From: an uncultured Gammaproteobacteria bacterium
GTDB lineage: Bacteria; Pseudomonadota; Gammaproteobacteria; GCF-002020875
Direction: 5' to 3'
DNA: 64,000 bases
Assembly: GCA_963981015.1 (NCBI GenBank)
Contig: CAXCCG010000003.1
Coordinates: 578 to 64,577, forward strand
Part shown: in pieces, positions 1-64,000 of the stretch
Layout of the letters: every line of letters begins with the position of its first letter
How positions within the stretch are numbered: position 1 is the stretch's first letter
Program-made: the position numbers and the translations under genes
The notes under the pieces: generated by a model
What the model was told of the DNA's origin: nothing
The model's input: only the letters and a program-made list of their open reading frames with translations
Databases searched by the model: none

Positions 1-461
1 TAGCGATTCCGGACAACATTCTTCAGAAGCCGGCTAAGCTGAGCGATGAGGAATATGAGGTGATGAAGCAGCATACAGCCGCAGGACGAGACGTGATCGT
101 AGAGGCTGAATCGGTACTAGAGGAAGAACATCAGTTTTTGGTGATTGCACGAGAAATTACTTATCTACACCATGAAAAATGGGATGGTAGTGGATATCCA
201 CTCGGGTTGGCAGGTGAGAAGATTCCGCTCAGTGCGCGTATTATGGCGGTTGCAGATGTTTATGATGCATTGGTGAGCTATCGCGTTTACAAACCTGCAT
301 TCACGCAAGAAAGGTCGGTCTCTATTATTGAGGAAGGCCGTGGAAGCCATTTTGACCCGGATATAGTGGATGTATTTTTGGAAATAAAAGATCAATTCCA
401 CCAGATTTCAAAACAGTATTCGGATGAACCTGAACCAACCTCGGCAAAAAGCACCCGCTGA
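1..461 (+). CDS. HD-GYP domain phosphodiesterase / response regulator, C-terminal part (start lies upstream of window)
   Basis: ORF open to window edge; contains [11 protein letters not shown] (HD-GYP signature) motif. Confidence 0.7.
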
Positions 462-474
462 TCATCATGAAGAG

Positions 475-529
475 TATTACGGTGACAGTTTACTAGCTAT
501 TACGGTGATATTACGGTGACAGTTTACTA
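475..529. repeat. 21-bp direct repeat TATTACGGTGACAGTTTACTA (2 full copies plus a partial TATTACGGTGA copy between them)
   Basis: read directly in sequence immediately 3' of the HD-GYP stop. Confidence 0.6.
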
Positions 530-845
530 AATACACTTAAGGAACCTCTGAACAAGTCTGGGTAATTTGAATTACGTCCATAGTGTCCAAGATCAAGGCG
601 AAGATCGCAGCCAATAGCAGGCTATTAGCAAGGTTTTCAACGAAGATATTGGACGCTATGGGCGTTAGGCATTTACACATGACTTATTCAGGGGTTCCTT
701 AACTTTCCACCTACGGACCGGACATCTTTTTCAAGGATGATATAGTTTTCTACAGTTCGACAAGAATATAAGCACGAGTGGTGAATGAGGCTGCTATTCT
801 AGCCCCCGATATCTTTCCTCAACCAACACGATCCATACTGCCCCA

Positions 846-1376
846 ATGAGACACCTTTTTTTCTCTTTCCTCTTTGCCATTTTCTTCTCACACACTTCAG
901 TTGCCGATCCACTACAGAGCCGTGATCTTTCGCAAATTGCTGCCACAGCCCATGAGAAGAGTGTCCCCATCCTGTTGATTGTCTCCCAGCACTATTGCCC
1001 ATTCTGTGAGCTGCTCAAGGAGGAGATCATCTACCCCACACAAAAGAGTGGTGGCTATGATGGTAAAGCGGTGATTGCTGAGATTCTGATCGACTCCCCC
1101 AAAGAGATCCGCGATTTCAGTGGCGACCCGGTCAAGCCTGCTGTACTTGCCGAGACCTATCAAGTTTGGGTGACACCGACCCTACTCTTTCTCGACCACA
1201 CTGGCAGAGAGATTCACAAACGTATGTTGGGGGTCAATACCATTGAGCTGTATGACTACTATCTGGACGAGTCTCTGACCGCTGCATTACAGGCCGTTCG
1301 TGGTGGCGACCGCAGTTATGAGACCACCCATGAGGATGTTGTTGGAGATGCACCGGGTTATGATCAGCTCCACTGA
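846..1376 (+). CDS. secreted thioredoxin-fold protein with CPFC (CxxC) motif
   Basis: N-terminal hydrophobic signal peptide (FSFLFAIFFSHTSVA), motif SQHYCPFCELLKEE typical of thioredoxin-like redox proteins. Confidence 0.5.
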   Translation: MRHLFFSFLFAIFFSHTSVADPLQSRDLSQIAATAHEKSVPILLIVSQHYCPFCELLKEEIIYPTQKSGGYDGKAVIAEILIDSPKEIRDFSGDPVKPAVLAETYQVWVTPTLLFLDHTGREIHKRMLGVNTIELYDYYLDESLTAALQAVRGGDRSYETTHEDVVGDAPGYDQLH

Positions 1377-1528
1377 TCTCGACGCTCACCAAGTAAATTC
1401 ACCCCCCCCCTCTGGATGAGGGCAATATTCGCCACCTCTATCGATCTGCATTTCCAAGCTCTTCCACCAACCTAAGGATCGAGAGCACGGTTGCATAGAT
1501 ACCCATGAAAACCGAAGGATAACGCTCT

Positions 1529-1756
1529 TTAGTGCATTAAATTTGCCGCTGGAAAGACGTTACTTTGCAGATAAGACTCTGTAGGCACGAAGTTGCTGTT
1601 GTTGTACTCAATCACATCTTTCAACTCTGAGACCAGTTGTGCTATCAGGTAATCTGTACGGATTTTAAGTGTTTCAGTCATATTATTGTCGGCATACCGG
1701 GATACGCTTTCAACCAAGCTCTCCATTAATACGGTATCTTTATTGTCACTATTCAT
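1529..1756 (-). CDS. small acidic hypothetical protein (75 aa)
   Basis: only ORF in a 680-bp gap; no recognisable motif. Confidence 0.2.
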   Translation of the reverse strand: MNSDNKDTVLMESLVESVSRYADNNMTETLKIRTDYLIAQLVSELKDVIEYNNSNFVPTESYLQSNVFPAANLMH

Positions 1757-2059
1757 TGAGTAATTTCTCCGTAATTGATTATTGGGGTAAACAATTACCT
1801 GTAGGATTCAAACTTCTGTTCAAACCTCTGTAGGGTCCATCCATTGGACCTGTTTACTAACGGCTACGAATACAATTCCTTAAGTAAGGAGTTCTTTACT
1901 GTTGGAGATCAGGCAAACCACATCATCGACACAAAATTGATCGACCCGGACTCCAAATCAGCGTATGATCTGCCTCTTTTTTAGGCACACTGAGTCCCAA
2001 AAGAGTTCCATGAACTCAAACCGACTCCGCTAGCCGTAGCAGACAACCTTTCAGACACT

Positions 2060-3049
2060 ATGCAGATTGGCCCTTACACACTCAAAAATGGTCTCATCCT
2101 CGCACCAATGGCAGGGGTGACAGACCGCCCGTTTCGTCAGTTGTGCCGAAGTTTGGGGGCAGGAATGGCGGTCTCGGAGATGGTCTCCTCTAACTCACTA
2201 TTATGGGGCAGCGAAAAAACCAGACGTCGTGCAGACCATCGGGGTGAAGAGACTCCGCGTTCTGTACAAATTATGGGGGCTGATCCCGCGATGATGGCTG
2301 AGGCTGCCCAATACAATGCGGATAACGGGGCGCAGATTATTGATATCAACATGGGCTGTCCCGCCAAGAAAGTGTGTAATGTTGCTGCTGGCTCTGCACT
2401 GATGAAAGATGAACCGCTGGTGAAAAAGATTCTTCAGGCGGTTGTCGCTGCAGTGGAGGTTCCAGTCACGCTGAAGATTCGTACCGGCTGGGATCAGGAG
2501 AACCGAAATGCGCTACAGATTGCACAGATAGCGGAGCAGTGCGGTATTCAGGCGCTGGCAGTTCATGGGCGCACCCGTGCAGATGGTTATCGTGGTGATG
2601 CGGAGTATGAGACAATTGCTACCATTAAACAGCAGGTCTCGATACCAATCATCGCCAACGGGGATATCACCACCCCCGAGAAGGCACTTGAGGTACAACA
2701 GAAAACAGGGGCCGACGGGCTGATGATTGGGCGGGCTGCACAGGGAAGACCGTGGATCTTCCGCTCCATCCTCTACTATCTGGAGCATGGTAAACAGTTA
2801 GCGGAGCCGGGGCCGGAAGAGATACGCGATCTACTGTTGGGACACCTTGAAAACCTTTACGACTTTTATGGAGAGCGTACCGGTGTGCGTGTTGCCCGTA
2901 AACATATCTCCTGGTACAGCAAGGGACAACGTCACGGTGCCGCCTTCCGCCAGCAGGTCAACCGTGTGGAATCGACTGAGGAACAACTACAAATGACCCG
3001 TAACTTCTTTGAAGAGATTATCCAGTCACAACAAGAGATTGCTGCATGA
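2060..3049 (+). CDS. dusB: tRNA-dihydrouridine synthase B
   Basis: N-terminus MQIGPYTLKNGLILAPMAGVTDRPFR and full-length similarity to DusB; followed by fis as in the conserved dusB-fis operon. Confidence 0.9.
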   Translation: MQIGPYTLKNGLILAPMAGVTDRPFRQLCRSLGAGMAVSEMVSSNSLLWGSEKTRRRADHRGEETPRSVQIMGADPAMMAEAAQYNADNGAQIIDINMGCPAKKVCNVAAGSALMKDEPLVKKILQAVVAAVEVPVTLKIRTGWDQENRNALQIAQIAEQCGIQALAVHGRTRADGYRGDAEYETIATIKQQVSIPIIANGDITTPEKALEVQQKTGADGLMIGRAAQGRPWIFRSILYYLEHGKQLAEPGPEEIRDLLLGHLENLYDFYGERTGVRVARKHISWYSKGQRHGAAFRQQVNRVESTEEQLQMTRNFFEEIIQSQQEIAA

Positions 3050-3321
3050 GCGAACAGGGAGACAAGCGCTGTAACTCAATGCGTGACTGCATCCGCAGTA
3101 ATCTACAAGAATTTTTTGAGCATCTGGAAGATGCCAAGACCTATGACCTCTACCAGCGTATCCTGCATGAGGTCGAACAGCCGATGCTTGAGCTATCTCT
3201 GCAGCGTTGTGGCTGGAATCAGTCACGTACTGCCAAGATGTTGGGGATTAACCGCAACACTCTGAAAAAGAAGATCGACCAATACAATATTCAACCCACC
3301 CCTCAACAACCATCTGAATAA
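3046..3321 (+). CDS. fis: DNA-binding protein Fis
   Basis: HEVEQPML...NQSRTAKMLGINRNTLKKKI matches Fis HTH; 4-bp overlap with dusB. Confidence 0.9.
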   Translation: MSEQGDKRCNSMRDCIRSNLQEFFEHLEDAKTYDLYQRILHEVEQPMLELSLQRCGWNQSRTAKMLGINRNTLKKKIDQYNIQPTPQQPSE

Positions 3322-3342
3322 CACCACCAAAGGATTGAACGC

Positions 3343-4899
3343 ATGAAAATTACCCGCGCACTGATCAGTGTCTCTGATAAAACCGGAATTGTCCCTTTCG
3401 CTGAGCAACTGGCACAACAGGGTGTTGAGATTCTCTCTACCGGAGGCACGGCCAAACTTCTTGCTGAAAGTGGCGTGGCCGTCACCGAGGTCTCTGACTA
3501 TACCGGCTTTCCTGAGATGATGGATGGGCGGGTCAAGACGTTACACCCCAAGGTCCATGGTGGACTGCTCGGTCGTCGCGGTGTCGATGATGCGGTGATG
3601 GAAGAACATGCGATTCCACCGATTGATCTGGTGGTTGTTAATCTCTACCCCTTTGAGGCGACTATCGCCCGTCCAGACTGTGATCTGCCGATGGCGATTG
3701 AGAATATTGATATTGGTGGCCCCACCATGTTGCGTGCTGCTGCGAAAAATCACCTGGCTGTAACCGTTGTAGTCGACAGTGCTGACTATGAACTGATCTT
3801 GAATGAGATGAGGGAAAATGGGGGTGGCGTGAGCGATGATATCCGTTTCCACCTTGCGGTGAAGACCTTTGAACACACTGCCGGCTATGATGGGGCAATT
3901 GCCAACTACCTCGGCTTCTTTAATAAAGATGGTGCCAAATCAGAGTTCCCTCACACTTATAACAGCCAATACATCAAGGCGCAGGAGATGCGCTACGGTG
4001 AGAATCCTCACCAGAAGGCTGCCTTCTACGTGGAGGCCAATGCTGCAGAGGGTTCCATTGCCACCGCCAAACAGGTTCAGGGCAAAGAGCTCTCCTACAA
4101 CAATATCGGAGATACCGATGCTGCTCTGGAGTGTGTAAAGCAGTTTGATGAGAGCCCCGCCTGTGTCATCGTCAAACATGCCAACCCCTGTGGAGTTGCG
4201 TATGGTGAGAGCCTGCTGGAGTCCTATGACCGCGCCTATGCCACTGACCCTGAGTCTGCTTTTGGTGGCATCATCGCCTTCAACCAGCCTCTTGACGGAG
4301 AGACAGCACGCGCCATTATAGATCGCCAATTTGTCGAGGTGATCATCGCACCAGCGATATCCGATGAGGCGGTCGCAATCATCAGTGAGAAAAAGAATAT
4401 ACGACTTCTGGTCTCTGGCTCTTGGGCTGAGAACCAAACACGCATCGACCTGAAGCGCGTCAATGGTGGACTGCTGGTACAGGATGCTGACCTGCTACTC
4501 ACCAACGAGATTCAAGTTGTCACCAAGCGTGAACCCACACCACAGGAGATGGATGACCTGCTGTTTAGCTGGAAAGTGGCCAAATTTGTGAAATCCAATG
4601 CCATTGTCTATGGCAAGAGTAATATGACCATCGGTGTAGGAGCGGGCCAGATGAGCCGTATCAATTCGGCCCGTATCGCTGGCATCAAGGCCGAACATGC
4701 CGGTCTGGAGGTTCCTGGGTCGGTGATGGCCTCTGATGCCTTCTTCCCGTTTCGTGACGGCATTGATGCCGCACAGGAGGCGGGTATCGTTGCGGTAATT
4801 CAGCCCGGTGGCTCAATGCGTGATGATGAGGTGATTGCTGCTGCAGATGAGCATGGAATGGCCATGGTGTTTACCGGGATGCGTCACTTCAGACACTAA
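3343..4899 (+). CDS. purH: bifunctional AICAR transformylase / IMP cyclohydrolase
   Basis: [17 protein letters not shown]... MGS-like and AICARFT domains, 518 aa. Confidence 0.95.
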
Positions 4900-5077
4900 T
4901 CACCTGAATTCAAACGCTCTTATTCAGTCAGTTTTGCTGTACTGAAGAGAGCTAGTTATAAAGTGTTGCATAAATTCATGCTCTCTACCCCAGCCCTCCC
5001 CCTGCAGAGGGAAGGGTTTGGTGTATGAAGAAACTTATGCAGCTATTGATAAAGAGTCACTTAGAGAGTTAATAGAG

Positions 5078-6361
5078 ATGAAAATACTGGTCATTGGAAG
5101 TGGTGGGCGTGAACATGCATTGGCCTGGAAGGCGGCACAGTCAAACAAAGTTGAGCAGGTCTATGTAGCCCCCGGAAACGCCGGTACCGCAGGTGAGCCA
5201 AAACTGGAGAATGTTGCGATTGATGTAGAGGCGATTGACCGGTTGGTCGAGTTTGCCGCTGACCATGCTGTTGATCTCACCATTGTGGGGCCAGAAGTGC
5301 CTTTGGTACTGGGTGTGGTGGATGCCTTCCAGAGCGCAGGACTGCGCTGTTTTGGTCCAGGGAAAGGGGCTGCACAACTGGAGGGGTCTAAATCCTTCAC
5401 CAAGGATTTTCTGGCACGCCATAACATCCCTACGGCTGCCTACGGTAACTTTACCGATATTGATAAGGCGATCCGCTACCTGCATCAGGTGGGGGCACCT
5501 ATCGTAGTCAAGGCTGATGGACTGGCGGCAGGCAAGGGGGTGATTCTGGCCCAGACTATCGAACAAGCGGAGTCTGCAATACGTGATATGTTGGCCGGTA
5601 ATGCCTTTGGTGATGCCGGTCACAAGGTGGTAATTGAAGAGTTTCTCATGGGCGAGGAGGCCAGTTTTATTGTGATTGCCGATGGCAAGAATGTGCTGCC
5701 GATGGTCACCTCTCAAGACCACAAGGCGCGAGATAATGGTGATCTGGGGCCCAATACCGGCGGCATGGGTGCCTACTCCCCTGCACCGGTAGTCACTCAA
5801 GAGATTCATGATCGAGTGATGAAAGAGGTGATCTACCCAACTATCGAGGGGATGGCTGCTGAAGGAAATGCATTTACCGGCTTTCTCTATGCCGGTCTGA
5901 TGATCGATTCTGAGGGGACACCCAAGGTACTGGAGTACAACGTACGTTTTGGAGACCCTGAGACTCAACCGATCATGCTGCGTCTACAGTCTGACCTGGT
6001 TGACCTCTGTAACGCCGCAATTGATCAGGAGTTGGACCAGATCGAAGCTGTGTGGGACCCTCGCCCCTCGCTGGGGGTTGTGCTGGCCGCAGGTGGCTAC
6101 CCGGAAAGTTACCGTAAGGGAGATACCATTTACGGGCTCCCCAGCGAAGAGTTGACCGATATGAAGGTATTCCATGCCGGTACTGCCGAACTGGATGGTG
6201 AGGTGGTTACAGCGGGGGGCCGTGTACTCTGTGCCTGCGCACTGGGTGAAACGGTCTCTGAGGCACAACAAAAGGCGTATACGCTGGTAGAGCAGATCCA
6301 GTGGGATCAACTCTATTTTCGTACTGACATTGGTTATCGTGCGATTGCCCGCGAGAAGTGA
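5078..6361 (+). CDS. purD: phosphoribosylamine--glycine ligase
   Basis: MKILVIGSGGREHALAWK N-terminus (internal Met chosen over the ORF's 20-aa extension), ATP-grasp. Confidence 0.9.
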   Translation: MKILVIGSGGREHALAWKAAQSNKVEQVYVAPGNAGTAGEPKLENVAIDVEAIDRLVEFAADHAVDLTIVGPEVPLVLGVVDAFQSAGLRCFGPGKGAAQLEGSKSFTKDFLARHNIPTAAYGNFTDIDKAIRYLHQVGAPIVVKADGLAAGKGVILAQTIEQAESAIRDMLAGNAFGDAGHKVVIEEFLMGEEASFIVIADGKNVLPMVTSQDHKARDNGDLGPNTGGMGAYSPAPVVTQEIHDRVMKEVIYPTIEGMAAEGNAFTGFLYAGLMIDSEGTPKVLEYNVRFGDPETQPIMLRLQSDLVDLCNAAIDQELDQIEAVWDPRPSLGVVLAAGGYPESYRKGDTIYGLPSEELTDMKVFHAGTAELDGEVVTAGGRVLCACALGETVSEAQQKAYTLVEQIQWDQLYFRTDIGYRAIAREK

Positions 6362-6435
6362 TAGGGGTTCTGAAGATGGCTCTTGAGTGTAGATCTTGAG
6401 TATGCCTGTTGAGGCTGCCTCTAATAATGCATTTT

Positions 6436-7014
6436 TCAGCGATGACCGTAACTCTGCAGTAACTCATAGATCGTCTGCTGCTTGCGCCATGATGATTCCG
6501 TCAATGCCGTCTCTCCATAATTGTTGGCTTGATTTGGGTTTGCCCCATACTTTAGCAACAGCTTAACCATCTGTAGCTGGTCACGTTGCACCATAAGCAG
6601 CAACAAGGTATCCCCAAACTGGTTGGCTAGCAGGGGGTCTGCCCCCTGATTTAGTAGCAGTTGTAACATCTCGGGTGACTGTGCCAGTAAAATCGCGAAC
6701 TGCCCGCTGGCACTGGGCTGATTGATAAGCAGTGACAGTGACCTCTGTCGCGCAAATTTACGCAGCCCTGAAAAATCGTCGGTCCAGACCAGATGGTGTA
6801 ACTCGCTCAATAGTGCTGAATCATCCGTTTCCAGAGACTCCGACCTTCCCCAGGAGGAGCTGCTCAACGCCTGTTCACCCCACCAGCCACGCATCACCCC
6901 AATCTCATCCCCAAGAGCTACCACCGCTCCAGGAGTGATACATGAAATTACCAGCAGAAAAGCCCACAGATGTCTTACAACGCCCCCTGTTTTATCCACG
7001 CATTTAATCCCCAT
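6436..7014 (-). CDS. secreted ankyrin-repeat protein
   Basis: signal peptide followed by repeats of the ...GADPLLANQFGDTLLLLMV... / LLLKYGANPNQANNYGETAL type (ankyrin consensus). Confidence 0.7.
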   Translation of the reverse strand: MGIKCVDKTGGVVRHLWAFLLVISCITPGAVVALGDEIGVMRGWWGEQALSSSSWGRSESLETDDSALLSELHHLVWTDDFSGLRKFARQRSLSLLINQPSASGQFAILLAQSPEMLQLLLNQGADPLLANQFGDTLLLLMVQRDQLQMVKLLLKYGANPNQANNYGETALTESSWRKQQTIYELLQSYGHR

Positions 7015-7440
7015 TCAGTACTGCAAGTGCGCTCTTCCACAATCTTTACAGGCCAAACGGAGAACAACTACCACGGTTACGACCCCTAATAAAACCAATA
7101 CTGTTGTTCCCATACCCCCCCCTGTGCTTATCATATGCTTACTGATCAACTACCATAACTCAGTGATTGCTGTGCTTGTATACATAACCACCACTGCGTG
7201 CCATTACACGCATAAAACGGCGTGTCACCCCTGCCTTCCACCCTATTTCACACTCATGCGAGAAACCACCTATCGCCTCATCTGCTTTTTTTCTCGCAGC
7301 TGTATTCTGCTCACAACTAACTTCCCGATCAAATCTTGGAAATGGTGCCATAACAAACCTCCTATTCTCGGACAGTTACCTAGTTATAGCCCAACCAAAT
7401 AATTACTCAATACGTATATATGCGTATTTTATAATCAAGA

Positions 7441-7625
7441 GCATTACCCGTAGAGTGATATTGGCTGCACGATGTGGTGGAGAGAAGTTTGCAATTATTC
7501 TTCCAAATACCATTAGTAGTAAAGCACTAACGGTTATTGATCAAGGGCTTTATGCGGAAAAAGAGAGGGCTGGAAACCACTCATCTATCTATCCACAGAG
7601 AGGTATCGGGCTAAGGAACCCCTGA
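7441..7625 (+). pseudogene. remnant of a GGDEF (diguanylate cyclase) domain C-terminus
   Basis: frame translates to ...ARCGGEKFAIILPNTISSKALTVIDQGLYAEKERAGN*, matching the RxGGEEFxxxLP...LYxAKxxGRN end of GGDEF domains; no upstream start. Confidence 0.5.
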
Positions 7626-7631
7626 GGTTCC

Positions 7632-8774
7632 CTAACTCTTTTCTGAACCACCCGAACCTGAACTATCCGAATCTACACCGCCATCCATCATCTCAAGCTC
7701 CTCATCGAGCAACTTCTCTGATGCTTCATCAAGTGGGCCATAACGGTCTGAGAGAGGCGGTTCGTAGTGGTCAAGCCGTACATTGTCAGCAATTTTCTGT
7801 GCCTCTTTACGGGCGCGTTCTTCACGTTCCCGTGCCTCCTCAGCATCCTCTTCGGCCTCAATTTTATCCAGCTCTGCCTCCATCTCTTCCTCTGTGGGGC
7901 CAACGTCTACAGCACTCTTTTCCGCTGATGCAGGGGATGACTCTGAATCAGTATGGCTGCTCTTGTCCTGAGCGCTCTCTGACGCAGGGGCACTCTTCTC
8001 TATCTCAGGATCTGTCTCAGGGTCTGGATCATCCTCTTCCTCCTTGGACATAAAGAGAGGCGCAAAGAGAATCCCCGCCTCGAACAGTAGCCACATTGGA
8101 ATGGCCAACAGTGTTTGTGAGATCATGTCAGGAGGCGTTAGCAACATACCCAACACAAAGGCTCCAACGATCACATAGGCGCGCTTCTCGCGCAGTTTAT
8201 CCGGTGTTGTGGTTCCCATCCAGCACAGCAATATGGTCGCTATGGGTACCTCAAAAGCGATCCCAAAGGCAAAGAAGAGCTTCAACACAAAGTCCAGATA
8301 ATCTTTCATATCCGGCATGACCTCGACACCCTCAGGCGCCGTGGTGGTGAGGAAAGCAAAAATCAGCGGGAAGACCACATAGTATGCGAAAGCCATTCCG
8401 ATGTAGAAAAGAAGTGTACTGGAGACCGCCAACGGCATCACCAGCCTTCGCTCATGTTTGTAGAGTCCTGGCGCGACAAAACCCCATACCTGGTAGAGCA
8501 CATAGGGGATTGCGATATAAAAAGAGAGAACCAGCGTCAGTTTAAACGGGGTCAGGAACGGAGAGATCACACCGGTTGCCACCATGCTCTGCCCTTCCGG
8601 CAGTAGCTCCATTAATGGAGTCGCAATATAGTGGTAGATATCATTGGCAAAGGCAAATAGCCCAAGAAAGAGAATCACAATAGCCAGCACGATGCGCAGC
8701 AGTCGATCCCGCAACTCAATCAGATGGCTGACAAACGGTTGCTCAGCCCCGATACCACGTCCGGCATCACTCAT
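7632..8774 (-). CDS. tatC: Sec-independent translocase TatC with long acidic C-terminal extension
   Basis: six-TM TatC core (~250 aa) then ~130 aa E/D/S-rich tail. Confidence 0.9.
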
Positions 8775-9154
8775 AAACGGTGCTCATTCTGCGCTTCTGT
8801 AGAGGTCCCGTGATCGCTGTCACTACTCTCGCTATTCTGAGGCAACGCATTGGTTGCACTCACTGCCTCTTCTGTTGCCTGATGAAACTCCTGCAGGTCA
8901 GCCTTTGTCTCTTCAAGGATCTCATGCATTCCCGCTGTTGCAGCATGCTTCTCCATCACTTTTTTCATCTCATCGGCTTTGAGTTCACGATCAATATCTG
9001 CCTTGACCGAACCAATAAAACGGGAAATTTTTCCAAACCACTTACCTGCTGTTCTCGCAAGACCGGGCATACGCTCAGGTCCCACCACGATCAGTGTAAC
9101 CACACCGATAATAGCCAGTTCCCAGAATCCAATATCAAACATAGAGAGATCCAA
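8771..9154 (-). CDS. tatB: Sec-independent translocase TatB
   Basis: [26 protein letters not shown] TatA/B N-terminus, 127 aa, overlaps tatC start. Confidence 0.85.
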
Positions 9155-9234
9155 TAGAGGGGCGAAGCGCCCCTAGTCAAGAGTTTAAGAGTTAAGATTG
9201 TGTGGAGTGGTGGGTGCCGCAGCACCCCTCACCA

Positions 9235-9474
9235 TTAAACTTTCTCTTTCTCTTCGACCTTTTCACCTTCAACCACATTCTCTTCAGCCTGGTTGAGTTG
9301 AGGGGCCTCAGCAGTCTTTTCAGCACTGCCTCCATCTTTGACAGCCGATTTAAAACTCTTGATTGCACCACCAAGATCGCCACCTACATTTTTCAGCTTT
9401 TTGGTTCCAAAAATAAGGATTACCAAAACCAAAATGATCAGCAACTGCCAGATTCCAATACCTCCAACGCCCAT
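9235..9474 (-). CDS. tatA: Sec-independent translocase TatA
   Basis: [29 protein letters not shown] TatA signature, 79 aa. Confidence 0.85.
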
Positions 9475-9542
9475 TGTAACAACTCCCTTCTTTATTATGA
9501 TGTGGTCGGCACGACGTAACCGAGCCGGTGATTATAATGTCT

Positions 9543-9881
9543 TTATCCAAATCCGGGGAGACTTTTCCCTCCCAGTAGATGAATGTGCAGATGGAAGACC
9601 ACCTGACCTCCACCCGGACCAGTATTGATGATGGTCCGAAACCCCGTTTCCAACCCCTGTTGCTCTGCAATTTCCGGTAATTTACGCATCATTCGCGCAA
9701 CCACACCGTCATCGCTCTGAGTCAATGTGGCCAAACTCTCGGTGTGTTGTTTGGGGATCATCAACAGATGAACCTCTGCTTTAGGGTAGAGGTCCTTAAA
9801 CACCAAGACCTCATCATCCTCATACACCACATCTGCAGGCACATCGCCCTCTACCATTTTACAAAACAGACAGTCACTCAT
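9543..9881 (-). CDS. HIT-family (histidine triad) nucleotide hydrolase
   Basis: HLHIHLLGG histidine triad motif. Confidence 0.8.
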   Translation of the reverse strand: MSDCLFCKMVEGDVPADVVYEDDEVLVFKDLYPKAEVHLLMIPKQHTESLATLTQSDDGVVARMMRKLPEIAEQQGLETGFRTIINTGPGGGQVVFHLHIHLLGGKSLPGFG

Positions 9882-9980
9882 GTTCTACTCCAAACCAGTA
9901 CTCTGGCAAGCTAGGATTAACGATAGTCAGAGAAGCCCATGAGCTTGTCCGAAAAAAGAGAGCCCACTGCGGGAAAGCTC

Positions 9981-10295
9981 CTAACCACGCGAGGCCTTCT
10001 CTTCATGCCCTGAAAGACCGAAGCGGCGCTCCAGCTCTTCCAGAACCTGATCATGCCCAATCTCTTGTTGCGAGAGCAGCACCATACAGTGAAACCAGAG
10101 ATCGGCCATCTCATAAATCACCTGCTCCCGCTCCCCCCCCTTGGCGGCAATCACCGTCTCCGTCGCCTCCTCTCCAATCTTCTTCAGAATGGTATCTAAC
10201 CCTTTCTGATAGAGATGGGATACGTAAGAACTCTCCGGTTCGGCCTGCTTCCTCTGCTCCAGCACTTCTGCCAGCGCATTCAATACTTCACTCAC
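9981..10295 (-). CDS. hisE: phosphoribosyl-ATP pyrophosphatase
   Basis: [29 protein letters not shown], 104 aa MazG-like HisE. Confidence 0.85.
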
Positions 10296-11013
10296 CTGTC
10301 TCTCCCACTTTCTGGCTTTCTGTTTTCTGATTGAGTAGCTCTTTCAAACGACGTAGACCACTGGAACGATTCTTGACAGGTCGCTTGATAATCTCCTCCG
10401 TAGTGATGCCAGGCTGATCATAAAAGGCGCTATTCGCCTCTTCATCAATGGTTAATGCAGAACCATCCAACGCTACGCCCACAAATAACCCACGGCTACG
10501 GGACCAGGAGTAGATCTCACTATCCAGTGAGGTATCTGTCGCTAACGTCGCATCCCGACCCACAGGACCCGCACTGATTGCCGCATCCACACCTAAAGTC
10601 AGTTTTCCATCCAACAGACTGTCGATGCTGTAGGGGCGCTTGAAGGAGAGAATCAAATCACTGGACTGTGCCCCGATCTGATACCCCACACTGGCGCCAC
10701 TCATAGAGACAAAGACAGGATCATTCCACCCTTCTCCCTGCCGAAACAGCATAATACCGCTACCATGGCTTAACCCCACACCCCAGCCGACACTGAGCAT
10801 ACCCGGCAAAATCACCACACCATCCCCCTGCTGTAGCAGAGAGGCTGGAATAGAATCTTCATCAGGTTCATTCAGAATATCTTCCAGTACCTGAACGGCT
10901 GACCAGATGGTTGCGGTCTCTTGTCCACCGGCAATCCCCTCCAGAGGAAGCAACATCGACAGCAGTAGAACCAGCGTCGTGATGAGTGGCGATTTCCGCA
11001 AGGCCAGTCTCAT
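10288..11013 (-). CDS. secreted SYLF (Ysc84/DUF500-like) domain protein
   Basis: signal peptide; Gly-rich ...[22 protein letters not shown]... and ...[19 protein letters not shown]... blocks typical of SYLF domains; overlaps hisE and hisI ends. Confidence 0.55.
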
Positions 11014-11408
11014 TTTTTATACATCTCAGCCGGATCTTTCAGTACTGGTGCCGTAGTCTCCCACTGCTGCTCGCTATTCAATTGACGATAAAAACAGCTA
11101 TGACGTCCAGTATGACATGCGACCCCGCCCCGTTGCTCTACCGTTAGCAGCACCACATCTTCATCACAGTCTACGCGGATCGACCGGACCACTTGCTGAT
11201 TTCCAGACTCCTCCCCTTTGTGCCAGAGCCGTTTGCGTGAACGTGACCAGTAAACGGCGTGACCACTCTCTTGAGTGAGTTGTAGCGCCTCTCGATTCAT
11301 CCAGGCAAACATCAGGATATCTCCACTCTCTGCCTCTTGTGCAATCACCGGTACCAGGCCATTACCATCCCAGCGCACCTCACCCAGCCACAGCTGTTCA
11401 CCACTCAT
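11010..11408 (-). CDS. hisI: phosphoribosyl-AMP cyclohydrolase
   Basis: HisI core with conserved Cys/His ([11 protein letters not shown]...CHTGRHSCF). Confidence 0.9.
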
Positions 11409-12178
11409 AAACGAACCTCGATCCCCTGTTGGGCCATAAAGGCCTTGGCCTCACCCACGGTATACTCTGCAAAATGGAAGATACTGGCGGCAAGCACTGC
11501 GTCAGCCCCCCCTTTGAGGACTCCATCCGCAAGATGTTGAAGGTTTCCAACACCACCCGAGGCGATCAACGGTACTGAAACCGCTTCACTCACCGCCTTG
11601 TTAAGCGGTAGATTAAACCCTTGCTTGGTACCATCACGATCCATGCTGGTCAGCAGAATCTCACCCGCACCGTACTCCACCATCTTCTGTGACCACTCTA
11701 TAGCGTCAATTCCAGTCGCCTTGCGCCCGCCATGGGTGAAAATCTCCCATTTAAGTGGCTCTCCATCGGCAGAGACCCTTTTTGCATCCACTGCAACCAC
11801 AATGCACTGTGAACCAAAACGATTAGAGGCCTCTCTCACAAACTCGGGGTTAAACACAGCGGCTGTATTAATCGCCACTTTATCTGCACCCGCATTGAGC
11901 ATACGCCGTACATCAGCTACCTCGCGGATCCCTCCTCCCACGGTAAGCGGGATAAAGACCTGACCTGCCACCTCCTCGACTACATGGACAATGGTGTCGC
12001 GCCCTTCGTGGCTGGCCGTAATATCAAGAAAGGTGATCTCATCAGCCCCTTCCTCATCATAACGACGCGCCACCTCGACCGGATCACCCGCATCGCGGAT
12101 ATCGACAAACTGCACTCCTTTAACCACTCGCCCTTGATCTACATCCAGACAGGGAATAATACGTTTCGCAAGACTCAT
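11405..12178 (-). CDS. hisF: imidazole glycerol phosphate synthase cyclase subunit
   Basis: [24 protein letters not shown] HisF N-terminus, 257 aa. Confidence 0.95.
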
Positions 12179-12187
12179 TGTTTGATC

Positions 12188-12940
12188 CTACTGTTGGTTA
12201 TCGGAGTAGGACTGCGCTTCAGCAAAATCGAGAGTCCCCTCATAGATAGCACGCCCTGTAATCGCCCCCATAATGCCGTGGTCAGCTACGGCGCAGAGTC
12301 CCTCAATATCCCCCATGTTGGTGATACCACCCGAGGCAATAATGGGGATATTGACTGCATCAGCCAGATTGCGAGTGGCCTCTACGTTAACACCCTGCAT
12401 CATGCCATCACGACTGATGTCCGTGTAGACGATGGCTGAGACGCCATCCGCTTCAAACGATTTGGCCACATCGGTTGCATTCTGATTTGAGACCTCAGCC
12501 CAGCCCTTGATCGCTACCATGCCGTCTTTGGCATCGATTCCGACAATCACATGGCCCGCAAACTCTCTACAGAGTGCGCGGATAAAGTCCGGCTCTGTGA
12601 TCGCCTTGGTGCCAATAATGACATACTGCACACCGGCATCAATATAGGTCTGTACGGTCTCACGGGTACGAATTCCACCACCAATCTGAATCGGCAGGTC
12701 CGGATAAGCGGCTGCAATGGCGTGAACCACATCCGCATTCTTCGGTTCGCCATCAAAGGCTCCATTGAGATCAACCAGATGGAGACGCCGTGCACCCTGT
12801 TCTACCCACTGTGCTGCCATCGACACCGGGTCATCCGAAAAGACCGTTTCATCTTCCATAATGCCCTGACGAAGGCGAACACACTTCCCATCTTTCAGAT
12901 CAATGGCGGGGATAATTAACATAGATAGGTTCTCACGCAA
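12188..12940 (-). CDS. hisA: ProFAR isomerase
   Basis: [16 protein letters not shown] HisA N-terminus, 250 aa. Confidence 0.9.
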
Positions 12941-12985
12941 AAACGCCGAGGCGCAAAAAGTTAAAGAGAGACCAATGGAACATGG

Positions 12986-13633
12986 TTACTTACCATTCCA
13001 CTGGGTAAAATTTTGCAGCAGCTGTAACCCTGCATGTTGACTTTTCTCTGGGTGAAACTGAGTGGCAAAGATGTTGTCGCGCTGCAGCGCACAGGCAAAC
13101 TCAAAACCGTAACAGCTGGTTGCTGCGACTTCGTCATCACTATCAGGAACCACGTAGTAGCTATGGACAAAATAGAAGCGGCTCTGATCTTCAATTTGAG
13201 ACCACATTGGGTGGTCGGACTGCTTTACCTGATTCCAACCCATATGAGGGATCTTTAACCGCGCCTGAGTCTCACTCTCCGGATCAATCAGTGGCTTTGG
13301 AAACCGCTTTACCTCCCCCGGTAAAATCGATAACCCCTCTGTTCCCTCATTCTCTTCACTGTAGTCAAGCAGCAGTTGCATTCCCAGACAGACCCCCAAA
13401 AAAGGGCGATCAAGCGCTACTTCTTTAATGATCTCAACCAGAGATCGATTCCGCAGTTCCAGCATACAGTCACGCATCGCCCCCACACCGGGAAAGACAA
13501 TCCGCTCCGCACTACGAATCACCGACACATCATCGGTCACCACAACATTGAGATCCGGGGCAACATGTTCCAGCGCCTTGGAGACAGAGCGCAGGTTTCC
13601 CATGCCATAATCAATCACCGCAATGGTCGACAT
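12986..13633 (-). CDS. hisH: imidazole glycerol phosphate synthase glutaminase subunit
   Basis: IAVIDYGMGNLRSV... class-I GATase with GVCLGMQ. Confidence 0.9.
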   Translation of the reverse strand: MSTIAVIDYGMGNLRSVSKALEHVAPDLNVVVTDDVSVIRSAERIVFPGVGAMRDCMLELRNRSLVEIIKEVALDRPFLGVCLGMQLLLDYSEENEGTEGLSILPGEVKRFPKPLIDPESETQARLKIPHMGWNQVKQSDHPMWSQIEDQSRFYFVHSYYVVPDSDDEVAATSCYGFEFACALQRDNIFATQFHPEKSQHAGLQLLQNFTQWNGK

Positions 13634-14226
13634 CAGAGTGCGCCCTTGGTGGTGGGTAGTTGACTACCCATCCGCTGATCCGCCGTCAGTGCCATACGCA
13701 AGGCACGTCCAAAAGCCTTGAAAATGGTCTCAGCAATATGGTGACTGTTTCTCCCACGAAGGGCATCAATATGGAGCGTCGCCCCAACATGGTTGGTAAA
13801 CCCCTGGAAAAACTCAAAGAAGAGTTCTGTCTCAAAATTCCCTATGGTTCCCGCAGGAAAGTCCACATGGAACTCAAGACCAGGGCGACCGGAAAAGTCG
13901 ATAACAACCCGTGACAATGCTTCATCCAGTGGCACATAGGCATGGCCATAACGCGCAATACCACGCTTATCCGATAGTGCCTGCGCAACTGCCTGACCTA
14001 TAGCGATACCGATATCTTCAACCGTGTGGTGCCCATCAATATGGAGGTCACCTTTAGCAGAAACCTTAAGATCAATCAGCCCATGACGCGCCACCTGATC
14101 CAGCATATGTTCCAGAAACGGTACACCGGTATTGAGATCAGAAGATCCATTGCCATCCAGATCTACCGAGACCTGAATCTGAGTCTCCAAAGTATTTCGC
14201 TCAATGGTTGCGGTACGATTTGTCAT
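13633..14226 (-). CDS. hisB: imidazoleglycerol-phosphate dehydratase
   Basis: [26 protein letters not shown] signature, 197 aa (monofunctional). Confidence 0.9.
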
Positions 14227-14326
14227 CAGCAGCTCGATTTCTCTTCTAAATAATTACGGTTTTCAATTGGTAGAATACCTTGTTACGGCTCCAGTTTGAA
14301 TACTTGAGTAGTCAATGCTATAAAAA

Positions 14327-14340
14327 TTGATTAAGATCAG
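14327..14340. promoter_or_regulatory. FNR/CRP-type box TTGAT-TAAG-ATCAG upstream of the fnr-like gene
   Basis: 9/10 match to TTGAT-N4-ATCAA, ~200 bp upstream of the Fnr-like regulator start. Confidence 0.3.
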
Positions 14341-14538
14341 TAGCAGGAGAGGGTTCAAACCATATTTAGGGCATCCCTAATAGATAGTATTTTTCTTATG
14401 AGATTCAGACTACAGTGCTCAAGGCAGCGCCGTGTAGAAACAAATATATAAAGTTTTGAGTCTGGAGCTAATGCCAAATCATTGAGAGAAGTACACTATT
14501 TTAGAGACGCTCTTTAAAGGAAAAAACAGGTTGTTTCA

Positions 14539-15234
14539 ATGACACAACAAAAACTGACAGCAGTAGACTGCCCACAATGTGAACTGAGCGATGTATGCCG
14601 CCACCATGGTGAGGATGTGGCAAGCGCGACATTGGGAGAACAGACCCCGAAAAATAGTCTTCCCAAAGGGGAGTTTGTCTGCATTGAGGGGGAACCCTTT
14701 GAAAATCTTTACGCCATTCACCAAGGGGCTTTCAAAAGCGTTGTTTCGCTCTCTTCTGATGAAAATCGAGTAACCGGATTTTATTTCGCTGGTGAAATTA
14801 TTGGATCAGAGGCAGTCTGTGCCAATGAATATGGGCGTTCTGTTGTTGCGCTACAAGACAGTGAAGTCTGCATCATCGAAAAAAGTGCCTTTTCAATCGA
14901 TGGCGACGATCAGCAGGTGATCCGTCAGGGTTTGCTGGTTGCCATGAGCCATCAGGTGAGAAATGAGCAGTGGACAGGACTAATGGCAGCTCACCGTGCA
15001 GAATCTCGCGTTGCCCTATTTCTCTTTATGGTCTCTAAGCGACTTGAGTTTCATGGCTTTCCCACCAATGAATTTAGACTACCCATGTCCAGAGAGGATA
15101 TTGCCAGTTATCTCGGCCTTGCTGTTGAGACTGTTAGCCGCTCCTTTCAAAAACTGAAAAATGCGGGGCTGATTCAGGTCAGTGGCCGCAATGTAACCTT
15201 GGTAAGCCGATCGGCTCTGCAAGAATTTGAGTAG
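14539..15234 (+). CDS. Fnr-type Crp/Fnr family transcriptional regulator (N-terminal Cys cluster)
   Basis: N-terminal C-x2-C-x5-C (CPQCELSDVC) as in FNR, cNMP-binding fold, C-terminal HTH ...VSRSFQKLKNAGLI... Confidence 0.8.
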   Translation: MTQQKLTAVDCPQCELSDVCRHHGEDVASATLGEQTPKNSLPKGEFVCIEGEPFENLYAIHQGAFKSVVSLSSDENRVTGFYFAGEIIGSEAVCANEYGRSVVALQDSEVCIIEKSAFSIDGDDQQVIRQGLLVAMSHQVRNEQWTGLMAAHRAESRVALFLFMVSKRLEFHGFPTNEFRLPMSREDIASYLGLAVETVSRSFQKLKNAGLIQVSGRNVTLVSRSALQEFE

Positions 15235-15280
15235 TTGCCCTCAGCTATTTTTCCTTTAGGTCTAACTACAGCTTTGACGA

Positions 15281-15718
15281 TCAGACCTGCAATATAAAGG
15301 TTGCCGGCCCTTCGTTCACCAGAGAGACCCGCATATCCGCACCAAACTCACCCTGCCCAACCTCGGCATGTGCGGTGTGGGCATGTGCTACCAATAAATT
15401 ATAGAGCCGCTCCCCCTCTGCAGGAGATGCTGCTGTAGAAAATCCGGGGCGTAACCCCTTTCGGGTATCGGCTGCCAGGGTAAATTGTGGCACCAGCAGC
15501 AGCCCCCCCTCAATCTGCTTCAAAGAGTGGTTCATCTGCCCACCCTCATCCTCAAAGACCCGATAATTCAAAATTTTGTGCAGGAGTTTATCAACGCTGG
15601 AATCTATATCTTGTGGCTCAATACCCACCAACACCAACAGTCCTGCACCAATCTTTCCTATCCCCTTGCCCGCTACAGAGACCTCAGCTTGTGAGACACG
15701 TTGCAGTAAGCCGATCAC
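15281..15718 (-). CDS. dtd: D-aminoacyl-tRNA deacylase
   Basis: MIGLLQRVSQAEVSV...GAGLLVLVG...SQFTLAAD...SLVNEGPATF, 145 aa. Confidence 0.9.
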   Translation of the reverse strand: MIGLLQRVSQAEVSVAGKGIGKIGAGLLVLVGIEPQDIDSSVDKLLHKILNYRVFEDEGGQMNHSLKQIEGGLLLVPQFTLAADTRKGLRPGFSTAASPAEGERLYNLLVAHAHTAHAEVGQGEFGADMRVSLVNEGPATFILQV

Positions 15719-16263
15719 CGGGCAAATGGAAACATCAACTTCTCCGGCTCGGTAAACAGATTAATATCATACGCCATGCGCCCCATATTCTGGTCCATCC
15801 TCGCCATCGCACCACTCATCATGTTGATGTCCTGACTCATACCGGTGATAGAACTGGACATATCACCAATATTGACGGTCATTCCATCAATACGTCCCGC
15901 CATGGTCGCGATATTGAGGTTTAACTGATGCATATCCTGACTCATTCCCCCCATATTGGCAGACATCGACTGCATCCCAATACGAACTTTTCTGAAATCC
16001 TCAGACATCACCGCCTGCCCCTGCTCCATGCTCACGGCCATTGTGGACATCCGGGTACGCATATCCCGCATATCCTGAGACATGCTGGTGACATCCTTAC
16101 CCATCTGTACTACAGCGCTGGTCATCTGGTGCATGTTGACCCCCATGCTGAACATGAAGAGCCCCATTCCTCCACCAGCCACTATGGCTGCTAACAGAAG
16201 TGGTTTGCTTACACTACTCTTCTCCGGAGAAGTACCGGAGGATTCTGATTTAATTGGATCCAT
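15715..16263 (-). CDS. membrane-anchored methionine-rich repeat protein (unknown function)
   Basis: one N-terminal TM helix then ~130 aa with ~19% Met arranged in ~11-residue repeats (GMSQDM.., MTVNIGDMSSS, ITGMSQDINMM, SGAMARMDQNM); 4-bp overlap with dtd start. Confidence 0.55.
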   Translation of the reverse strand: MDPIKSESSGTSPEKSSVSKPLLLAAIVAGGGMGLFMFSMGVNMHQMTSAVVQMGKDVTSMSQDMRDMRTRMSTMAVSMEQGQAVMSEDFRKVRIGMQSMSANMGGMSQDMHQLNLNIATMAGRIDGMTVNIGDMSSSITGMSQDINMMSGAMARMDQNMGRMAYDINLFTEPEKLMFPFAR

Positions 16264-16272
16264 GATGCTATT

Positions 16273-16722
16273 CTAACACTGCTCCCACGGTAATTGACGA
16301 TATCTCCATCCACCCACGCTACTTCGTTGGTGTTTTTCGTTGAGCTCCCCCTCGAACCCCTCATCAATATTATAAATTTCAGTAAACCCATCTTCAACCA
16401 GCCGCTTGCCCGCTTCCAGAGAACGCTTACCACTACGGCAGATCAGAATCACCGGTGCGCTGTTAAAGGTGGAGCCCTCATGAACTCCACCCAGTAACAA
16501 TTTGCGAATATCGGTCGTGAATTCCGGGTTGATCTCCCAATCCGGCTCATCAATCCATGGAATATGGACCGCCCCCACGGGGTGCCCGACAAAAAGAAAT
16601 TCCATGCTGGAACGTACATCAACCAGCAGAATACGTGGATTATCCTGTACCATCTGCCATGCTTCGGCTGGTGTGACTGATTTGATCTCATTTGAAGTCA
16701 TTGTCTCCCCCTTGAACGGCAA
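16273..16722 (-). CDS. single-domain rhodanese sulfurtransferase
   Basis: rhodanese fold with active-site loop CRSGKRS. Confidence 0.8.
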   Translation of the reverse strand: MPFKGETMTSNEIKSVTPAEAWQMVQDNPRILLVDVRSSMEFLFVGHPVGAVHIPWIDEPDWEINPEFTTDIRKLLLGGVHEGSTFNSAPVILICRSGKRSLEAGKRLVEDGFTEIYNIDEGFEGELNEKHQRSSVGGWRYRQLPWEQC

Positions 16723-16784
16723 GCGCCGTATATTTTGATCAGATGCCTAATATTAATTGAGTTTTCTCAAAGAGTAAAAAAAGC

Positions 16785-17525
16785 GTGCAAAACCGACTCC
16801 ATCATAAACCTCCAAAATCACTATTGCGTCAAGTAGGTCGAGCCATTGCTGACCATGAGATGATCCATGAAGGGGACCGACTGATGCTCGGTCTCTCAGG
16901 CGGAAAAGATTCTCTCTCACTACTACACATCCTGCTTCATCTACAGCGTCATGCTCCCATCCACTTTGAGATTGCTGCGATCACGGTTGATCCACAGATG
17001 GAGACCTTTAAACCGGCTGTGCTGCGGGAATATATGGCTTCACTGGGGGTCACCTGGTTTATGGTGGAGCAACCCATTATGGCACAGGCTGAAAATCATA
17101 TGAAAGGGGACTCTTACTGCTCCTGGTGTGCGCGAATGAAACGGGGGGTGATGTACACCACCCTGCGCAGAGAGGGTTACAACGTTTTGGCGCTGGCGCA
17201 ACATCTGGATGATCTGGCTGAGAGCTTTCTGATGTCAGCCTTTCATGAGGGGCGGCTCAACACCATGAAGGCCCACTACACCATTGCAGCAGAAGACCTT
17301 CGGGTGATACGACCTCTGGTCTATGCACGGGAGCGCCAACTGGCTGACTTTGCGGTTGAAGCAGACCTGCCCGTTGTGGCTGAGAACTGCCCAGCCTGCT
17401 ATACCAAACCGACGCAACGCGCACACATGAAGGCACTACTGGCCCAAGAGGAACAGACCACTCCTCACCTATTCAAAACGCTGCTTTCAACCATGAAACC
17501 ACTGCTGGAACGAAACTCAGCCTGA
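16785..17525 (+). CDS. ttcA: tRNA 2-thiocytidine(32) synthetase
   Basis: PP-loop LGLSGGKDSLSLLHIL and CSWCARM... Cys motifs. Confidence 0.85.
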   Translation: MQNRLHHKPPKSLLRQVGRAIADHEMIHEGDRLMLGLSGGKDSLSLLHILLHLQRHAPIHFEIAAITVDPQMETFKPAVLREYMASLGVTWFMVEQPIMAQAENHMKGDSYCSWCARMKRGVMYTTLRREGYNVLALAQHLDDLAESFLMSAFHEGRLNTMKAHYTIAAEDLRVIRPLVYARERQLADFAVEADLPVVAENCPACYTKPTQRAHMKALLAQEEQTTPHLFKTLLSTMKPLLERNSA

Positions 17526-17550
17526 GAAGCTTAAGGAACCCGTTTGCTGA

Positions 17551-20500
17551 TCACTCTGCAGAATCCTGTATCAGTGCCAACATCTGATCAACCGAGAGCT
17601 TACCGCTCTGATCACTTCCTTCCAGTAGCTGATCAGCAAGGTCACGTTTATGCTGATGGAGATCAACAATTTTCTCTTCAATCGTACCCTTTACCACCAA
17701 CCGGTAGATGGTAACCGGTCGGGTCTGCCCCATCCGATGGGCACGATCAGAGGCTTGATCTTCAACCGCCGGGTTCCACCAGGGGTCCATGTGAATCACA
17801 TAGTCCGCTGCCGTCAGGTTGAGACCTGAGCCACCCGCTTTAAGGCTAATCAGAAACAGCTCCCCCTCCCCCCCCTGGAAGGCATCCACTGCCTGTTTTC
17901 GCTTGCCAACCGGGGTAGAGCCATCGAGATACTGGTAACCAATTCCCCGGTTATCCAGGTATTCACGAATCAGGCTGAGGTGGCTGACAAACTGGCTGAA
18001 GACCAGAGCACGATGACCGTTTTCCAATAGTTCCTCCACCACTTCAGCAAAAACACGATGCTTGGCACTGGTGATGGCAGATTCAGAATCGATCAACCTG
18101 GGGTGACAGCAGGCCTGACGCAAGCGGGTAATCTCCGCCAAAATCTGTAAATGTTGTGGCCCGCCGGATGCACCTTGTCGCAACATATTGATGCGCTCGA
18201 CCGAGCGTTGGCGCAGCGCCTCCATAAATACCGCCTCCTCTTCACGCATCTCCACATGCAGGGTGATTTCGGTACGCGGTGGTAACTCGGAGAGTACATC
18301 ACGTTTCAATCTACGCAGAATAAAGGGGGCAATCAGACTCTTTAACTGCTGTCGCGCATCCTCACTTTTATCCACTTCAATCGGACGTGCGAAGCGTTGA
18401 TTAAAGCGCTCCAGTGAACCCAGCAGCCCCGGATTGATAAAACGGAACAGATTCCATAACTCTCCCAGATGGTTCTCGATAGGGGTACCGGTAGTAACTA
18501 CCCGAAAGTTGCCCTGCAGCCCCATCACCGTTTTTGAGCGTTTGGTCGCTGCATTTTTTATTGCCTGTGCCTCATCAACCACCACCGTCTGCCACTCTAT
18601 CGATTGTAGTAGTTTGGCTTCACGCTGTAACAGACCATAACTACAGATCACCAGATCATAGGGGGCCAGCTGTTCAATTAATACCGTACGCTCCCCGCCG
18701 CTGTACTCACCAAAAATCAGCGGGCGCAAGGTCGGGGCAAAACGGCTGGCCTCCTCACTCCAGTTCATACAGACCGAGGTTGGAGCCAACACCAATGTTG
18801 GCCCTTGTGCACTGCGTGACAGCGCTATACTCAACGCCTGTAGTGTTTTTCCCAGCCCCATGTCATCGGCAAGACAGGCACCTGCACCCCAGTGGGCAAG
18901 ACGCGCCATCCATTGGTAACCCTGGAACTGGTAGTCACGCAGATCGGCCTCTAATGTTTTTGGCAGCTCAGGCTCAAGATGGTATGCCTCTTCGATCTTC
19001 TCCCGTTGCTCCTCCCAACTGTGATTGGCCTGAAACTCCATCCCTTCCAGCGCCTCTTCCATCGCCGATAGGGCCAATGGATGCACCTTTCCCTCTTCCC
19101 CCCCAAAACTTCTCAACATCTCCAGCCGCTTCTGCAGCTCTCGGCTCAGCGCAAGAATTTCACCATCTTCCATCTTCAGAAAGCGTCCATTGGTGTGCTC
19201 CATCATCCCCCAAAGCTCTTTGAGCGCAACCACCTGCGTCTGACTCACCTGCAACGTACCTTCCAGCGCAAACCACTCACGGCTCTCCTGCACCCCAACC
19301 CGCATCTGCCCCAGGTTAATCTCACTCATTCTCGGGATCTTGGCACCACGCGGCCAATCCAACAGTACCTCTTCATCGGAAAGACTACGCAGGTAGAAGA
19401 GCATTTCGAGCGCCTCTTGCGGATCCTCCACCACGCGCTCATCCAGCAGATTATCCTCTTCTACCCCGATAAAGAGTTCCGGTACGATTGACTCGATACC
19501 ATTCACAATCTCCATCGCACGATGCTGCTCCTGCTGCAGGCTGCGGTGTGCCTGTACCTGTTTTCCATCCACCACGCCAAAAACAACACTGCCCCCCTTG
19601 CCGGGATAGAAGCGTGGTCCTGAGGGTCCCAATGGAGCCACCCAAAAACTGAAACGAATTCCATCAGACTCTGGCAAAAGGTGAATATGAGGAATGGTCT
19701 CCCCTTGTAGCTGTTTGACCCCCTCGGCAGCACCTCCAATCGCCGAATGTATGGTCAGTAGTGGAGCAATTGCCGTTATGCTCTCCAGTAGCCGCTGCTT
19801 GGCAGCCATTGGAATGGTGACCCCAGCTTGCCCCAAAATCTGCGCAACCCTCAAGTGTGGCGGTTCAAAACGGGAAATCACCAGACGACGCCCACCCTCC
19901 CAATGAGAACCAATCGAGCCATAACTCCCACTATCCTGCTGTGGAGGATAGGGGGTCAGTTGTACTCTGAGAGACTCTCCCAGCTCAACTTCGACCACCT
20001 CCAGCGCTGGCTCCTGCTGCACCACATCGACAGATATCGCACTCTTGTTGTCCAGCTCTACAGCAGGATGGTTGATCAGCTCCCAGAGAGCCCGTTCCAG
20101 ATTGAGCTCATGAACCAGCTTACGCTGATAACTACTGCCGGAGTAACTCTGTCGTTCACTGATGGTATTACAGATACGATGGTCTTGATCACTCAAATAG
20201 GGATACTGATCGCGCTCTTCATGGAGCTTCTTCAGTGCGATTGAACGACCTCGGCTCCAGCCTCCACTCTTGCCCAGTTTCTGCTCTCTGGGATGGAGCA
20301 GCGGCAATCCGCGCTCCTGCTTTTCAATACGCCACGCCAGCCGTTTGACCTCTTGCTCTTGCGGTGCCACCTCCTGCTGCTGTGCCATACCTGAAATGGC
20401 ATCCAGCACCATCTCCCATCTCTGTTTAGGGCGAATCAGGCTGGCCCAACCCTTCAATTCTGTTGATTGCAGACCACTCTCTGTCTCTTGAATCTGCTGT

Positions 20501-21777
20501 TGTAATTGATCAAACTGTTGACGATAGAGTCCGATGCCCACCTCATCTGCTCGAGCCAGGTACTGCTGTAACGACTCCAACAGCTCCACACTCAAGGTTT
20601 CACCGGTCCAAAAACGGGCAATGGCCTGAATCAACTGATCCCATGCGGAGTGGATACGCCCCCGTTGCAGTAGCGCACACTGCTTGACCTCGATCTCCCC
20701 CATCAATAGCTGCGCAACCTCTTTCATCATTGCCACTGAGAGTGTAAAGGTATCATCCAACAGTGATCCCAGTTCTGACTCCAGCATGTTCGCATGTTGA
20801 TCAGCCAGCACCACCACACGCTGTAGTGATGCAAAATCACCCGCCCTCAGATAGAGCATTTGTAAAAATAGCGGACCCGGCCCATCCACCAGTACCTCTT
20901 GCTCTTGAGTGGGTTCCAGCAGAGTCTGTGCAGTATCATATTCCCCCCGGACCATGGCACACCAGCCACGCAACTGATTGCTGCGGGGATCATCCAGCCC
21001 CTCCAACAGAGCCAGAGCCTCAGCTGCCTCCCCCCGATAGATGCGAAACAGTGCAGCCGTGTGTGCGACCGCAATCTGCTCTCCACTACTGGGTTCAACC
21101 TGGTTAACCCAAAAATCCCATAACAGCGGTGTTCCATCCACCTCCAACAGATCTGTACGGATCGCCCCCACCAAGGCATGGTAGTGGAGCCAATCGGGGA
21201 GTCTTTGCAACCACTGCTGCTGTACCGGAAAATAACAGAAGTTGGTAATCACCTCCTCTTTGTCTGCCGTAAGCAGCCCCTGCCAGGGATCGCTTTGATC
21301 CAGATCCAACCACCTCTTGAGGTACTCCATATCCCCGCGATAGAAGGCAAGGCGCAGTGGACGCATCTCCGGGTCAACACCAGCGGCCCAATAACCGGCA
21401 CTGATCTGGCGGTTGATCACACGGGTCACCTCCTCTACCAAGCCGTCCAATACCAGCTGTCGAGAAAGCAGGTCGACTAAAAATCGACTGCAGCGCAGAC
21501 GCTCTCCATCATCGGTGATCCACTCCTGCTCCTCCCACTTTCTACGCCATTGTGGCAGCATTTTTTTATAACGTGAGGCCAGGGGCGTCTCATCTGTGCT
21601 TTTCCACTGTAGTAGGGCCAGCAGCCGCTCCAGGGTTGCTGAAGGCAGAGGTAAATCTGCCAGTGACAGCACCTGCAACACACGCTGCTCATCTGCTGAA
21701 CAGTCACTCTCAAAGGCGCTGTAATAGCTCTCGAATCCAGGCCAATGTGGCTGGTTATCACTACTGTTTGTATTCAT
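17551..21777 (-). CDS. SNF2-family helicase (DEAD-like N + helicase C in C-terminal third) with ~900-aa N-terminal region of unknown function
   Basis: LADDMGLGKTLQALS (motif I), VVVDEAQAIKN (motif II), helicase C motifs; 1408 aa. Confidence 0.8.
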   Translation of the reverse strand: MNTNSSDNQPHWPGFESYYSAFESDCSADEQRVLQVLSLADLPLPSATLERLLALLQWKSTDETPLASRYKKMLPQWRRKWEEQEWITDDGERLRCSRFLVDLLSRQLVLDGLVEEVTRVINRQISAGYWAAGVDPEMRPLRLAFYRGDMEYLKRWLDLDQSDPWQGLLTADKEEVITNFCYFPVQQQWLQRLPDWLHYHALVGAIRTDLLEVDGTPLLWDFWVNQVEPSSGEQIAVAHTAALFRIYRGEAAEALALLEGLDDPRSNQLRGWCAMVRGEYDTAQTLLEPTQEQEVLVDGPGPLFLQMLYLRAGDFASLQRVVVLADQHANMLESELGSLLDDTFTLSVAMMKEVAQLLMGEIEVKQCALLQRGRIHSAWDQLIQAIARFWTGETLSVELLESLQQYLARADEVGIGLYRQQFDQLQQQIQETESGLQSTELKGWASLIRPKQRWEMVLDAISGMAQQQEVAPQEQEVKRLAWRIEKQERGLPLLHPREQKLGKSGGWSRGRSIALKKLHEERDQYPYLSDQDHRICNTISERQSYSGSSYQRKLVHELNLERALWELINHPAVELDNKSAISVDVVQQEPALEVVEVELGESLRVQLTPYPPQQDSGSYGSIGSHWEGGRRLVISRFEPPHLRVAQILGQAGVTIPMAAKQRLLESITAIAPLLTIHSAIGGAAEGVKQLQGETIPHIHLLPESDGIRFSFWVAPLGPSGPRFYPGKGGSVVFGVVDGKQVQAHRSLQQEQHRAMEIVNGIESIVPELFIGVEEDNLLDERVVEDPQEALEMLFYLRSLSDEEVLLDWPRGAKIPRMSEINLGQMRVGVQESREWFALEGTLQVSQTQVVALKELWGMMEHTNGRFLKMEDGEILALSRELQKRLEMLRSFGGEEGKVHPLALSAMEEALEGMEFQANHSWEEQREKIEEAYHLEPELPKTLEADLRDYQFQGYQWMARLAHWGAGACLADDMGLGKTLQALSIALSRSAQGPTLVLAPTSVCMNWSEEASRFAPTLRPLIFGEYSGGERTVLIEQLAPYDLVICSYGLLQREAKLLQSIEWQTVVVDEAQAIKNAATKRSKTVMGLQGNFRVVTTGTPIENHLGELWNLFRFINPGLLGSLERFNQRFARPIEVDKSEDARQQLKSLIAPFILRRLKRDVLSELPPRTEITLHVEMREEEAVFMEALRQRSVERINMLRQGASGGPQHLQILAEITRLRQACCHPRLIDSESAITSAKHRVFAEVVEELLENGHRALVFSQFVSHLSLIREYLDNRGIGYQYLDGSTPVGKRKQAVDAFQGGEGELFLISLKAGGSGLNLTAADYVIHMDPWWNPAVEDQASDRAHRMGQTRPVTIYRLVVKGTIEEKIVDLHQHKRDLADQLLEGSDQSGKLSVDQMLALIQDSAE

Positions 21778-21797
21778 TGACAGGTTCTGCTGAGGGG

Positions 21798-23684
21798 TTA
21801 AACCTCGGCCAGATCTCCCCGCTTCTCTAACCAGCTCTTACGATCAGAAGCACGTTTTTTCGCCAGCAGCATATCCATAATCGAGTGGCTATCATCTCCT
21901 GATTCGATGGTCAGTTGCACCAAACGTCGGGTCTCTGATGCCATGGTGGTCTCTCTCAGCTGTAACGGGTTCATCTCACCCAGCCCTTTGAAACGCTGTA
22001 CGTTAACTTTACCTCGCTTTTTCTCGGCGGTAATTCGATCCAAAATCCCCTGTTTCTCGGCATCATCCAGGGCGTAATAGACCTCTTTCCCTACATCAAT
22101 ACGATAGAGAGGCGGCATCGCCACATAGACATGCCCCGCCATCACCAGGTTTGGGAAATGGCGCAAGAAGAGTGCGCAGAGCAGTGTAGCGATATGAAGT
22201 CCATCTGAATCTGCATCCGCAAGAATACAAATTTTTCCATAACGTAGTCCACCAAGTTCACTGCTCCCCGGCTCCATCCCCAAGGCTACCGAGATATCAT
22301 GCACCTCTTGAGAAGCGAGCACCTGCATCGGGTCAACTTCCCAGGTATTCAAAATCTTGCCACGTAGCGGCATAATCGCCTGAAATTCACGGTCACGCGC
22401 CTGTTTGGCGGAACCGCCTGCTGAATCACCCTCTACCAGAAACAGCTCCCCCTGCATGGGGTCTGCTGTAGAGCAGTCTGCCAATTTACCTGGCAAGGCT
22501 GGCCCACTGGTAATCTTTTTGCGCACCACTTTTTTACGGCTGCGCATCCGGCTCTGTGCATTATTGATCGCCAACTCGGCAATCTGCTCACCCAGGGCAG
22601 GGTGCTCATTCAGCCAGAGGCTAAAGGCATCTTTAACTACCCCGGAGACAAAGGCGGCCACCTCTCTGGAGGAGAGACGCTCTTTAGTCTGCCCGGCAAA
22701 TTGTGGATCTGCCATCTTGACTGAAAGGATGTAACTCACCCGTTCCCACACGTCTTCTGGCGTCAGCTTGACTCCCCGTGGTAACAAATTACGAAATTCG
22801 CAAAATTCACGCACCCCTTCCGTTAATCCTGCTCGCAAGCCATTTACATGAGTCCCTCCCTGTGGGGTTGGTACCAGATTCACATAACTCTCATTGACCG
22901 ATTCGCCCCCCTCCGGTAACCAGGCCACGGCCCACTCTGCCCCCTCATGTTCACTGTTACTGACCCCCATAAAGGGCTCTTCTTCCGGCACAGAGGGCAG
23001 ATCCCCGATCTGGCTCATCAAATACTGCTTGAGACCATCCTCATAGTGCCAATCATCTTCTTCACCACTCGCCTCATCTTTAAGGATGATACGCAGCCCA
23101 GGCTGCAGCACCGCCTTGGCACGCATCAGATGACGTAGTTTAGGTAGTGAAATCTTAGGGGAGTCAAAATACGAGACATCGGGCCAGAAGCGGATGGTAG
23201 TGCCGGTATTACGCTTTCCTACCGTACCGATCTGTTCCAGGTCACTGCGCTTTTCACCATTGGCGAAGGCCATATTCATCTCTCGACCATCACGGCGTAC
23301 CCACACCTCCAGATTTTTAGAGAGTGCATTGACTACCGAGACCCCAACACCATGAAGGCCTCCGGAGAACTGGTAGTTGTTACCGGAGAATTTGCCGCCT
23401 GCATGGAGACGGGTGAGGATCACCTCGATACCGGGCACCCCCTCTTCAGGGTGTATATCCGTGGGCATGCCCCGCCCATTGTCCTCAACTGAAACAGAAC
23501 CATCTTTGTGGATCATTACCTGAATACGGTCGGCGTGACCTGCCATCGCCTCATCGACGCTATTATCCAGCACCTCCTGAATCAGATGGTTCGGACGGGT
23601 GGTATCAGTGTACATCCCTGGACGTTTGCGGACCGGGTCCAGACCGGAGAGTACCTCAATCGCTGAGGCGTCGTAGTTAGACAT
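21798..23684 (-). CDS. parE: DNA topoisomerase IV subunit B
   Basis: 628 aa; near end-to-end match to ParE (MSNYDASAIEVLSGLDPVRKRPGMYTDTTRPNH...), too short for GyrB. Confidence 0.9.
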   Translation of the reverse strand: MSNYDASAIEVLSGLDPVRKRPGMYTDTTRPNHLIQEVLDNSVDEAMAGHADRIQVMIHKDGSVSVEDNGRGMPTDIHPEEGVPGIEVILTRLHAGGKFSGNNYQFSGGLHGVGVSVVNALSKNLEVWVRRDGREMNMAFANGEKRSDLEQIGTVGKRNTGTTIRFWPDVSYFDSPKISLPKLRHLMRAKAVLQPGLRIILKDEASGEEDDWHYEDGLKQYLMSQIGDLPSVPEEEPFMGVSNSEHEGAEWAVAWLPEGGESVNESYVNLVPTPQGGTHVNGLRAGLTEGVREFCEFRNLLPRGVKLTPEDVWERVSYILSVKMADPQFAGQTKERLSSREVAAFVSGVVKDAFSLWLNEHPALGEQIAELAINNAQSRMRSRKKVVRKKITSGPALPGKLADCSTADPMQGELFLVEGDSAGGSAKQARDREFQAIMPLRGKILNTWEVDPMQVLASQEVHDISVALGMEPGSSELGGLRYGKICILADADSDGLHIATLLCALFLRHFPNLVMAGHVYVAMPPLYRIDVGKEVYYALDDAEKQGILDRITAEKKRGKVNVQRFKGLGEMNPLQLRETTMASETRRLVQLTIESGDDSHSIMDMLLAKKRASDRKSWLEKRGDLAEV

Positions 23685-23699
23685 AGCTTTTTTTAGTTC

Positions 23700-24221
23700 T
23701 TAACGGTTATATTTAATTTGATCAATAATCTCTGCAACACTCTTCGGGCTATCCGTAATTCGGTCACAGACCATGCCTTTCAAGAGTGCCTTGCGGAAGA
23801 AGTCGCCCCCTTTAATGGCCTTCCATGTTGCACTCTCATTGAGCATAAATTCACCATTCACTCCGAAGGCATAGTTTTTGTACTCTCTGACTGTGCAGCG
23901 CAACCCGTCATAAAACACGTTGGTCGCCCCACTACGTGTCTGGATTGCCACTGAATAACGGACCACATAATCATCCGCAATGGAGAGAGACCGAGTATCG
24001 AGGAAGTACTGATGGTGTTGTGTAGCCGGGTTGTCCACTGTGAACTCTAACAAGTTCTCTTGTTGTGGATAGGGCGGAATGGTCACTTCAGCCTCCTTCC
24101 AGGCCTCTCCCTCTTCAAACCATTCATTCTTGCCACTGTTATCCCACCACTCTCCAGCGGCATATGCCGTGATTGGTAGGCAGATAAATATCAATAGAGT
24201 CGGTATAATCGTCTGCTTCAT
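23700..24221 (-). CDS. secreted hypothetical protein (possibly CNP1-like lipoprotein family)
   Basis: signal peptide MKQTIIPTLLIFICLPITAYA; no catalytic motif; internal Met start chosen. Confidence 0.45.
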   Translation of the reverse strand: MKQTIIPTLLIFICLPITAYAAGEWWDNSGKNEWFEEGEAWKEAEVTIPPYPQQENLLEFTVDNPATQHHQYFLDTRSLSIADDYVVRYSVAIQTRSGATNVFYDGLRCTVREYKNYAFGVNGEFMLNESATWKAIKGGDFFRKALLKGMVCDRITDSPKSVAEIIDQIKYNR

Positions 24222-24274
24222 CTGCATATTATCTATTGAATTCGATCTTAAACCCACCTTAATTAGCTAGAAAA

Positions 24275-24520
24275 ATGGCCCCACGTAAAAAAACTGCTGT
24301 TAAAAATGAGAACACTCCATTTAACTTTGAGAAGACCCTCAATGAGTTAGAGCAACTTGTGTCCTTAATGGAAGGTGGTGAATTACCGCTTGAGGAGTCT
24401 CTAAAAAAGTTTGAACAGGGCATCCAGCTAATTCGAGGCTGCCAGGTTGCATTAACCGAAGCTGAACAGAAAGTGGAGATCTTGACCCAGCAAGGGTTAA
24501 AACCTTTCGACGCCGCATGA
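24275..24520 (+). CDS. xseB: exodeoxyribonuclease VII small subunit
   Basis: 81 aa, LNELEQLVSLMEGGELPLEESLKKFEQGIQLIRGCQ. Confidence 0.85.
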   Translation: MAPRKKTAVKNENTPFNFEKTLNELEQLVSLMEGGELPLEESLKKFEQGIQLIRGCQVALTEAEQKVEILTQQGLKPFDAA

Positions 24521-25389
24521 ACGACCACTTTCAACAATGGCAACAGCGTGTCGAAGCCACCATCAAAAGATCTCTTCCTACTGTAGAAACTCACCCCGAG
24601 CGACTTCATCAGGCAATGCATTATGCACTGTTTAATGGCGGTAAACGAATCCGTCCAATGATTACCTACGCTACCGCAGAGTTGTTGGGCATCGAGCTAG
24701 AGCAGGTCGACCCCGCTGCTGCTGCCATTGAGATGATTCACGCCTACTCACTGATCCATGATGATCTACCTGCCATGGATGATGACGCACTGCGCCGGGG
24801 CCAACCCACATGCCATATGGCATTCGATGAGGCCACCGCCATCCTGGCAGGCGATGCACTACAAACAGCTGCATTTGAGACTCTGGTGATGACAGATGCC
24901 TCCAGTGAAATTCGTCTGGGGTGGATACAACAGCTGGCCTTCGCCAGTGGTGCTGCAGGCATGGTTGGTGGACAGATGATCGATCTGGAGTCTGAACAAA
25001 AGCACGTTGATGCCGATTCACTGCGGATGATGCATAACAAGAAGACCGGGGCACTGATTCAGGCCTCTGTCCTGATGGGTGCGACACCCGCCCAGCCAGG
25101 CTCTGATACTCTGGATAATCTACAACGATATGCAGAAACCATCGGTCTCGCCTTTCAGGTACAAGATGACATCCTCGACGTTGAAGGAGAGAGCGCTATC
25201 ATTGGCAAGCCACAAGGGTCTGATCAACAGCAGGGGAAAAGTACATTTGTCAGCCTGTTCGGTGTTGATGGGGCAAAGCGGCAGCTCAGCACACTCTACC
25301 AGCAGTCGATGGATAGCCTCTCTGCACTCAATGGCGGTACAAGCCAGCTTGCCGAAATCACACACTATGTGATTCAGAGAGACCACTGA
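24517..25389 (+). CDS. ispA: farnesyl diphosphate synthase
   Basis: two Asp-rich motifs (LIHDDLPAMDDDALRRG; FQVQDDILD). Confidence 0.9.
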   Translation: MNDHFQQWQQRVEATIKRSLPTVETHPERLHQAMHYALFNGGKRIRPMITYATAELLGIELEQVDPAAAAIEMIHAYSLIHDDLPAMDDDALRRGQPTCHMAFDEATAILAGDALQTAAFETLVMTDASSEIRLGWIQQLAFASGAAGMVGGQMIDLESEQKHVDADSLRMMHNKKTGALIQASVLMGATPAQPGSDTLDNLQRYAETIGLAFQVQDDILDVEGESAIIGKPQGSDQQQGKSTFVSLFGVDGAKRQLSTLYQQSMDSLSALNGGTSQLAEITHYVIQRDH

Positions 25390-25394
25390 GAACC

Positions 25395-27275
25395 ATGGAT
25401 AAGCCCACTCCACTGACCCCTCTTCTGGATCAGACCTCCAGCCCTCAGCTACTGCGCCAACTCAACTCTTCTGAATTACCGGAGCTTGCTCAACAACTTC
25501 GTGATTTCATGATTCACTCGGTTGAGAAGACCGGGGGGCATCTCGCCTCCAGCCTTGGCGTGGTGGAGTTGTCCATTGCACTTCACTATATCTATAACAC
25601 CCCAGAGGACCGCCTGGTATGGGATGTCGGACACCAGTGTTATCCACACAAGATTCTGACCGGACGTAAAGAGGCGATGACCACCCTGCGTCAGCAAGGG
25701 GGTATCTCCGGTTTTACCAAAAGAGGCGAGAGTCCATACGACCCTTTTGGTGCCGGTCACTCCAGCACCTCGATCAGCGCTGCACTGGGGATGGCAATCG
25801 CCTCTAAACAGGCCTCTAACAATCGCCAGACGGTTGCAGTCATCGGTGATGGCGCTTTAACCGGTGGAATGGCCTTTGAGGCACTCAACCATGCCGGTGA
25901 ATCCAATGCTGACCTGTTGGTCGTGCTCAACGATAATGATATGTCGATCTCAGAAAATGTGGGGGGCCTCTCCCGTTATCTGGGGCGAATACTCACCAGC
26001 TCTACCTATAGCCAGATGCGGGAGACCAGTAAAAAGGTGCTGAGCCACCTACCCGGAGCGTGGGATCTGGCGCGTAAAACCGAAGAGCACATGAAGGGGA
26101 TGGTGGTGCCTGGAACACTCTTTGAGGAGTTAGGGTTCAACTATGCAGGCCCTGTCGACGGCCATGATCTTCCCGCTCTGGTACGTGCATTACGTACTCT
26201 GCATACCTTGAAAGGGCCACGGTTTCTCCACATTATCACCCAGAAAGGGCGGGGCTATACCCCTGCAGAACAGGACCCCCTGAAATATCACGGTATAGGT
26301 CGTATCGAGCCTGCACTGAAAGTTAACCAACAACCTGACTCTAAGAATACTGTCACCTATACAGAAATCTTTGGTGAGTGGCTCTGCAACAGCGTTGAGA
26401 AATATCCACAACTGATCGCCATTACCCCGGCGATGATGAGTGGCTCTGGAATGGTGAAATTTGCCAAACAGTATCCTGACCACTTTATTGATGTCGGCAT
26501 TGCAGAGCAACATGCCGTAACCCTGGCTGCAGGGCTTGCAACAGAGAACCGACACCCCATTGTTGCCGTCTACTCCACCTTTCTACAGCGTGGATACGAT
26601 CAGTTGATCCATGATGTGGCACTACAAAACCTGCCCGTACTGTTTGCCATTGACCGTGCAGGGTTGGTTGGTGCAGACGGCGCAACCCATACCGGTGCAT
26701 TTGATATCAGCTTTCTGCGTATTATTCCCAATATGGTGGTAATGACCCCTTCCAGTGGAGCAGAGTGTCAACAGATGCTTGACTGTGCGCTAGAACATCC
26801 TGGACCCGCTGCTATCCGCTACCCCCGAGCCACTACACCCGCTATTGCAGAGAAGCTTAATACTATTGACCCGATTAAACTGGGTAGAGGCGTGGTGTGT
26901 CGCTCAGGAGAAAGCACTGCTCTGCTGGTCTTTGGACCTCTGCTAGAACCCGCACTTATCGCTGCAGAGCAGATCAATGCCACTGTGGTCGATATGCGCT
27001 TTGTGGCTCCACTGGATCAGCAGCTTCTACTGCAGATCGCCCAGTCTCACCAACATCTGATAACCATTGAAGAGAATGTGGTTGCGGGAGGTGCCGGTAG
27101 TGGTGTTAATGAATTTCTGTTATCCAACCAGATCCAGTGCCCCATCCTTAACCTTGGCTTACCAAATCACTTTGTTGAGCAGGGAGAAAGAGATACACTA
27201 CTGCGTTTATATCGGCTGGACAGTGATGGTATACTTGACTCTATTAGTCGGTTTCTATCGACTGAACAGCGATAG
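25395..27275 (+). CDS. dxs: 1-deoxy-D-xylulose-5-phosphate synthase
   Basis: 626 aa transketolase-like, GDGALTGGMAFEALNHAG; canonical xseB-ispA-dxs order. Confidence 0.95.
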   Translation: MDKPTPLTPLLDQTSSPQLLRQLNSSELPELAQQLRDFMIHSVEKTGGHLASSLGVVELSIALHYIYNTPEDRLVWDVGHQCYPHKILTGRKEAMTTLRQQGGISGFTKRGESPYDPFGAGHSSTSISAALGMAIASKQASNNRQTVAVIGDGALTGGMAFEALNHAGESNADLLVVLNDNDMSISENVGGLSRYLGRILTSSTYSQMRETSKKVLSHLPGAWDLARKTEEHMKGMVVPGTLFEELGFNYAGPVDGHDLPALVRALRTLHTLKGPRFLHIITQKGRGYTPAEQDPLKYHGIGRIEPALKVNQQPDSKNTVTYTEIFGEWLCNSVEKYPQLIAITPAMMSGSGMVKFAKQYPDHFIDVGIAEQHAVTLAAGLATENRHPIVAVYSTFLQRGYDQLIHDVALQNLPVLFAIDRAGLVGADGATHTGAFDISFLRIIPNMVVMTPSSGAECQQMLDCALEHPGPAAIRYPRATTPAIAEKLNTIDPIKLGRGVVCRSGESTALLVFGPLLEPALIAAEQINATVVDMRFVAPLDQQLLLQIAQSHQHLITIEENVVAGGAGSGVNEFLLSNQIQCPILNLGLPNHFVEQGERDTLLRLYRLDSDGILDSISRFLSTEQR

Positions 27276-27322
27276 CCCAGACCGAGAACAGTCTTGCAGC
27301 AAGGAACATTTAACTGACCGAA

Positions 27323-27700
27323 ATGGCCGGCCAATTTACATTACGAACCATCAGCGACTTTGCCGCTGCCCATAGCCTGCGAGAATACCCAGGGGACTGT
27401 CAGCGCCTGCATGGTCATAACTGGAAAGTTGAAGTTGAGATCTCAGCCAGCGAGCTGGATGCTCTCGGTATGGTGGTCGACTTCAAAGAGATCAAAAAGG
27501 TGACTCGTGAAGCCACTGACCGACTCGACCACCGTTACTTGAATGAGCTAGAGCCTTTTAACCAAATCAACCCAACGGCAGAGAACATTGCCCGCACCCT
27601 CTACCAGCAGATTTCTGCTGGCCTGAATAGTGAGCGGGTCCATGTGGATGCAGTCACCGTATGGGAAACCGAGCGTGCCTCAGCACGCTATTGTGAATAA
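27323..27700 (+). CDS. queD: 6-carboxy-5,6,7,8-tetrahydropterin synthase
   Basis: FAAAHSL...[13 protein letters not shown] (PTPS His motifs), 125 aa. Confidence 0.85.
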
Positions 27701-27720
27701 CCAATAAAGAGAGAGTTTCC

Positions 27721-28506
27721 ATGAGCGATAACAGCATGGTTGATGTACAGAGCAGCACTGATACCCGTCAGATCCCCATCGACAAAGTGGGCATCAAGGA
27801 TATCCGTCACCCGGTAGTCATCAAGGATCGCACCGGCAAGGAGCAGCACACCGTTGCCAACTTCAATATGTATGTCAGCCTTCCCCAGCATTTCAAAGGG
27901 ACCCATATGTCCCGCTTTGTACGCATCCTCAACCAGCATGACTATGAGATTACCACCGATAGCTTCAAAGCGATGCTCAGTGAAATGGTAGAGACACTGG
28001 AGGCTATGACAGGCCATATTGAGATGTCTTTCCCTTTCTTCGTCAACAAGAAGGCTCCTATCAGCGGGATCAAGAGCCTGATCGACTATCAGGTCACCTT
28101 TATCGGTGAGATCGTTGATGGTGAACCGGTCATCAATGTAAAGGTGCTGGTACCCGCCACCAGCCTCTGCCCCTGCTCCAAAGAGATCTCTGACTACGGT
28201 GCCCACAACCAGCGTTCACACATCACCGTTAATGCCTGCACGAAAGGCTTTATCTGGATTGAGGACATCATCGATCTTGTCGAGCAAGAGGCCTCTTGCG
28301 AGTTGTTTGGTCTTCTCAAGCGTCCCGATGAAAAATATGTAACAGAACGCGCCTATGACAACCCAAAATTTGTGGAAGACCTGGTACGTGATGTTGCCAA
28401 CCGCCTTAACAACGATAACCGCATTATCTCCTATATTCTGGAGGCAGAGAACTTCGAATCAATTCACAACCACTCTGCCTACGCACTAATCGAGAAGACA
28501 AAATAA
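27721..28506 (+). CDS. folE2: GTP cyclohydrolase FolE2 (GCYH-IB)
   Basis: 261 aa, ...[19 protein letters not shown]... FolE2/MptA family, next to queD. Confidence 0.8.
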
Positions 28507-28619
28507 CCATACAAAGGCCGTAGAGAGTGGTCATTACAGATCCGGAAGATTGGGAAACAGCCCCACTCTTGCAGTACCCTCATAGTGCATAAACCTACAC
28601 TCAAGGAGCACACACCAAG

Positions 28620-30407
28620 GTGATTCACTACACAGTATCTACTGCAACTCAAGGGCACTACTTTGATATCTGCTGCACCATTGCCTACCCTGACCCTGAA
28701 GGACAGCAGCTCTCATTACCGGCATGGATTCCCGGTAGCTATATGATTCGGGATTTTTCCAAAAACATACTTTCAGTGACAGCAACCTCTGCCGGCAGAG
28801 AGGTCATTCTGGTTAAACTGGATAAACAGTTATGGCGTGCGATGCCCTGTAGCGGACCACTACAGATTGAGTATCGTGTCTATGCCAAAGACCTCTCTGT
28901 GCGTACCGCCTACCTAGATGAGCAACACGGTTTTTTTAATGGTACCAGCCTTTTCCTCTCCGTTGATGGACAAGAGCAGCAACCGCACCAACTCACGTTG
29001 ATTCAAGCAGCTTCAAACCCAGACTGGAGTGTTGCCACAACTCTGCCGCCTCAGCAGACCGATGAAAATGGCTGGGGCCTCTATCAGTGCCAAAACTATG
29101 ATGCACTGATCGACCACCCTGTTGAGATGGGCCCTTTCGAATGGGTCAATTTTGAAGTCTATGGGGTACCACACGCCATTGTATTAACCGGCGGAAAACA
29201 GGTTGATACTCAACGTCTGGTCAAAGATCTCACTAAAATCTGTAGACACCACACCCGCTTCTTTGGTGACAGTGAGCCGCCTGTCGACCAGTACCTCTTC
29301 CTCACCACTGTGGTGGAACAGAGCTATGGAGGTCTGGAACATCGTGACTGTTGCGCACTGATCTGTGCTCCGGAGGATCTGCCCCGTATTGGAGAAGTCG
29401 AAGTCAGCGATGGCTACCGAAAGTTTCTGGGACTCTGTAGCCATGAGTATTTCCATCTCTGGAACATCAAACGTATTCGTCCCGAATCCTTCACCCCCTA
29501 CCAACTGGATGAGGAGTCCTATACCCGCCAGCTCTGGGCCTTTGAGGGGATCACCTCTTATTATGACGACCTCGCTCTGGTGCAGTGTGGAATCATCCCT
29601 GAAGAGAGCTATCTGGAGCTGCTGGGGCAGACGCTGACACGGCTACAACGCAGCCGGGGACAACTGGTTCAATCTGTGACTGACTCCAGTCTGGATGCCT
29701 GGACCAAATTCTATAAACAAGATGAAAATGCCAACAATGCGGTCATCAGCTACTATGTCAAAGGGGCTGTAATCGCCTTGATGGTTGATCTCTACCTGCG
29801 AGAGAAGAGCCACGGCGATATCTCCCTGAGGATGGTGATGCAACTACTCTGGGAGGTCTATGGAAAAACACAGTGTGGTGTGCCCGAAACAACCATTGAA
29901 CAGCTCTGCCACCAGGTTGCTGACTGCGAAATTCCATTTTTGGATGATGCCCTCTATGCGACAAAACCGCTAGAGCTTGGCCCCATTCTGGAGAAGGTGG
30001 GCATCCGTTATCGGCTCCGTCCTACAACCTCAAACCGTGATTCCGGGGGCTGCTGGATTGAAAAACAGCCAATCAGTTGGCTTGGCCTGCTCTATAAAGA
30101 GCAGACTAATTCAATCAAGGTTACCCATGTTTCTGATAACAGCCCTGCCCAACAGGCCCATATCGCCACAGGTGATCACATTATTGCCTTAAATCAATTA
30201 CAGGCCAAACCAGAACGGGTACAAAGTATCCTCAATCAACAGTTACCCGGTAGCGAACTCCATCTCCACCTCTTCCGTCGTGGAGAGCTGTTGGAGAAGA
30301 CCGTAATTTTAGCAACACCACCGGAAGATACCGTTGTACTGGAAAAAGTGGATCAGCCTTCCTCTACACAAACCACACTGCAACAGCAGTGGTTAGGAAG
30401 CTTCTGA
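28620..30407 (+). CDS. M61-family zinc metallopeptidase with C-terminal PDZ-like region
   Basis: HEYFHLWN (HExxH) and overall M61 glycyl-aminopeptidase-like length (595 aa). Confidence 0.7.
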   Translation: MIHYTVSTATQGHYFDICCTIAYPDPEGQQLSLPAWIPGSYMIRDFSKNILSVTATSAGREVILVKLDKQLWRAMPCSGPLQIEYRVYAKDLSVRTAYLDEQHGFFNGTSLFLSVDGQEQQPHQLTLIQAASNPDWSVATTLPPQQTDENGWGLYQCQNYDALIDHPVEMGPFEWVNFEVYGVPHAIVLTGGKQVDTQRLVKDLTKICRHHTRFFGDSEPPVDQYLFLTTVVEQSYGGLEHRDCCALICAPEDLPRIGEVEVSDGYRKFLGLCSHEYFHLWNIKRIRPESFTPYQLDEESYTRQLWAFEGITSYYDDLALVQCGIIPEESYLELLGQTLTRLQRSRGQLVQSVTDSSLDAWTKFYKQDENANNAVISYYVKGAVIALMVDLYLREKSHGDISLRMVMQLLWEVYGKTQCGVPETTIEQLCHQVADCEIPFLDDALYATKPLELGPILEKVGIRYRLRPTTSNRDSGGCWIEKQPISWLGLLYKEQTNSIKVTHVSDNSPAQQAHIATGDHIIALNQLQAKPERVQSILNQQLPGSELHLHLFRRGELLEKTVILATPPEDTVVLEKVDQPSSTQTTLQQQWLGSF

Positions 30408-30444
30408 TCTCTGTTTTGTAAGCTGTTTTAAACGGAGAGAGACC

Positions 30445-31668
30445 GTGATACTTAATATTGAACAACCCTCTGATGCTCCACCTCCGTTCGCCCTGTTTCA
30501 ACTTGGCTTTCGACCCTTTTTTCTGGGTGCGGCACTCTATAGTGTAATCGCTGTTCTATTCTGGACACTGGCCTACAGTTTTCAGTGGTCTCCAAGCGCA
30601 ATCCAACAATGGGGAAACCCGTTCTGGTGGCATGGTCATGAAATGATCTTCGGTTATGGAATGGCAGTTGTGGCCGGTTTTCTGCTGACTGCCAGCATGA
30701 ACTGGACCGGAGTTCAGACTATCCGCTTTACACCGCTGACTCTGCTCTTCGCAAGCTGGCTACTTGCCCGCCTTCTACCCTGGATACCTGGAGCAACACT
30801 CTCCATGGTAGCTCTATTTGATCTACTCTTCCTGTTGGCACTCACGGCTGCAGTCACTCATCCACTCTATAAGGCACGTCAATGGGATCAAGTACGGATT
30901 TTCACCTCAAAATTGAGCCTTGTTTTTGTCTGTAACCTCACCTTCTATCTCGGGATGTTCAACTACATTGAGGGGGGAGAACGAATCGGTCTCTACGGAG
31001 CAACCTATCTTATTCTGGCACTGATCCTCACCCTGGGTCGCCGTGTCTTCCCCTTCTTTATTGAAAAAGGGGTCAACCATGACGGCAGTGGCTCCTCCAT
31101 CACACTCAAAAACTCCAAACTACTCGACCTCTCCAGTCTTACCCTATTTCTGCTATTTGCCCTGGCCGATCTATTTATCTCTCAAACACAGGTGATTGGG
31201 GGGTTGGCATTGGCACTTGTGGTCATACACAGTATTCGTTTCTACAACTGGTACACCCCGCATATCTGGAAAAAACCACTGCTCTGGGTTTTAATGGTGG
31301 GCTACGGTTGGATGATTATCGGCTTTCTGCTCAAGGCATTGGCAACTGCAGGGTTCGTCTCCCCTTACCTCGCTCTTCACGCCTTCACCTACGGCGCAGT
31401 CGGGACCGTTACCATCGGCATGATGGCCCGGGTATCTCTGGGCCATACAGGGCGAAGTGTCTTCAATCCACCAAAGGGGCTCAATCTGATTTTTGGACTA
31501 CTGACCGCAGGGGCCTTTGTACGCATACTGCTGCCACTACTGTACCCACAACAGTCTATAAATTGGATGTTACTCTCACAACTGCTGTGGACAGCCACCT
31601 TCTCACTCTTTGCATGGCACTATGCGACCATGCTGATTCGGCCCCGAATTGATGGTCGCCCCGGGTAA
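30445..31668 (+). CDS. nnrS: NnrS family membrane protein (NO-stress associated haem-copper protein)
   Basis: ~12 TM, N-terminal ...FALFQLGFRPFFLGAALYSV...NPFWWHGHEMIFGYG typical of NnrS. Confidence 0.8.
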   Translation: MILNIEQPSDAPPPFALFQLGFRPFFLGAALYSVIAVLFWTLAYSFQWSPSAIQQWGNPFWWHGHEMIFGYGMAVVAGFLLTASMNWTGVQTIRFTPLTLLFASWLLARLLPWIPGATLSMVALFDLLFLLALTAAVTHPLYKARQWDQVRIFTSKLSLVFVCNLTFYLGMFNYIEGGERIGLYGATYLILALILTLGRRVFPFFIEKGVNHDGSGSSITLKNSKLLDLSSLTLFLLFALADLFISQTQVIGGLALALVVIHSIRFYNWYTPHIWKKPLLWVLMVGYGWMIIGFLLKALATAGFVSPYLALHAFTYGAVGTVTIGMMARVSLGHTGRSVFNPPKGLNLIFGLLTAGAFVRILLPLLYPQQSINWMLLSQLLWTATFSLFAWHYATMLIRPRIDGRPG

Positions 31669-31939
31669 TTTGAACCATTACAGTATTGTGCTGAATAGTT
31701 GCTCTACAACTTACCCTGCTGCCTGCTCAATCAATTCATATGTCATCTGATAGCATTCGCGGCACAGTTCTTTGAATAGGTCATAATCACTATTCACTGC
31801 GTTGCAGTGCGGTACGCACGATATACTGGATAGCGCCCCTTTGTCATCCGGACAACTCTATGACAGATACGGACATTTTAATATTAATATGTCCGTTCTG
31901 TTGGCTGCATTCCCACAACTAGGGCTGCCCGAGGATCTA

Positions 31940-32899
31940 TCAAAAGTGCTGATAACCCCGGCTGGCAGGACTCCAGTCACCACTCCATTTCAACTGGTTT
32001 CCCTTCTCGACCTCCCCCACTACCGTGATGGGCACCGCAATCTCTTCCAGCTCTCGGCAGAGTAGTGGGTACGCCTCTTGAGGCAGGGTAAAACAGAGCT
32101 GATATTCATCTCCGGCAACCAAAGCAAAGTTCAATTGCTGCTCTACACTCAGTTCAGCCAGTGCCGGATGGAAGGGAATAGACTCTAGGTCAAGTTTCGC
32201 ACCCACTCCGCTTCGCTGCAGTATGTGCTCTAAATCTGCCAACAAACCATCCGAAACATCAACCATCGCTGAGGCATAACCCCGCAGTCGCAACCCTGCT
32301 TCGACACAAGGCATAGGACGCTCTAGGTGGTGACGAATGTTCGCTGCTTCTTGACCTTGCTGCAATTGCTGTAGAGCATAGCCTGCAGCCCCTAGCCGGT
32401 TGGTTACACAGATCAGATCTCCAGCTTGTGCACCATCACGACGGATGGCTTTTCCGACAGGCACAACGCCATGCGCCTGCAGTGTCAGCGTTAACGGGCC
32501 ACGAGTGGTATCTCCACCCACCAGGTCAATCTGATAGTGTGATGCCAGTGCAAACAGCCCCTCTGCAAACTGCTGTAGCCATATTGAATCATTTTCTGGC
32601 AGTGTCAGTGCCAATGTTACCCATCTAGGCTCGGCCCCCATTGCCGCAAGATCGCTCAGATTCACTGCCAATAATTTATGGCCCAGGGCCTTCGGATCTA
32701 CATCCTTGAGAAAATGAACCCCTTCAACCATCGTGTCGACAGAGACCACCAACTGTTCTCCTGGCAGCAGCTGCAGCAGTGCTGCATCATCTCCAATCCC
32801 CAACAGGGTCTCTGCGTGGTAGTGCTCCCTTTTCGAGAAGTAATCCTGAATCAGCGAGAATTCAGTTACGGCTTTTGCTCTGCTTTTTCTGCTTCTCAT
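31940..32899 (-). CDS. thiL: thiamine-monophosphate kinase
   Basis: EFSLIQDYF...LLGIGDDAAL...VVSVDTMVEGVHF AIR-synthase-like ThiL; internal Met start chosen (the upstream extension overlaps nusB). Confidence 0.8.
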   Translation of the reverse strand: MRSRKSRAKAVTEFSLIQDYFSKREHYHAETLLGIGDDAALLQLLPGEQLVVSVDTMVEGVHFLKDVDPKALGHKLLAVNLSDLAAMGAEPRWVTLALTLPENDSIWLQQFAEGLFALASHYQIDLVGGDTTRGPLTLTLQAHGVVPVGKAIRRDGAQAGDLICVTNRLGAAGYALQQLQQGQEAANIRHHLERPMPCVEAGLRLRGYASAMVDVSDGLLADLEHILQRSGVGAKLDLESIPFHPALAELSVEQQLNFALVAGDEYQLCFTLPQEAYPLLCRELEEIAVPITVVGEVEKGNQLKWSGDWSPASRGYQHF

Positions 32900-33320
32900 G
32901 GGCAGCAAACTCCAGGGTACGCACCTCTCGTGCGACTTTATCCAGTGCTGCATTGATAAACTGGTGACTTTTTGCGGAGCCAAAAGTTTTTGAGAGGTTA
33001 ATATATTCATTGAGCACCACTCGATAGGGGGTCTCGGGCAGATAGAGCAGCTCATACCCCCCTAAACGCAAGAGCGCTTTCTCCACTGGATCGACCTGCT
33101 CAATCTCACGACTCAGATAAGGTGAAAGCTTCTGATCTACTGAGATAACCTCATCAATCAATCCACTGACCAGGTGCTCAAACAGCCCTTGATCTGCTTT
33201 ATCCAGTATCCCCTCTTCATGAAACTGGCTAACAATCTCTGAAGCAGGCTGTGCCGAGATCGACCACTGATATAGTGCCTGTACTGCCGCACGGCGAGAT
33301 CTGGAACGCTCTTTACTCAT
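32862..33320 (-). CDS. nusB: transcription antitermination factor NusB
   Basis: RRAAVQALYQW... NusB fold, 152 aa. Confidence 0.9.
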   Translation of the reverse strand: MSKERSRSRRAAVQALYQWSISAQPASEIVSQFHEEGILDKADQGLFEHLVSGLIDEVISVDQKLSPYLSREIEQVDPVEKALLRLGGYELLYLPETPYRVVLNEYINLSKTFGSAKSHQFINAALDKVAREVRTLEFAAHEKQKKQSKSRN

Positions 33321-33337
33321 CGTAATGTCGGTATCCG

Positions 33338-33811
33338 TTATAGCTGCTTGAGCAGATTAACCATCTCAATTGCAGACATCGCCGCTTCAGCACCCTTGTT
33401 ACCAGCCTTGGTGCCTGAACGTTCAATGGCTTGCTCAATAGTATCCACAGTCAACAGCCCGAAGGTAATGGGTACGCTGCTATCCAGCGAAACGGCTGCC
33501 AACCCTTTGGTCGCCTCTCCTGCAACAAAGTCAAAATGTGGTGTACCACCACGGATTACTGCACCAATGGCGATAATGGCATCGTAGTTTCCTTCCGCCA
33601 TACGCTGCGCTGCAATCGGCATCTCAAAGGCTCCCGGAACACGGACCACATGGATATCTGTCACGTTCGCTCCATGACGAATCAGTGCGTCGATTGCACC
33701 ATCCAGTAGGCTCTCAACAACAAAACTGTTAAAACGGGCAACTACAATGCCAAAACGCCCCCCCTCTACATTGAGATTAGCCTCTGTTACCTTTATATCA
33801 CTGTTCATCAC
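33338..33811 (-). CDS. ribH: 6,7-dimethyl-8-ribityllumazine synthase
   Basis: [13 protein letters not shown]...[14 protein letters not shown]... Confidence 0.9.
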
Positions 33812-33878
33812 TTACTCCTCTCTTCTGCTGCTCTGTACACCCGATGGTGTCTGTTTATCAATATAGTGGAAACTCAGA

Positions 33879-34985
33879 TCAATATGACACTGTCTCAGTC
33901 ATCTCCAGACCAAACCCGGAGAGGGCATGCATCTTTCTGGGAGTTCCCAGTACACGCATTTTTCGTACTCCCAAATCTATGAGTATCTGTGCGCCCACAC
34001 CAAAATCCCTCAACTCTCCTGAAGGCTGTTTTGTCTTTGGCTGCGCTGTGCCTGCCCGGTGGTTACGGATACGCTCCACCAGGTCGCTGCTATCGCCCTC
34101 TTTGCGCAGCAATAGCAACACGCCATTCTCCTCTTCTGCGATACGTCGCATATCACGATCCAGGGTACGCCCACACCCCTCTCCTTCAACGGAAAAGAGA
34201 TCACAAAGGGTGTCCAACATATGAACACGTACCAAAATGGGCTGTTCAGGATCAATGACCCCCTTAACCAAAGCAAGATGTACCTCTCCATCAATGGATT
34301 CACGGTAGGCTTTGACATGGAAATCACCGTATTGAGTCTGGAGATCACTCTCCGCTTCTGCCTCAACGGTCTTCTCATTGCGAATCCGATACTCAATCAG
34401 GTCAGCTACAGTCCCCAGTTTCAGTCCATGCTGCTGTGCAAACACCTCCAAGTCGGGACGGCGGGCCATGGTGCCATCCTCATTCAGGATCTCTACAATC
34501 ACTGATGAAGGCTCCACTCCTGCCATCCTCGCCAGATCACACCCTGCCTCGGTATGTCCAGCTCGGGTTAATACACCGCCGGGTTGTGCCATCAGTGGAA
34601 AAATATGCCCAGGCATCACAATATCTTCAGCTGTCGCATCTGCTGCGGTAGCCGCCTGTACAGTCACTGCGCGATCTGCTGCTGAGATACCGGTTGTGAC
34701 CCCCTGTGCCGCCTCAATCGAAACGGTAAAGTTGGTACCATGCAGATCACTGTTGGTACCAGTGACCATTAACGGTAAATTGAGCTGCTCACAACGGTTT
34801 CGCGTCAATGTCAGGCAGATCAGACCACGACCATAACGTGCCATAAAATTGATATCTTCCGCGGTTGCCTTGGCGGATGCCATTATCAGATCACCCTCAT
34901 TTTCGCGATCTTCATCATCCATCAATACCACCATCTTTCCCTGGCGAATATCTTCAATAATCTCTTCCGGACTATTCAGTTCCAT
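33879..34985 (-). CDS. ribBA: bifunctional DHBP synthase / GTP cyclohydrolase II
   Basis: 368 aa, DHBP synthase N-half (DDEDRENEGDLI) plus GCH-II C-half. Confidence 0.9.
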   Translation of the reverse strand: MELNSPEEIIEDIRQGKMVVLMDDEDRENEGDLIMASAKATAEDINFMARYGRGLICLTLTRNRCEQLNLPLMVTGTNSDLHGTNFTVSIEAAQGVTTGISAADRAVTVQAATAADATAEDIVMPGHIFPLMAQPGGVLTRAGHTEAGCDLARMAGVEPSSVIVEILNEDGTMARRPDLEVFAQQHGLKLGTVADLIEYRIRNEKTVEAEAESDLQTQYGDFHVKAYRESIDGEVHLALVKGVIDPEQPILVRVHMLDTLCDLFSVEGEGCGRTLDRDMRRIAEEENGVLLLLRKEGDSSDLVERIRNHRAGTAQPKTKQPSGELRDFGVGAQILIDLGVRKMRVLGTPRKMHALSGFGLEMTETVSY

Positions 34986-35044
34986 CTTTTTTCTCTACTC
35001 CACGCTGACTCTGTCCAGTGATTCCATCACTGCCAATGAGTGCT

Positions 35045-35704
35045 CTATTTCATAAATCCATTTTCTGCCAGAAAATCAATACTGATCCCCTCAGCACCCG
35101 GTTCGGCTGCACGATCACCGAGCACCATTCGCTCCAGATAACGTGCAATCAAATCAACCTCAAGGTTTACTTGAGTACCCACCCTGAATTGATCCATGGT
35201 GGTCTCTTGCAGTGTATGAGGCACAATATTCAAATCAAACAATGCACCGTTCACACCATTCACTGTTAAACTAATTCCATTGACTGTTATTGAACCCTTT
35301 TCAGCAATATAGCGCGCCAGCTCATCCGGCGCCTTGATCTGAAAAAAGATCGAGCGTCCATCCTCTGAACGTTGCTGCACTTCACCAACCCCATCCACAT
35401 GACCACTCACCAGATGGCCTCCCAGTCGCGTGGTTGGCGTTAACGCCTTTTCCAGATTGACGAGTGCCCCTACGGTTAATTGAGCGAAAGCAGTACGTGA
35501 GAGCGTCTCACCAGAGACGTCGGCCACAAAGCTGTTTCCAGGCAGTTCAACCGCGGTTAAACAGACCCCATTCACCGCAATGCTATCACCCAACTGCACG
35601 TCTCTCAGATCCAGCTTGCCGGTCTCAACCGTAAAACGTGCATCAGCCCCTTTGGGTTCGATACGCGCAATTTTACCGATAGATTCAATGATGCCTGTAA
35701 ACAT
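35045..35704 (-). CDS. ribE: riboflavin synthase alpha subunit
   Basis: MFTGIIESIGKI... two lumazine-binding repeats; internal Met start chosen. Confidence 0.85.
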   Translation of the reverse strand: MFTGIIESIGKIARIEPKGADARFTVETGKLDLRDVQLGDSIAVNGVCLTAVELPGNSFVADVSGETLSRTAFAQLTVGALVNLEKALTPTTRLGGHLVSGHVDGVGEVQQRSEDGRSIFFQIKAPDELARYIAEKGSITVNGISLTVNGVNGALFDLNIVPHTLQETTMDQFRVGTQVNLEVDLIARYLERMVLGDRAAEPGAEGISIDFLAENGFMK

Positions 35705-35773
35705 GGGGGGAGGATAGTACCATAGAGTGACTGATTTCAAGACCTCACACTGACCTATTCCATAGCAAATCGT

Positions 35774-35937
35774 CTAGGTGGCTGCCCGAGAATAGAAGTC
35801 GTAGCGAGGGGAAGCTGATTTGAGGCAGATTTTGTCATCATTTGAGGCGAATAGTTCTATTTAACGAAAAGGATGGGAAAATATGGCCAAATTCAGCTTT
35901 TCCGCAGCAGGCTCTCTATTCTTGGACAACCGCCTGG
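35774..35937. mobile_element. MITE-like ~150-bp element with ~24-bp terminal inverted repeats (copy A)
   Basis: AGGTGGCTGCCCGAGAATAGAAG at the left end and its reverse complement at the right (...CTCTCTATTCTTGGACAACCGCCT, 8/10 match in the outer part); ~90% identical to copy at 58349-58524. Confidence 0.6.
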
Positions 35938-35963
35938 GATGCGCCATTTCCTCACAACCATAG

Positions 35964-37739
35964 CTAAAACATCTCCAGGCTACCGGCCCCCACCTTGCCC
36001 TGAGTGATCAGCAACTGCTCAAACTCGTTTGCTGGAACAGGTTTCGAAAAGTAGAAGCCCTGTAACTCCTCACACTGATGTTCACGTAAAAAATCTGCCT
36101 GAACCTTCGTCTCCACCCCCTCTGCAACCACATCAAACCCCATACTGTGGGCCATCGCAATCACGGCCTTTACCAAGGTCATATCATCTTTTGACGAAGG
36201 GATCTCTTTGATAAATTGCTGATCAATTTTGATGATATCGACCGGAAGGCGCTGAAGATAATTTAGGGTTGAATAGCCTGTACCAAAATCATCTACTGCA
36301 ATCTGTATCCCCGCTGAACGGATTTTCTGCAGAGATCTTGCTGCCTGATCCAGGTTATCAATCGTTGTTGTCTCGGTAATCTCCAGCTTAAACCAGGGAG
36401 GGGAGATACCACTTTTTCGAATCACATCAATAAACCACTCTGCCAGAGTCTCCTCTTGCAGCTGAATTGCCGAGAAATTAACCGCAATTCGTACACCAGG
36501 AAAGCCTTTTCTAAGCCACTCCAGATGCTGTTCGATGGCCTGCTGCATGACCCACTCTCCGACCATACGAATCAACCCGTTCTGCTCCAATAACGGGATA
36601 AAACGGTCTGGCGGTATCGCTCCCAAAGTAGGATGGTGCCAGCGAAGTAGTACTTCACAGCCCACAATCTGTTTATTGATACTGTCTACCTGAGACTGAT
36701 AGTAGAGTTCAAATTCATTATTCTGCAGTGCTGTGTAGATCGAGCTATTGAGTTCTAGGTCAAACTGGACCTGATCTTTCATCTCCAGCTCAAAGAAAGA
36801 GTAACTGTTATCACCTTGCTGACGCGCATACTCCAAAGCCGTTCCTGCACAACGCAACATCGATTCTGCACTGTCACAGTGGCGGGGGAAAAGTGAAATA
36901 CCTACATTCAGCCCCAGAATCACCTCATCACCACTCAGTTCATAGGGTGCCTTAACCGCGTCAATCACACCAGCAACCACCTGCTCAACAAACTCTATAT
37001 CATCATACTCATCACAAAGAACAGCAAAATGGTCCCCACCAACCCGGGCAATCAGGCGCTCTTTTGCAACAGAATGTTGAAGACGGGCCGTAACCTCTTT
37101 GAGAATAAAGTCACCCAAAAGATGACCATAGACATCATTAATGCGCTTGAAATTGGCCACATCCATAATCAGCAACGCCATCTGCTGACCTCTTAATGAG
37201 GCCTCTTTGACCATCTGAGCAAGATAGACCAGAAAAAACTGTCGATTGGGCAGGTCCGTTAAAATATCATAATTGGTGATCTCATAGAGCTCTCTCTGAG
37301 TCTTCTTATGGTCTGAAATTGCCCACTCCAGCTGCTGGATATTATTCTGCAATGAGCCATTGAGCGCCTGGATACGCAACTGCGCATTAATTTTTGCCTG
37401 TAGCAGAGAGGGGTTAAAGGGTCTGGAAATAAAGTCATCACCACCGGCATCCAGAGCTTGGGTAATCACCTTCTCATCATCCTCTGCCGAGATAAAGATA
37501 ATGGGCACATAGGATTCACCCTGACTGGATTTGATCTGCCTCGCAGCCTCATACCCATCCATCAACGGCATATGGATATCCATCAGCACAAGGTCTGGTC
37601 CTACTTTCTGAAATAGCTGAACCGCCTCAAGGCCATTTTTTGCCTCAATCAATTCATAGCTCTCCTCTCCCAGAACGGCCTTAAGCTGTGCCCTGTTGAT
37701 GCCGATATCTTCAACAACTAAAACTTTAATAACTTTCAT
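35964..37739 (-). CDS. response regulator with REC-GGDEF-EAL architecture (GGDEF motif degenerate: GGDHF)
   Basis: REC (VLVVEDIGINR...DLVLMDIHMP), GGDEF region with RVGGDHFAVL, EAL domain with EVLLRWHHP and conserved catalytic residues. Confidence 0.85.
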   Translation of the reverse strand: MKVIKVLVVEDIGINRAQLKAVLGEESYELIEAKNGLEAVQLFQKVGPDLVLMDIHMPLMDGYEAARQIKSSQGESYVPIIFISAEDDEKVITQALDAGGDDFISRPFNPSLLQAKINAQLRIQALNGSLQNNIQQLEWAISDHKKTQRELYEITNYDILTDLPNRQFFLVYLAQMVKEASLRGQQMALLIMDVANFKRINDVYGHLLGDFILKEVTARLQHSVAKERLIARVGGDHFAVLCDEYDDIEFVEQVVAGVIDAVKAPYELSGDEVILGLNVGISLFPRHCDSAESMLRCAGTALEYARQQGDNSYSFFELEMKDQVQFDLELNSSIYTALQNNEFELYYQSQVDSINKQIVGCEVLLRWHHPTLGAIPPDRFIPLLEQNGLIRMVGEWVMQQAIEQHLEWLRKGFPGVRIAVNFSAIQLQEETLAEWFIDVIRKSGISPPWFKLEITETTTIDNLDQAARSLQKIRSAGIQIAVDDFGTGYSTLNYLQRLPVDIIKIDQQFIKEIPSSKDDMTLVKAVIAMAHSMGFDVVAEGVETKVQADFLREHQCEELQGFYFSKPVPANEFEQLLITQGKVGAGSLEMF

Positions 37740-37906
37740 TGAAAAACAGCTATCCAGATCCCCAACCCGGAAAATCTGTCTACGCTACTGTATTCACAAT
37801 ATAGTTTCACATTCATCGCTTAGCTCCTCCCCAAACATTTTATGCCCTCAGAGACTACATCCCCTTTCTCTCAAGTGCCAGAAAAAAATATGGCCCGTTA
37901 CATCAC

Positions 37907-39415
37907 TCACTGATCTCGGTCCAATTTACGAAAAGCGAGCGCCTCCGCAATATGGTCATGGCTGATCTCAACCTCTCCGGCCAGATCTGCAATAGTACGC
38001 GCAACCCGTACGATACGATGATAGCCACGACCTGAAAGCCCAAGACGATCAATTGCATGGCTTAAAAACTGTTTCAAACCATCATTCACTTGTGCATGTT
38101 GCTGTAACGCTTCTCCTTGTAGCTGGCTGTTCGCTTGTTGCTGACGCTGCTGTTGACGCTCTCGCGCCACTGCAACCCGTTGGCGCACCAACTCACTGCT
38201 CTCAGAGACCGTCTCTTGCAGTCCGGTCAACACTTCCGATGCAACTCGCGGCACCTCTACATGAAGGTCAATGCGATCCAGCAGCGGACCGGAAATACGA
38301 CCATGATATCGTTTAATTTGATCTGGAGAACAGTGGCACTTCCCTGAACTGTCTCCATGAAAACCACAAGGGCATGGGTTCATCGCAGCAATCAATTGAA
38401 ACTGTGCCGGAAATTCAGTCTGCGCAGCCGCTCGTGAAATAGTGATTTTTCCTGACTCAATGGGTTCTCGCAACACTTCCAAAACAGAGCGACTGAATTC
38501 AGGCAGTTCATCCAGAAACAGTACCCCCTGATGGGCCAGTGAAATCTCTCCGGGCCGGGGATGGCTACCACCTCCGACCAAAGCCACTCCAGAGGCTGTA
38601 TGGTGTGGGGTTCGAAAAGGACGAACCCCCCAATGAGAGGGGTCAAAATGTGTCTGGTTGACTGAATAGATGGTGGCCGACTCTAATGCCTCCACCTCAC
38701 TCATCGGTGGCAGGATTCCAGGAAGCGTTGATGAGAGTAGTGTTTTACCGGTTCCAGGCGGTCCAACCAGTAGTAGATGGTGTCCACCTGCAGCAGCAAT
38801 TTCCAGTGCACGCCGAGCCATCTGTTGTCCCCGCACCTGAGAGAGATCTGTCGCCACACGCTGCTGCTGTCGTTGTGGTCGTCCAACCTGCAGCTCCAGT
38901 GGCTGCTGATGAAGCAGGTATGCAACCAACTGCTGAATACTCTCTACCGCTACAATTGAAAGCCCCTCTACATGACTGGCCTCTTCAGCGTTCTCTTTCG
39001 GCACAATCAGTATGCGCCCGGCATCTCTCGCCTCTAGTGCTGCGGGCAGAATGCCGCGCACAGGCCGCAGACGTCCATCCAGCGCCAACTCCCCCAATGA
39101 TTCGTAGGGCTGTACCATTTCAGGGCTTAACTGTCCCGAGGCCACTAAAATACCCAGAGCAATAGGCAGGTCAAGCCGTGCCCCGCTCTTGGGCAGATCT
39201 GCCGGGGCCAGATTGATGGTGATACGCCGCTGAGGAATCTTATAGCCCCCACTGATCAATGCTCCCCGCACCCGGTCCTTGGCCTCTCGCACGGCGGCTT
39301 CCGGAAGCCCAATAATGGAGATGCCGGGAAGTCCGCGACTGAGCATCACTTCGACCACCACCTCCGGCGCCTCTATACCGGCAAGTGAACGACTATAGAC
39401 TGCTGCTAATGACAA
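37907..39415 (-). CDS. comM: YifB/ComM-family Mg-chelatase-like AAA+ ATPase
   Basis: LSLAAVYSRSLAGIEAPEVVVEV N-terminus (TTG start inferred), Walker A LVGPPGTGKT, Lon-like and ChlI domains. Confidence 0.8.
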   Translation of the reverse strand: MSLAAVYSRSLAGIEAPEVVVEVMLSRGLPGISIIGLPEAAVREAKDRVRGALISGGYKIPQRRITINLAPADLPKSGARLDLPIALGILVASGQLSPEMVQPYESLGELALDGRLRPVRGILPAALEARDAGRILIVPKENAEEASHVEGLSIVAVESIQQLVAYLLHQQPLELQVGRPQRQQQRVATDLSQVRGQQMARRALEIAAAGGHHLLLVGPPGTGKTLLSSTLPGILPPMSEVEALESATIYSVNQTHFDPSHWGVRPFRTPHHTASGVALVGGGSHPRPGEISLAHQGVLFLDELPEFSRSVLEVLREPIESGKITISRAAAQTEFPAQFQLIAAMNPCPCGFHGDSSGKCHCSPDQIKRYHGRISGPLLDRIDLHVEVPRVASEVLTGLQETVSESSELVRQRVAVARERQQQRQQQANSQLQGEALQQHAQVNDGLKQFLSHAIDRLGLSGRGYHRIVRVARTIADLAGEVEISHDHIAEALAFRKLDRDQ

Positions 39416-39490
39416 GATCTCACCTCTCTGTTCAACCTCTATCCATTTCAAACTGATCCAACCCCATACAATCCGATAGAATGGCCCGCT

Positions 39491-40111
39491 ATGCAAGCGT
39501 TGACAGTGAAACAATTGGTTACATTTCATCTCGGCCCCATTGAGCTGAGTGTAGCCGAAGGAGAAACCGCCTCCATTTACGGCCCCTCCGGTAGTGGCAA
39601 AACACTGTTACTACGGGCAATTGCCGATCTCGACCCCCATCAGGGAGAGGTCTGGCTCAAGGGTCAGAAACAGTGTGATACCCCGCCCAACCAGTGGCGC
39701 AAGGCAGTGGCCTACTGTGCTGCAGAGAGCCAATGGTGGGGAGATCTTGTCACTCACCACTTTCCTTCAGAGCATGATCCAGCCCACTTGAGCTTATGGT
39801 TTGAAATGGGTGGCTTTACGTCTGATGTGCTCAACTGGTCTGTTGATCGGCTCTCCAGCGGAGAGAAGCAGCGCCTCTCTATTATTCGTCAACTGGTGCG
39901 CCAACCGGAGGTGCTGCTACTGGATGAACCCACCGCAAACCTCGACCCTGACAATGGTCAACGTATTGAAGAGATGATCGCTCACTACCAGCTACATCAG
40001 AGAGCTACCGTAATTTGGGTAAGCCATAACCAGCTACAGCTAAACCGTGTCAGTCACCACATTTTCAGAATGGATAACGGCCAGCTTTACCCTGCCGAGA
40101 AGAACAGCTAA
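39491..40111 (+). CDS. fetA: ABC transporter ATP-binding protein (FetA/YbbL-like)
   Basis: Walker A GPSGSGKT, signature LSSGEKQRLSI, 206 aa. Confidence 0.7.
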   Translation: MQALTVKQLVTFHLGPIELSVAEGETASIYGPSGSGKTLLLRAIADLDPHQGEVWLKGQKQCDTPPNQWRKAVAYCAAESQWWGDLVTHHFPSEHDPAHLSLWFEMGGFTSDVLNWSVDRLSSGEKQRLSIIRQLVRQPEVLLLDEPTANLDPDNGQRIEEMIAHYQLHQRATVIWVSHNQLQLNRVSHHIFRMDNGQLYPAEKNS

Positions 40112-40929
40112 TGGAGCAAAACACCCCTTCACTGGTCATTCTCTCAACCACCGACCTTATGCTCGCCGCACTGCTGATTGTGTTGCTGGCACTGCTCTCA
40201 CGATTTAACCAAAATGGCCTTGAAAAGCGGATGCTGTTTGCTTCAGTACGCGCCACACTACAACTGCTACTGATCGGTGTCGTACTTCAGACCCTATTTG
40301 ACCACATCAATCTGTTCTGGATTGCCATGCTCTCTCTACTGATGATACTGCTGGCCGGTCGTGAGGTTGAAGCGAGACAACAGTACCGAATAGAGGGTGG
40401 ATGGGGCTTTTTCAGTGGTACCTTTGCGATGTTTCTCTCCTCTATGGTGACAACACTGTTTGGACTGCTGGTGATTATTCAATACGATCCTTGGTATCAC
40501 CCCCAGTATGCGATCCCGCTATTGGGAATGTTACTGGGCAATACCATGAACGGAATCTCCCTTGGAATGGACCGCCTCACCAGCTCTGTCTGGCAACAAC
40601 GCAAACAGATTGATGCACGGCTTGCACTGGGAGAGCGCGCAGCAGATGCCATTCGTGTTCTGCGCAATGAGGCTATTCGTACCGGAATGATCCCCATCCT
40701 CAATGCAATGGCTGCTGCGGGACTGATCAGTCTGCCCGGAATGATGACCGGTCAAATCCTTTCCGGAACGCCCCCCCTGGAGGCGGTGAAGTACCAATTA
40801 CTGATCCTCTTTTTGATCTCTGCCGGTACCGGTTTCGGGGTGATGGCCGCAATTGCCATCTCCTCCAGAAAGTTTTTTGATGAGCGCGAACGGTTGCGAA
40901 CAGAGCGTATTTCGCAACGTAATCCGTAA
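40111..40929 (+). CDS. fetB: ABC permease, UPF0014/FetB (YbbM)-like putative iron exporter
   Basis: 272 aa multi-TM; start overlaps fetA stop. Confidence 0.65.
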   Translation: MEQNTPSLVILSTTDLMLAALLIVLLALLSRFNQNGLEKRMLFASVRATLQLLLIGVVLQTLFDHINLFWIAMLSLLMILLAGREVEARQQYRIEGGWGFFSGTFAMFLSSMVTTLFGLLVIIQYDPWYHPQYAIPLLGMLLGNTMNGISLGMDRLTSSVWQQRKQIDARLALGERAADAIRVLRNEAIRTGMIPILNAMAAAGLISLPGMMTGQILSGTPPLEAVKYQLLILFLISAGTGFGVMAAIAISSRKFFDERERLRTERISQRNP

Positions 40930-40932
40930 ACC

Positions 40933-41532
40933 TCAGTGGCTGGCATATTTTTTCAGAAAGGAGTCGTAGCCTGCGCGCTTCAGTTGGCTCTGCCGATGCT
41001 CAGCACTGGAAAAACTCTGAAATGGACCAACATTGACCCGAAACAGTGAACCTTTGGCACTCTTAACGGTATCAATTTGCACATGCTCAACACCCATTAA
41101 AATCAATTCCGCCTTATGTTGCTCTGCGGCATCGCGACGACGAAAGGCCCCCATCTGTATTTGGTAGTTACCCGTCGGCACTGCAGAATGCGCTGCCTTG
41201 GTAGGCACCGGCTTGCTCTTTTTGGCTCTCTCCTTTTTATTCACCGGCTTTTTCTTTGGCTGACTCTTCACCGCCTCCTTACGCTCCTCAATACCGATGT
41301 ACTCTTCATCTGGAAGCATGGAGAAAAAATCAAAGTGGAACTGATCATCACCACTACCAGCCTTTTTCGATACAGCAGGCTGTTTTTTGGTCAGCACCTG
41401 AATGGAGCTGGCACTATTTTTCAACCAGTATAGATAACCACTAAAGAGTCCTACAGCCACCACCACCAGCATCAGCAGAGCACCTCCAGAGAGGTAACCT
41501 GACTCGGGGCATACGCTGTTTGCTCCTTTCAT
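40933..41532 (-). CDS. SPOR-domain cell-division protein
   Basis: N-terminal TM, Lys/Pro-rich linker, C-terminal SPOR (YQIQMGAFRRRDAAEQ...LFRVNVGPF); directly downstream of argS. Confidence 0.7.
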   Translation of the reverse strand: MKGANSVCPESGYLSGGALLMLVVVAVGLFSGYLYWLKNSASSIQVLTKKQPAVSKKAGSGDDQFHFDFFSMLPDEEYIGIEERKEAVKSQPKKKPVNKKERAKKSKPVPTKAAHSAVPTGNYQIQMGAFRRRDAAEQHKAELILMGVEHVQIDTVKSAKGSLFRVNVGPFQSFSSAEHRQSQLKRAGYDSFLKKYASH

Positions 41533-41537
41533 ATCTC

Positions 41538-43295
41538 CTACATCTCCTGCGGTGCCGAGACCCCAAGAATTTGCAGGCCATTGACAAACACCTGTCGTGC
41601 AGCAGAGATTAGCGTAATTCGTGCATTTCTCAACTCTTGATCCTCCACAATAAAATGGTGTGCGTTGTAGTAGGTGTGTAACTCGTGAGCAAGATCACGC
41701 AAATAGTGGGCGATCTGGTGTGGTTCACGCTGTAACGCTGCACTCTCCAACAGCTCTGGATAGCGTGCAATCGCCACCATCAACGACTTTTCATGTGGCT
41801 CAACCAGTCGTGAAAACTGCTCGATACCCTGTTGCGAGTCCCACACCATCCCCTTGTCACGCAGCTGTCGCAACACGCTGTGAATACGTGCATGAGCATA
41901 CTGGATGTAATAGACTGGATTTTCTGAAGATTCAGAGCGTGCCAGATCAAGATCAAAGTCCATATGTTGTTCGCTTTTACGCAACACATAGAAGAAACGG
42001 GCAGCATCATTTCCCACTTCATCCCGCAACTCACGAAGCGTGACAAAAGAGCCGCTACGGGTCGACATCTGTACCTTCTCTCCACCTCGGTAGAGGGAGG
42101 CAAATTGCACCAGCAGTACCTCCAGCGTACTCGCCTCTTCACCCATTGCCGTAAGGGCCGCACGTACCCGAGGTACATAACCGTGATGGTCGGCTCCCCA
42201 GATATCCACCATCTTGCCAAAACCGCGCTGTAACTTATTCATATGGTAGGCGATATCTGAGGCAAAATAGGTCTTGAGGCCATTATCACGCACCACAACA
42301 CGGTCTTTCTCATCCCCATAGGCGGTGGAACGGAACCAGAGCGCACCTTTCTCCTCATAGATATCTCCACTCGCCTGCAACTTTTCAATCGCCCGGTCTA
42401 CCACTTGAGAGTCCATCAAAGAGCGCTCAGAGAACCACTCATCATAAACCACCCCAAACTCCTCCAGGTCCTGGCGAATATCTCCCAGGATCGCATCCGT
42501 AGCCACCTTATGGATGGTGTTGTAATCCTCTGCACCGAGTAACGCTCGTGCCTGTGCAATGATGCCATCGATATGAACCTCTTTATCCCCTGCCGGCTCA
42601 TCCTCAACAACCCCCTCCATCACTTGGGCAATGGGGTGTAAAAACTGCTCTTGATGCTCGCGATGAAGCGATGCGGCAATATCCCAGATATAATCTCCTC
42701 GATAGCCATTGGAGGGGAAGGTTACAGCCTCACCACACAGGTCGAGATAACGCAACCAGACACTCGCTGCCAGTATATCCATCTGCCGACCGGCATCATT
42801 GACATAGTATTCACAATGGACCTGATAACCTGCAGCACGTAGTAGATTGGCTGTAGCTGCACCATATGCAGCACCTCGTCCATGCCCCACATGGAGTGGC
42901 CCTGTCGGATTGGCCGAGACATACTCCATCAATACCTTTTCACCACTGCCCACCTCACACCTTCCGAAACGCTCCCCCTGCTCCAGTACCGACTCGACCA
43001 GATCACTGTAGGCACTCTGTGTCAGGAAGAAGTTGATGAATCCCGGACCTGCAATCTCACATTTCAGCACCTGGCTGTTTTCAGGCAAGGCATCCATCAC
43101 TAGCTGCGCCAACTCACGAGGATTACGTCGGGCCTGCTTTGACAACACCATTGCCACATTAGTGGCAAAATCACCATGCGCCTGATCACGGGTGCGTTCA
43201 ATCAAAACAGTGGGAGGCTGCTCCAACTGCAGCGCTCCGGATGTTTGTAGAATATCCAGTGCTGCTGCTACCAGTTGCTGTAGTTGTTGTTTCAT
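41538..43295 (-). CDS. argS: arginine--tRNA ligase
   Basis: 585 aa class-I aaRS, Arg-tRNA synthetase N-terminal and anticodon-binding domains. Confidence 0.95.
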
Positions 43296-43356
43296 AATTG
43301 TAAATCTCGATCAGTCAATCGACCTTATTTCAGTCGTACAACTGTTGTTACTGTTA

Positions 43357-43908
43357 TTACTGTCGTACCAGAGGGGCCTCAACCTGCTCTCGTCTCTCTT
43401 CACCCAGCAGAAGGGCAATCAACTCCAGCGCAAAATCCATCGCTGTACCCGGCCCCCGAGAGGTGACAACCTTTCCATCAGTCACCACACTCACCCCTTC
43501 AATCAACCGTGCCTGCGAAGGTTGCAACACCCCTGGATAGCAAGTGGCCTCTCGCCCCTCAAGCAGCCCCGCATCAGCCAGTACCTTGGGTGCTGCACAA
43601 ATTGCTGCGGTATAACGCCCTGCAGCAGCCATCTTTTTCAACAGTTGGTGAATGCGTGGGTCTGCATTGAGGTGGTCTGCTCCCGGTAAGCCACCCGGCA
43701 GTACCACCATCTCGTACTCTCTCTGCAGCGCCTCATCCAACGTCATATCGGCTAAGTGGACAGTCTTCCGGCTGGCACGAACGGGGCCCGGTTTTAATCC
43801 GGCCACCACCACCTCAATCTCGGCCCGTCGCAGCAGATCAATAATGGTGATCGCCTCCAGTTCTTCAAACCCTTCAGCCAGAGGCACCAACACCGAAGGT
43901 TGACTCAT
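43357..43908 (-). CDS. DJ-1/PfpI family protein (YajL-like)
   Basis: 183 aa, ...VLVPLAEGFEELEAITIIDLLRRA... with conserved nucleophile-elbow Cys (AICAAP). Confidence 0.8.
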   Translation of the reverse strand: MSQPSVLVPLAEGFEELEAITIIDLLRRAEIEVVVAGLKPGPVRASRKTVHLADMTLDEALQREYEMVVLPGGLPGADHLNADPRIHQLLKKMAAAGRYTAAICAAPKVLADAGLLEGREATCYPGVLQPSQARLIEGVSVVTDGKVVTSRGPGTAMDFALELIALLLGEERREQVEAPLVRQ

Positions 43909-43926
43909 GATCGCAAGCCCTGTTGA

Positions 43927-45312
43927 TTAACGTGAGACGTGAAGCAGGTGAAGACCTTTCAACATATTGAGTGCCTCATAGAGCATAAAGTCCTTCTCTG
44001 CCAAACTATTGATCTCTGACTCTTTGTCTTTAGTCTCTTGCTCATTAGCCTCTTTCTCTGTTGAACTTGTCTCTTTGCTATCTTCACTCTCCTCTTTTTC
44101 TTCAGCCTCTTTCTCCTCCGCATCACCACTCAGGTGACCGGTGAGATTACGCTCAGAGACACGGTGGTTGCCCTCTCCTTTCTCTCTCTTCTCCAGCTTC
44201 AGATTAGTCAGCTCAATATCAGGCTTCACACCCTCTGCCTGAATGGAGCGACCCGAAGGGGTAAAGTAGCGTGCCGTTGTCAGCTTCAGTGCCGCACCAT
44301 CACGCATCGGCATAATGGTCTGAACCGAGCCTTTACCAAAGGTCTGCGAACCCATAATCACCGCACGTTTATGGTCTTGCAGTGCGCCCGAAACAATCTC
44401 AGAAGCTGAGGCAGAGCCATTATTGACCAATACCACCAGTGGAGCACCGTTCAACAGGTCCTCACCACCCGCTTTAAATTTTTGTGATGAGTCGTCAACA
44501 CGACCATCGGTATAGACCACCAATCCATCTGTCAGAAAAGCATCCGACACATTAACAGCGGCACTCAATACACCTCCCGGATTATTACGCAGGTCCAGTA
44601 CCATCCCTTTCAGGTTCTCACCCTCATTCTCATCAATCAGGGTATCGATATTGGCCTCCAGATTCTCTCCGGTATGCATCTGGAACTGGCTGATACGCAC
44701 ATAGCCAAAACCATCCTCCAACATCCGACTCTTTACACTGCGAATACGAATCACGTCACGGATAATCGTTACCGTTAACGCCTGGTCCTCTCCCTTGCGT
44801 ACCACCGTTAACTTAATTTTGGTCCCTACCTTGCCGCGCATCATCTTCACCGCATCATTGAGTGTCATCCCCTGTACCGCAGTACCATCAATACGGATAA
44901 TCAGGTCACCTGCCTGCATTCCTGCACGCGATGCCGGAGTATCATCAATCGGGGAGATCACCTTCACAAAACCATCTTCCATTCCCACTTCAATACCGAG
45001 TCCACCAAACTCCCCCTTGGTGCTCACTTGCAGCTCGTTATGTGCCTCCGGTAACAGATAGGCTGAATGAGGGTCGAGGCTACTCACCATCCCCTGAATG
45101 GCGCTATTGAGCAGATCCTTGCCTTCAACATCTTCTACATACTTCTTTTTGATCTCACTATAGACCTGACTGAATGCTCTCAGCTCATCCAGAGGCAGAG
45201 GAATTGCCTGCCCCTCCTCCTGTTTAGCAAAAACAGTGCGTTCCACAGCCAGAGAGAGACCGAGCAGCAGCCCGATCAATAGAATCATTACATCACGCAT
45301 TTTGGTTTTCAT
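43927..45312 (-). CDS. ctpA: carboxy-terminal processing (S41) peptidase
   Basis: signal peptide, PDZ, S41 catalytic region (GSASASEIV...), Glu/Lys-rich C-terminus. Confidence 0.85.
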   Translation of the reverse strand: MKTKMRDVMILLIGLLLGLSLAVERTVFAKQEEGQAIPLPLDELRAFSQVYSEIKKKYVEDVEGKDLLNSAIQGMVSSLDPHSAYLLPEAHNELQVSTKGEFGGLGIEVGMEDGFVKVISPIDDTPASRAGMQAGDLIIRIDGTAVQGMTLNDAVKMMRGKVGTKIKLTVVRKGEDQALTVTIIRDVIRIRSVKSRMLEDGFGYVRISQFQMHTGENLEANIDTLIDENEGENLKGMVLDLRNNPGGVLSAAVNVSDAFLTDGLVVYTDGRVDDSSQKFKAGGEDLLNGAPLVVLVNNGSASASEIVSGALQDHKRAVIMGSQTFGKGSVQTIMPMRDGAALKLTTARYFTPSGRSIQAEGVKPDIELTNLKLEKREKGEGNHRVSERNLTGHLSGDAEEKEAEEKEESEDSKETSSTEKEANEQETKDKESEINSLAEKDFMLYEALNMLKGLHLLHVSR

Positions 45313-45342
45313 CTGAATCCCTACACCTAATCGTTTTAGAAC

Positions 45343-46548
45343 TTATAAGACACCTGAGCGGTGTGTTGCACTACACTCTTGCGATTCTACAGGAAAAATT
45401 GCACCCAGTATGACCGATTGATTGGCCCCGGTGACCGAAGGAATATTTCCATGCAGTCTGTGCAAAGTTTGGCGTGCCAACCAGGCAAAGGCCATCGCCT
45501 CAACCCAATCCGGGTCTGCTCCAATCGCTTCGGTGGTATTTACATTCCAGCCAGGAAGATAGTGGTTAACTCTCTGTAATAAAAAGCCATTATGAGCACC
45601 ACCCCCACAGACCCAACACGCTTTGGTAGTACCACTATAGTGCCTTAAGGCATCCGCAATGGTAACTGCGGTTAACTCAGTCAATGTAGCCGCGACATCA
45701 TACGGAGAGAGCCTCTGCTGATGCTCACCTCGTGAGAAGGAGAGTGCTTCCAGCATCTCACTGACCCAAGCTGCATTAAAACGTTCACGCCCGGTACTCT
45801 TGGGAGGGGGTTGTGAGAAAAAAGGGTCCGATAACATCTGCTCTAATAGTGGCTGATAAACCACTCCCCGGCTGGCTAACTTACCGCCCCGGTCCATCGG
45901 TTCACCCCATTGTGCCAAAGCCCAACCATCGATCAGCACATTACCGGGACCGGTATCAAAGCCGATTACAGCCTCTTCTCCGCTCTCTGGAAGTAGCGTC
46001 ACATTCGCCATTCCACCCACGTTGAGTACCACTCCGCCCCGGTCATGCAATAACCAGTGATGGTAAGCCGGAACCAGCGGTGCCCCCTGCCCCCCAACAG
46101 CGAGATCTCTTCGACGAAAATCAGCCACCGTGGTAATGCCACTGCGCTGAGCAATCACGTTGGGGTCTCCAATCTGCAGGGTAAACGGGGTCACTGCTTC
46201 AGGCTCATGTCGCACAGTCTGCCCATGGCTGCCAATGGCCACAATTTCACAAGCCTCAAGACCCGCCTGCTCAACCACCTGACAGGCTGCTTCAGCAAAC
46301 AGCTCCGCCAACTCAACATCCAGTTGACCCAAACGCTCAATCTCATTCTCACCCTGCTGACAGAGAGCCAAAATACGCTGTTTAACCGGCTCAGTGATCG
46401 GCAGTGCCACTGCCGCACAACATCGGGGGGGGAAGGAGGCAAAATCGACTACAACGGCATCTATTCCGTCCAAACTGGTTCCAGACATTAAGCCCACCCA
46501 ATATTCAGCCACCGACTGTGCCTCTGTTGATGATACATTGGATGCCAT
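45343..46548 (-). CDS. anmK: anhydro-N-acetylmuramic acid kinase
   Basis: GLMSGTSLDGIDAVVVDF and GGGAHNGFLL motifs. Confidence 0.85.
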   Translation of the reverse strand: MASNVSSTEAQSVAEYWVGLMSGTSLDGIDAVVVDFASFPPRCCAAVALPITEPVKQRILALCQQGENEIERLGQLDVELAELFAEAACQVVEQAGLEACEIVAIGSHGQTVRHEPEAVTPFTLQIGDPNVIAQRSGITTVADFRRRDLAVGGQGAPLVPAYHHWLLHDRGGVVLNVGGMANVTLLPESGEEAVIGFDTGPGNVLIDGWALAQWGEPMDRGGKLASRGVVYQPLLEQMLSDPFFSQPPPKSTGRERFNAAWVSEMLEALSFSRGEHQQRLSPYDVAATLTELTAVTIADALRHYSGTTKACWVCGGGAHNGFLLQRVNHYLPGWNVNTTEAIGADPDWVEAMAFAWLARQTLHRLHGNIPSVTGANQSVILGAIFPVESQECSATHRSGVL

Positions 46549-49500
46549 TCAAAAATGGTTCTCATCACTCAGTCTGTAAGGCAGTTTAATGACCATCTCC
46601 ATCCCCTGGTGCAAACCCTCACTGTTCGCTGTCAAACTTCCACCAATACTGTTCACAAAATTTGCTGCCGAATGCAGACCATAACCACTGCCTTGTAACT
46701 TGGTTGTGTAGCGTGGCTTGAACAGACGCTCCATCGCCTCAGGGGCATGACCACAGCCATTATCACCAATCAACATCATTAAAAACCCACTTTCATCCGA
46801 TGGCTCCATCGAGAGGGTAATCTCCCCCTTTAGCTCTGCGTTGCTATGAAGCTCCTCGCTAATTGCTTCAACGCTGTTCTTCAACAGGTTCAGCAGCTGC
46901 TGCATCAGAGGATTTCGAGGAAGAAACAGCTCCTGTTGTGCCGGAGGCAACCTCATTGTTATCTGGAATCGAATCGTTCCGATACGATCTCCCAGCAAGT
47001 GCAAGGTATCATCCACCATCAACTGCAGATTAAATTCACTGGCATGCTGGGTAACACTGGTTTTACTCTTCTGTATGGTAATGATTTCGCGAATATGGTG
47101 AATTGTTGACTCCAGTTTTGCCAATGCACCCTGTCCACCTCGCTCGACCTCTCCCGCAACCTTCCCTAACATCTGTGCTGACTGGGTCAACAACAGAGTT
47201 GTGTCTGCCAGTTTCTCTTGAAGCTGGGGTGCCGCAGTCTCTTCTGCTTTTATCGTACTCAGCTGTTGTGCAAAATCGCTTTGTGCCTGTTGAAGCTGGG
47301 TGACTAACTTACCCACATTAGCCAGCTGGGAGAGGTTACCGTTCATCCCGGTGACTGCATTGCCGATATTGTGAATGACCGAAGCGCCTAAATCTGCGAT
47401 CCCTGCCTGAAAGGCTACATACTGCTCTTTCTGTTCGGCTCGAATACGCTCTCGCAGGTCATTCACCACCAGCACCGCACCCACCGCTTCACCCCCAATA
47501 CTATTCAATGCAGTGCTACTGACCTGTACCGGTATTTTTTTCCCACTCTGATGGTTCAAGGTACACTGCCGGGTGACCACCTGTCCTTCCAGCAGTTGTC
47601 CAAAGTGACTCTGCTCAAACAGTAGCTGCTGGCGCCGATTCGTATGCTCATTCAGTAACAGTATTATCCACTGCTCCTGTTGCAGCTTGATTGGAACCAA
47701 GCCTACTTCAACTTGCTTAACCTGCTTCTCCCGAGTATAGAGTGAGAACGTACGCTCACTCCCCATCTTAAGTAATTTCGGATCTCTATAGTAGGCTCTA
47801 ACCATCTCAGCATGACTCTGTCGAAAGTCCGGTGGGATCAGCTGTTCAAATGACTCCCCGACCAACTGCTCGGCACTCCAATCCGACAACCACTCCATCT
47901 GACTATTCATTGCCACAACACGGCCATGAGGGTCAACCACCATCGAAGCAATTTGTGTCTCCTCACACAACGCCTCCAGCGCACTCTGATCCTGAATCAA
48001 ATTGTGGAGCTGATCAACCACACTCAACAAGCTATCCAACGCTCCTAAATCATTGGCACCTTCCAGAAACTCTTTCCAGTCCCTGCCAACCATTTGCTCA
48101 CTGCTAAAGCCGGATAACCCCAACCACTTGGGGTTTACCCGCTCAATCTTACCTGCCAGGTCAGTTACAATGAGTCCCTGATCCATAGAACCCAAAATCT
48201 GATCCATCTCACTGTATTGCGCAGAAAGCTTCTCGGCATTCTCCTTGAGCATCAGGATTGAACCATTGATCCCCTGTTTCAATTGGTCCAGATCTCCTTG
48301 GAAGGCCTCTTCAATCGTGCAGCTATAGTCACCTACAGCAACACCATGGCTGACCCGAATAGCGCCCTGGATGGCTTGCTGTTGTAGCTGAAACAGCTCG
48401 TTCAACGCGGTTCCCATCCGTCCGATCTCATCCTTACTCTCTATCTCAATACGGATGGACAGATCTCCACTCTCACGGATACGGTCAATAGTTACAACAC
48501 TCTGTTGAATTCTGCGATGTAAATGGTGCCCCAAATAGAGTGCAACCAGTGCTGACATAAGAATAATCAACAGCTTTGTAGAAAAATCGAAAAGATAACT
48601 CCAGCGGGCGTTGCGCGACTCTATCTCTACCTGATCTCTCAAACTGCTTTGAATAATCTCTGTCGCCTGCTTGAGCCGTTCAATACGAAGCGTTGCACTC
48701 TGAAACCAGCCATTTGAATCAACACCGGAGTGGAGAATCTGCTGGTCCAGCACCTCCAAAGCCTCCAGAGCAGATGAGTCATCTACCTGTACCATCTGAT
48801 CAATCTCAGCTGACGAAACACCTGATTTCAGCATCGAAACAACCTTCTCCACTTTTTTCTGATAGTCATCCAATGTCTCTTCAACTTTAGAGAGTGCCTC
48901 CAGCTCAACCTCGGTGACACCTTCCAGTTTCCAGTAGGAGTCGATGATGCTTTGTGCCTGCTGGTGTAGTTGAGCGATCTCTGCTTCCAACAAGGTATCA
49001 CTACGGAGCACCCTGTTTTTGAACAGATGGATCATCCCTCCATAGCCTATTAATGCACGTAACCGACTCATCACCTCCAGCTTCTCCATGCGCACCAGAA
49101 AGAGCTCCCGGTAATGCGAAACCTCGTCAATAACGGCCCCCTCCATCAACTGGTTCAGAGTATTGCGCTGTTTCTGTGTCGCATTACGCATGAAGCTTCG
49201 AAGGTGGTTCTCCTGGTCCTGAATCAGAAAGTTGGCCTCTGCCGTCAAACGGGGAGCCAGCTCACCCATGGAAAATATTCGAGTCAATACTGCCCGCTCT
49301 TGTCCCGCCCGCTCTTTAATCCACAAGAGTGCTGAAACCACACGAAGCTGTCGCTCCATATCCCCATCACGCACCTTTTGAATCACCTCTTGAACCAGAT
49401 GAAGTCCATTACTGTTGATAAATGAGTAGTAATCATAGACCTCCATTGCTTGACGTGTCCCTGAATCGGCTTGATCCAATTGCTGGCGAACCGTGCTTAA

Positions 49501-49896
49501 ACGGGAGAGCGCAAGATCAAAGTCTGACAAAATTTGTTGGACAGTTGGGTCCTTGATTGACAGCTCCAACTGCTTTTGGATCGAGTGAAAACGATCTCTC
49601 TGTAGATCAATTTTTTCACGATAATTCAACAGTACACGATTTATTTCTACCCGCTCACCACTCAACATTGCGATACTGAGCCCACGCTCAATCGCCAACG
49701 AGTAGATCAAATCACCCAACTCTGTGATCCAGTTGACCACCTCGATAGAGATCACCACCTCTTCCAGGTCACGGCTCTCACGCTGTAGATTATCCACCAG
49801 TACAGCACCCAGTGAGACCAAGGGGATAAAGAGCATCAAACCAACCTTCACCGAGATCGTGAGATTATTGATGATGTTCAGGAGTTTTCTTATCAT
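46549..49896 (-). CDS. large membrane sensor histidine kinase (N-terminal NIT-like periplasmic sensor, HAMP, multiple PAS, HisKA/HATPase; no receiver)
   Basis: 1115 aa; HAMP after TM2, PAS blocks, C-terminal ...GDNGCGHAPEAMERLFKP...GSGYGLHS HATPase motifs. Confidence 0.75.
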   Translation of the reverse strand: MIRKLLNIINNLTISVKVGLMLFIPLVSLGAVLVDNLQRESRDLEEVVISIEVVNWITELGDLIYSLAIERGLSIAMLSGERVEINRVLLNYREKIDLQRDRFHSIQKQLELSIKDPTVQQILSDFDLALSRLSTVRQQLDQADSGTRQAMEVYDYYSFINSNGLHLVQEVIQKVRDGDMERQLRVVSALLWIKERAGQERAVLTRIFSMGELAPRLTAEANFLIQDQENHLRSFMRNATQKQRNTLNQLMEGAVIDEVSHYRELFLVRMEKLEVMSRLRALIGYGGMIHLFKNRVLRSDTLLEAEIAQLHQQAQSIIDSYWKLEGVTEVELEALSKVEETLDDYQKKVEKVVSMLKSGVSSAEIDQMVQVDDSSALEALEVLDQQILHSGVDSNGWFQSATLRIERLKQATEIIQSSLRDQVEIESRNARWSYLFDFSTKLLIILMSALVALYLGHHLHRRIQQSVVTIDRIRESGDLSIRIEIESKDEIGRMGTALNELFQLQQQAIQGAIRVSHGVAVGDYSCTIEEAFQGDLDQLKQGINGSILMLKENAEKLSAQYSEMDQILGSMDQGLIVTDLAGKIERVNPKWLGLSGFSSEQMVGRDWKEFLEGANDLGALDSLLSVVDQLHNLIQDQSALEALCEETQIASMVVDPHGRVVAMNSQMEWLSDWSAEQLVGESFEQLIPPDFRQSHAEMVRAYYRDPKLLKMGSERTFSLYTREKQVKQVEVGLVPIKLQQEQWIILLLNEHTNRRQQLLFEQSHFGQLLEGQVVTRQCTLNHQSGKKIPVQVSSTALNSIGGEAVGAVLVVNDLRERIRAEQKEQYVAFQAGIADLGASVIHNIGNAVTGMNGNLSQLANVGKLVTQLQQAQSDFAQQLSTIKAEETAAPQLQEKLADTTLLLTQSAQMLGKVAGEVERGGQGALAKLESTIHHIREIITIQKSKTSVTQHASEFNLQLMVDDTLHLLGDRIGTIRFQITMRLPPAQQELFLPRNPLMQQLLNLLKNSVEAISEELHSNAELKGEITLSMEPSDESGFLMMLIGDNGCGHAPEAMERLFKPRYTTKLQGSGYGLHSAANFVNSIGGSLTANSEGLHQGMEMVIKLPYRLSDENHF

Positions 49897-52655
49897 GCCG
49901 GCAAAGTAAACATCAACCTGTGCCAGAGATCACTGACCTGCTTACGTTCTGTCACAAATTCCTCATCATTGACAACGGCCTTACGATTCTCCAGAAAGAG
50001 ATGATAGGCTCGGCGACGGTAACCCAAGTAGTGTTGTTTCAATAGAGTGGCTTCGCCAGCTTCTAACCGTTGCTCCAGTGCCAACTGCTCCAGCAGACGG
50101 ATATTGTCACTCCACTGCAGCAGGCCCGGGTATTGGTGCGCCCAACGTAATACCAGAAACTGCACTATAAATTCGATATCAACAATACCCCCCTCCATCT
50201 GTTTGAGATGAATCTCTCCTTCTCTGCAGTGGCCCAACGATTCGCGCATCTTTTCTCGCATCTCACACACATCACTGCGTAACTTCTCTGCATCACGTTG
50301 TTTGGAGAGTATCTCACGGCGCACCTGCTCAAACTGCTCCGTCGCCTCTCTGCCACCAAATACCACACGGGCACGTACCAGTGCCTGGTGCTCCCAGGTC
50401 CATGCCTCCTCCTGTTGATAGCTACGAAAACCCTGAAGGTCCGCAACCAACAGTCCTGAGTTTCCATTGGGGCGCAGACGAGAGTCAATTTCATAGAGTC
50501 GCCCACTGAGTGTCCGTGTACTCATCAGATGGATCATCCGCTGTCCAAGACGAATATAGAACTCCCTGCGACTCACCGGTGCCTGCTTGCGGCTGAATGG
50601 TGCATCCGGGTCACCATTATGGAGAAAGACAAGATCAAGATCTGAGCCATAACCCAACTCTAACCCTCCCATCTTGCCATAACCAATCACCACAAAACCG
50701 GGTTCACCCGTCTGTTCAGAACGTTTTCTTGGTTGCCCCAAACGGTGGGTAATCTCCTGCCAGGAGAGACGAAAAGTGTGATCCACCAATGCCTCTGCAA
50801 CCCAGGTGAGTGCATCACTCACTTTCATCACCGGCAGTTGGTCCAGCACATCGGCAGCAGCCACCTTTAACAAATTGCGGCGTTGAAACTGGCGCATCAA
50901 CTCCATCTGCTGTTCAAGATCATCCTCCTCTGCACGCTTTGCCACCAACTGCAACTCTGCCAGCAATGAATCCACACCACTCGGCATGGTAATGTTGCGG
51001 CTATCCATCAAATCTTCCAGCAGCATCGGCATCTGCGCCAACTGATCTGCAATCCACCCACTTCGCTGCAGCAGCGTCAACAGATGATCCAGTGCATGGC
51101 CATTCTCTGCCAACAAGGAGAAGTAGACAGAGCGACGACCAATCGCCTCAATCAGCCGTACCCCCCGTAACAGGCTCTGGTCCGGTTCCGCTTGCTGACT
51201 GGCTGACTCAATCAGCAGAGGCATCAGTCGATCCAATCGGACACGCCCCTCTCGGCTCATCGACTGAATCGAAGAAACCTCTAACAGCTGTTGAAGTGTC
51301 TCAAATACTCTCTGTTGATCTTCAAAACCCTCAACAACAACACTACATTCATCATCACTCAGCCCCTCCCAGAGCTGCTGTGCAACAGATGCACTCTCCG
51401 TCTCTTCATCGAGAGCAAAGAGCTGCTCAAACTGCAACTCCACCTGTCTGCGGTGCTCATCCAGCTGCGCCTTGAAGAGGTCCCATGCGCCATAGCCCAT
51501 CGACTCTGCAAGCAGTTGTCGTTGTTCATATTGGGCAGGAAGGCGCTGTGTCTGGCGATCCTCATACTCCTGAATCCGGTGCTCCGTATTGCGCAGAAAG
51601 AGATAGGCCTCTGTCAGCTTTTGATGCTGTTGCCCGGTCAACTCCCCACGCTGTTTCAGCAGTGGCAGTACACGCAACAGAGGGCGAATCTGTAACTCCG
51701 GTTCTGCACCACCACGCACCAACTGAAAAGCCTGACCGATAAATTCAATCTCACGAATACCGCCCGGCCCCAGTTTGACATCATCAGACATCCCCTTCTT
51801 GCGCACCTGCCGTGCAATCATCTGCTTCATCTCACGCAGTGACTCAAAGGCGCTATAGTCAAAGTAGCGACGATAGATAAAGGGACGCAAAATCGAAAGC
51901 AACTGCTCTCCGGCAGCACTATCACCAGCAACCACCCGCCCCTTGATCCAGGCGTAACGCTCCCAGCTACGCCCATGAATCTGATAGTAGTCCTCCATTG
52001 CATCAAATGAGGATGCCAGCGCACCACTCTCACCAAAGGGGCGCAGTCGCATATCTACACGAAACACAAAACCATCTGCACGGTTGGCACCAATGGCACG
52101 AATCAAGCGCCGTCCCAGATTGGTGAAAAATTCATAATTACTGATCCAGGGCTTCACCCCTCGGGTCTCCCCCTCTTCAGGGTAAGCGAAGATCAGATCA
52201 ATATCAGAAGAGAAGTTGAGCTCTCGCGCCCCCAACTTACCCATCGCAACCACCACCATCTGCTGCGGTTTTCTACTCTGTTCCCCTTTGGGGGTTCCCT
52301 CTTCCCGACACTGCCATCGATAGAGTAGATCCAGCGTTTCAGAGAGTGTTACGTCAGCCAGCGCTGAGAGTTCTGCAACCGTCGTATGGTAATCACCCCA
52401 TCCTGCAAGGTCTCGTAGCGCAATACGCACCATCTCTTGCCGTCTGAAACTGCGCAAAATTGTGGCCAATTCTGAATCACTGTTGACCCCTTTCAAGCGG
52501 CTGCTCAGGATCTGACGGTAGCTGGCCTCAGTGGTAACTTGCTGTAATCGCTCCTCCTCGATCAGACGATCCAGGAGCGACGCATCCTGCTGGCAACTCT
52601 GCTCGATAAAGGGGCTGAACCTGAAGAGTGCCTCAATTTCAGCACGTTTTAGCAT
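49893..52655 (-). CDS. glnE: bifunctional glutamine synthetase adenylyltransferase/adenylyl-removing enzyme
   Basis: 920 aa, two nucleotidyltransferase domains (GKLGARELNFSSDIDL; GYGKMGGLELGYGSDLDL). Confidence 0.9.
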   Translation of the reverse strand: MLKRAEIEALFRFSPFIEQSCQQDASLLDRLIEEERLQQVTTEASYRQILSSRLKGVNSDSELATILRSFRRQEMVRIALRDLAGWGDYHTTVAELSALADVTLSETLDLLYRWQCREEGTPKGEQSRKPQQMVVVAMGKLGARELNFSSDIDLIFAYPEEGETRGVKPWISNYEFFTNLGRRLIRAIGANRADGFVFRVDMRLRPFGESGALASSFDAMEDYYQIHGRSWERYAWIKGRVVAGDSAAGEQLLSILRPFIYRRYFDYSAFESLREMKQMIARQVRKKGMSDDVKLGPGGIREIEFIGQAFQLVRGGAEPELQIRPLLRVLPLLKQRGELTGQQHQKLTEAYLFLRNTEHRIQEYEDRQTQRLPAQYEQRQLLAESMGYGAWDLFKAQLDEHRRQVELQFEQLFALDEETESASVAQQLWEGLSDDECSVVVEGFEDQQRVFETLQQLLEVSSIQSMSREGRVRLDRLMPLLIESASQQAEPDQSLLRGVRLIEAIGRRSVYFSLLAENGHALDHLLTLLQRSGWIADQLAQMPMLLEDLMDSRNITMPSGVDSLLAELQLVAKRAEEDDLEQQMELMRQFQRRNLLKVAAADVLDQLPVMKVSDALTWVAEALVDHTFRLSWQEITHRLGQPRKRSEQTGEPGFVVIGYGKMGGLELGYGSDLDLVFLHNGDPDAPFSRKQAPVSRREFYIRLGQRMIHLMSTRTLSGRLYEIDSRLRPNGNSGLLVADLQGFRSYQQEEAWTWEHQALVRARVVFGGREATEQFEQVRREILSKQRDAEKLRSDVCEMREKMRESLGHCREGEIHLKQMEGGIVDIEFIVQFLVLRWAHQYPGLLQWSDNIRLLEQLALEQRLEAGEATLLKQHYLGYRRRAYHLFLENRKAVVNDEEFVTERKQVSDLWHRLMFTLPA

Positions 52656-53783
52656 CTACTTTGCCCAGGCTAGCTGCTGATTCTGCCGAGTTAAAAGCGC
52701 CCTGCGCAGTGCAATCGTAGACTGATAGAAGTGTTTGCGCTCATCGGTTGTCACCTTGCGCTTCTGCGGCAGAGCCACCTTCATCGCATCTCGGTACTCA
52801 CCATCTTCACGAAACTCATAGTGGAGATGTGGGCCGGTTGAGAGTCCGGTACTCCCTACATAACCGATCACCTGACCCTGTTGGACAGGGGTTCCCGGTT
52901 TCAAACCACGCGCAAAGCGAGACAGATGTGCGTAAACCGTGGTGTATTTTCCACCCTGGTGTGCCAGAAAGATCACATTGCCATAACCACTCTGCTGTTC
53001 TCGTATCTCTACCACACCATCCGCCGTTGCCATTACCCGCGTACCCGTCTTGGCCTTAAAGTCTGTGCCCCGATGAGGTCGATAGGTCTTTAACACCGGA
53101 TGGTAACGACTCAAGGTAAAGTGTGAACTCACCTTGGCATTTTTCAATGGAGTCCTCGAAAAGTCAGTTCCCACCGGCTCCCCCCTGCCACTATAAAAGC
53201 GGGTAACTCCTCGGCGATCCGTATGGCGAATGAGCTTTACCGGAGAGCCACGACGCTCCAGCTCGGCGGCCAGTACCGTGCCACGCTCCAGTGTCCCATC
53301 CTTTCCAGGCTGAATAATCGCAGTAAAACGGTCTCCTCTGCGTAGATCTCTACGAAAATTAACCTGTTCTGCAAACAGTGACTCCAGACGCTGCACTTGA
53401 CCCGAAGGGATACCTGCAGAGCGCGCTGACTGAGAAAAGGTTCTGTTGATTTTACCCGTTTTAACAACCCAGTTACGACCACCCGCCCTCTTGGAGGATT
53501 GAGTTTTAGTAAGTTTCGTGCCGCTCTTGACCACCTGAGCTGTAGAAGCCCTGTTGATGGTCTGTGCTGTGGGAGCCACGGCAACGGCTAACTGTTTTTT
53601 GTTACGCTGAGGGGGCTGGCTTACCGTCTGCTTGATCTTGCGCTCTTGTTTGAGCAGAAAACCATTGAACTTAGAGACGTTGTGAAGCCCACAGCCACTC
53701 ACCAGCGCGCCCATAACCGTTATTAAGGCTACAGTCCTCAGTTTACCCCGCAATTGTAGTCGAGTATTTTTTCCCGCCGACAA
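52656..53783 (-). CDS. M23-family murein endopeptidase lipoprotein (MepM/YebA-like)
   Basis: lipobox LVSGC, C-terminal M23 motifs HxGxD / ...GSTGLSTGPHLHYE. Confidence 0.75.
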   Translation of the reverse strand: MSAGKNTRLQLRGKLRTVALITVMGALVSGCGLHNVSKFNGFLLKQERKIKQTVSQPPQRNKKQLAVAVAPTAQTINRASTAQVVKSGTKLTKTQSSKRAGGRNWVVKTGKINRTFSQSARSAGIPSGQVQRLESLFAEQVNFRRDLRRGDRFTAIIQPGKDGTLERGTVLAAELERRGSPVKLIRHTDRRGVTRFYSGRGEPVGTDFSRTPLKNAKVSSHFTLSRYHPVLKTYRPHRGTDFKAKTGTRVMATADGVVEIREQQSGYGNVIFLAHQGGKYTTVYAHLSRFARGLKPGTPVQQGQVIGYVGSTGLSTGPHLHYEFREDGEYRDAMKVALPQKRKVTTDERKHFYQSTIALRRALLTRQNQQLAWAK

Positions 53784-53983
53784 GAGTGCTCTCCGTCAAT
53801 CTGCTTCAAATTACCGCTTCAAATCATATATGGGTAGCTCTGAACAGGCCATGCACAATTGCCTCACGCCCATAGCGCCCATAGAATCTGCATAGTGTAC
53901 CATGTAACCGATTGAACGCTATACAACAGATCTGTAATTCGCTCGCAGAACGGCTACAGACACGGCTCCACCGTTGAGGGTGG

Positions 53984-55399
53984 CTACCCGGAACTGAGCT
54001 GCAGCTCTTTAATCTTTCGGGTTAAGGTATTGCGCCCCCACCCCAATAGACGTGCTGCCTCCTGACGTTTACCTGCGGTATGCTCCAAGGCTGCATTGAT
54101 CAAGATACGCTCCATGGTGGGCACCACCTGATCCAGTAACCCTTCTTCTTGATTGTTCAGGTGGCTGCGAATCCACTGCTCCAGTGACTTCTCCCACCCA
54201 TCACCTGCAGAGCTCTGCTCTGAGCGTAACTCAATCGGTAGATCTTCTATCCGTACCTTACGGCTCGGTGCCATCACGGTAATCCAGCGGCAAGTGTTCT
54301 CCAGTTGTCGCACATTCCCCTTCCACTCCAGCCGTGACATGTAGTGTACGGTCTCTGCCAACAGCTCTTTCTCCTCCACCTCCAGCTCTTTTGCCGCGAG
54401 CCGTAAAAAGTGGTTTGCCAGCAATGCAATATCTTCACGCCGTTCTCGCAGTACCGGTACATGGACACGAATGACGTTGAGTCGATGGTAGAGATCTTCA
54501 CGAAAATCTCCTGCCTGAACGGCCGCCTCCAGATTCTGGTGTGTTGCCGCAATAATGCGCACATCGACCTTCACCGGAGCATGGCCACCCACCTGATAAA
54601 ACTCCCCTTCAGAGAGAACACGCAGTAGATGCGTCTGTGTCTCCAGGGGCATATCTCCAATCTCATCCAGAAACAGGGTACCACCATCGGCCTGCTGGAA
54701 TCGCCCTTGACGCACCCCGGTCGCCCCGGTAAACGAGCCTTTCTCATGACCAAACAGCTCTGAATCCATCAAGTCTCTCGGTATAGCTGCCATATTCAGT
54801 GCAATAAAGGGGTGGGTTGCCCGTGGACTGTGACGATGCAGCGCCTGTGCTACCCGCTCTTTTCCTGTACCGGACTCTCCGTTGATCAACACGGTCATAT
54901 TGGAGTGGGCCAAACGACCAATGGCCCGAAATACCTCCTGCATCGCAGGAGACTCACCGATAATTCCGGTAGAGCCTTCTACCTGTTTTGAACTGCGGCT
55001 CTCGGCCCGCTTGCTCCTCACCTGTTCAACCGCACGTTGAACCAGGCTCAACGCCTCATCAATATCAAACGGCTTGGGCAGATACTCAAAGGCTCCACTC
55101 TCATAGGCAGAGACGGCACTATCCATGTCAGAGTGGGCGGTCATGATGATCACCGGCAGATCAGGGCACTGCTCACCAATCTCACGCAATAACTGCAAAC
55201 CATCGATTCCCGGCATCCGTATATCACTGACAATCACGTCTGGCGCCTGTCTTTTCAGCTTTTCCAGGATTTCACTACCATCACTGAAGGCGACAACCTC
55301 CATACCGCCTTTCTGTAGCGCCCTCTCTAACACCCATCGAATAGAGCGGTCATCATCGATCACCCAAACCGTCCCTTTCAACTCTCTATTTTCAGTCAC
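53984..55399 (-). CDS. ntrC: nitrogen regulation protein NR(I), sigma-54-dependent response regulator
   Basis: REC + AAA+ sigma-54 activator ([14 protein letters not shown]) + C-terminal Fis-like HTH. Confidence 0.9.
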
Positions 55400-56460
55400 T
55401 TGGTACTCTCCAGTGGTATGAGCAGGGTGAAAACAGTCTCTCCGGGGCGAGACTCACACTCAATCACCCCCCCCTGTCGGTGGATGATCGATTGAGCAAT
55501 GGAGAGCCCCAACCCTGTACCATCCGGACGCCCCGTCACCATCGGTAGAAACAGCGTATTCTGCAACTCTGCCGAGATACCCGGACCATCATCTTCAATC
55601 TCCAGACTACAGACCAGTCGGTGACGCTGAGTCCCAATGGTCACTTGTCTGCGTATACGACTTCGCAACCGGATCTGCCCGCGCCCCTGCAGAACCTGTG
55701 CCGCATTTTTCACAATATTGAGCAGTGCCTGAATCATCAGCCCGCCATCTGCGGCAAAGCTGGGAATACTGGGGTCATAATCCCGCACAATGGTTAACTC
55801 GCCTGTCGTGGCCTCAGCCAATACCAGAGTACGAACCCGCTCCAGCACCTCATGGATATTGGTCTCCTCCATTTGAGGCAAGCGGTTTGGCCCCAACATC
55901 CGATCCAACAAGGTCTGCAGACGATCTGCCTCACCGATGATGATGTCGGTATACTCCTTGAGTGATTCATCCTCCAGCTCACTCTCCAGCAGCTGTGCTG
56001 CACCACGCAATCCACCCAGTGGGTTTTTAATCTCATGAGCAAGACCACGTACCAGATCGTTTGAGGCACGTGACTGTGTCAGTAGGTGCTCTTCATGTTT
56101 AATTCTCAGGTGCTGATCAACTCGCTGCAGTTCAATCAACACAAACTTTCCATCCAATGGGATCAGTGAGCAGTCGACAATAGAGTGCTCACCACCCAGC
56201 AGGTGTAGCTCAATTTCTCGCTCGGTATAGGGGAAATCGGTCTCAAATACCCGCTGCAGCCCCTTCTCCATATCGCAACGCAGACACGCGATTCGGTCAA
56301 ATACCTGCTGCAGCGCCTTGTTGGCACTCACTCCGATAAGCACCTCTGCCGCCGGATTGAGATAGTGAACCTGCTTGTTACGGTCCACCACAAAGTGAGC
56401 CACACTGGTCTGCTCCAGAACCAGATTGCGTAGTACGGTATTTTGGGCCTCATCCTTCAT
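55396..56460 (-). CDS. ntrB: nitrogen regulation sensor kinase NR(II)
   Basis: PAS + H-box GLAHEIKNPLGG + HATPase; 4-bp overlap with ntrC. Confidence 0.9.
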   Translation of the reverse strand: MKDEAQNTVLRNLVLEQTSVAHFVVDRNKQVHYLNPAAEVLIGVSANKALQQVFDRIACLRCDMEKGLQRVFETDFPYTEREIELHLLGGEHSIVDCSLIPLDGKFVLIELQRVDQHLRIKHEEHLLTQSRASNDLVRGLAHEIKNPLGGLRGAAQLLESELEDESLKEYTDIIIGEADRLQTLLDRMLGPNRLPQMEETNIHEVLERVRTLVLAEATTGELTIVRDYDPSIPSFAADGGLMIQALLNIVKNAAQVLQGRGQIRLRSRIRRQVTIGTQRHRLVCSLEIEDDGPGISAELQNTLFLPMVTGRPDGTGLGLSIAQSIIHRQGGVIECESRPGETVFTLLIPLESTK

Positions 56461-56614
56461 CTCTGTTCACTTTGCAATCACTATACCAAGACCCCAAAGA
56501 ATGATAAAAATCATATTATTCAGTTAAAATACAGTGTGTTATAAAAATACAACTTCAATAATCAGCTCTCACACAGTGTACGCTCTCCCACCTTACGCAC
56601 TATTATAGTGCAAT

Positions 56615-56650
56615 AAAAAAGCCCCCCCTGAAAACAGGGGAGGCTTTTTC
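56615..56650 (-). terminator. rho-independent terminator downstream of glnA
   Basis: minus-strand GC stem (AAGCCTCCCCTG-TTTT-CAGGGGGGGCTT) followed by T-run, 20-55 bp after the glnA stop. Confidence 0.6.
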
Positions 56651-56670
56651 AGGCAAAAGAGCCTCTGCGA

Positions 56671-58077
56671 CTAAACGCTATAGTACATATCAAACTCAAC
56701 GGGGTGGGTCGTCATACGCAGACGAGTCACCTCTTCCATCTTCAGATCAATATAGCTATCGATGAAGTCATTGGTAAACACACCGCCCTGCATCAGGAAT
56801 TCACGATCTGCATCCAACTCTTCCAACGCCTGATCAAAGGAGTGGCAGACCTGTGGAATCGCATTAGCCTCTTCCGCCGGGAGGTCATACAGATCCTTGT
56901 CCATCGCCTCACCCGGATCAATCTTGTTCTTGATACCGTCAAGGCCCGCCATCAACATGGCAGAGAACGCAAGGTATGGATTTGCTGTTGGATCTGGGAA
57001 ACGAACCTCAATACGCATCGCCTTCGGTGTTGGAACAAATGGGATACGGATTGAAGCAGAACGGTTACGGGCAGAGTAGGCCAGCATTACCGGAGCCTCA
57101 AAGCCAGGAACCAGACGCTTGTAAGAGTTCGTCGAAGCATTCGTGAATGCATTCAGCGCACGGGCATGTTTGATAATACCACCAATGTAGTAGAGCGCTT
57201 CCTGAGAGAGGCCACCATACTTGTTACCGGAGAAGATGTTCTTGCCCTTCTTGGCAATCGACTGGTGAACATGCATACCGGTACCGTTATCACCAACAAT
57301 TGGCTTCGGCATAAAGGTCGCGGTCTTGCCATAGGCATGCGCCACATTATGGATGACATACTTAAGGATCTGCACCTCATCACTCTTTTTAACCAAAGTG
57401 TTGAATGCGGTCGCGATCTCATTCTGGTTCGCTGTTGCTACTTCATGGTGGTGCGCTTCAATGGTCAGTCCCATATCTTCCATCACCAGACACATCGCAG
57501 TACGGATGTCCTGAGTAGAGTCTACCGGAGGAACCGGGAAGTAACCGCCCTTAACCCCCGGACGGTGACCCATGTTACCGCCTTCGTATACTTTTTCTGT
57601 ATTCCAGGAGGCCTCTTCAGAGTCCACCTTGCAGAAAGAGCCGCTCATGTCTGCGCCCCAACGGACATCATCAAACAGGAAGAACTCTGGCTCTGGACCA
57701 AAGTACGCTGTATCACCGATACCGGTAGACTTGAGGTAGGCCTCTGCACGTGCTGCAACAGAACGTGGATCGCGCTCGTAGCCTTCCATTGTGGCTGGCT
57801 CTACGATATTACAACGAATAATTACCGTTGGCTCTTCATAGAATGGGTCTAGCAGTGCTGTATCCGCATCTGGCATCAGAATCATGTCAGACTCATTGAT
57901 CCCCTTCCAGCCTTCGATGGAAGAACCATCAAACATCTTGCCTGCTTTAAAGAAGCCGGCACTGACTTCTGTTGAAGGAATAGTTACGTGCTGCTCCTTG
58001 CCCTTGGTATCCGTAAAACGGAGATCAACAAACTTGGAGTTGCTCTCCTTGATGAGCTTGAGTACTTTCTGAGACAT
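56671..58077 (-). CDS. glnA: glutamine synthetase type I
   Basis: 468 aa, [11 protein letters not shown]... and GSI signature regions including adenylylation-site region. Confidence 0.95.
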
Positions 58078-58281
58078 GAATGGCTCCCTGATTCAAAAAA
58101 AAATATAGACCCCCCACAGCCCTGTGAGTCGGCCCCTGAAAAAAACGGATAACGATTGTAGCAGTGCCACAATTCACATCCTGAGATTTGTGCACGATTA
58201 TATAGCATAAACCATGCCCACTACATAACCTTATGATTACAATAATTAAAAATTAATCCCCTTAAAAATAGACAGACTAAT

Positions 58282-58328
58282 TGCACCATTTATGTGCGGT
58301 ATTTTTTCAAAACGCACCGTTTTGGTGC
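58282..58328. promoter_or_regulatory. two NtrC-type palindromes (TGCACCATTTATGTGC and GCACCGTTTTGGTGC) upstream of glnA
   Basis: match TGCACC-N5-GGTGCA enhancer consensus, ~200-250 bp upstream of glnA start on its coding strand. Confidence 0.45.
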
Positions 58329-58348
58329 CTTCAGATGCCGACGCGGTT

Positions 58349-58524
58349 CTAGATGGTTATCCGAGAATAGAAGTCGTAGCGAGGGGAAGCTGATTTGAGA
58401 CAGATTTTGTCATCATTTGAGGCGAATAGTTCCACTATTTAACGAAAAGGATGAGGAAATATGGACAAATTCAGCTTTTCCGCAGTAGGCTCTCTATTCT
58501 CGGACAGCCACCTAGGTGGCTGCC
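58349..58524. mobile_element. MITE-like ~150-bp element with ~24-bp terminal inverted repeats (copy B)
   Basis: CCGAGAATAGAAG ... CTCTCTATTCTCGGACAGCCACCTAGGTGGCTG; right end extends into an 18-bp perfect palindrome CAGCCACCTAGGTGGCTG. Confidence 0.6.
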
Positions 58525-58572
58525 AACGCATCAATGTCACCAATCGATGAAAATAGTTTGGCTTCCACTATT

Positions 58573-60234
58573 TCATTGAGAACGGAATCCCGAGGTAATC
58601 GGATAGCGCCTGTCACGTCCAAAGGCACGGATGGTAATTCTTACTCCGGGGGGGGCCTGACGCCGTTTGTACTCATTACCATCCACCATACGCGCAACCC
58701 GCTGTACCACGGCCTCTTCAAACCCTGCGGCAACAATCTCCTCAACACACTGTTGCTGCTCAATGTAGCGCTCTAAAATGGGGTCAAGAATTTCATAGGG
58801 TGGCAGTGAATCTGAATCTTTCTGCTCAGGTGCCAACTCGGCTGAGGGGGGACGATCAATGGCCCGTCGCGGTATCACCTCTGCTTCTCCCGCCTCCACT
58901 GCGGCACGATTTCTCCACTCTGACAGCCGATAGACCAACAGCTTCGAGAGGTCTTTAAGGGGGGCAAAACCACCGGCCATATCCCCATAAAGGGTTGCAT
59001 AACCGACCGACATCTCACTCTTGTTTCCGGTGGTCAGCAGCATGCGATTCTTTTTGTTGGCAATCGCCATCAAGATTACCCCCCGACAACGGGCCTGAAT
59101 ATTCTCCTCTGTACTGTCCACGGCTGTTCCTGCAAACTCATCCGTCAATGTTTCGAGAAAGGCATCAAAGCTCTGTTTAATCGGAATCACACGAAACTCT
59201 ACTCCCAGACGCTCTGCCTCCTGACGCGCGTCCTCCACACTCATCTGTGCAGTATAGAGTGATGGCATCGACACCCCCTCTACCCTGCTTGCACCAAGCG
59301 CATCCACCGCAATCGCCAGAGTGAGCGCTGAGTCGATACCACCCGAAAGCCCCAGAATGACTCCAGGGAAACCATTTTTATCAACATAATCACGGGTCGC
59401 CAACACCAACGCCTGATAGATCTCGGCCTCAACTTCAGCTTCGACTTTAACTTCACTCTTATCCTCTGCGGCTATAGTTGCTACTGAGGCTGTAGTTACT
59501 TCTGACGATGAATGGTGGTCATAAAAATAGAGGCCCTCCTCAAAATAACGACCCTGTAGCCTACTCTCTCCATCGGCCCCTATCACAAAGGAGCCACCAT
59601 CAAAAATCAGCTCATCCTGCCCTCCGACCTGATTAACGTAGACCACCGGTAGACCACACTCTGCCACCCGCTGCCGGATCGTCGCTTCACGCTCTCCACG
59701 CTTACCTGCATGGTAGGGTGAGGCATTGAGATTGAGTATTACGGTTGCGCCCATCGCCTTGGCCTGTGCCATCACGGGGGGGTGCCACAAATCTTCACAA
59801 ATGGTTAGTGCAAACCGCTCAGCCCCCAGAATAAAGAGCTGAGGTTGGTAACCCGGCATAAAGTAACGCTTCTCATCAAACACCCCATAATTGGGAAGCT
59901 CTTGTTTGTGGTAACTCAGCACAAGCTCACCCCCCTGAAGCAGAGATGCGGCATTATAGAGTCTTCCATGGTCGTCAACCTGAGGGTGTCCCACGACCAG
60001 GCTGATCTGTGAAGAGGCTTGCGCCAACTGTTGTAATGCCTCATCCACCTGCCCCAGAAAACCGGGTCGAAGCAGCAGATCTTCAGGAGGATAACCGGTC
60101 AGCGAGAGTTCAGGAAAGAGGATCAGGTCTGCCTGACTTGCTTCTGCCTGGCGGGCAAACGCCACCATCTTCTCCAAATTCTCCTGGAGAGCCCCTACGT
60201 GGGGATTAATCTGGGCAAGGGCTATTCGACACAT
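58573..60234 (-). CDS. nadE: glutamine-dependent NAD+ synthetase
   Basis: N-terminal nitrilase/CN-hydrolase domain plus C-terminal NAD synthetase PP-loop (LGLSGGIDS). Confidence 0.9.
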   Translation of the reverse strand: MCRIALAQINPHVGALQENLEKMVAFARQAEASQADLILFPELSLTGYPPEDLLLRPGFLGQVDEALQQLAQASSQISLVVGHPQVDDHGRLYNAASLLQGGELVLSYHKQELPNYGVFDEKRYFMPGYQPQLFILGAERFALTICEDLWHPPVMAQAKAMGATVILNLNASPYHAGKRGEREATIRQRVAECGLPVVYVNQVGGQDELIFDGGSFVIGADGESRLQGRYFEEGLYFYDHHSSSEVTTASVATIAAEDKSEVKVEAEVEAEIYQALVLATRDYVDKNGFPGVILGLSGGIDSALTLAIAVDALGASRVEGVSMPSLYTAQMSVEDARQEAERLGVEFRVIPIKQSFDAFLETLTDEFAGTAVDSTEENIQARCRGVILMAIANKKNRMLLTTGNKSEMSVGYATLYGDMAGGFAPLKDLSKLLVYRLSEWRNRAAVEAGEAEVIPRRAIDRPPSAELAPEQKDSDSLPPYEILDPILERYIEQQQCVEEIVAAGFEEAVVQRVARMVDGNEYKRRQAPPGVRITIRAFGRDRRYPITSGFRSQ

Positions 60235-60330
60235 AACATAAGCTTATTATAGACTTAAAACAGCAGAAGGCAGACAGTATAGCGGTGAAGTCGTACAGTT
60301 TCGAGCCTCAGCCGTATCTTCAACAAACCT

Positions 60331-60681
60331 CTACAAATTCTGAATACTGTGAACCATTCGCACCAAATCCATTGGTTTTGCAAAGATCTCATCTGCCCCC
60401 AAATCAGAGGCAATCTCCAGAAAATCCCTAGAGGCCGAGATTGCAAAAATAGGCAACGTTGAAAACTGACCTCTCACCTCTGTAATGGTCTCTAACCCCT
60501 CTTTTCCATCCATTAACAGGTCCGTAATCAGAAGATCCGCCTCCTCGGCAACCAGTGTCTCCAGCACATGGAGACCATTTTCAAGCTCAATAACCTCTGA
60601 GGCGTGCGGTCTGAGAGTCGTCGTGAGTAGTAAACGAACGCTCTCATCATCATCCACAATCAATATCTTCGGTCTATCCAT
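60331..60681 (-). CDS. stand-alone response-regulator receiver (CheY-like)
   Basis: ILIVDDDESVRLL...DLLITDLLMDGKEG... Confidence 0.75.
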   Translation of the reverse strand: MDRPKILIVDDDESVRLLLTTTLRPHASEVIELENGLHVLETLVAEEADLLITDLLMDGKEGLETITEVRGQFSTLPIFAISASRDFLEIASDLGADEIFAKPMDLVRMVHSIQNL

Positions 60682-61070
60682 TATTACTGTTGATTACACT
60701 GAGTTATAAATTAAGAATAACAGTAACATATCAGCGATGCTATTCAATAGCTGAAAGCAGATGTTTGCATTACCGTAACAGCAGTTTACTCTCACCCTGT
60801 TGCATACCCTGCTCTACAATACGCCATACTCTTGATCGGTCATAAATATTTCCTCTGCATTTTCCGGTCCCCCTTTTTTCTAATGTAACAATGCGAGAAC
60901 TGGCCCCTATTTTTCCCGCTGGCCCCTATTTTTCCGAGAACTTTTATCGTGATCTTAAACATTAATTTTATGCATGGAAGTTAGACCCTGCAAACTCTCC
61001 GCAAACTTGCGCTGAAACTGCGTAGGGCTAATGAGTAAGTGACCCTGCAAATTTGTGGACTAACCTCTCC

Positions 61071-61823
61071 TCAAGCTGCCATTTTTCCTTCAGCCAAAGA
61101 TTGGTACTCATCAGCACCATAAAGATCAAAACCAGCAGGAAGAATAAATTGAGCTTTACAGAGAAGCTGGAACTGTAACGGCGCATCAGAGTTAACTCGC
61201 TCCACTTCGAGCTGAATTGACTCTCTCTTCAGAACCTCCCGAAACCCCTGATTAAGATAGCGAGGACAGTACCCAACCCGCTGAGGCTCCGCAGTTTCTA
61301 GTAACAGAGCAAAGCTGTCAGATGCATTTCCATCCTCCACTGTTAGCTGCAAATGCTCCACTGTTAGCTGCAAATGCTCCCCGGAAACAAGATTACTAAC
61401 TGCCTCCCGTTCTTCCTCATTTAGATAACGAAGCCCGTGACTGAAAAAATAAAGCTCCACTTCCCCTCGTTCATTTGGCTCTACTTCAGGAAACAGACAA
61501 AGCTTATCTGTACCTCGCACGCCACCAGAACGAGCTAACAGCTCCATCTCATGAGCCTCCGAACCAATCCCCATCCATTCTAGATAATCAGGATATTCCG
61601 GGCGCGAAGAATCGAGTAGACGATTGGAAAACAAAGGGAAAAGTTCATCAGAATAATAGACACTTTTTTTGTCTATCATTCTTCCTAAATACTCAAAGCT
61701 TGGGGATGCTTGCGCCCCTTGAGTATAGGAGAACTGATAACCGCCTCCATCACGGGTAAGACGACCAACAGTATGCCAAAACCTTGTATCTGGGGCTTGC
61801 CATGCGATAAAGAGCGATTTCAT
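61071..61823 (-). CDS. HipA-N-terminal-like (HipS-like) segment fused to a HIRAN-like domain
   Basis: N-half ends in ...EMELLARSGGVRGTDKLCLFPE resembling the LLxxxGxDCAGAL end of the HipA_N domain; C-half LTVEDGNASDSFALL...VGYCPRYL resembles the HIRAN core (REpdNpyDpnAi...GYvPre); 4 bp from the kinase stop. Confidence 0.4.
   Translation of the reverse strand: MKSLFIAWQAPDTRFWHTVGRLTRDGGGYQFSYTQGAQASPSFEYLGRMIDKKSVYYSDELFPLFSNRLLDSSRPEYPDYLEWMGIGSEAHEMELLARSGGVRGTDKLCLFPEVEPNERGEVELYFFSHGLRYLNEEEREAVSNLVSGEHLQLTVEHLQLTVEDGNASDSFALLLETAEPQRVGYCPRYLNQGFREVLKRESIQLEVERVNSDAPLQFQLLCKAQFILPAGFDLYGADEYQSLAEGKMAA
61338..61379. repeat. perfect 2 x 21-bp in-frame tandem duplication (CACTGTTAGCTGCAAATGCTC) inside the HipS-HIRAN-like gene
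   Basis: read directly; encodes duplicated HLQLTVE. Confidence 0.9.
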
Positions 61824-61827
61824 CGTG

Positions 61828-62733
61828 CTACTCCTCCAGCAATCGTTGTCGGTTACAAATCAATAGCTCTAGCGCAAACTGCCGAGCCAATATAGATGCC
61901 TCACTCGGTGGAAGCCTGTCAAAGAGATCTTGACAGCTATTCTCTGTTATTTGCCGCAATTGATCCAGCCATATTTGGCCAATTTCCGGCTCATACGCTA
62001 TCGCTTTCTGAAATAGCTCCAAGGTTAGCATTGGCTTTTTACTTCTATTGGTCTCAAAAATAGCAGAGCGCGCACGCTTAATATAATTGGAAATCTGCCG
62101 CCCTTGATCTTTTGATGTGAGCCGATCATGCCGAGTTTCATCCGTCTCATTTTGCCCCATAGAGGCTGCATGATCATAAGTGGGAGCCAGATAGAGCAAC
62201 TCATGTGTGCGAATAATCCCCCAATTTTCATGATGACGGTCTTGGTTTGAAATCCACACATCAAGCAATAAGTATCCAAGAAATAGATGGAACGCCGTCT
62301 TGATCGCTGGATTCGGGGGAGACCAGCCGGGAGGAAAACCTATTGTTTGGCTACGCAGTAGCGCAACAATCCTCTTTAAAGTATGGTCAGATACACGCCC
62401 GTCCTTCTGTTTAGGGTAGTCTTTATGAACAGCAGCAAGCAGTTCATTACCGTGAACCAGACGACCTCCTTCAGGAACCATTTGAGGAGAGAGCACACCT
62501 TTTCTACCTTTCCAAGAGGCAAAATTATACTCCGCATGGGGCAGTCCAAGTAGTCCTGCCAACTCTGCAGCAATCTTTTCTGCCCAGTTTTCACCTGTAC
62601 CAGGACGACCAATTTTGAACAGATACTCTTGATTATCTATGTGAAACCAATATTTTTCCTTAGTACCGAGCTGCTCTGGAAAATCTGGTGCGTCACTAAT
62701 AACCAAATCATAACAAATAAAAACATTTTTCAT
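61828..62733 (-). CDS. HipA C-terminal-domain-like (HipT-like) small Ser/Thr kinase with PI3K-type catalytic loop
   Basis: 301 aa; ISNQDRHHENWGII (DRHxxN catalytic loop), ...QLGTKEKYWF... Gly-rich loop-like region, APTYDHAAS; lacks HipA N-domain. Confidence 0.55.
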   Translation of the reverse strand: MKNVFICYDLVISDAPDFPEQLGTKEKYWFHIDNQEYLFKIGRPGTGENWAEKIAAELAGLLGLPHAEYNFASWKGRKGVLSPQMVPEGGRLVHGNELLAAVHKDYPKQKDGRVSDHTLKRIVALLRSQTIGFPPGWSPPNPAIKTAFHLFLGYLLLDVWISNQDRHHENWGIIRTHELLYLAPTYDHAASMGQNETDETRHDRLTSKDQGRQISNYIKRARSAIFETNRSKKPMLTLELFQKAIAYEPEIGQIWLDQLRQITENSCQDLFDRLPPSEASILARQFALELLICNRQRLLEE

Positions 62734-62919
62734 GATACAACTACCTGACTATTAATTATTAATCACCATTGGCATAATCCAACCGTGAAGCCGGACAAGC
62801 TGAGAATTTTATTATTATGCAGCAATGTTAGAACTGGTACCTTTTTTGTTTTGAAGGTGTACGAATAATTCCTCCTTAGGGACTTTAACCCGTTAGATTA
62901 AACGCCGGTGACGGCATAC

Positions 62920-63061
62920 GGTCAGGTCTAGAAAAGTAGCCTTTTTTCGGATAAGCTATCCTGTATGTCACGACCCGTAAGAATAGAATTCGAAGGTGCT
63001 CTGTACCACGTCAAGAACAAGAGGGATGAAAAACTGTATGGCTACAATTCTAGACCTGACC
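62920..63061. mobile_element. remnant of an IS200/RAYT-like (Y1 transposase) element bounded by 14-bp perfect inverted repeats
   Basis: GGTCAGGTCTAGAA ... TTCTAGACCTGACC; encloses ATG..MSRPVRIEFEGALYHV (typical N-terminus of COG1943 transposases) which is then truncated. Confidence 0.5.
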
Positions 63062-63127
63062 CTTTTGTGTTCTCTCTTTTGTGTTCTTTTGTGTGTTCTT
63101 TTGTGTTTTTCTTTTGTGTTTTCTTGT
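63059..63127. repeat. degenerate tandem repeat of TCTTTTGTGT(T) units (~6 copies)
   Basis: read directly in sequence. Confidence 0.7.
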
Positions 63128-63352
63128 TACCGGTCTCTGCCTTGAAAAGGTGGAAGCCAACCGTCAATCGAGCTGCTGCATAAGGGCCTTTAGTTGCTGC
63201 TAAAGGTGGGTCTCAGTTTACCCGTTTTTTTCTCAATTTTGCCACAAGCCACCCCATTTCGCCGGTCCGGTTACGGCGGGCGTTAGGCTACAAAAAACAG
63301 CACATTATCAATGTATGTTGCATTGTGCGCATCGTGCGCTATAATTGATCGC

Positions 63353-63631
63353 ATGATCAAATCATTCAAGCATAAAGGCATTCAGAAATTTTTTGAAACT
63401 GGCGTCACTTCAGGGATAAATTCAGCGCATAAAAGCAAAATTAAAATGAGGTTAGTAGCTTTAGATACTGCAATATGCATAGATGATATGGATTTACCAG
63501 GCTTTCGTCTCCATCCGCTAAAAGGCAATAGAGAGGGAAGGTGGTCAATTGATGTGAACAAAAATTGGCGCATCACATTTGAGTTTACAGATGGAGATGC
63601 ATACATTGTAGATTATGAGGACTATCATTAA
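63353..63631 (+). CDS. higB: HigB-type (RelE/ParE superfamily) toxin
   Basis: MIKSFKHKGIQKFFETG... ~92 aa, gene order toxin-first with 1-bp overlap to an XRE antitoxin. Confidence 0.75.
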   Translation: MIKSFKHKGIQKFFETGVTSGINSAHKSKIKMRLVALDTAICIDDMDLPGFRLHPLKGNREGRWSIDVNKNWRITFEFTDGDAYIVDYEDYH

Positions 63632-63918
63632 TGAATATGCATAACCCACCACATCCTGGTGAATTTATCCGAGAGATATATCTTGATCCGCTTGGAATCA
63701 GTTACAGGGCAGTAGCTTTAAAGCTAAATGTATCCCCTTCAACATTCAACCGTATAATTCAAGGGCGTAGTAATATAAGTTCGGGGATGGCTTTACGGTT
63801 ATCAAAAACACTTGGAAGAACTCCTGAAAGCTGGCTTTCCATGCAAAGCAACTATAACCTTTATATGGCCAAGCAGCATATTAATCTTGATGAAGTTCAA
63901 GAGCTGGCAATGGCCTAA
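63631..63918 (+). CDS. higA: HigA-type HTH (XRE) antitoxin
   Basis: MNMHNPPHPGEFIREIYL... HTH LKLNVSPSTFNRIIQGRSNIS. Confidence 0.75.
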   Translation: MNMHNPPHPGEFIREIYLDPLGISYRAVALKLNVSPSTFNRIIQGRSNISSGMALRLSKTLGRTPESWLSMQSNYNLYMAKQHINLDEVQELAMA

Positions 63919-64000
63919 CGAATAAGGTTAGATTGTGTGAGTGACGAGGAACGAGGAGAGAGCCACAATCTGAACCGTTTGTTGTACAAGCCCAGTTCTG

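Follow-up and report, generated by a model that had tools for sequence, protein, structure and literature searches.

Coiled-coil cores are normally formed by Leu, Ile or Val. In oxidising compartments, a ligand set made of Met alone classically points to Cu(I)/Ag(I) handling, and the Met-cluster sites described for these ions include the MxxxM triads of Ctr1, the Met-pair relay of CusA, the Met sites of CusB/CusF, and SilE/PcoE. The copper storage proteins Csp1/Csp3, which are soluble, consist of four-helix bundles with a lining of Cys thiolates. The sulfur globule proteins of Chromatiaceae (SgpA-D) are secreted with cleaved signal peptides, made of Gly/Tyr-rich repeats, and neither coiled coil nor Met-rich, and the coiled-coil needle of PqiB forms a hydrophobic helical tube, a proposed carrier of hydrophobic cargo. 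Only one characterised bacterial protein, MrpX of Azospira suillum, encoded in the yedYZ-mrpX operon, has a function that rests on its bulk Met content (PMC4436054). The RHCC of Staphylothermus marinus, a coiled-coil rod of a sulfur-metabolising microbe, is able to accommodate cyclo-octasulfur in its core cavities (PMC6555900).

In the window (the whole 64-kb stretch of DNA that was analysed), three co-directional minus-strand ORFs encode a single-domain rhodanese, a Met-rich protein of 182 residues, and Dtd (Table 1), an order given in the original prediction and borne out by the ORFs and by matches to PF00581, PF02580 and TIGR00256 (the last with 175.5 bits vs a cutoff of 101.5). The rhodanese has CRSGKRS as its active-site loop and PWEQC conserved at the C-terminus, lacks a signal peptide, is called from the same start (16701) in public contigs, and has 8w14 and 2fsx as its nearest solved chains. 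Its stop codon lies 9 nt from the ATG of the Met-rich gene, whose own end overlaps dtd: the proposed translational coupling holds as far as the 4-nt overlap is concerned, the sequence being GTGA and not ATGA, and equivalent overlaps occur in three relatives (L005, L006 and L019, spelled ATGA in L005 and L019). As had been proposed for ttcA, a TtcA-like gene diverges from the operon (NF007972 TtcA, E 3.8e-64, 216.8 bits, under the 272-bit cutoff), and an Fnr-like gene converges on it from downstream (NF008365 Fnr, E 1e-37, under cutoff). A promoter and terminator scan of the operon returned nothing exceeding expectation; a sigma-70-like hexamer pair within the rhodanese gene (one site found vs 2.9 +/- 2.0 expected in shuffles) is possibly an internal promoter, at a frequency that gives it no statistical support.

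Table 1. Features of the Met-zipper locus and segments of the encoded protein (positions in the window).
Feature	Position	Strand	Details
Fnr/Crp-family regulator gene, convergent, downstream	14539..15234	+	NF008365, PF00027, PF13545, PF00325
dtd, D-aminoacyl-tRNA deacylase, 145 aa	15281..15718	-	PF02580 E 1.1e-50; GTG start at 15718
GTGA overlap	15715..15718	-	Met-zipper stop and dtd GTG start share 4 nt; read from sequence
Met-zipper gene, 182 aa	15715..16263	-	ATG at 16263; TGA stop 15717-15715
Residues 172-182, conserved C-terminal tail EPEKLMFPFAR	15718..15750	-	Family consensus RPExxMxPFxR
Residues 33-171, continuous heptad coiled coil (predicted), Met at a/d	15751..16167	-	Register analysis and AF2
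Residues 79-93, heptad stutter, register shift +4	15985..16029	-	Invariant G82
Residues 21-41, single TM helix (LLLAAIVAGGGMGLFMFSMGV)	16141..16203	-	Best hydrophobic window
Residues 1-20, N-terminal tail, short, little conserved	16204..16263	-	Predicted cytoplasmic; low pLDDT
Single-domain rhodanese gene, 142 aa	16273..16701	-	ATG at 16701; PF00581 E 3.4e-14
Sigma-70-like hexamer pair TTGAAG-17-TATAAT	16369..16397	-	Within rhodanese gene, ~105 nt upstream of Met-zipper ATG
TtcA-like PP-loop tRNA thiolase gene, divergent, upstream	16785..17525	+	NF007972 and PF01171

Could the Met-rich ORF have arisen by chance, or simply mirror a gene on the other strand? Opposite-strand ORFs do exist at positions 15487-15924 and 15928-16194, their many His reflecting the fact that ATG reads CAT on the complementary strand. 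However, the Met-rich gene is under strong purifying selection (dN/dS of ~0.05-0.12 vs five relatives), and where the original prediction had allowed for a frame that is not conserved, pN is 0.14-0.27 with pS saturated, and at least 70 relatives retain an intact minus-strand frame. With the motifs found family-wide and a confident structure prediction, these observations refute the non-gene reading, which retains practically no probability. The identical protein is present on many public contigs with the same neighbours, and a Shine-Dalgarno sequence precedes most of the homologues.

The composition is as unusual as had been pointed out, with 30 Met in 182 residues (16.5%, compared with 0-6% in all other ORFs of the window), 17.6% D+E+K+R, 9% Gly, and just two His and one Tyr. 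Residues 43-170 comprise 25 Met in 128 (19.5%), in agreement with the share of about 19% advanced for this domain, the accompanying figure of roughly 35 Met being an overcount. The repeats of about 11 residues that had been described are in fact heptads: Met-Met spacings peak at 3, 4, 7, 14, 21, 28 and 35, and the Fourier power at period 3.5 is 3.59 vs 0.16 +/- 0.16 in shuffles, a value reached by none of the 5000, whereas periods 11 and 3.67 stay at chance level against the shuffles. An 11-residue periodicity of the apolipoprotein or RHCC kind is therefore ruled out by the autocorrelation and Fourier tests, and the 11-mers quoted earlier, all of them present in the protein, are arbitrary slices of a heptad pattern. 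Coiled-coil a/d positions hold 28 of the 29 Met of residues 33-172 (13/13 in residues 33-86 and 15/16 in residues 86-172) and are occupied almost only by Met, with Ile or Val at some a positions. With the stutter allowed, at which the heptad register changes from 2 to 6, hydrophobic residues (M/I/L/V/F) occupy 40 of the 41 a/d positions in residues 33-172, including all 25 of the second segment, the exception being the invariant G82. This pattern greatly exceeds chance expectation, and it is also conserved among relatives.

With 54 aligned sequences as input, AlphaFold2 models residues 19-171 as one uninterrupted helix (pLDDT 85.8), a model that supersedes an earlier run with 2 sequences, in which the helix was broken and the confidence low; hydrophobic a/d positions along a continuous helix are those of a canonical left-handed heptad coiled coil. 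The single TM helix of the original prediction was recovered (about residues 21-41), its outer half bearing the core Met M33, M37 and M40 and a Gly-rich packing face within the motif GMGLFMxxMG conserved among relatives. A cleaved Sec signal peptide was not found, the 21-residue hydrophobic segment running straight into the helix with no AxA-type site. K+R are more frequent in the N-flank of the TM helix than in its C-flank in 29/38 subfamily and 38/42 broad-family sequences, which, by the positive-inside rule, places the N-terminus in the cytoplasm and the rod in the periplasm, so that the Met domain is predicted to have the periplasmic location asked about in the original prediction. It is thus strongly supported that the protein is a bitopic inner-membrane protein with a cytoplasmic N-terminus and that, according to the model, a single unbroken alpha-helix of ~130 residues (~19 nm) extends beyond the TM helix into the periplasm. 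As a lone 19-nm helix is not stable, self-association is expected, the prediction being that of a monomer, and the chains would wind in parallel into a coiled coil whose core consists of thioethers stacked on one another, in other words a 'methionine zipper'.

Ten core positions are Met in 100% of the 38 subfamily sequences, and Leu is essentially absent from them. Met frequency reaches 0.68 at a/d vs 0.006 elsewhere, the composition includes no Cys, 1.4% His and 0.3% Trp, the e positions (T/S/A/N/G) and g positions (D in 35%, S, N or A) are small or polar, and the Met domain is about electroneutral. G82 is invariant in all 38 and lies in the conserved stutter motif SM(V/E)(E/Q)GQAxMSxDFxxVR (alignments A3 and A6), and P173, P179 and F180 of the C-terminal tail are invariant or nearly so in both the subfamily and the broad family. 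Core Met that are fully conserved and never replaced by Leu, across relatives whose GC content ranges from 32 to 70%, indicate that the thioether itself is selected, and not mere hydrophobicity. We know of no described case of a 130-residue Met core conserved position by position across distant lineages, and a stack of ~28 thioether layers implies chemistry, either ligand binding or redox.

Does such a rod need chemistry at all? The protein might be purely architectural, that is, an inner-membrane-anchored spacer or tether using Met for side-chain flexibility, with a C-terminal tail that reaches peptidoglycan, the outer membrane or a periplasmic partner, for example to tether flavocytochrome c or cytochromes. 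Its length of ~19 nm is comparable with the width of the periplasm, the membrane-proximal part and the C-terminal tail are conserved, indels of 7 or 14 residues make the distal rod variable, weak sequence matches lead to trimeric stalks and Lpp, and the neighbouring genes encode redox proteins of the periplasm, for which an anchor may be needed. However, Leu is one nucleotide away from Met and packs better in coiled-coil cores, and its absence from the ten invariant positions, despite saturated pS and the wide GC range, is not easily accounted for unless sulfur has a chemical role. We consider a mere spacer unlikely.

The Met-zipper family, defined on the subfamily alignment A6, counts 193 representatives in an exhaustive HMMER search, and its metagenomic relatives amount to 68 loci from about 40 lineages. 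Subfamily and distant branch align by hhalign with 99.3% probability, collinearly from the TM helix to the C-terminal tail, and the window protein carries all four family features (the GMGLFMxxMG TM helix, a/d Met, the G82 stutter and the RPExxMxPFxR tail). Named matches belong to Chromatiaceae, Ectothiorhodospiraceae, Piscirickettsiaceae and Gammaproteobacteria MAGs, with taxon labels taken from a few MAG titles only. The family is found mainly in sulfur-oxidising bacteria; it is widespread in environmental Gammaproteobacteria (soda lakes, sediments, oxygen-minimum waters) and unannotated everywhere.

The earlier failure to place the protein in a known family was reproduced: Pfam, NCBIfam and PDB sequence searches gave sub-threshold coiled-coil matches only, Foldseek gave nothing, and literature searches on methionine zippers and on Met-rich proteins in relation to coiled coils, the periplasm, sulfur globules, FCSD or sulfur oxidisers retrieved no description of the family. 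Sub-threshold matches to DUF948 and DUF1664 occur in 25/42 and 34/42 family members, respectively (best E 1.3e-7), the window protein scoring 15.2 bits against a gathering cutoff of 37.2 for DUF948 and 21.6 against 34.6 for DUF1664. A few long matches from the exhaustive search exceed the whole-protein cutoff of DUF1664 (P0020 with 47.2 bits, P0046 with 54.3), through generic coiled-coil regions of which no matched stretch passes alone. DUF948 (YoxC-like) and DUF1664 proteins do likewise begin with a TM helix and continue as a coiled coil, but they are not Met-rich, lack the RP...PF C-terminal tail, and are themselves families of no assigned function. Other long matches, such as archaeal surface proteins and phage fibres, were rejected as generic heptad repeats with 0.3-3% Met, and none of the longer Met-rich matches contained an informative domain fusion. 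An undescribed family in Gammaproteobacteria is therefore strongly supported.

Like the Met-zipper rod, Lpp, TolA domain II and PqiB are long alpha-helical or coiled-coil periplasmic elements, but they differ in anchoring and domain content, have no Met core, and show no homology (E 0.5 or worse for Lpp). Csp1/Csp3 also have a helical core lined over its full length by one type of sulfur-containing residue, whereas each chain of the Met-zipper protein contributes one long helix that is anchored by a TM segment, offers Met thioethers and contains no Cys. As for RHCC, it is a right-handed tetramer with 11-residue repeats and large cavities, part of an archaeal S-layer and not Met-rich, in contrast to the heptad periodicity found here.

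To what extent does the gene neighbourhood of the window hold across the family? A rhodanese lies directly upstream of the Met-zipper gene in 6 lineages including the window, with dtd adjoining in fewer, and this arrangement is restricted to one marine clade and absent from the other ~35 subfamily lineages. The functional unity that the three genes had suggested does not survive this comparison, and a conserved rhodanese-Met-dtd module was rejected in favour of clade-specific synteny. Elsewhere, c-type cytochromes and flavocytochrome c sulfide dehydrogenase recur beside the gene: an FccB-like flavoprotein is encoded within three genes in 5 lineages, in differing arrangements (with Pfam FCSD domains verified in L034, L036 and L043, and genes that overlap or abut in L043), and a pentahaem and/or dihaem cytochrome c upstream in about 9. 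FccB-like, cytochrome and rhodanese contexts combined account for ~15 of the 29 lineages with enough flanking DNA. Neighbourhoods are nevertheless heterogeneous, the Met-zipper gene often lying 100-500 nt from its neighbours, which in other clades include pirin/azoreductase-like/LysR/DegQ genes, T1SS, hemerythrin, NosZ and a Cu-type P-type ATPase. No sigma-54 or FNR boxes were found upstream of the homologues, and neither the pentahaem cytochrome nor a 130-aa secreted neighbour could be attached to a family or a solved relative.

The interpretation given in the original prediction is partly supported, as regards the lack of a known family, the conserved frame and the predicted periplasmic location, the observation behind it being partly confirmed. 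Some of the neighbours named above bear on its two candidate functions, namely Cu(I)/Ag(I) binding or a methionine redox sink. In the first case, the stacked core layers would coordinate soft monovalent ions, and periplasmic Cu(I) would be buffered, stored or passed to cuproenzymes such as NosZ or the cbb3 oxidase, thioethers being used since, unlike thiols, they are unreactive to sulfide and polysulfide. The classical signature of a Met-only ligand set in an oxidising compartment is present, the core Met are strictly conserved, with no Cys and with Asp frequent at the flanking g position, and known Met-cluster sites resemble the rod in their thioether-only or thioether-rich ligands, their oxidising compartment and helix Met at i/i+3/i+4. 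The Met ladder of oligomeric Ctr1 starts where a TM helix ends on the outer side, and that of the Met-zipper protein likewise begins within the outer half of its TM helix. In addition, a Sec-type NosZ is encoded two genes downstream in L033, separated by a secreted protein with MxxM-type blocks, L068 has the C-terminal end of a Cu-type P-type ATPase upstream, and L034 has an RND pump with its adaptor downstream, although this pump scores best as a multidrug type.

However, Met-cluster Cu proteins have few Met sites in globular or polytopic folds, usually joined by His or Trp, and their genes belong to cop/cus/pco/sil loci, as opposed to about 28 consecutive Met core layers, near absence of His and no such locus in the present case. 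The mixed Met/His (or Trp) motifs of periplasmic Cu(I)/Ag(I) proteins (MxxH, HxxM) are missing from a protein with two His, none of cop, cus, pco, sco or pcuAC recurs beside the gene across about 29 evaluable lineages, and Pfam and NCBIfam models for CusF, CopC/PcoC and PcoE/SilE gave no match at an E of 1 or better. A search for a link with metal resistance found no homologue among 72,556 plasmids. Furthermore, an about electroneutral domain could not hold many cations. The protein is thus not a classical Cu protein, and soft-metal binding or relay is unlikely, if still to be reckoned with; were Cu(I) the ligand, it would represent a new Cys-free way of holding copper in sulfidic habitats.

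The second case is an oxidant-responsive Met switch or sink, in which core Met would be converted to sulfoxides, the core would become polar and the coil would unzip, thereby consuming periplasmic oxidants in the manner of MrpX, or altering interactions so as to report oxidative stress at the oxic-anoxic interface that these bacteria inhabit. MrpX, a sacrificial protein that is likewise periplasmic and contains about 16-20% Met, provides a precedent (PMC4436054). Several genes would fit an oxidative context: LysR, a flavodoxin-like reductase and pirin upstream with DegQ and Hsp20 downstream in some clades, a convergent hemerythrin in 3 lineages, a cytochrome c peroxidase near distant paralogues, and the convergent Fnr-like gene of the window. 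In addition, pairs of distant paralogues precede an adenylate/guanylate cyclase. However, MrpX is small and soluble, has a cleaved signal peptide, 44% charged residues and no heptad Met, is encoded with MsrP/MsrQ (YedYZ), and belongs to a SigF regulon, whereas the window protein is membrane-anchored, poorly charged (~18%), and has its Met locked at buried core positions. The two proteins share no sequence similarity, and a scavenger of the MrpX type was rejected given the lack of a signal peptide, of high charge (~44%) and of yedYZ neighbours. No msrP/msrQ or msrA/B gene was found either among the Pfam-annotated genes in the +/-10 kb around the window gene or in the recurrent neighbour clusters of the 68 loci. 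Exact heptad placement and 100% positional conservation would be needless for a pure sink, and the subfamily has no conserved cytoplasmic domain that could carry a signal inwards. As a periplasmic redox switch, an oxidation-triggered zipper would be of a new kind; we consider such a switch or sink rather unlikely.

The recurrent association with flavocytochrome c sulfide dehydrogenase and c-type cytochromes, together with the upstream rhodanese and a secreted neighbour of Sgp-like composition, leads to a further reading, which we favor tentatively and with more doubt than conviction: the Met-zipper protein may be an accessory of periplasmic reduced-sulfur oxidation, with a thioether core that binds zero-valent sulfur. 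The rod, anchored in the inner membrane beside this enzyme and its c-type cytochromes, would bind uncharged hydrophobic S0 (S8 or polysulfane) non-covalently in a thioether-lined core or groove, and hold it or pass it along its length, and the conserved C-terminal tail might dock a partner at the distal end. In the marine clade of the window, the gene would be co-transcribed with the cytoplasmic rhodanese, dtd being a probable housekeeping passenger. A coiled coil that holds S8 does have a precedent in the tetrabrachion RHCC (PMC6555900). However, binding of S0 by thioethers in a heptad coiled coil has no known precedent, and heptad coils of two to four strands have no cavity. A cytoplasmic rhodanese, a periplasmic rod and an inner TM-helix half devoid of Met leave no evident path across the membrane. 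Moreover, neighbourhoods vary and other clades have different neighbours, the 64-kb window contains no sox, dsr or fcc gene, and the taxon labels rest on few MAG titles. If zero-valent sulfur were indeed the ligand, the family would fill a gap on the periplasmic handling of hydrophobic S0.

A bolder and distinctly improbable version of the sulfur-binding accessory makes the zipper a thioether-lined, periplasm-spanning conduit or holder for zero-valent sulfur. The structure would then be a bundle of several chains or a small alpha-helical barrel, more than three helices being permitted by the small e/g residues, with a Met-lined interior that solubilises the S8 or polysulfane made by flavocytochrome c sulfide dehydrogenase or SQR, and sulfur would be moved or tethered between the inner membrane and sulfur deposits. 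Such a conduit would represent a new carrier class, handling sulfur non-covalently and without Cys, and would bear on the unsolved trafficking of insoluble S0 in the envelope of sulfur-oxidising bacteria.

The Met-zipper protein shares with SgpA-D the status of an extracytoplasmic structural protein of sulfur oxidisers, the latter being associated with zero-valent sulfur, but it was rejected as a sulfur globule protein itself, having one Tyr, 9% Gly, an all-helical fold and a TM anchor. A separate secreted G/Y/P-rich protein with Met blocks is encoded directly downstream of the Met-zipper gene in two lineages, with a composition that we take to recall sulfur-globule proteins, and a protein of Sgp-like composition adjoins the homologues in L023, L028, L033 and L040.

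The 182-aa membrane protein encoded between a rhodanese gene and dtd contains 30 methionines (16.5%), 25 of them within the 128 residues from position 43 to 170 (19.5%); all other ORFs of the window have 0-6% Met. The share of about 19% originally proposed for this domain is therefore right, while the count of roughly 35 was too high, 30 being the figure for the whole protein. Repeats of about 11 residues, also proposed, are absent, and the order is heptad: Met-Met spacings peak at 3, 4, 7, 14, 21, 28 and 35, and Fourier power at period 3.5 reaches 3.59, versus 0.16 +/- 0.16 in shuffled sequences (0 of 5000 as high), with periods 11, 3.67 and 7 at chance level in the same number of shuffles. 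All 13 Met of residues 33-86 and 15 of the 16 of residues 86-172 occupy heptad positions a or d, every one of the 25 a/d positions of this second segment is hydrophobic, and a +4 register shift (stutter) around residues 82-90 lies between the two segments. The pattern is that of a heptad coiled coil whose core consists of methionine, named methionine zipper (Met zipper) here.

The gene is the second of three, all on the minus strand, between positions 15281 and 16722 (see table; the rhodanese start is the ATG used by public annotations). Nine nucleotides separate the rhodanese stop from the Met-zipper ATG, and the Met-zipper stop overlaps the start of dtd by 4 nt, which read GTGA (GTG start) and not ATGA as first described. 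A TtcA-like PP-loop gene lies divergently upstream of the group and an Fnr-like gene convergently downstream; the rest of the window carries housekeeping genes (his, tat, pur, rib, gln and the like) and lacks sox, dsr and fcc genes, Rfam matches and tRNAs. The identical protein with the same neighbours was found on contigs from ENA, JGI and NCBI, and its exact sequence is indexed in 260 blocks of the searched collection, so that the host is an often-sampled uncultured bacterium. Relatives occur in genomes at 82%, 66% and 43% identity (loci L005, L006 and L007, respectively) and at 68 further metagenomic loci, which group into about 40 lineages at an identity of 85% and range in GC content from 32% to 70%. 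In a comparison of the window gene and five relatives, synonymous change has reached saturation (pS 0.70-0.97, versus pN 0.14-0.27) and dN/dS is 0.05-0.12 where computable; a good Shine-Dalgarno sequence precedes most homologues. With no dN/dS near 1, no frameshifts and no match to a characterised family, the original prediction stands on this point, and the ORF is a real gene. The antisense His-rich ORFs are not genes, CAT being the complement of ATG.

Coordinates of the Met-zipper locus, of related and neighbouring genes at homologous loci (L numbers), and of other features of the window
Feature	Sequence	Coordinates	Strand	Details
Single-domain rhodanese	window	16273-16701	-	PF00581, E 3e-14
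Met-zipper ORF, 182 aa	window	15715-16263	-	
dtd	window	15281-15718	-	PF02580, E 1e-50; TIGR00256 over its cutoff
Antisense His-rich ORFs	window	15487-15924; 15928-16194	+	
SNF2-family helicase, 1408 aa	window	17551-21777	-	PF00176 and PF00271 at C-terminal end
GyrB/ParE-type topoisomerase subunit gene	window	21798-23684		
Ysc84-domain protein	window	10288-11013	-	PF04366
Two small abutting ORFs, 106 + 95 aa	window	63311-63918	+	at window edge
Broad-family paralogue, 202 aa	L034	198-806	-	ends ...GRPLNFMNQFM...
Tandem distant paralogue pairs, ~183 + ~195 aa, with cyclase gene	L010; L012; L013	5453-8639; 5453-8624; 461-3632		4-nt overlap
Pentahaem cytochrome c, ~500 aa, paired with dihaem cytochrome	L031; L061; L036; L086	1296-3558; 553-2893; 2159-4371; 12220-13818		five CxxCH motifs
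Secreted protein, ~130 aa	L046; L061; L042; L056; L088	1785-2183; 3205-3618; 4057-4479; 5160-5825; 7590-7982		four Cys
G/Y/P-rich secreted protein, ~200-250 aa	L033; L023; L028; L040	6132-6839; 2052-2660; 959-1660; 1141-1896		

AlphaFold2, run with a 54-sequence alignment (only 2 sequences gave a poor model), returned one unbroken helix over residues 19-171 with a mean pLDDT of 85.8 and 120 residues at or above 90. About 130 residues of this helix, roughly 19 nm, extend beyond the membrane; since a helix of that length could not exist alone, we infer that the chains self-associate in parallel as a coiled coil. In the distal half, Ile/Val at a and Met at d resemble the rules for dimers or trimers, and the small residues at e (T/S/A/N/G) and g (D in 35%, S, N or A), which are polar, unlike the usual Glu/Lys pairs, would also allow larger bundles. 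In 29 of 38 sequences of the close subfamily and 38 of 42 of the broad family, the flank N-terminal to the TM helix contains more K+R than the opposite flank, which places the N-terminus in the cytoplasm and the rod in the periplasm; for the Met domain, whose side of the membrane had been left as a question, a periplasmic location is thus predicted. The evidence shows or strongly supports an N-in bitopic protein, with a periplasmic heptad helix of about 19 nm, a methionine core and a conserved tail at its end; anchored in the inner membrane, it would function in the manner of canonical heptad coiled coils.

Conservation in the 38 subfamily sequences follows the core, with mean Met frequencies of 0.68 at a/d versus 0.006 at the five other heptad positions (b, c, e, f and g). 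Ten positions (37, 40, 44, 47, 54, 61, 68, 75, 142 and 149) are Met in 100% of the sequences, and many others in 84-97%; V51, V58 and G82 do not vary, no Cys occurs, and His amounts to 1.4%. Conservation peaks in the outer half of the TM helix (GMGLFMxxMG), in the membrane-proximal 60 residues (MTxAVxQMGxDVxSM ... MAxSMVEGQAxMSxDFxRVRxGME) and in the C-terminal tail (DINKFTRPExxMxPFxR); the distal rod is variable, with indels of 7 or 14 residues. Leucine, the usual core residue of coiled coils, is one nucleotide away from Met, and still it almost never replaces a conserved core Met, so that selection acts on the thioether as such. Given the positional invariance of Met, the thioether stack is taken as the functional element. 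An inert spacer or tether, an unlikely reading, would agree with the length of the rod and the conservation of its tail; it leaves the exclusion of Leu unexplained.

Met-zipper proteins belong to no described family, as had been anticipated when the protein was called unusual and unplaceable. Searches of Pfam, NCBIfam and PDB sequences gave sub-threshold coiled-coil matches only (DUF1664, DUF948, Lpp, sigma-1, gp26), Foldseek gave no match with the single long helix, and literature searches found no description; the resemblance to DUF948 and DUF1664 is through generic coiled coil only, the window protein and typical members scoring below cutoffs. This is a new family of coiled-coil membrane proteins with an all-methionine core, a type not known to have been described. 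An exhaustive HMMER search yielded 193 representatives (E <= 1e-3), the short ones (150-240 aa) combining a TM helix, Met at each seventh residue and the tail M.YD.N.M..P....PF; long matches, with generic heptad repeats and little Met, were set aside. Close subfamily and distant branch align collinearly from TM helix to tail (hhalign probability 99.3%). Named matches are all hypothetical proteins of Chromatiaceae, Ectothiorhodospiraceae, Piscirickettsiaceae or unclassified gammaproteobacterial MAGs, and no plasmid-borne homologue was found. The L034 contig holds a broad-family paralogue as well as a close-subfamily member; several diverged Met-zipper proteins can therefore coexist in a single genome. 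Distant members also occur as tandem pairs, on Chromatiaceae-type contigs, directly 5' of the gene for an adenylate/guanylate cyclase of 675 aa that contains a TPR region; these distant members share a conserved cytoplasmic N-terminal motif, RIARRTTxIIR, which the window protein lacks.

The defining sequence features of Cu Met-motif proteins, the defining features of Sgp proteins, and the defining periodicity of hendecad coiled coils, are likewise not those of the Met-zipper protein. The same is true of MrpX, a periplasmic Met-rich peptide that is soluble, highly charged, linked to msrPQ and without positional order of its Met (PMC4436054). MrpX is a precedent for an oxidant sink, or for unzipping triggered by oxidation (PMC4436054); the Met-zipper protein is neither soluble nor highly charged, its Met are positionally ordered, msrPQ is absent from its Pfam-annotated and its recurrent neighbours, and such a function seems unlikely.

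Gene neighbourhoods were counted in the 29 lineages whose flanking sequence spans 1.5 kb or more. The rhodanese is directly 5' of the Met-zipper gene only in a marine clade of six lineages including the window, four or five of which have dtd on the 3' side (L022 has hisB instead); the rhodanese/Met protein/dtd unit of the original prediction is therefore clade-specific and no general module. In about nine lineages, the upstream genes of the same strand include a pentahaem (c554-like) and/or a dihaem (PdsA-like or FccA) cytochrome c, L086 being a further, looser case. In five lineages, with differing arrangements, an FccB-like flavoprotein of the flavocytochrome c sulfide dehydrogenase type lies at most three genes away: pentahaem-FccA-FccB-Met in L036, abutting Met-FccA-FccB in L043, FccB-Met in L034, and nearby in L031 and L023; for three of the five, Pfam confirmed the FCSD domains. 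The recurring pentahaem cytochrome has weak similarity to c554 and ExtKL and is partnered by a dihaem cytochrome, PdsA-like below threshold; together the two may form a so far undescribed module for periplasmic electron transfer in sulfur oxidisers.

Other contexts are more local. In one clade, the gene 13-40 nt 5' of the Met-zipper gene encodes a secreted protein (about 130 aa) that matches nothing in Pfam, NCBIfam or PDB; it is usually preceded by genes for pirin and a flavodoxin-like reductase, a LysR regulator gene lies near, and DegQ and Hsp20 are downstream. A soda-lake clade has a T1SS ABC transporter downstream and a CoA-disulfide-reductase-like flavoprotein divergent upstream, and in three lineages a hemerythrin gene is convergent. 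Directly 3' of the Met-zipper gene, two lineages encode a G/Y/P-rich secreted protein with MMxPMGxMMxPM-type blocks; its PGYGYPP repeats are broken by blocks such as MEKMMGPMGKMTEP...PMGRMMEPMREMM, and the L033 copy has no NCBIfam match. Its composition resembles that of sulfur-globule proteins, and its Met blocks resemble Cu(I) "Mets" motifs.

We tentatively favour, as a possible role, that of an accessory of periplasmic sulfide oxidation that would bind zero-valent sulfur non-covalently, because the only strongly recurrent context consists of FccAB, c-type cytochromes and rhodanese, and because of the host taxa and the neighbour with sulfur-globule-protein-like composition. We know of no direct chemical precedent for such binding by a heptad Met core. 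A physical precedent is the tetrabrachion coiled coil, which holds S8 (PMC6555900). That the protein is a Cys-free, thioether-lined periplasmic carrier or tether for elemental sulfur appears improbable. Binding or relay of Cu(I)/Ag(I) has the best chemical precedent of the four readings, in the Met clusters of Ctr1 and CusA, and is nevertheless rather unlikely given the electroneutral domain, the near lack of His and poor context support: copper hints are isolated (L033 encodes a Sec-type NosZ two genes downstream, L068 contains the end of a Cu-type P-type ATPase, and L034 has an RND pump), and cop/cus/pco genes are not recurrent neighbours.

Several further features of the window were observed. 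The rhodanese, to which 8w14 and 2fsx are the nearest chains of solved structure, shares with its orthologues at L005, L006, L019 and L022 the active-site loop CRSGKRS and a C-terminus, GGWR.R.LPWEQC, that ends in a conserved Cys. The SNF2-family helicase, with no annotated domain in its N-terminal ~900 aa, is encoded next to the topoisomerase subunit gene. The Ysc84-domain protein, with a signal-peptide-like N-terminus, lies between hisI and hisE of the histidine operon, as it does in L019 and L022. Of the two small ORFs at the window edge, the 95-aa second resembles an HTH antitoxin, and the pair may be a candidate HigB/HigA-type system.

Follow-up and report, generated by a model that had tools for sequence, protein, structure and literature searches.

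A ~161-bp MITE-like repeat family with a covarying hairpin interior in an uncultured gammaproteobacterium and in other bacteria

Two intergenic repeats in a 64,000-nucleotide stretch of DNA from an uncultured gammaproteobacterium (hereafter, the window) are very probably fossil copies of a ~161-bp non-autonomous cut-and-paste DNA transposon (MITE). In the proposed mechanism, the element, itself non-coding, would rely on a transposase encoded elsewhere that recognises both ends, cuts the element out and places it at the TA within CTAG with duplication of this TA, as would be the signature of a DDE enzyme of the IS630/Tc1-mariner type; transcripts running through either copy would then carry a long hairpin. 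We describe the family here by its repeat structure, copy number, spread, flank signature, covariation and lack of coding capacity, all of which were observed directly. The family, which is dispersed among many bacteria of marine and sediment habitats, seems to be undescribed; the kind of element that it represents is an ordinary one.

Table 1. Copies and remnants of the element family, and genes next to copy A, in the window
Feature	Coordinates	Strand	Details
Copy A	35777..35934	+	complete element, 158 bp; family-profile E = 1e-45
Copy A, left terminal inverted repeat	35777..35796	+	GGTGGCTGCCCGAGAATAGA; flank CTA at 35774-35776
Copy A, right terminal inverted repeat	35915..35934	-	reverse complement GGCGGTTGTCCAAGAATAGA; 3 mismatches to consensus
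Copy B	58352..58512	+	complete element, 161 bp, oriented like copy A; family-profile E = 4e-46
Copy B, left terminal inverted repeat	58352..58371	+	GATGGTTATCCGAGAATAGA; 3 mismatches to consensus; TA at 58350-58351, preceded by C
Copy B, right terminal inverted repeat	58493..58512	-	reverse complement GGTGGCTGTCCGAGAATAGA; perfect consensus
Stub of a further left terminus	58515..58524	+	GGTGGCTGCC; 10 nt; abuts copy B via shared TA
Truncated remnant	9943..9980	-	right-hand ~38-43 nt of the element; profile positions 121-158; nhmmer E = 3e-4
Probable solo terminus	7361..7383	-	GGTAACTGTCCGAGAATAGG; 17/20 matches; canonical TAG flank at 7381-7383
Possible solo terminus, uncertain	31920..31941	+	CTAGG--GCTGCCCGAGGATCTA; 2-nt gap, 3 mismatches
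ribE, riboflavin synthase	35045-35707	-	two Lum_binding domains (Pfam); ribBA downstream
REC-GGDEF-EAL gene	35964-37739	-	Pfam; upstream of ribE

The two full copies, A and B (Table 1; scored with a profile of 64 family members), share 93.8% identity across 146 aligned bases, and a repeat finder recovers their similarity as two blocks of 94% and 90% identity; it reports no longer direct repeats for the window. The initial annotation had described a recurring unit of ~150 bp with ~90% identity; the recurrence holds, with the unit now measured at ~160 bp and the identity at ~94%. Homology between A and B ends exactly at terminal inverted repeats of 20-21 bp (GGTGGCTGYCCGAGAATAGA; terminal consensus of the copies GGTGGCTG(C/T)CCGAGAATAGA), in agreement with the inverted-repeat bounds that had been proposed for both sites, and alignment of the flanks outside these termini revealed no similarity. 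The terminal 17-mer, searched with up to 3 mismatches, has 6 matches in the window against 0.29 expected, a number reached by none of 100 shuffles. The ORF lists contain no reading frame of any size inside either copy, as the earlier remark that no transposase lies within the element would have it, and a short ATG-initiated frame in copy A begins at an ATG that is not kept across the aligned family.

Both A and B are old copies: each combines one good with one decayed terminus (0-3 mismatches to the consensus), and copy A has lost one TA. Its right flank reads TGG (35935-35937), a decayed form of TAG, whereas copy B is followed on this side by TA (58513-58514) and then G. The decayed termini, together with the TA lost in A, suggest that the two copies are no longer able to move. 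Consistently, both appear fixed in the contigs that we sampled. The compared spacer that contains copy A recurs without change in L162, an independent metagenome contig, and copy B is unchanged in three others (L038-L040). Copy B is likewise unaltered in the contigs retrieved via the window GlnA, as is copy A in those retrieved via a near-identical EAL protein; the GlnA itself occurs identically in 264 blocks of public assemblies. A and B are thus probably immobile today, and they probably behave as neutral intergenic passengers with no consequence for ribE or glnA.

Together with the two full copies, the window holds two to three remnants of the family. The truncated remnant at 9943-9980 is 88% identical to the element over 34 nt (E = 1.3e-4). 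The probable solo terminus at 7361-7383 lies within a 600-bp spacer between an ankyrin gene and tatC and is below the scoring length of the profile search, and the match at 31920-31941, taken alone, is compatible with chance. Immediately beside copy B, the 10-nt stub forms part of a 13-nt exact match (58512-58524) and is what remains of a neighbouring or earlier copy; the same back-to-back arrangement occurs in another fetched locus (L006).

Outside the window, the exact 20-mer terminus is found in 29 stretches of reference genomes (one genome per species) and in at least 119 stretches of metagenome contigs. Seventeen of the 29 genome stretches belong to a single metagenome-assembled genome (MAG) of an uncultured gammaproteobacterium, SI037_bin54; the other hosts are Methylococcales MAGs, Methyloprofundus, Nitrosomonas, 'Deltaproteobacteria bacterium TL4' (hereafter TL4) and further MAGs with single matches. 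A plasmid collection yielded one full-length relative with 78% identity, located in an unannotated spacer of the Pseudomonas sp. MPC6 plasmid pMPC6-328K. The family thus numbers well above 100 copies, which are dispersed over many taxa and whose flanks are unrelated. The initial annotation had weighed a non-autonomous miniature element against a segmental duplication, the latter to be recognized by the existence of two copies only and by longer flanking homology; the many copies and their unrelated flanks speak against duplication, and the miniature-element interpretation is borne out by the more than 100 dispersed copies, the common length of 161 bp, the CTA and TAG flanks, the deletion derivatives and the absence of coding capacity. 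Matches in viral contigs (one to a 17-mer, in a coding region, and 120 to a 14-mer, with no extended similarity) were rejected as chance. Rfam 15 gave no match at gathering threshold in the whole window, a permissive Rfam search of copy B returned two chance-level matches only (E = 4-9), and a search of the searchable literature for the terminus strings returned nothing relevant.

Element lengths obtained by pairing the termini peak sharply at 161 bp, the length of 35 elements, with 49 falling within 160-163 bp. Further size families of 179 bp, 141-143 bp (in TL4) and 183-185 bp have ~33 bp in common at each end and contain unrelated cores. In addition, internal-deletion derivatives of 29-65 bp have kept both termini and the TA flanks. 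In TL4 (GCA_051382335.1), the compared 142-bp copies are 99% identical, and this degree of identity implies that a transposase partner should exist in TL4.

The flanks of 104 non-redundant paired elements read C94 T94 A92 to the left of the element and T97 A88 G96 to its right, and 70 of the 104 have TA on the left as well as on the right; farther out there is no direct repeat, and the outer flanks look random. This signature fits insertion into CTAG with duplication of the TA, in the style of IS630/Tc1-mariner elements. Because the first base of the element is G and the last is C, duplication of TA and duplication of the 4-bp CTAG predict identical sequences. Eight of the 104 elements carry TTAG or CTAA on one side only, with CTAG opposite, and these one-sided cases lean towards duplication of TA; all of them are transitions, so they may also reflect decay. 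Searches for empty sites recovered no true one: the predicted pre-insertion sequence of copy B had no match in the metagenome contigs, and the nearest orthologues of the EAL protein beside copy A (57-65% identical) lie next to other neighbours (SoxYZ), with no synteny and no MITE. For a copy nested in another repeat family, the empty site is compatible with the signature but off by one base.

A recurring position of the insertions is the stop codon of genes. In SI037_bin54, a copy sits exactly on the stop codon of purH (…CAC-TA-GGTGG…CCACC-TA-GACC…), whereas purH of the window, 77% identical at the nucleotide level, ends in CAC TAA and carries no copy; this contrast points to independent insertions within the lineage. 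Of the 104 elements, 21 coincide with a TAG that terminates an ORF of 80 codons or more; by comparison, such an ORF is closed by 74 of the 2108 CTAG sites counted strand-wise in these loci. Because C-TA-G is rebuilt at each junction, the TAG stop codon is intact after insertion, which offers a CTAG-targeting element a tidy route onto TAG stops that leaves the gene undamaged. The rebuilt CTAG sites are also new targets beside the element, which accounts for the abutting copies found in L006 and, in the window, at 58513-58524.

A full-length insertion sequence with the same terminal inverted repeats, which the initial annotation had suggested seeking, did not emerge: no autonomous element with these termini is present in ~160 fetched loci, the plasmid collection or the reference-genome matches. 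ORF scans running inward from solo termini found no full-length partner, and when termini were paired at any distance, no pair was separated by more than 400 bp. When all ORFs of 150 aa or longer from the fetched loci were clustered, no transposase or linked gene recurred, and neither contig-end matches nor a search with a 55-nt TL4 subterminal sequence uncovered a partner. The first 200 kb of pMPC6-328K, which cover three IS630 genes and one IS5 gene, contain no matching ends.

One candidate parent was found in TL4 and rejected. A MITE-type terminus that shares 36 identical nt with the local 142-bp MITE is found in the locus L018 (JBBCAX010000174.1), at a distance of 149 nt to the end of an ORF for an ISKra4-like transposase (NCBIfam NF033572, E = 4.5e-38). 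Homologues of this transposase gene reside in 1.46-kb insertion sequences with ends of their own (GGGTGTAAATCACGACTGTTGG); in L018, such an insertion-sequence end is located 72 bp inward of the MITE terminus, and the latter is absent from all homologous loci. The contig begins inside the ISKra4-like insertion sequence, and its readable part shows a 36-nt MITE remnant alongside.

IS630 targets CTAG and duplicates TA. Consistently, the IS630 copies on pMPC6-328K are located in C-TA-G; their ends (TA-GTGTCCTGAG(CGG/TTA)...) have only a TGTCC.GAG core in common with the MITE terminus. Elements of the IS630/Tc1-mariner group such as IS630 and ISY100 duplicate TA, and terminal inverted repeats of ~24 bp suffice for them in cis (PMC2170065). 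In contrast to the 161-bp family, they are autonomous, measure 0.9-1.2 kb and encode a DDE transposase.

Structure was analysed with RNAalifold in an alignment of 64 distinct copies of the 161-bp family. The termini, GG(A/T)GGCTGTCCGAGAATAGA, are near-invariant over 20-21 bp and are followed at each end by ~12 further conserved bases that differ between the two ends (End1 ...AGYCGTAGCGA, End2 ...GARCCTACTGCG). The interior of the element folds into a single long hairpin whose apex is conserved. Motifs conserved on one strand are CGTAGCGA on the left, TTTCCGCAGTAGG on the right and TGAGGCGAATAG-N3-5-CTATTTAACGA at the apex; two of the conserved motifs contain GTAG, and these lie on the same strand and are not inverted. 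The stems between the motifs are variable and wholly different in SI037-type copies, with pairing still kept. Standard pairs occupy 95.3% of cells, compared with 86.4% in column shuffles, none of which (0/500) reached the observed value. Changes on both sides were found in 22 of the 43 pairs, and slid controls gave at most 51%. The apical pair, for example, is G-C in 41, C-G in 16 and U-A in 4 copies.

The two strands of the element differ in their predicted RNA folding. The strand running from End1 to End2 is more stable in 63 of the 64 copies, with a mean of -82.8 versus -66.3 kcal/mol (-67.5 versus -47.5 kcal/mol in copy A, where the End1 motif CGTAGCGA stands on the left and the better-folding strand is therefore the plus strand of the window), and G-U cells outnumber A-C cells by 348 to 26. 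The asymmetry is present in the core alone (64/64 copies), in the unrelated core of the 179-bp family (9/10 copies) and in the subfamily with unrelated stem sequences. Variants found in at least three copies mostly preserve pairing (28 Watson-Crick, 14 G-U, 3 A-C and 10 other), whereas private variants are mostly disruptive (10 Watson-Crick, 10 G-U, 7 A-C and 44 other). As the copies are related by descent, these counts amount to approximately three independent lineages. The TL4 family is not orientable by its end motifs, and the two copies that were folded gave opposite results. The orientation of the elements relative to neighbouring genes shows no significant bias.

Hairpin covariation and better folding on one strand are suggestive, and DDE cut-and-paste alone gives no account of either. 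Template switching that corrects quasi-palindromes could mimic compensatory changes in the absence of selection. In our reading, the hairpin matters for the propagation of master copies and not for the host. That the 161-bp and 179-bp families require a strand-specific single-stranded hairpin to propagate or persist, and are not passive deletion derivatives, is a further proposal that we consider unlikely. If it were true, the elements would represent either a MITE whose structured module is obligatory or members of a mobilisation system that is undescribed for elements with terminal inverted repeats, and the hairpin would be an RNA transcribed from End1 to End2 or ssDNA recognised by the mobilising enzyme.

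With respect to gene context, copy A lies 30 nt 3' of the stop codon of the REC-GGDEF-EAL gene and 69 nt 5' of the ribE ATG, and the Pfam assignments match the setting between ribE and a c-di-GMP gene that had been named at the outset. Copy B has the nadE stop (58573, minus strand) on one side and, on the other, the sequence upstream of glnA (start at 58077, minus strand). Two NtrC-type palindromes upstream of glnA are uninterrupted, and copy B starts 23 bp beyond them. All four genes that neighbour A and B are encoded on the minus strand, whereas the better-folding strand of both copies is the plus strand; read-through mRNA would thus contain the weaker hairpin, which lacks a U-tract. A scan of copy A for sigma-70-like promoters and terminators found none inside, and a scan of copy B likewise detected no promoter-like or terminator-like site within the element. 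The sole promoter-like site upstream of ribE (35740-35711, minus strand) is placed between copy A and the gene, so the initial suggestion that copy A may supply promoter sequence to ribE finds no support.

Judging from flanks and termini, we favour an enzyme of the IS630 type and regard one of the IS5 type as a serious rival. The latter reading, in which the same MITE would be moved by an IS5-family transposase, start with GAGGCTGT... and be flanked by a 4-bp CTAG (YTAR) duplication, is possible but on balance doubtful. CTAG-...-CTAG flanks fit it in 60 of the 104 elements, and MITEPsy1 of Pseudomonas syringae provides a precedent: this 100-nt element, whose mobility has been demonstrated, inserts into CTAG or YTAA at intergenic and other positions with a proven 4-nt duplication, is reported as a probable derivative of the IS5-family element ISPsy2 and has 18-nt termini (GGAAGGTCTGAAAAAGCC) that begin with GGAAGG (PMC3189936). 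After the first G, moreover, GAGGCTGT matches seven of eight bases of the ISPsy19 end GAGGGTGT (PMC3189936), which is also the end of the IS5-type copy on pMPC6-328K. However, this resemblance spans 8 bases only (GAGG(C/G)TGT, common with ISPsy19-type ends), and no IS5-type partner was found in the searched loci. An enzyme that targets YTAR should also give rise to matched non-CTAG pairs, yet neither TTAG/TTAG nor CTAA/CTAA occurs among the 104 elements, even if transitions could explain the one-sided cases.

Two further explanations depart from a MITE moved by a DDE transposase. In one, the hairpin would be the functional unit, either as ssDNA for a strand-specific enzyme of the HUH/Y1 type, like those of IS200/IS605 derivatives or REP/REPIN-RAYT systems, or as a structured RNA required by the element or the host, and the termini would merely form the base of its stem; we judge this to be improbable. 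The covariation, the excess of standard pairs over shuffles, the strand preference with its surplus of G-U cells and the pair-preserving character of shared variants, as opposed to the disruptive private ones, all argue for it, as do the persistence of the asymmetry in the core, the alternate-stem subfamily and the 179-bp core, and the conservation of GTAG-containing motifs on the same strand on both sides. Against it stand the small number of independent lineages, the opposite results for TL4 and the absence of a gene-orientation bias, the lack of an internal promoter-like site in A and B and of an Rfam match, and the template-switch correction of quasi-palindromes as another possible source of 'compensatory' changes; furthermore, perfect 20-bp termini around unrelated cores, CTA/TAG flanks and terminus-only derivatives are typical of DDE-mobilised MITEs and untypical of IS200/IS605 or REP elements. 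In the other explanation, A and B would be host regulatory DNA or RNA, such as a ribE promoter, a terminator or a stabiliser, or else products of a local segmental duplication. The intergenic position of both copies, the closeness of copy A to ribE and the long hairpin that a transcript of either strand would contain are compatible with a host function, yet both variants of this explanation are highly improbable: A and B have unrelated flanks, well over 100 copies exist in unrelated contexts and taxa, scans of both copies returned no promoter-like or terminator-like site, the neighbouring genes transcribe the weaker-folding strand, and private mutations mostly break the stems.

Compared with known systems, the family of MITEs to which A and B would belong is nearest to Correia elements in architecture and to IS630 and the IS5-derived MITEPsy1 in target choice, and by sequence it is a member of none of them. 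Correia elements (CREE/NEMIS) of Neisseria are non-coding sequences of ~100-160 bp with ~26-bp terminal inverted repeats and a TA duplication. They occur in hundreds of copies, both full-length and internally deleted, give rise to transcripts with long hairpins, have documented functions as promoters, IHF sites and RNase III substrates, and are restricted to Neisseria; we know of no cognate transposase. To our knowledge, their terminal sequence is unrelated to the MITE terminus described here, and the comparison made here is one of architecture only. The 161-bp family differs from them in its distribution over several orders, in its preference for CTAG, and in the covariation and strand asymmetry of its core. 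ERIC/IRU sequences of enterobacteria are intergenic imperfect palindromes of ~127 bp that are co-transcribed and yield orientation-dependent hairpin RNA; they have no evident sequence similarity to the 161-bp family and, unlike it, are without a clear target duplication or sharp, perfect termini. REP/REPIN and IS200/IS605-derived elements form local hairpins of 20-40 nt with a 5' GTAG and are linked to Y1 enzymes, with neither terminal inverted repeats nor a duplication. An identity with this group was rejected in view of the perfect 20-bp inverted termini, the symmetric CTA/TAG flanks and the GTAG motifs, which are not inverted. MITEPsy1 has a similar CTAG target, and the 161-bp family differs from it in size, in its termini and in that no parent was found.

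If the hairpin result holds when it is counted as events on a tree, it would raise the question of whether selection acts on certain bacterial MITEs as single strands, be they RNA or ssDNA. The upstream regions of ribE and glnA each contain a ~160-bp passenger, which is relevant to the prediction of promoters, enhancers and riboswitches in these regions. In marine and sediment Gammaproteobacteria, the family is a clean marker for insertion polymorphism. It also accounts for numerous breaks of contigs and for intergenic palindromes that lack annotation in metagenome assemblies of these bacteria: metagenome contigs often end within copies, and every such end matches the interior of the MITE.

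In an alignment of 64 distinct copies of the 161-bp MITE family, terminus base 3 at one end covaries with its counterpart at the other (columns 3 and 172). The GGAGG…CCTCC type accounts for 49 copies and the GGTGG…CCACC type, to which the copies of the window and of SI037_bin54 (a related uncultured Gammaproteobacteria MAG) belong, for eight, with few mixed copies. This end-to-end covariation suggests that two terminus variants exist, each perhaps paired with a transposase variant of its own.

The purH stop codon of SI037_bin54 is the exact site of a MITE copy (CAC|TA|G; L024:3000-3190), and the window purH, compared over 4880-4905, ends in TAA and carries no copy. Among 104 non-redundant elements with paired termini, the junction TAG serves as the stop of a long ORF in 21. 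Upstream of glnA, the start of copy B lies 23 bp beyond the distal of two NtrC-type palindromes (see table); the sigma-54 promoter itself was not located.

The probable solo MITE terminus at 7361-7383 (-) adjoins a degenerate GGDEF-domain gene fragment, located in the 600-bp spacer that separates tatC from an ankyrin-repeat gene. The fragment is probably a pseudogene remnant and may have been truncated in connection with the adjoining MITE end. For the REC-GGDEF-EAL protein of the window, the nearest relatives (L163-L166) share 57-65% identity and are encoded next to soxYZ, not ribE, with no MITE copy in ~20 kb around their genes. The soxYZ neighbours hint that the lineage at large is made up of sulfur oxidisers.

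Other repeats occur in the fetched stretches. A second palindromic repeat family of ~165 bp (TTAGGAGCGAGGATTCAATAATATCCGAA…) is present in Methylococcales-type contigs, and one of its copies contains a nested insertion of the studied MITE. At L064:3983-4311, the apex of a 161-bp-type copy is split by a different element of ~170 bp (ends AAAAATCAGTTGG / CCAACTGATCTTT); since this element has CTAG at either flank, another CTAG-targeting miniature element is present in these communities. The transposase of the ISKra4-like insertion-sequence family has more than 1000 homologues (E up to 1e-10), and many of these lie on contigs just 1.2-2 kb long; the family's copy in 'Deltaproteobacteria bacterium TL4' appears to be frameshifted at a poly-T run.

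Positions of repeats and associated features in the window and in fetched reference-genome or metagenome stretches (L-numbers)
Feature	Location	Strand	Details
~165-bp palindromic family	L014:2990-3340; L110:4909-5094; L100:2330-2490; L013:1344-1436; L047:518-612; L022:1788-1883		
ISKra4-like insertion-sequence family	L018:104-1627; L032-L037		~1.46-1.5 kb; ends GGGTGTAAATCACGACTGTTGG (or GGGTATAAATCAAGATCGTTGG)
Two NtrC-type palindromes	window 58282-58298 and 58314-58328		TGCACC-N5-GGTGCA-like; upstream of glnA
Degenerate GGDEF-domain gene fragment	window 7386-7625	+	reads …RCGGEKFAIILPNT…LYAEKERAGNH…
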